From: Bdellovibrionia bacterium | Lineage (GTDB): Bacteria; Bdellovibrionota; UBA1018 | DNA length: 17,778 bases | NCBI GenBank assembly: GCA_049424145.1 | Contig: JBMSSC010000049.1 | Location: forward strand, 1 to 17,778 | Reading direction: 5' to 3' | Part shown: positions 1 to 17,778 of the stretch, in pieces | Numbering within the stretch: position 1 is the stretch's first letter | Layout of the letters: the number at the start of each line of letters is the position of its first letter | Made by a program: the position numbers and the translations under genes | The notes under the pieces: generated by a model | Seen by the model: the letters and a program-made list of their open reading frames with translations, nothing else | What the model was told of the DNA's origin: nothing | Databases searched by the model: none

Positions 1-2
1 GA

Positions 3-914
3 CTTCAGTTTGATCAACATGGACACTGCACCTATGATCCGGTCACGCGAAAGCCCCGAAGCGTGATGCGCGTCGAGAAGTACGTTGCCATGGATAAGAA
101 TCAAGTCATCTGGCTCAAATGGGGAGAGGGCAACTACCCTGAGCCCACCTACTTTAGTAATTTAAAAGATTACCAAGGAATTTGGATCAAAGTGCCCTCT
201 GAAGCCGGCTTTCGGTTGAACGTGGAAAACCAACTGGACATCTCGCATGTGGCCTATGTCCACGCAGCCTCGTTTGCCCCTCAAGCGCTGCCCGTGATTG
301 AAAAAGGTGCCCGCATCCAATTGGAGAGGGACCGAATCCTCTGGCACTTTGAGGACCCTAAGTTCTACTGGGAACTCGTCTTCCCCAACGTTTGGTCCAA
401 TCCCTTACAAGAGCACTACCTCATGACGCTCATTTATGCTCCCGTCGATGATACGCACACGGAGCTTTACATCGGCTCACACCGCAAATTCCTCGACTTC
501 CCCGTGGCCAAGCAAATCACCGATGAATTCATCTCTCAGATGTACCAAAAGATCACTGAGGAAGACCAAAAGGTGGTCCGCTCGCAGCAACGAGCCCTGT
601 TATCCGCAAGCCAAAGCAAACGAGAGTTCCTCGTGCGTGAGGATGATCGAACCATTCGACACTTTAGAAAGTGGCTTGCGTGCAAGTGGCCGTTTCAGTG
701 CAAATTGGCCACCTATCCCGCACTTGCTCCTGAGATTGAACCCGAGCTTCAATTGGGCTTAGGCAGCGGCCCAAGCATCCAGGCCACAGAGACGCAAGAA
801 GAGGCTCAACCCGTTGACCTACTTCAAGAGGTCAACGAAGACATCAATGAAGAACTCAATGAAGAAACAAGTGAAGAGTCCGGTCGCGACCCACGCACAG
901 GAGGCGCCTCATGA
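3..914 (+). CDS. Rieske non-heme iron oxygenase, alpha subunit (VanA/KshA/PaO-like group); 5'-partial, runs off the left edge
   Basis: The frame of the listed 63..914 ORF is open back to position 3 and reads LQFDQHGHCTYDP, the segment that follows the Rieske CxxHG motif. Mononuclear-iron motif ENQLDISHVAYVH, downstream EEDQKVV carboxylate ligand, and a D-x-x-I-x-x-F-R-x-W end motif. Acidic low-complexity tail. Clearly paralogous to the next gene. Confidence 0.9.
   Translation, partial: LQFDQHGHCTYDPVTRKPRSVMRVEKYVAMDKNQVIWLKWGEGNYPEPTYFSNLKDYQGIWIKVPSEAGFRLNVENQLDISHVAYVHAASFAPQALPVIEKGARIQLERDRILWHFEDPKFYWELVFPNVWSNPLQEHYLMTLIYAPVDDTHTELYIGSHRKFLDFPVAKQITDEFISQMYQKITEEDQKVVRSQQRALLSASQSKREFLVREDDRTIRHFRKWLACKWPFQCKLATYPALAPEIEPELQLGLGSGPSIQATETQEEAQPVDLLQEVNEDINEELNEETSEESGRDPRTGGAS
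825..878 (+). repeat. Degenerate 12-bp coding tandem repeat (about 4.5 copies) in the acidic tail of the first Rieske oxygenase
   Basis: caagaggtcaac / gaagacatcaat / gaagaactcaat / gaagaaacaagt / gaagag, encoding QEVN-EDIN-EELN-EETS-EE. Confidence 0.7.
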
Positions 915-2242
915 ACCGTATCCCCGGAATTTTCTCATCCCAGACTCTACACGGAGCCCTGGGCGTACCCCTGATTTTTTGCCTCTCCCTGCTCACCTTA
1001 GGAGCCCCTCAAGCCCAAGCCGGCATGACCTCCTTCAACCCAAGCTCGGCTCGCGTGCGGCACTCCCCGCAAGCCCCGCTCCGGTGGGCGGAAGCCCCGG
1101 GAATGCCTCCTCGTTCCCACTCCCGCTTTGGACTAAACCCCGGTCCCATGAGCCCTTCGTCTGATGCGGCAAGCCAGCAGGAGGAGTCGCTCACTCCGTG
1201 TGCCCTACCGCCTGGATCTCAACCGCTAACCGCGTTAGGGCCAAGGCCTAGGAACAATCCCAAAGGAATGAACCTTCCTTCTGGCTGGTATGTCATTGCC
1301 TCCTCCTTGGATCTGCAAGAAGGACAACTCTTGGGTGTTCAGCGTTTCAATGAGCCCTTGGTGATTTGGAAAAAACAGGGGCAGCTTTCAGTTTTTCAAG
1401 ATCGTTGTCCCCATCGCCACGCCAAACTGAGCCAAGGCAAAGTCGGCCTCTTAGGACTCCAATGTCGCTACCACGGCATTGAGTTTAACTCCCAAGGGAG
1501 GGCTGAATGGATTCCTGAACTCGGACGAGGCGCACCTCTTCTGTGCGTGCAGCAGTACCCTGCTGTGGAGAAAGATGGATGGATCTGGGCCTACTGGGGA
1601 TCCAATCCCTCGGTGCCTCCTCTTGCAAGTGAGCCTCCTTCAGCCTCCATTGAAACTCAAAATCTCATCTACACCACCCTAGTCAAGCGAACCTGGAAAA
1701 CACACATCACGCGGGCCATTGAAAGTCAGCTCGATTACGCTCATCTCCCCACCGTCCACACCATCTTAGGACAATTCTCTCCCAATGCTCGCACTCATCC
1801 CACCATCATCGAATCTCAGGAGCACATCCGCTGGTACTTTGATTCGCCCGAATCCTATGCCGAGCTTCAGCTTCCCAATCTCTGGACCCTAGTCCTCCCC
1901 GGCGGCCTTGTTTTAAAAATCGCCTTTGCTCCCATCGATGCTGAGACGACTGAAATCTTAGCTCAAAGTGGATACCGAAAATGGGGAGACAACGCTTATT
2001 TGGACTCCCTCTCTGAGCGCGGAGTTCACGACCCCTTTTTACACTGGATCTCACAAGCCTGGACGTCCCACGTCCTGAGTGAGGATCAAAGCGTGGTTGA
2101 AACTCAACGTCCTTTGGATTCAAGAGATGCCCGCTCCGAAGTGCTGCTGAAAAGCGATGCGCTCATTCAGTGGTATCGAAACCGAATGCAGATTCAATCC
2201 TCGGTCACCCGAAGCGAGGACTCCGATCCTGAGCTGTTTTAA
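911..2242 (+). CDS. Rieske [2Fe-2S] non-heme iron oxygenase, alpha subunit, with about 120-aa N-terminal extension
   Basis: GWYVIA start of the Rieske domain; DRCPHR and QCRYHG cluster ligands; ESQLDYAHLPTVH iron motif; SEDQSVVETQ. The start at 911 is supported by AGGAGG at 900-905 and an ATGA overlap with the upstream stop. Alternative in-frame ATG at 1268. Confidence 0.92.
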   Translation: MNRIPGIFSSQTLHGALGVPLIFCLSLLTLGAPQAQAGMTSFNPSSARVRHSPQAPLRWAEAPGMPPRSHSRFGLNPGPMSPSSDAASQQEESLTPCALPPGSQPLTALGPRPRNNPKGMNLPSGWYVIASSLDLQEGQLLGVQRFNEPLVIWKKQGQLSVFQDRCPHRHAKLSQGKVGLLGLQCRYHGIEFNSQGRAEWIPELGRGAPLLCVQQYPAVEKDGWIWAYWGSNPSVPPLASEPPSASIETQNLIYTTLVKRTWKTHITRAIESQLDYAHLPTVHTILGQFSPNARTHPTIIESQEHIRWYFDSPESYAELQLPNLWTLVLPGGLVLKIAFAPIDAETTEILAQSGYRKWGDNAYLDSLSERGVHDPFLHWISQAWTSHVLSEDQSVVETQRPLDSRDARSEVLLKSDALIQWYRNRMQIQSSVTRSEDSDPELF

Positions 2243-2278
2243 GGCCTTCCAGAATTCCAAAAAGGTGCAGACAGAAAC

Positions 2279-3040
2279 CTATGGTTGACCCACGGCGTTT
2301 GCCAGATCCGTCCAATACTGAATTCGATCGCCCAAGTCTCCAAAGAGCTCGGATGAGCCAGAAGATGGAGACACAAAACGGCTCTCGCTGAACTCAGGGG
2401 CAAAAACATCTTGCTCTTGTTGTTCAGGTTGAGTCGAATGACGATGAAACTTCTGAAGCTCTCTTAAAATCAGCTGATTGTGGGTCACACAGGTTTGGGC
2501 AACGGATAAAATCTGCTTCAACCCTCTCGGTGAAACGAGGTCTGGCTTTTGAATGGTCTCAACAATTAAAATCACATCGGGGATCGGAAGATCACAGATG
2601 GAACTTCCGTTTTGAGTATAGCAATTCGGATGCGAGTCAAACGCCACATCCATAATCTCCTCACACCGATCTTTTTGCCAAGGAGGCGTAACAAAGGGGA
2701 CTAATGAATCCTGCAAGCACTGCCGTGTGGTGAGCACCCAGCGTTTTCCCTGTGAGCTAAATTTCTGCTGTTCAGAAAATCGCATGCAGTATTTATGACC
2801 ATACCCGAGAGCATATCCTTTTGCCCCACATTCATGGGATTCCTCTAAACACTGGGGATAAAATTGGCAGTCGCCATCTGGATTCAAACACTCGGGGCTC
2901 CAGGCTAAAGCTGGGTTTGGACTCAAAGAGAGGAGCGCAAGAAAAATCAACAGAAGCTCAAGACCTAAGTGAAAAAACCTCAATTGCTTTGTTTGCATTC
3001 CAGGTAAACCGTGACGCAACCTGACTTTTCTATTCCACAT
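2279..3040 (-). CDS. Secreted cysteine-rich protein, stanniocalcin-like domain
   Basis: Hydrophobic signal LLLIFLALLSLSPNPALA, then 10 Cys in the pattern C..C.FY..CLE....CG..GY.L.YG.KYC..F...FS.QG..W...TR.CLQ..L...C......AF.SH..CY....SICDLP. ATG 3040 is preferred over 3115 because AAAGGGGG lies just upstream on the minus strand; ATG 2998 is also possible. The family call is from recall. Confidence 0.75.
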   Translation of the reverse strand: MWNRKVRLRHGLPGMQTKQLRFFHLGLELLLIFLALLSLSPNPALAWSPECLNPDGDCQFYPQCLEESHECGAKGYALGYGHKYCMRFSEQQKFSSQGKRWVLTTRQCLQDSLVPFVTPPWQKDRCEEIMDVAFDSHPNCYTQNGSSICDLPIPDVILIVETIQKPDLVSPRGLKQILSVAQTCVTHNQLILRELQKFHRHSTQPEQQEQDVFAPEFSESRFVSPSSGSSELFGDLGDRIQYWTDLANAVGQP

Positions 3041-3156
3041 CACTACCCCCTTTTTTGTCGGCCAAAGAACCGAAATCCCACTTCTGATGCACCGGACCCG
3101 TGAGTTTCCAGCCATTGGTCTTTTTTTTGAGCTGTTTTTCTACTCCCAGATGCAGT

Positions 3157-3175
3157 GATCATCCCAGGGATGATC
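3157..3175. promoter_or_regulatory. Perfect 9-1-9 palindrome, candidate operator in the divergent intergenic region
   Basis: GATCATCCC-A-GGGATGATC between divergently transcribed genes. The palindrome is directly visible; its function is inferred. Confidence 0.45.
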
Positions 3176-3434
3176 CCCTGTGGATTTTTTACCTGGACCT
3201 CCTCCCGTGAGTAAATGAAAATTCTATTTAGGATAAAAAAAATTTGCCTTTTTAGGCTTTGTCCCATAGACCTGTAAATGGGGGCTTTTTTTCTCTCAAG
3301 AACTTCCTAGAAGCGAACTGACATTGATCCACGGGCACGGCTTCTACTAAAGCGCCCAGGCGCGATGAGCTTTTCTCTTAGGAACCCTTGAGCCAATTTG
3401 AGTTTGAATTGAAAAAAACGAGGGGGAATCATCC

Positions 3435-4415
3435 ATGAGCGCATCTATCCATTCATCTGAGATCCGTCAATTCAAGGCACGACAAAGTCTGAACAAATCC
3501 TTTTGGAGCAGCACCCCCGCGCCCTCCTTGAAGACTTCAGCACTTCTACCGATCTTCGCATGGAGCCTCTGCGTTTTGAGTTCGCCCACTTGGGCTGGGG
3601 GTTTTGAAGAACCCCCTTATCTAACCGAGACAGAAAACCATTCAGATTGGATTACCCCTCCTCACATCGCAGAGGTTCAAGAGGTTCAAAAAAACCAGGA
3701 GTCTCAGAACTCCTTAGAAGCCCAGAGCGAACCTGCTGAGTTCACCCCTGACTTTCCCAAGTCGATTGAACCCGTCTTACATGGGGTCATCACTTCCGCT
3801 GAATTAGCAAACGTCGCCTTGGATCAAATTATTAACTTGGGGAAAAAGTTCTGGTCCGTCGTTGAAGCCAACCAACCCGTCGTGAGCTTAGCTTCGGATC
3901 GAGCCCATGCCATTCCCGCTGGCGTGCAAGGCTGGGAACAAATGCAAAATTGGCAAAGCCCGATTTCTAAAATGTTTCGAGTCACGTATCGAAACTTTTG
4001 TGGCCAACCCGACGTGGAGTTTACCTATCGCTTACTTTACACCCCTGGTGGATCCGTTTCAGGTCGTGGACAATACCTCTCCAATATTGCCGTAATTCCA
4101 GCGGATCTGACCGTCAACAAAGGACTGAACTTTAATGTTCAAGTCACCGTGGGCAGCATTACGAATTCCGGCTCATTGGAATCCCCAGTGGCTGCAGCTG
4201 AGATCCACGTTTGCTGGCAGCTAAAAAACTGGGCCAAACAAACGCAAAGCTGTCATAGTTTCTACATTCGCGGGGACGGATACTTTCAAAACATCAATGG
4301 AGAGGTTGAAGCTTTAGAACACCCTTCGTCAGAACAACACAAGCTTGCTGCCGAGAATCTCCACTCACATAACCCCTTCCCCCCCTCTGGCTCCCTGGGC
4401 GACATCGAAGAATAG
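3435..4415 (+). CDS. Secreted hypothetical protein: signal peptide, acidic linker, amphipathic helix, beta-rich domain
   Basis: 326-aa ORF with an AGGGGG Shine-Dalgarno-like site upstream; hydrophobic LLPIFAWSLCVLSSPTWA; core LDQIINLGKKFWSVVEANQPVV...AIPAG..W.....W..P...GG...GRGQYL...P...N.G....PVA. Resembles, from memory, a conserved hypothetical family of Bdellovibrio-like bacteria. Confidence 0.8.
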   Translation: MSASIHSSEIRQFKARQSLNKSFWSSTPAPSLKTSALLPIFAWSLCVLSSPTWAGGFEEPPYLTETENHSDWITPPHIAEVQEVQKNQESQNSLEAQSEPAEFTPDFPKSIEPVLHGVITSAELANVALDQIINLGKKFWSVVEANQPVVSLASDRAHAIPAGVQGWEQMQNWQSPISKMFRVTYRNFCGQPDVEFTYRLLYTPGGSVSGRGQYLSNIAVIPADLTVNKGLNFNVQVTVGSITNSGSLESPVAAAEIHVCWQLKNWAKQTQSCHSFYIRGDGYFQNINGEVEALEHPSSEQHKLAAENLHSHNPFPPSGSLGDIEE

Positions 4416-4471
4416 AGAATTGGGCCCGATCCCCTCACCGGGTTGATCCCCTGTTCACGATTGGAAATCTC

Positions 4472-4480
4472 TGGTAGACT
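4472..4480 (+). promoter_or_regulatory. Candidate extended -10 promoter for the metH operon (possibly leaderless)
   Basis: TG-g-TAGACT lies 6 nt upstream of ATG 4487, with no Shine-Dalgarno between them. Confidence 0.45.
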
Positions 4481-4486
4481 TCGCCA

Positions 4487-7400
4487 ATGCGAAAAAGCAC
4501 GCGAGTAGACCCGCTTTTTTCAGCCCTAAGGCGTCGTGTCTTAGTCCTCGATGGCGCCATGGGAACTCGTCTGCAGGCTGAATACCCAGAGAGTTCAAAA
4601 TCAAACGAAAGCACTCACCTGAGCTGCTCGGAACTCCTAAACCTCACTCACCCCTTACGAATTGCCACCCTCCACCGCGCTTACCTCCAAGTGGGATGCG
4701 ACATCATTCAGACTCACACCTTTTCTGCCGATCCCCTGAGTTTAAGACGCTTGGGGTTAGAAAAACAAAGTCACTCCATCAACCTTGCTGCCGCCCAAAT
4801 CGCAAAACAAGTGGCCATTGAATTCTCTACTCCCTCTCACCCTCGGTTTGTAGCCGGAGTCTTAGGTCCAACTCCCCTCTCCACTTGGAGCACCCCGTTG
4901 CCCCCTCCGTCTCAGGACCCAGCCTTCCTTCCTCAGAACCTCACTGAAGCCTACTTTCTTCAAGCCCAAGCCCTCTGGGACGGGGGCGTTGATTTTTTAC
5001 TTTTTGAAACAACTCAAGACATCCGATCCCTTCGCTGTGGACTTGCAGCAGTCCAAGCTCTGAGTCAAAAAACGGGTGAATCGATTCCCGTGGCCGCCTC
5101 TGTGACTCTTGAACCTCAAGGCGTAATGCTCTCGGGCCAAAACCTTCGAGCCCTGCTTGCCTCCTTGACGCATTGGGATCTGCTTTACTTAGGGATCAAC
5201 TGTGGCACGGGAGCCGAGTTTATGACCGATGCATTGGCGACACTCGCCACTCACTCCCCGTTTCCGGTGGCCTGCGTTCCCAATGCAGGATTCCCGGATG
5301 CAAGCGGATATTATCTGGAGAGTCCGTCTACCTTCTCCCATGTCATGTCTCGATTTTTAAGCCACGGGTGGGTGAACCTCGTAGGCGGCTGTTGTGGCAC
5401 CACGGAATCGCACCTCGAAGCACTCGTAAAAGTTGCTCAAACGGCTCCTGCAAGGCCCCTGCCCCTGTTGAGCCCCCCTCCGATCTTCTCAGGACTCGAG
5501 GCTTGTGAGATCAAAACCCAATCGGGGCCAAGACTCGTTCCCCCGACCCTAAGCCCGCTTTCATTGGATCACTCCAAATCAGTTCAATCCCCTGGGGCTT
5601 CTCACCCATGGATTGAACAGGCCCGCATTGAGATCCAAGCAGGAGCTCACTTCATCCCGCTTGAGCTCGACCCCCCAGATCACTTCAACTTCAACTCGAT
5701 GAAGCCACTCATCCAACGGGGCTGCGAAACCCTACGAGCGCCGTTTTTATTCATCTCCCAAGACCTGCAACGACTCACCTGGGCTCTCCACATAGCACCA
5801 GGGAAATCCCTCATCCTCTACAAAAAGGCTCAACTCACCCCAAAGGACCTTGAAACTCTCCTCGAATTGCATCAAAACTTAGGGGCAGGAATCGTGCTCC
5901 CACTTAAGCTCTCCTCCCCAACTTCACACACCCCGTGGTCGCCCCCCGATGCACGAACCATCGACGCGTGGCTGAAAAACCCCAGGGTCGATCCCAAACA
6001 CCTCGTAATTCACATTCAGTGGATGGGGAACTCAAGCCTCCCCTCTTTTTTTTCGCAAAGCCCGAAAATCATTTTGGCCCTGCAGAGAATTCGACAAACC
6101 TGGCCTCAATGCCTCCTGGCTCTCTCAGGAATCGATCCCAAGAAGTGGAAGAAAAAACAACTCTTAGCCGAAACACAGGAAGCCTTAGCCAGCCTCTGGA
6201 CCCACTTCACACACTCCCAAGGAGTGGATCTGCACTGGGGCCCTTGGACTCCTCTCGTGCCCAAGGAGAAACTTCCGACCCGCGTCCTTAGGCTGGCTCA
6301 ACCTCTCTTTTTTTCTTCAACAAAACTGGATCAAAAAGACGCTTGGAGGGAACTGAAGACCCATTTTGCCAAGTCCACCGAAAACCACCCCAACCGCTTA
6401 AAGCCCACCTCCCTTTCTCCCGATGAGCGTCTCAAAAACCTCATTTTAAGCGGATCCAAAGAGGGAATCCATGAGCTCATCGAAGCGTCCGTAAAAAGAA
6501 ATAAAGCGTCGCCACCTCTTCAAGATACCCTTCTTGAGGCCATGAACGAGGTCGGAAGGCGATACGCCAATCGATCGATGATTTTAAGCGAAGTCCTGCA
6601 GTCCGCTGAAGTGATGAAAATCGCTTTGGGCCTCTTGCAGGAGCACCTCCCCCCTCAGGAAACCCCTGGGTCAAAAAAGAAAGTCCTCCTCGCCACTCCT
6701 CACGGCGACGTCCATGAGATCGGAAAAAATCTCGTCTCCATCATCTTAGCCAACACCGGCTTTGAAGTGATTGACTTAGGCACTCAAATCACCTCCGAAC
6801 AACTGATTGCAGCCATTGCGCAGCACCAGCCCGACCTGATCGCTCTATCGGGCCTTCTGATGAAGTCGGCCCATGAGATGCTCAACACTGCACATCGCCT
6901 CACTCAAGCAGGCATCTCCACACCCCTTCTAGTCGGAGGAGCCGCGGTTTCTCAAAAGTTTGTTCATCAAAAACTGTCTTCAGCCTATCCTCAGGGAACC
7001 GTTGTTTATGCTGAAAACGTGATGCACGGCCTGCAGCTGGCACAAGCCCTAGTTGACCCCGACAAACACCTCACCTTGAAGCAATCCTTGGAGGAAAAAC
7101 GAGCCCAACCCGGCTCTGAGAAACCTAGGCTCGCTCTCAGATCCTTCGCTTCCCCCCAGATTCGATCCACTCAGATCGCCCCACTGCCCTCGCCTCCAGA
7201 GCCTCTGGACTTTCGTCGTCACGTTTTGGACAACACACCCCTGGATCAAATCTGGGCCTTTGTGAATCCCCTGATGCTTTATGGCAGGCACCTCGGCATC
7301 CGAGGCGCTACCGTTCGATTATTCGAATCCATGTCCCATGAGCCTGAGACTAGAAGACTTTTAGAAAAGCAAGAACCGCAGGCCGTAAAGATCTGGGATG

Positions 7401-8104
7401 CGGTGGAGGAGATCAAATCGAAGTATCGAAACACGGAGATTTTAAGACCACGCGGGATTTTTCAGTTCTTTCGAGCTCACAGCCAAGGAAACCAAATTCA
7501 ACTCTTCCCAGAGGACCATAACTCACTTCTCACGTCTCAGCGCTGGGGCTTTGAGTTTCCCCGGCAACGCATCCCAGACGGTCTATGCCTAGCGGATTAT
7601 GTAAGCCCTGCACTCCTCTCCCACCCCACTGGAAGCACACCCCAGGATAGTGTTGCTCTTTTTATTGTGACCATCGGCAGGGGTGTCCGAGAGCTCGCCG
7701 AATCGTTAAAAAGCCGCGGGGACTACTTCCACTCTCACCTCATTCAAGCGTTAGCCTTAGAATCAGCCGAAGCCTATGCCGAGTGGGTGCATGCCAAGAT
7801 CAGAAAGGCTTGGGGATTTGCCGATCCACCTGAAATGACCCTCTTGGAGAAGTTTCAATCCAAGTATCGAGGCAAGCGCTACTCCTTTGGATACCCCGCT
7901 TGCCCTCGATTGGAGGATCAAGCCCAGCTTTTTGAGATCCTAAATCCCAATGACATCGGAGTCACACTCACCGATGGATGGATGATGGAGCCTGAAGCTT
8001 CCATCTCAGCGCTTGTGTTTCACCACCCTCAGTGTTCTTATTTCTCAGTGGGTCAAACGGCCCTGGACGGAGTGATCGGAGAGGGTGATGAAGACAAGCG
8101 ATAA
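4487..8104 (+). CDS. metH: Cobalamin-dependent methionine synthase homologue with a degenerate methyl-folate (pterin-binding) domain
   Basis: Hcy domain: VLVLDGAMGT, FETTQD, GINCGTG, PNAGFP, GGCCGTT (three Zn Cys intact). Cap: AMNEVGRRY..EVLQSAEVMK. B12 domain: GDVHEIGKNLV, DLG, SGLL, GGAA. AdoMet domain: FPRQ..LCLADY, AEAYAEWVH, RYSFGYPACP, MEPEASISA. The middle domain has the expected length but lacks the folate signatures. Confidence 0.93.
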   Translation: MRKSTRVDPLFSALRRRVLVLDGAMGTRLQAEYPESSKSNESTHLSCSELLNLTHPLRIATLHRAYLQVGCDIIQTHTFSADPLSLRRLGLEKQSHSINLAAAQIAKQVAIEFSTPSHPRFVAGVLGPTPLSTWSTPLPPPSQDPAFLPQNLTEAYFLQAQALWDGGVDFLLFETTQDIRSLRCGLAAVQALSQKTGESIPVAASVTLEPQGVMLSGQNLRALLASLTHWDLLYLGINCGTGAEFMTDALATLATHSPFPVACVPNAGFPDASGYYLESPSTFSHVMSRFLSHGWVNLVGGCCGTTESHLEALVKVAQTAPARPLPLLSPPPIFSGLEACEIKTQSGPRLVPPTLSPLSLDHSKSVQSPGASHPWIEQARIEIQAGAHFIPLELDPPDHFNFNSMKPLIQRGCETLRAPFLFISQDLQRLTWALHIAPGKSLILYKKAQLTPKDLETLLELHQNLGAGIVLPLKLSSPTSHTPWSPPDARTIDAWLKNPRVDPKHLVIHIQWMGNSSLPSFFSQSPKIILALQRIRQTWPQCLLALSGIDPKKWKKKQLLAETQEALASLWTHFTHSQGVDLHWGPWTPLVPKEKLPTRVLRLAQPLFFSSTKLDQKDAWRELKTHFAKSTENHPNRLKPTSLSPDERLKNLILSGSKEGIHELIEASVKRNKASPPLQDTLLEAMNEVGRRYANRSMILSEVLQSAEVMKIALGLLQEHLPPQETPGSKKKVLLATPHGDVHEIGKNLVSIILANTGFEVIDLGTQITSEQLIAAIAQHQPDLIALSGLLMKSAHEMLNTAHRLTQAGISTPLLVGGAAVSQKFVHQKLSSAYPQGTVVYAENVMHGLQLAQALVDPDKHLTLKQSLEEKRAQPGSEKPRLALRSFASPQIRSTQIAPLPSPPEPLDFRRHVLDNTPLDQIWAFVNPLMLYGRHLGIRGATVRLFESMSHEPETRRLLEKQEPQAVKIWDAVEEIKSKYRNTEILRPRGIFQFFRAHSQGNQIQLFPEDHNSLLTSQRWGFEFPRQRIPDGLCLADYVSPALLSHPTGSTPQDSVALFIVTIGRGVRELAESLKSRGDYFHSHLIQALALESAEAYAEWVHAKIRKAWGFADPPEMTLLEKFQSKYRGKRYSFGYPACPRLEDQAQLFEILNPNDIGVTLTDGWMMEPEASISALVFHHPQCSYFSVGQTALDGVIGEGDEDKR

Positions 8105-9209
8105 GCCTTCTGCCGAGACTCAAGCGCCGTGCCGAGTGACCCTTCCCAGTTCTCCCCTTCTCACCGGAATTGGAAGCCTCCCCCATCCCCACTACCCAAC
8201 GGCCTTGGAGTGGAGCTTTCAACTGAGCCTGCCTTTTCTCCCTCAAATTCCTAGGCGAAGCCCCTGGGAAGGGATGATTCCCCAGGCACTCGAGGGCTTT
8301 CCCGGGCTTATGCTTACAGGCACAAAAAAAGTGACCCTCAATTGGACTCATTGGCAGCAACAGGCAGAGACCCTCAGTGAACAACTCAAGATTGCTTTTG
8401 ACAGCTGCGGCACTAGCGCAGGCGATTTCGGCTTAAAAACGCATCCTGAGTCTCTGCAGGCGTTTGAGCCCACACCTCAGTCCATGAGTTGCTGGCACCC
8501 ATTTTTATGGGAGCTTGGGGAGAGAGGCCATGCCTTAGCCAAGATTCAGATTCTAGGACCTCTCACAGCCCCCTGGGCGCTTTCCCTAGAAAACGCTCCC
8601 CGTCAAGCCCCACTCGTTGAGTTGCACACGCAGGTCCATCAATTCCTGCTAGCACGAGCCCTGGCCATGACCCACGCCTTCCTACGACGGGGGATCACGC
8701 CACTGATTTTTCTGGATGAGCCCGGCCTCTTGGTGGTGAACTTCAAAGACTCGAAAGGAGCACTAGCCCTTTCAGAGCTCAAGCTGTTCATCCAAACGCT
8801 TCAAGCACACGGTGCGATTGTGGGACTGCACTGTTGTGGCCAAGCCGATTGGGATTCAATCCTTAAACTCCCCTTAGACGTGTTATCGTTGGATACAAGT
8901 CAATGCCTTCCTCAGGCGCTCCAATGCTCAGGAGCTCAAGCTTTTTCTCATTTTCTTAAAAACGGAGGTCGCCTCGCCTTGGGAATCATCCCGACCACTG
9001 CGGAGGCGGGGCTTGAGGTCATCCGTGGAAAAAAACTCGCTTCTTCTTTACTTCACTTGCTCGAAGCATCTTTTGATGCTTCTGTTCTCGCACAAATCCG
9101 TACTCAATCCCTCCTCACGCCTGCTTGCGGTCTAGCCACCCGAAGCCTGGCAGAGGCTGACTGGGTCTTTAGACAACTCAAGGAGGCACATGCCAATTTC
9201 AGTCTTTAA
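8088..9209 (+). CDS. Core (single-barrel) cobalamin-independent methionine synthase-like Zn methyltransferase, MesB/core-MetE type
   Basis: TGIGSLPH, PFLPQIPRR..WEGMIPQALEGFPG, KIQILGPLT, IFLDEP, GLHCCG (HxC), LSLD, LGIIPT, LLTPACGL (Cys). At about 373 aa it has no N-terminal folate-binding half of MetE. GGAGAGGG upstream; overlaps the metH stop. GTG 8085 is an alternative start. Confidence 0.85.
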   Translation: MKTSDKPSAETQAPCRVTLPSSPLLTGIGSLPHPHYPTALEWSFQLSLPFLPQIPRRSPWEGMIPQALEGFPGLMLTGTKKVTLNWTHWQQQAETLSEQLKIAFDSCGTSAGDFGLKTHPESLQAFEPTPQSMSCWHPFLWELGERGHALAKIQILGPLTAPWALSLENAPRQAPLVELHTQVHQFLLARALAMTHAFLRRGITPLIFLDEPGLLVVNFKDSKGALALSELKLFIQTLQAHGAIVGLHCCGQADWDSILKLPLDVLSLDTSQCLPQALQCSGAQAFSHFLKNGGRLALGIIPTTAEAGLEVIRGKKLASSLLHLLEASFDASVLAQIRTQSLLTPACGLATRSLAEADWVFRQLKEAHANFSL

Positions 9210-10794
9210 AGAAATGATCCCGCTTGCTCCCTTATCTTCTGAAAGCTTTGCCCAGAGTCAACTCCAAGTCAGCCTGATCATTCCCGCACGGCAGTCGGCG
9301 GAAACTCTAGAGGAAACGGTCAAGCAAGCCCATGCCTATTTAAAAACCCGATACCCGGGCCAGTTTGAGATCATCCTTGTACCCAACCCCAAGCCAGGGG
9401 ACCTAAGCGATCCTTCAATCGAACTGAGCTGGGCGATCGCCCAGCGATCCACCCAGGTTCGCGTGGTCCCCCACCTCTCACCGCCGGGCAAAGGAGCCGC
9501 CTTACGCACCGGCGTTCAAGCCGCTACCGGACGGTGGATTTTTTTCACCGATTCAGATCTCCCCTATGATTTAAGCTTCTTTGATGAAGCCGCGGCTGCT
9601 CTTCAATCCGGCGCGGGCTTAGTAGTTGGGAATCGACGACTGGGCCAAAGCACCTTTCGAGTGCCCGTGGGTTTACTGCGGCTGGCTTACCGTCGCCATC
9701 AGCTCGGACTCAGCTTCAATCGCCTGGTTCGGTGGATGCTACCCATCACGACAACCGATACCCAAGCCGGCATCAAGGCCCTTTTAAGGCCGCTGGCGAT
9801 CGAAGCGTTTTCCAGACAACGCTGCCCGGGCTTCTTATTCGACCTTGAGCTTTTTTTAACCGCTCATGCCCAAGGCTACCGCACCCAGCAATTGCCCGTC
9901 ACTCTCCACCTCAATAGTGAAAAAAGCACCGTAAGAGTACTTAAGGAATGTGTGCTCGTTTTGTACTGGCTCACGCTCATTGTGCTGAAAAACTACAGAG
10001 GCGATTATCAGAACACAGCACCGCGGAAGTCCATCTCCAACCTGAAAAAACTTCAGAGCCCCACTCCTCTTTACCCCCGCGTTTCTTGGGACACTCGTTT
10101 TTTTCTTTTTGCTCGCTGGCTTCTAACTCCGTACTTAGAAATGGCCAAAGCTTTACCGCCCGAAGGATTGATCCTCGATCTCGGCTGCGGCCATGGACTC
10201 CTAGCCTTTGCCGCAGTCCAAGATAGCCCAAGAAGAAAGATCTATGGGCTGGACCACGATCCAAAGCGCGTGAAACTCGCCTCTCAAGCCTTCATCCACA
10301 TCCCTGAAATTCAAATTCGCGAGGGGGATTTTCTCAAACTCCCGTGTCCAAGCACGGCTATTGAAGCCTGGCAGCCAACCCGCCCTCACTCCGAGCCACC
10401 CTCTCACCCCACGGCGCCTTTCGGCTACCAAGGGATTGCCATGATCGACGTTTTGCATTATTTTGATTTCTCAACCCAAAAGAGCATCTTAAAAGACGCC
10501 TATGAGCGCCTTGAAGCTCCAGGCACTCTGATTGTAAGGGAAGTGGAGCCGAATTCAGGTCTCATCTCAACTTGGAACCGCTTTTATGAAACCCTGGCAA
10601 CCGGAATTGGATTCACCCAATCGCAGGAAAAAGAGCTCTTTTTTAGAACGCAAGAGGAGTGGTGCCAACTCCTTCGAGAGATCGGATTTGAAGTGACTCA
10701 GAAGCGTTGCAGCAGCGTCTTGTTTTCGGATATTCTTTATCTCTGTGAAAAAACTCAGCCCCAATCGACCCCTCCGAGATCATCCCATGCTTGA
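9190..10794 (+). CDS. Fusion: polyprenol-phosphate glycosyltransferase (GT2, DPM/DPG-synthase-like) + class I SAM-dependent methyltransferase
   Basis: N-half: VSLIIPA, FEIILV, GKGAALRTG, IFFTDSDL (DxD), VVGNR, DTQAGIK, FLFDLE. C-half: LILDLGCGHG, GLDHD, MIDVLHY, GTLIVRE. AGGAGG at 9181-9186. ATG 9214 is an alternative start. Confidence 0.9.
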   Translation: MPISVFKEMIPLAPLSSESFAQSQLQVSLIIPARQSAETLEETVKQAHAYLKTRYPGQFEIILVPNPKPGDLSDPSIELSWAIAQRSTQVRVVPHLSPPGKGAALRTGVQAATGRWIFFTDSDLPYDLSFFDEAAAALQSGAGLVVGNRRLGQSTFRVPVGLLRLAYRRHQLGLSFNRLVRWMLPITTTDTQAGIKALLRPLAIEAFSRQRCPGFLFDLELFLTAHAQGYRTQQLPVTLHLNSEKSTVRVLKECVLVLYWLTLIVLKNYRGDYQNTAPRKSISNLKKLQSPTPLYPRVSWDTRFFLFARWLLTPYLEMAKALPPEGLILDLGCGHGLLAFAAVQDSPRRKIYGLDHDPKRVKLASQAFIHIPEIQIREGDFLKLPCPSTAIEAWQPTRPHSEPPSHPTAPFGYQGIAMIDVLHYFDFSTQKSILKDAYERLEAPGTLIVREVEPNSGLISTWNRFYETLATGIGFTQSQEKELFFRTQEEWCQLLREIGFEVTQKRCSSVLFSDILYLCEKTQPQSTPPRSSHA

Positions 10795-13648
10795 GCGATT
10801 CTTCACCGCACGCAACCTCCAGTGGGTGGAACGCATCACGGGCGCTCTTCTGAGCCTCCTGATTCCTCTTTATGCTTGGAAAGTCTGGGAACAGGGATAC
10901 AGTTACACCGACTTTTCTGTTTATTACCAAGCTGCGCTTCGCTTCGGAGCAGGTAAGTTTCAAGAGATTTACAGCCTCGCAGATGGGGCGTGTCCGTTTC
11001 GATACCCGCCTTTTTTTCTGCCCTTTTTTTCTCCCTTGGCACGCCTGAACTTTCAGACGGCTCGACTCACTTGGTACTTCCTTCAGGTCTTTTGTTTTGG
11101 TGGGGGATTTTATTTCATCTTTAAAACCCTGCGTGCTCTAAATCAACCGCAGGCGTTAGGACTCACGGGGTTGAGCTTTCTGTTCGTATTAAGATTCTGC
11201 TTGGACTGCTGGATGATCGGGCAAGTCTCAAGCCTCATGTTTTTAGGATTAAGCCTGGCTGCTTACTTCTGGGTCACCGAATCGCCCCGGTTAACAGCAT
11301 TTTTTCTCCTGCTCCCCTCCCTGTTTAAGATTGGCCCCGCCGTGATTTATGGGGTATTCCTCTGCCGCCCCATCCAAGAAATCCGACGTGCGATTCAAAC
11401 GGTGGTGATTTCCCTCAGCGTTGCCCTGGTGGGCTTAACTTTCAGTCTTCGGTCCTCTTTTAGTTCAGAGGTCTGGCAAAAAGTTGAGCTTCTTTGGAAA
11501 AACTGGCTCATCATTGTCTTGAACGATTCTCAGTACTTTGATGCCTCTCACTATGGAAGCCAGTCGATGAAGAGCTTTCTTTTGCGAGGGGTAAAAAGTA
11601 GCCTCATCTCAGCTGAGATGGCTCAGAGGATTTACCTGTGGGGCACTCTGCTCACCTGTGGACTTCTTTTTTTCTTCTGGTGTTTCAGAAAGCCTCGATC
11701 CCCATTGGGACGCGGCTTGTTTTTCTCTCTCGGGATTTTCATCTACCTCTGGTTTATGCCTGAGACGTTTAAGTACAGCCTGAGCTTTTTAGCTCTCCCG
11801 GTGGCTTTTCTCCTCACTGCAAGTCGGCTGAATCAATTCCAGGTATTCTCCCTCTTTTTTGGGGCCTGCGTTTTATCCATTCCTGGAAAGGATGTGGTGG
11901 GAGATTTCCTGTTTTTTGGATTTCAAAATCTCTCGCTTCCCTTTTTTGCGACCGTTGCTCTGGGTCTGAGTGCTCTTCAGCAAGCATTTTTGGAATCCGA
12001 ACCCAAGACCATCTGGAGTCAATGGATTCAGCCGGCCTGGAGGATTTTATTGAGAAAGCCTGAGGCTTTGGGTCCTTGGAAACAACTTCCGCCTCAGGAT
12101 AAAACCCTGGACTGCTCCGTTTTAATTCCCATCCAGCTTTCCCCCCCATCCTCAGACAAGAGAGATCCCTCTTTCAGGGACTTCGAGTTCATCGAGGGAT
12201 TCTTAAACCGCCTGGAAGACCAACTCAATCAAGCAGGACTCTTGTTTGAACTCATCCTAATTCCCTATGGAGAAGACCAATCCACCCTGAAAGAAGAGCG
12301 TCTGCTCAATGACCCTCGATTCATGAGGTCCCCCTCCGCCTCCCGTAAAATTCTTAACTCCATCGAAGCCACCACGCGGGCTCGAGCCCTTCGCTCAGGG
12401 TATTTAATCTCACGCGGTCACTTCCTGCTCATCACCAAGCTCGAGCAGCCCTGTGAGCCTTCTTTTTTCACCCGCGCAATCGATGAGCTTAAGCGAGGTT
12501 CTGATCTGGTTCGAGGCAATCGCAGACTCTCCGGGAGCCGATTTGAGATCCCCGTACGATTCCTATCGCTGGTTTATCGACGGCACCAGCTGGGCTTGGG
12601 ATTCAATCAAGCCCTCCGTCTCCTCCTTCCCATTCAAACCACGGATACGCAGGGTGGAAACCTCGCGCTCTCAGACAAGCTTGCTCAGCGCGTGTTTGCC
12701 CTACAAGGTTCGACCGATTTTCTTTTTGATCTGGAAGTCAGCCTCACAGCAACAGGGCATGATTTTTTACAAACTGACCTTCCCGTGTGTATTCAATTGA
12801 CCACCGAAAAACCCATCGCACAGGTGTTTTTGGAAACCCTTCAGATTGCAAAAGAACTGCCCAGCCTTCTGCGTCGGTACAAAAAAGGGTACTATCGCCC
12901 CTACTGCGGTGCCACGGGAATCACCGCGGATGACTGGGGCATGTCGTCAGCGATCAATCAGGGCATTTTAGAGTTGGCTCAATCCGGCGTGATCCGACGG
13001 GTTTCTCTCATGGCCAACACGGGCTTTTTAGAGGAAGGCTTAGAAGAGCTCAAAAAACTGCCTGTGGAGCTAGGCCTTCACTTTAACTTCACCTACGGAC
13101 GATCCTTAAGTGGAGCAAAGCTTTTTTCCTCTCCTCAAGCTCTACTTTTGGCCTGGCTCAAACCCTCTCAGACGCAAAGGTCTCTCCCCTCAGAAACTCG
13201 CCGTGAGCTCGTGGCACAGATTCAGAAACTTCGATCCTTAGGAGTCCATATTGCCTACTTCGATGGTCACCACCACATTCAAATTATTCCAGGACTAATC
13301 CAATCCATTGCAGACATCCTCCATTCTGAGGGAATCAAAAAGGTGAGACTCCCCTACGATCCCTCCCTCTGGCTTTCCACCAAAGCTCCCTTGGTATTCT
13401 TAGCGGCTTTGAGCCGAGCGTCGTTTACTCGTCATGGGTTTGAGTTTATGAAATGCATTTATCCGCAAAAGGCCCATTTTTTTGATCAAGGACGACTGAG
13501 AGCTTGTCTGAGTCAGGGAAAATCCGCAGAAGTCATTGTCCACCCGGCCTCGCACAACGATCTGCACACGCTCGAGTTTCAGGACTCCTACACCGAGGGG
13601 CGGGTGCTTGAGTATCAAGCCTTAAGAATGCTGGGGATTGACTCATGA
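10787..13648 (+). CDS. Triple fusion: GT87-like membrane glycosyltransferase (GT-C) + degenerate GT2 + YdjC/ChbG/HpnK-family deacetylase
   Basis: GT87-like part: TDFSVYYQAA, FRYPPFF, GQVS, FKIGP, SQS, many TM segments. GT2-like part (about 12100-12900): CSVLIP, FELILI, VRGNRR, DTQGG, FLFDLE. YdjC part (from about 12920): ITADDWG, VSLMAN, GLHFNFT, DGHHH, EVIVHP, R..EYQAL. ATG 10787 overlaps the upstream stop (ATGCTTGA) and is preferred over GTG 10745. Confidence 0.88.
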   Translation: MLERFFTARNLQWVERITGALLSLLIPLYAWKVWEQGYSYTDFSVYYQAALRFGAGKFQEIYSLADGACPFRYPPFFLPFFSPLARLNFQTARLTWYFLQVFCFGGGFYFIFKTLRALNQPQALGLTGLSFLFVLRFCLDCWMIGQVSSLMFLGLSLAAYFWVTESPRLTAFFLLLPSLFKIGPAVIYGVFLCRPIQEIRRAIQTVVISLSVALVGLTFSLRSSFSSEVWQKVELLWKNWLIIVLNDSQYFDASHYGSQSMKSFLLRGVKSSLISAEMAQRIYLWGTLLTCGLLFFFWCFRKPRSPLGRGLFFSLGIFIYLWFMPETFKYSLSFLALPVAFLLTASRLNQFQVFSLFFGACVLSIPGKDVVGDFLFFGFQNLSLPFFATVALGLSALQQAFLESEPKTIWSQWIQPAWRILLRKPEALGPWKQLPPQDKTLDCSVLIPIQLSPPSSDKRDPSFRDFEFIEGFLNRLEDQLNQAGLLFELILIPYGEDQSTLKEERLLNDPRFMRSPSASRKILNSIEATTRARALRSGYLISRGHFLLITKLEQPCEPSFFTRAIDELKRGSDLVRGNRRLSGSRFEIPVRFLSLVYRRHQLGLGFNQALRLLLPIQTTDTQGGNLALSDKLAQRVFALQGSTDFLFDLEVSLTATGHDFLQTDLPVCIQLTTEKPIAQVFLETLQIAKELPSLLRRYKKGYYRPYCGATGITADDWGMSSAINQGILELAQSGVIRRVSLMANTGFLEEGLEELKKLPVELGLHFNFTYGRSLSGAKLFSSPQALLLAWLKPSQTQRSLPSETRRELVAQIQKLRSLGVHIAYFDGHHHIQIIPGLIQSIADILHSEGIKKVRLPYDPSLWLSTKAPLVFLAALSRASFTRHGFEFMKCIYPQKAHFFDQGRLRACLSQGKSAEVIVHPASHNDLHTLEFQDSYTEGRVLEYQALRMLGIDS

Positions 13649-14991
13649 GCCAGCTCCAAGCGACGCTCCCGATTGAAAATGAGGATTTAAACCCAGCCAG
13701 CCTCGCTTCGGACAAAAAAGCTAGACTGAGTTGGAAATGGATTTCATTCTTAAGTCTCGCATTTTTAGCAGGCGTAGCGCTGCGCTTAAGCTTTGTTCAG
13801 GACATGGAATACAAAGAAGATGAGCAGATTGACTTTTTAGCCAGTCAGCTCAAGGGAGGTAAAGACGCTTGGCCCTGGTTTGGTATGCCCTCAGGCGTAT
13901 ACCTGGTCAATCCAGGAATGAGTCTTTGGGTATTTACGATCTTAGCTCGTCTTTTTGGAATCCACCATCCTACGGATTTAGCTCATGCCGTACAGGCTGT
14001 GGCTCTGATGGGCATGAGTCTTCTTGTTCCCTTTGCCTTAATCTGGGTGGCTGAGCAGGAGAGGAAGCTTTGGCTTTGGAGCTTTGCCCTAGCACTTGTG
14101 AACCCCTTTTTAGTCCTCTACCATCGAAAGCTTTGGCCGGAGGGATTTCTTCCTTTGTTCTCTGTACTCATCCTCATGGGGTGGTGGCGGAAGAGGAGTT
14201 TTTTTTGGGCTTTTCTTTGGGGTTTATCTGGGGCCTGCATAGGTCAGATTCACATGAGTGGATTTTTCCTCTCGGCTGCTTGTGTGCTCACCACTCTGAT
14301 TTGGGATCGAAAGCACACGGCGTGGAAAGGTTGGTTTTTAGGTTCAACCCTGGGGGCATTACCCCTGATTCCGTGGTTGATTCATATCGTGCAACACCCG
14401 GTGGGCCATTCCATGAGCGTGGGCTGGGAGGAAATCCAGCAGCTCAAGTTTTGGGTATTTTGGATCACCGACGCCCTGGGACTTCATTTGGGAACGTCCC
14501 TTGGGGTACATCGCGGCCCTCACCACTTTGATCAACTTGCGGACTTCATTCGGTTTCCCATCGTCTGGGGTCGGCCCTCCTATCTCGTCGGGGTGGCTCA
14601 TGGGGTATTAGCGGCTAGCGGGCTTGGGGTGCTCATCGAGTTAGGAAAAAATCGGTTCACTCAATTACGCCTGTCACGCCCAACGAAACTGGTCGTTACC
14701 TCGGCGTTTTTGGGCTGCGGGATACTTCTCACTCTCACGGGGGTTGCCATCCGTCGTTACTACCTGACTTCGACTTTTCCACTTGAGTTCTTAAGCCTCG
14801 TTGCTGCTGCGAATCCGAACACCCGACGTGGAAACTTCATTTTAGGCGCGATCTGGGTTTGTGAGCTCATCATTTCAATTAATTTTGTGTATTATATTCA
14901 CACCCACCAAGGTGCGCCTTTAGGGGATTACGGACAGGCGTACCACCTGATCGAAAGCTCAGAAAAGAATGCTCATCCTGAGCTTTTTTAG
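13645..14991 (+). CDS. GT-C fold integral membrane glycosyltransferase (ArnT/PMT_2, GT39/GT83-like)
   Basis: One TM helix ending LRL, then acidic EYKEDE loop motif; G..NPG; NPFLVLYHRKLWP; QIHMSG; many TM segments. ATGA overlap with the upstream stop. Confidence 0.78.
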   Translation: MSQLQATLPIENEDLNPASLASDKKARLSWKWISFLSLAFLAGVALRLSFVQDMEYKEDEQIDFLASQLKGGKDAWPWFGMPSGVYLVNPGMSLWVFTILARLFGIHHPTDLAHAVQAVALMGMSLLVPFALIWVAEQERKLWLWSFALALVNPFLVLYHRKLWPEGFLPLFSVLILMGWWRKRSFFWAFLWGLSGACIGQIHMSGFFLSAACVLTTLIWDRKHTAWKGWFLGSTLGALPLIPWLIHIVQHPVGHSMSVGWEEIQQLKFWVFWITDALGLHLGTSLGVHRGPHHFDQLADFIRFPIVWGRPSYLVGVAHGVLAASGLGVLIELGKNRFTQLRLSRPTKLVVTSAFLGCGILLTLTGVAIRRYYLTSTFPLEFLSLVAAANPNTRRGNFILGAIWVCELIISINFVYYIHTHQGAPLGDYGQAYHLIESSEKNAHPELF

Positions 14992-15038
14992 CCTATAAAA
15001 CCTATTGCAAAGATCGCTCTTTAGGTATAAGAACCTTC

Positions 15039-16067
15039 ATGGTTTTTTTTAGGCAATCTAGCCCTCCCATCGATCTCCCAGTTTATACCATTGGGCATAA
15101 AAGCAACCCCGAAAGATTGCTTGTGAAAGCCGCTCCAATGCAGGCTTTAAAACGTTCAAGATCCCACAGCAAGATTTCTATTTTCTCTGCTTGTAAGAAA
15201 CACGTTTTCATCGTCGCTATTCTAGCCATCATAACAGGACTCCAGGGCACCACCCCGGCTCTTGCCCTATCCGCACTTCACGGCTCTGCATCCTCTTCCT
15301 CGTTATCGTCCTCATCTAACTGGGAGTTGATCCAGCAAAAGATCCGCATCCGAAGCTTCAGTGAAATCATGTCTCCGGGGCTCAGCTCTCAGTCCGGTCT
15401 CATCCCGAATCACCAGGGAGGAAACTATGCACCCACCAATTGGTTTACGATCCTTTGGACTGATTATGAGATTGCAAAAAACATCCGTCTTCTTTACTGG
15501 CAAAGAGCCATCTTCATGCTGGGCTCGGATCAGAATTTTGAGCAATGGAAACTCTACCCGCGCGATCCTCGATTTGCTTTGCGACTCACTCAGGTCTTGA
15601 ACATCCCCAATTTAAACACGACCTTTGATTTTTATATTCAACCCGGAGTCACACAAAATAAGCTTTCTTTGGGAAATCACTATGAATTAGGCTTTCGGAC
15701 GAGCTCGAACTACACTCCTTCAGGATCCCGGTTCACCTTTGGACTCATCCAAGAATTCACCACCGCTTATCTAGACCCCGAAGGTCTAGGACCTCGTGCT
15801 TATGGATGGCTCATGCCGATGCTGAGCTACACGTTCAACCCATTCGTATCTTGGCAAACGACTTCTGTGTTTAATCTGACCAACTCCCGAAAGAAAGGCG
15901 TTTTTGACTGGAATTGGGATGATCCAAAACCCTACATGCAAAATGGAGTCAATCTCAATTTCACACCCTCCACCTCGATCACTCTTTTGATGAATCACTA
16001 CTTAGGGACTCGCCCGACGTTAAACAACACCTGGCTCTCTCTTTGGATTAGCGTTGATTTCATCTAG
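15039..16067 (+). CDS. Probable outer-membrane beta-barrel protein of unknown function
   Basis: Signal-like KKHVFIVAILAIITGLQGTTPALA, Ser-rich linker, then alternating aromatic/polar strands (YELGFRT, FTFGLIQEF, PMLSYTF, NGVNLNF, SITLLMNHY) ending WLSLWISVDFI. Start uncertain (15039 or ATG 15138). Confidence 0.6.
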   Translation: MVFFRQSSPPIDLPVYTIGHKSNPERLLVKAAPMQALKRSRSHSKISIFSACKKHVFIVAILAIITGLQGTTPALALSALHGSASSSSLSSSSNWELIQQKIRIRSFSEIMSPGLSSQSGLIPNHQGGNYAPTNWFTILWTDYEIAKNIRLLYWQRAIFMLGSDQNFEQWKLYPRDPRFALRLTQVLNIPNLNTTFDFYIQPGVTQNKLSLGNHYELGFRTSSNYTPSGSRFTFGLIQEFTTAYLDPEGLGPRAYGWLMPMLSYTFNPFVSWQTTSVFNLTNSRKKGVFDWNWDDPKPYMQNGVNLNFTPSTSITLLMNHYLGTRPTLNNTWLSLWISVDFI

Positions 16068-16215
16068 AAAAAAAAAAAAAACCCGAGAACAAATCCCCAC
16101 AACAGAAACCAACACCACATAAATCCATATAAAAAAAAAAATAAAAAAGACCGAGAAGACACCCCCCACTGCCTCTTTTTCATCTCTGCTCAGTTTTTTT
16201 GGAAAAAAGTAAAAA
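16068..16215. other. A-rich low-complexity stretch, possibly a sequencing/assembly artefact
   Basis: A14 at 16068-16081, A11 at 16131-16141, further A, C and T runs, and strong G/T depletion unlike the rest of the window. Confidence 0.6.
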
Positions 16216-16296
16216 ATCACGGATCTCAATCGGCTTCCCACCTTCTGAGCAGACTCACTGCCTGCGGCCTAAAAGCTGTGAGTTTTCATGCGTCTG

Positions 16297-16305
16297 TGAT
16301 AGGAT
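16297..16305 (+). promoter_or_regulatory. Candidate extended -10 promoter for the antiporter gene (possibly leaderless)
   Basis: TG-a-TAGGAT lies 6 nt upstream of ATG 16312. The internal AGGA could alternatively be a Shine-Dalgarno site. Confidence 0.4.
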
Positions 16306-16311
16306 GCAGCC

Positions 16312-17778
16312 ATGCATCTTGCACCCCTCATTGAAGATCTAGCCATTATCTTAGCCATTGCAGGACTGATGAGCTTTATTTTTCAAAAAATCCACCAGCC
16401 CGTGGTCCTAGGCTACATCATTGCCGGCATCATCATTGGGCCCTATACCCCGCCTTTTAAACTCATCACAGACCTCTCCAGCATTCAAAGCTGGGCAGAG
16501 CTGGGCGTGATTTTCCTCATGTTTACTTTGGGTCTTGAATTTAGTTTTAGAAAACTCACCAAAGTCGGTGGATCGGCCATTGTCACAGTCCTTGCCGAAG
16601 CGCTTTGCCTTTTGCCCATGGGTTTTCTCTTGGGCAAAGCCTTAGGCTGGCAAACGATGGATTGCTTATTTTTAGGCGCCATGCTGTCCATCTCGTCAAC
16701 GACCATTATCATTAAGGCGTTAGAGGAATTGGACTTAAAGAAGCATCGTTTTGCGGAGCTGATCTTTGGTGTGCTGATTGTGGAGGATTTGTTTGCCATT
16801 TTACTGTTGGTGGCACTGGGAACGGTGGCAGCCACTCATCAGATCTCTCCCTTAGGTCTGCTGACAGCCGTACTGAAGCTCATTCTCGTCGTCAGCGGCT
16901 GGTTCATCACGGGTTACTTTTTAGTCCCCAAATTCATCACGTATGTGGGAAAGACCGCAACCGATGAGATGCTCACCCTCGTCTCCTTGGGACTGTGCTT
17001 GGCCATGGTGGTTTTTGCCAATTACTTTCACTACTCTTCAGCCCTAGGCGCCTTCATCATGGGCTCCATTCTGGCAGAGACTCCAGCCCTACCTCGAATT
17101 GAAAAAAACATGACCTCCTTGAGAAACCTCTTTGGAGCCATCTTTTTTGTCTCCATCGGGATGCTCATTGATCCCCAGACCCTCTGGGAGCATCAGGGAT
17201 CCATTGCTATCCTGTGCTGTGCGCTCATTGCAGGAAAAATCCTTATCGCCTCCATCGGTTCACTTCTGTCTGGACAAACCATCCGAAACTCCGTTCAGGT
17301 GGGCTTTGGACTGGCCCAAATTGGAGAGTTTAGCTTCATTATTGCCCAGCTCGGCATGAGCCTGAAGGTCACTAGCGAATTCCTCTATCCTGTAGCCGTA
17401 GCCGTCTCCTTGGTCACGACCTTTACGACACCCTACCTCATCCGGATCTCAGCCCAGGTGGCTCATCGGATCGAGGACCTCCTCCCCCTTCGAGTTCGGG
17501 ACGTTCTGAACCGCTACGCTGCTCAAGCCGAAGCCCGACGAGCTGGAGCTCGCGAGAAAACCGATACCCTCTCCTCGCTCATTCGCTGGTCTGTCAATGG
17601 GCTGACCATTTCAATTCTCTTCATTGTGGATTCGGAATTTCTTCTTCCGGCCCTAGGAAGAAGGAACCTGGTTCCAGCCCACCTACTCCCCTTTATCGGA
17701 TGGGCCACAGCCGTCATCATCTCCTCACCTTTTATCTGGGGCATGCTCTCGGCCTTTCGCCCTCAGGAATTTAAAACC
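16312..17778 (+). CDS. CPA2-family monovalent cation:proton antiporter (KefC/YbaL-like); 3'-partial
   Basis: Not in the ORF track because no stop occurs in the window. Manual translation: MHLAPLIEDLAIILAIAG...QPVVLGYIIAGIIIGP...WAELGVIFLMFTLGLEFS...LSISSTTIIIKALEE...GVLIVEDL...ALGAFIMGSILAET...FFVSIGMLID...GLAQIGEFSFIIA. Confidence 0.95.
   Translation, partial: MHLAPLIEDLAIILAIAGLMSFIFQKIHQPVVLGYIIAGIIIGPYTPPFKLITDLSSIQSWAELGVIFLMFTLGLEFSFRKLTKVGGSAIVTVLAEALCLLPMGFLLGKALGWQTMDCLFLGAMLSISSTTIIIKALEELDLKKHRFAELIFGVLIVEDLFAILLLVALGTVAATHQISPLGLLTAVLKLILVVSGWFITGYFLVPKFITYVGKTATDEMLTLVSLGLCLAMVVFANYFHYSSALGAFIMGSILAETPALPRIEKNMTSLRNLFGAIFFVSIGMLIDPQTLWEHQGSIAILCCALIAGKILIASIGSLLSGQTIRNSVQVGFGLAQIGEFSFIIAQLGMSLKVTSEFLYPVAVAVSLVTTFTTPYLIRISAQVAHRIEDLLPLRVRDVLNRYAAQAEARRAGAREKTDTLSSLIRWSVNGLTISILFIVDSEFLLPALGRRNLVPAHLLPFIGWATAVIISSPFIWGMLSAFRPQEFKT

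Follow-up and report, generated by a model that had tools for sequence, protein, structure and literature searches.

The window analysed here, a stretch of 17,778 nucleotides from a Bdellovibrionia bacterium, encodes a 1205-aa MetH-derived protein in which the folate site has been lost. This loss is real, selected and recurrent, and the protein is a new variant of MetH which, by the folate criterion, is not a MetH member. From its sequence it is predicted to be without methyl-THF:homocysteine methyltransferase activity. In the reading tentatively favoured here, it would be a MetH paralogue with a folded, folate-blind domain that exists beside an intact second MetH and carries methylcobalamin, ungated and fed by SAM, for a MesB-like partner. 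No account of this folate-blind MetH was found in the literature searched.

The MetH-derived gene and its folate domain

The gene (4487..8104; forward strand, like all features below unless stated otherwise) was delineated by its ORF, Pfam and PDB matches and TIGR02082, and belongs to a Thermus-like clade. Pfam identified four domains (homocysteine, cap, cobalamin and activation) and gave no match to Pterin_bind even at E 0.1. The best PDB matches are Thermus MetH, with the alignment spanning the whole length. The protein is like MetH (TIGR02082; Thermus thermophilus/filiformis type, PDB 8SSC, 8G3H, 5VOO) in its length, its five-module order (Hcy-Fol-Cap-Cob-Act in a single chain of about 1200 aa) and its Zn, DxHxxG/SxL/GG and SAM sites. 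However, its folate-site residues are absent, its cap is eroded, an intact MetH coexists with it, and its TIGR02082 score of 662 bits lies below the curated cut-off of 1010.85 (second MetH, 1647.8).

The folate domain (5522..6370) includes the region 5525-6370 (residues 346-628), for which an open frame and a loss of signature motifs had been predicted. The frame is indeed open, without stops, and all five motif changes named were found in an alignment with 26 orthologues of its own family and order (relatives named Bdellovibrionota). The changes at the folate site are E353P/N356S (GERTN), D391P, D423I (IDS), N444L (INS), D509H (DP), N548G (SNVSF) and R564Q; all 8 residues are replaced, and each of these positions holds the canonical residue in 26/26 orthologues. 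When mapped via the second MetH of the genome, the human residues N470, D537, N579 and R591, described as folate contacts in PMC13376404, correspond to L444, H509, G548 and Q564. The pterin-binding Asn/Asp/Asn and the PABA Arg expected of a MetH are lacking, and the sole position kept is R384 (K364). D509, here His, corresponds to E. coli D522, of which the change to Asn is reported to abolish folate binding and activity (10.1101/2024.08.29.610163). A genome-wide Pterin_bind search matched only the second MetH and FolP.

The overall architecture of the domain is nevertheless retained in length and hydrophobic pattern. Conserved hydrophobic columns are still hydrophobic in 72% of cases (24% elsewhere), while merely 16% of the conserved polar columns are identical, and a low-confidence single-sequence structure model gave MetH folate domains as its first matches. 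Since both frame and hydrophobic pattern are kept, the domain is best described as a folded pseudo-domain, which agrees with the earlier suggestion of a pseudo-domain kept as a scaffold. Searches of 5.8 billion proteins and of 1.84 billion representatives turned up no relative of this folate-domain variant.

An assembly error was ruled out, because contigs from further studies match positions 5445-6295 without a difference. Contigs of runs X3 (5445-6100) and X4 (5899-6295), from two studies distinct from that of the best holder X1, showed 0 differences to the sequence; positions 6296-6370 are matched exactly in X1, and X2 matches only from 6355. Runs X3 and X4 also contain a relative with 90% identity. 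A frameshift is not the cause either, as the intact Fol domain matches 5525-6370 solely in the gene's own frame. In simulations of neutral mutation (substitutions only) of an intact Fol gene, no stop appeared in 1/2000 runs at 50% identity and in 0/2000 runs at 35% or 27% identity. Therefore, the open frame reflects more than chance.

Flanking domains and recurrence in the clade

The flanking domains had been described as well conserved, which applies fully to the activation domain only; erosion also affects the cap, the cobalamin domain and the homocysteine domain. Identity to the orthologues (among orthologues in brackets) is 47% (68%) for the homocysteine, 36% (74%) for the cap, 56% (75%) for the cobalamin and 56% (59%) for the activation domain. 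Terminal branches, relative to the median of 45 sampled intact proteins, are 2x for the activation, 6x for the homocysteine, 7x for the cobalamin, 18x for the cap and 44x for the folate domain, and RpoC shows no acceleration. Outside the folate domain, no catalytic residue has been lost.

The homocysteine domain (4535..5461) has the zinc cysteines C239, C302 and C303 of MetH, together with N266, E174 and F79, and has lost the loop residues T130, K131, D38, E45 and N48 as well as R251. The change R251A equals the engineered R268A (numbering mapped by hand). The loss of the five loop residues recurs among degenerate proteins and would fit an uncoupling of the homocysteine site. The zinc ligands are present in 7/7 degenerate proteins, and one related-strain contig (depth 3.9; 13/14 differences listed) showed 9 synonymous against 3 non-synonymous codon changes in this domain. 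The cap (6419..6652) is strongly eroded. In the cobalamin-binding domain (6668..7066), the motifs DxHxxG (D741, H743, G746), SxL (S788) and GG (G817-G818) are intact and the surface polar residues are eroded, with 8/25 conserved polar columns identical. The unusual DVHEIG noted earlier is present, but DxHxxG is kept and the changed position is variable (DVHDIG in 141/143 rows, DVHEIG in 2, both of them folate-degenerate proteins); DVHEIG fits the motif DxHxxG as given in PMC10567725. The changed residue, D744E, is at the position of Thermus D762, a stabiliser of capped states (numbering mapped by hand). The SAM-binding activation domain (7184..8062) retains 75/81 near-invariant columns, including Y1136, the counterpart of E. 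coli Tyr1139, and R1131, which we take to be the activation-domain Arg of MetH.

Of 119 matches ranked by the activation domain, 4 short ones were dropped, leaving 115 full-length matches. Six of these, from the same Bdellovibrionota clade (P0024, P0027, P0040, P0054, P0059 and P0083), lost two to seven of the 8 folate-site residues, and one further protein lost one. The loss forms a graded series of 6, 5, 4, 3, 3, 1 and 0 of 8 residues. Pterin_bind scores of the six run from 110 down to none (intact control, 136), and their activation-domain scores are in the normal range. P0024 and P0040 are annotated as methionine synthase, yet are likely unable to use folate. Their activation domains are 84% identical and their folate domains 60%, against an average of 92% and a minimum of 85% folate-domain identity in 32 intact pairs at the same distance. 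Bootstrap trees favour 5-6 changes or origins, with a single clade not rejected (p 0.08). The activation domain of G108 is 94% identical to that of P0040, and in this genome both the partner and the second MetH are intact, while the resident folate domain is unassembled. In two other loci, L258 (G266:C43) and L034 (G031:C246), the metH of the clade is broken by a frameshift or stop in the assembled sequence. Taken together, the degenerate proteins amount to a series of natural knockouts of a single MetH module, in which the cap has decayed as well and on which the model that folate binding gates MetH conformations can be tested.

The second MetH and the partner gene

Neither the second MetH nor the conserved partner gene could have been recognised from the letters of the window when the original prediction was made, and both change the meaning of the finding; its interpretation is, overall, partly supported. 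The second MetH of the genome (G000, 95% complete) is an E. coli-type protein in which every motif is intact. It has its own activation domain and is encoded next to guaB-guaA. MetF, FolP, SAH hydrolase and MetK (the last by motif match) are present as well. The two MetH are 29% identical to each other. The second one groups with those of G085, G115, G031, G108, G086 and G030 (68-74% identity). The association with folate-site loss is not strict, as the resident folate domain is intact in G115 and G007, which have both MetH types, and also in G031 as far as it is assembled; in G085 it shows only mild drift. The pair of MetH and partner can be lost, since G086 and G030, which possess the related second MetH, gave no match to it. 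Flavodoxin_1 gave no match in G000. A 154-aa gene without Pfam match follows the E. coli-type metH (L314:5909-6409, G000:C76), also in G115, G086, G030 and two f22 genomes, where it is in turn followed by a short MesB-like ORF. Further cobalamin-binding proteins are encoded at L218:41-2013 and on G000:C28; judged by reading their sequences, they presumably resemble lysine 5,6-aminomutase and methylmalonyl-CoA mutase.

The partner gene (8085..9209) overlaps the metH stop and encodes a core-MetE (MesB-like) zinc methyltransferase homologue of 374 aa, a single MetE catalytic barrel without the N-terminal folate half. Its structure model (pLDDT 90.5) best matches MesD and the catalytic half of MetE. 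H249, C251, D270, C348, S31 and D211 are intact and invariant in alignments of 24 and 84 homologues, and the conservation of the protein is almost normal. The His/Cys/Asp/Cys zinc set is spaced +2/+19/+78 (+2/+19/+76 in core-MetE), and S31 and D211 correspond, by motif and spacing, to the Ser and Asp with which MetE binds homocysteine. The partner is thus like MesB / core-MetE of Dehalococcoides, as described in PMC7005905 and PMC7857596, in its single MetE barrel, H-x-C...D...C zinc set and homocysteine Ser and Asp. According to PMC7005905, core-MetE uses methylcobalamin to methylate homocysteine, and does not accept cysteine, glutathione or DTT. In contrast to these systems, the genome gave no match to CoFeSP (CdhD, PF03599, the one family searched for it), and the partner is tied to metH instead. 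The partner was therefore not filed as MesB, having been compared with it by motif and spacing rather than by sequence similarity. Meth_synt_1 had no match in the genome, and MesX (DUF1852), by which MesD is recognised, had none among the window proteins scanned.

The partner is present in 53/116 genomes of the order, and in 53/53 of these it is accompanied by this MetH clade. It was found in 0/38 genomes having only another MetH type, and 13 genomes have the clade MetH and lack the partner; these counts were made by hand, and related genomes among them are not independent observations. When close partner homologues were fetched from other classes of the phylum, 21/21 adjoined the same MetH clade, and the more distant homologues fetched are mostly not beside a clade MetH. 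MesB-like genes lie on both sides of metH in L038 (G115:C239), and other family f2 genomes have a more distant MesB-like copy upstream of metH only. According to Price et al. (PMC7857596), distant homologues of MesB may have a different function where the bacterium has another methionine synthase. The MesB-like subfamily of the partner (905 matches among 8000 candidates scored) is here tied to a specific corrinoid partner, which makes the question of its function directly testable.

Possible roles of the folate-blind protein

In MetH, the cap and the folate domain lock cobalamin at rest, folate binding unlocks it, and conformational gating blocks a SAM-driven futile cycle, as outlined in PMC10293825. 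A folate-blind protein must weaken this lock to use its own cobalamin, and the co-decay of the cap fits this. In the favoured reading, the E. coli-type MetH would have become the enzyme that makes methionine from methyl-folate, so that the resident folate site was released. The cap would have decayed along with this site, as would the contacts holding cobalamin in the capped resting state, and the gate against SAM in turnover would thereby have been removed; the activation domain would methylate the bound cobalamin from SAM in every cycle. The partner might dock on the cobalamin domain and move the methyl to a putative zinc-bound thiol or selenol resembling homocysteine. Methionine would be regenerated by the second MetH. 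The N-terminal barrels would persist mainly as a folded rigid body, by which the C-terminal half is made and kept soluble. A path from SAM over cobalamin and partner to a thiol-like acceptor is the simplest one, because the SAM-binding domain and the partner are the most conserved parts. Such SAM-to-cobalamin-to-acceptor chemistry exists, as indicated by the SAM:estrogen methyltransferase EmtAB (PMC7448270), where cob(I)alamin is methylated by SAM in each turnover and the methyl is then handed on by a second module; the likeness is an analogy in proposed chemistry only, to different proteins that are anaerobic and use a carbon acceptor. It is possible, though doubtful, that full-length MetH was rewired several times in one clade to a folate-blind, SAM-driven corrinoid system for a MesB-like enzyme of bacteria lacking the Wood-Ljungdahl pathway, in which MetH would be the missing corrinoid donor of this MesB-like subfamily and the acceptor would not be homocysteine.

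Several observations go against the favoured reading. The partner keeps the homocysteine-binding Ser and Asp of MetE, and if homocysteine were the acceptor, the SAM-fed cycle would be futile. The cobalamin domain is itself eroded, some relatives have both MetH types while their resident folate domain is intact, the pair can be lost, and no flavodoxin match was found in G000 as a candidate reductant. The zinc ligands in 7/7 degenerate proteins and the 9:3 synonymous excess in the homocysteine domain are not obviously needed by a pure scaffold either. Together with the retention of E174 and F79 in all seven, they speak for a folate-independent methionine synthase, in which the partner would load cobalamin from a methylated nutrient (e.g. 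a sulfonium such as S-methylmethionine), the homocysteine domain would make methionine, SAM would serve for repair only and the folate barrel would be a scaffold for the Hcy-on state. This scaffold role has a precedent, as the Fol domain is reported to be a structural requirement when protein-bound methylcobalamin methylates homocysteine (10.1101/2024.08.29.610163). Moreover, the UroD/MetE superfamily contains O-, S- and halogen-demethylases (PMC10418091), and in the split MetH / MtgBCDE of roseobacters one corrinoid module is described as serving folate and a second donor, being common to methionine synthesis and other methyl transfer (PMC12478193). The roseobacter proteins are separate polypeptides with a working pterin module, whereas here the MetH is fused and the pterin module dead. 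These points keep the donor-side alternative alive, unlikely as it seems.

Another explanation, also judged rather improbable, is a staged decay in which the protein became redundant after the second MetH was gained and is held by a minor C-terminal function (cobalamin storage or trans-reactivation) with no new pathway. The acceleration of all domains but activation, the graded loss series and the frequent lack of a match to the pair in relatives with the E. coli-type MetH (G086, G030, G004, G110) are consistent with it, as is the activation domain of T. maritima, which occurs as a separate protein (PMC10293825). However, free decay would be expected to give about 6 to 10 stops in the folate domain, the partner is almost normally conserved, the second MetH already has an activation domain, and the degenerate state recurs on the tree (5-6 changes). 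A still less probable scenario is a complementation in trans, with this protein receiving a folate-derived methyl on its cobalamin from the folate domain of the second MetH and passing it to the partner. MetH halves reportedly function in trans in vitro (10.1101/2024.08.29.610163), the second MetH and MetF are in the genome, and a weakened cap would ease access; yet the two MetH are merely 29% identical, the cobalamin-domain surface is eroded and the strong conservation of the activation domain is left unexplained. The original prediction had also raised a barrel re-specialised for another methyl donor, which now appears highly improbable. Length and barrel pattern are kept, and homologous barrels accept other substrates. 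The seven degenerate proteins, however, share no new motif (D423 reads I, T, R, A, R, D and E, and N444 reads L, H, Y, N, H, I and Y), deletions have removed parts of the barrel in P0054 and P0059, the protein databases held no relative of the domain variant, and the rate of the folate domain is 44x.

Besides these genes, the window contains two tandem Rieske/VanA-like oxygenase genes (63-2242, forward strand), not a common metH neighbour family in related loci, and a secreted-looking protein (2279-3115, reverse strand) with a Pfam match to Stanniocalcin (E 7e-6), a mainly eukaryotic family. Behind the partner, positions 9190-14991 (forward strand) encode a GT2 glycosyltransferase-SAM methyltransferase fusion (9190..10794), a GT87 and YdjC-like fusion (10745..13648) and a membrane protein, which suggests a surface glycosylation operon. 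The synteny of both fusions holds in part of the clade, the GT2-methyltransferase being common to 18/79 clade loci examined. A cobalamin adenosyltransferase gene is located near metH in 8/79 clade loci (L043:5796-6356 and 7 others).
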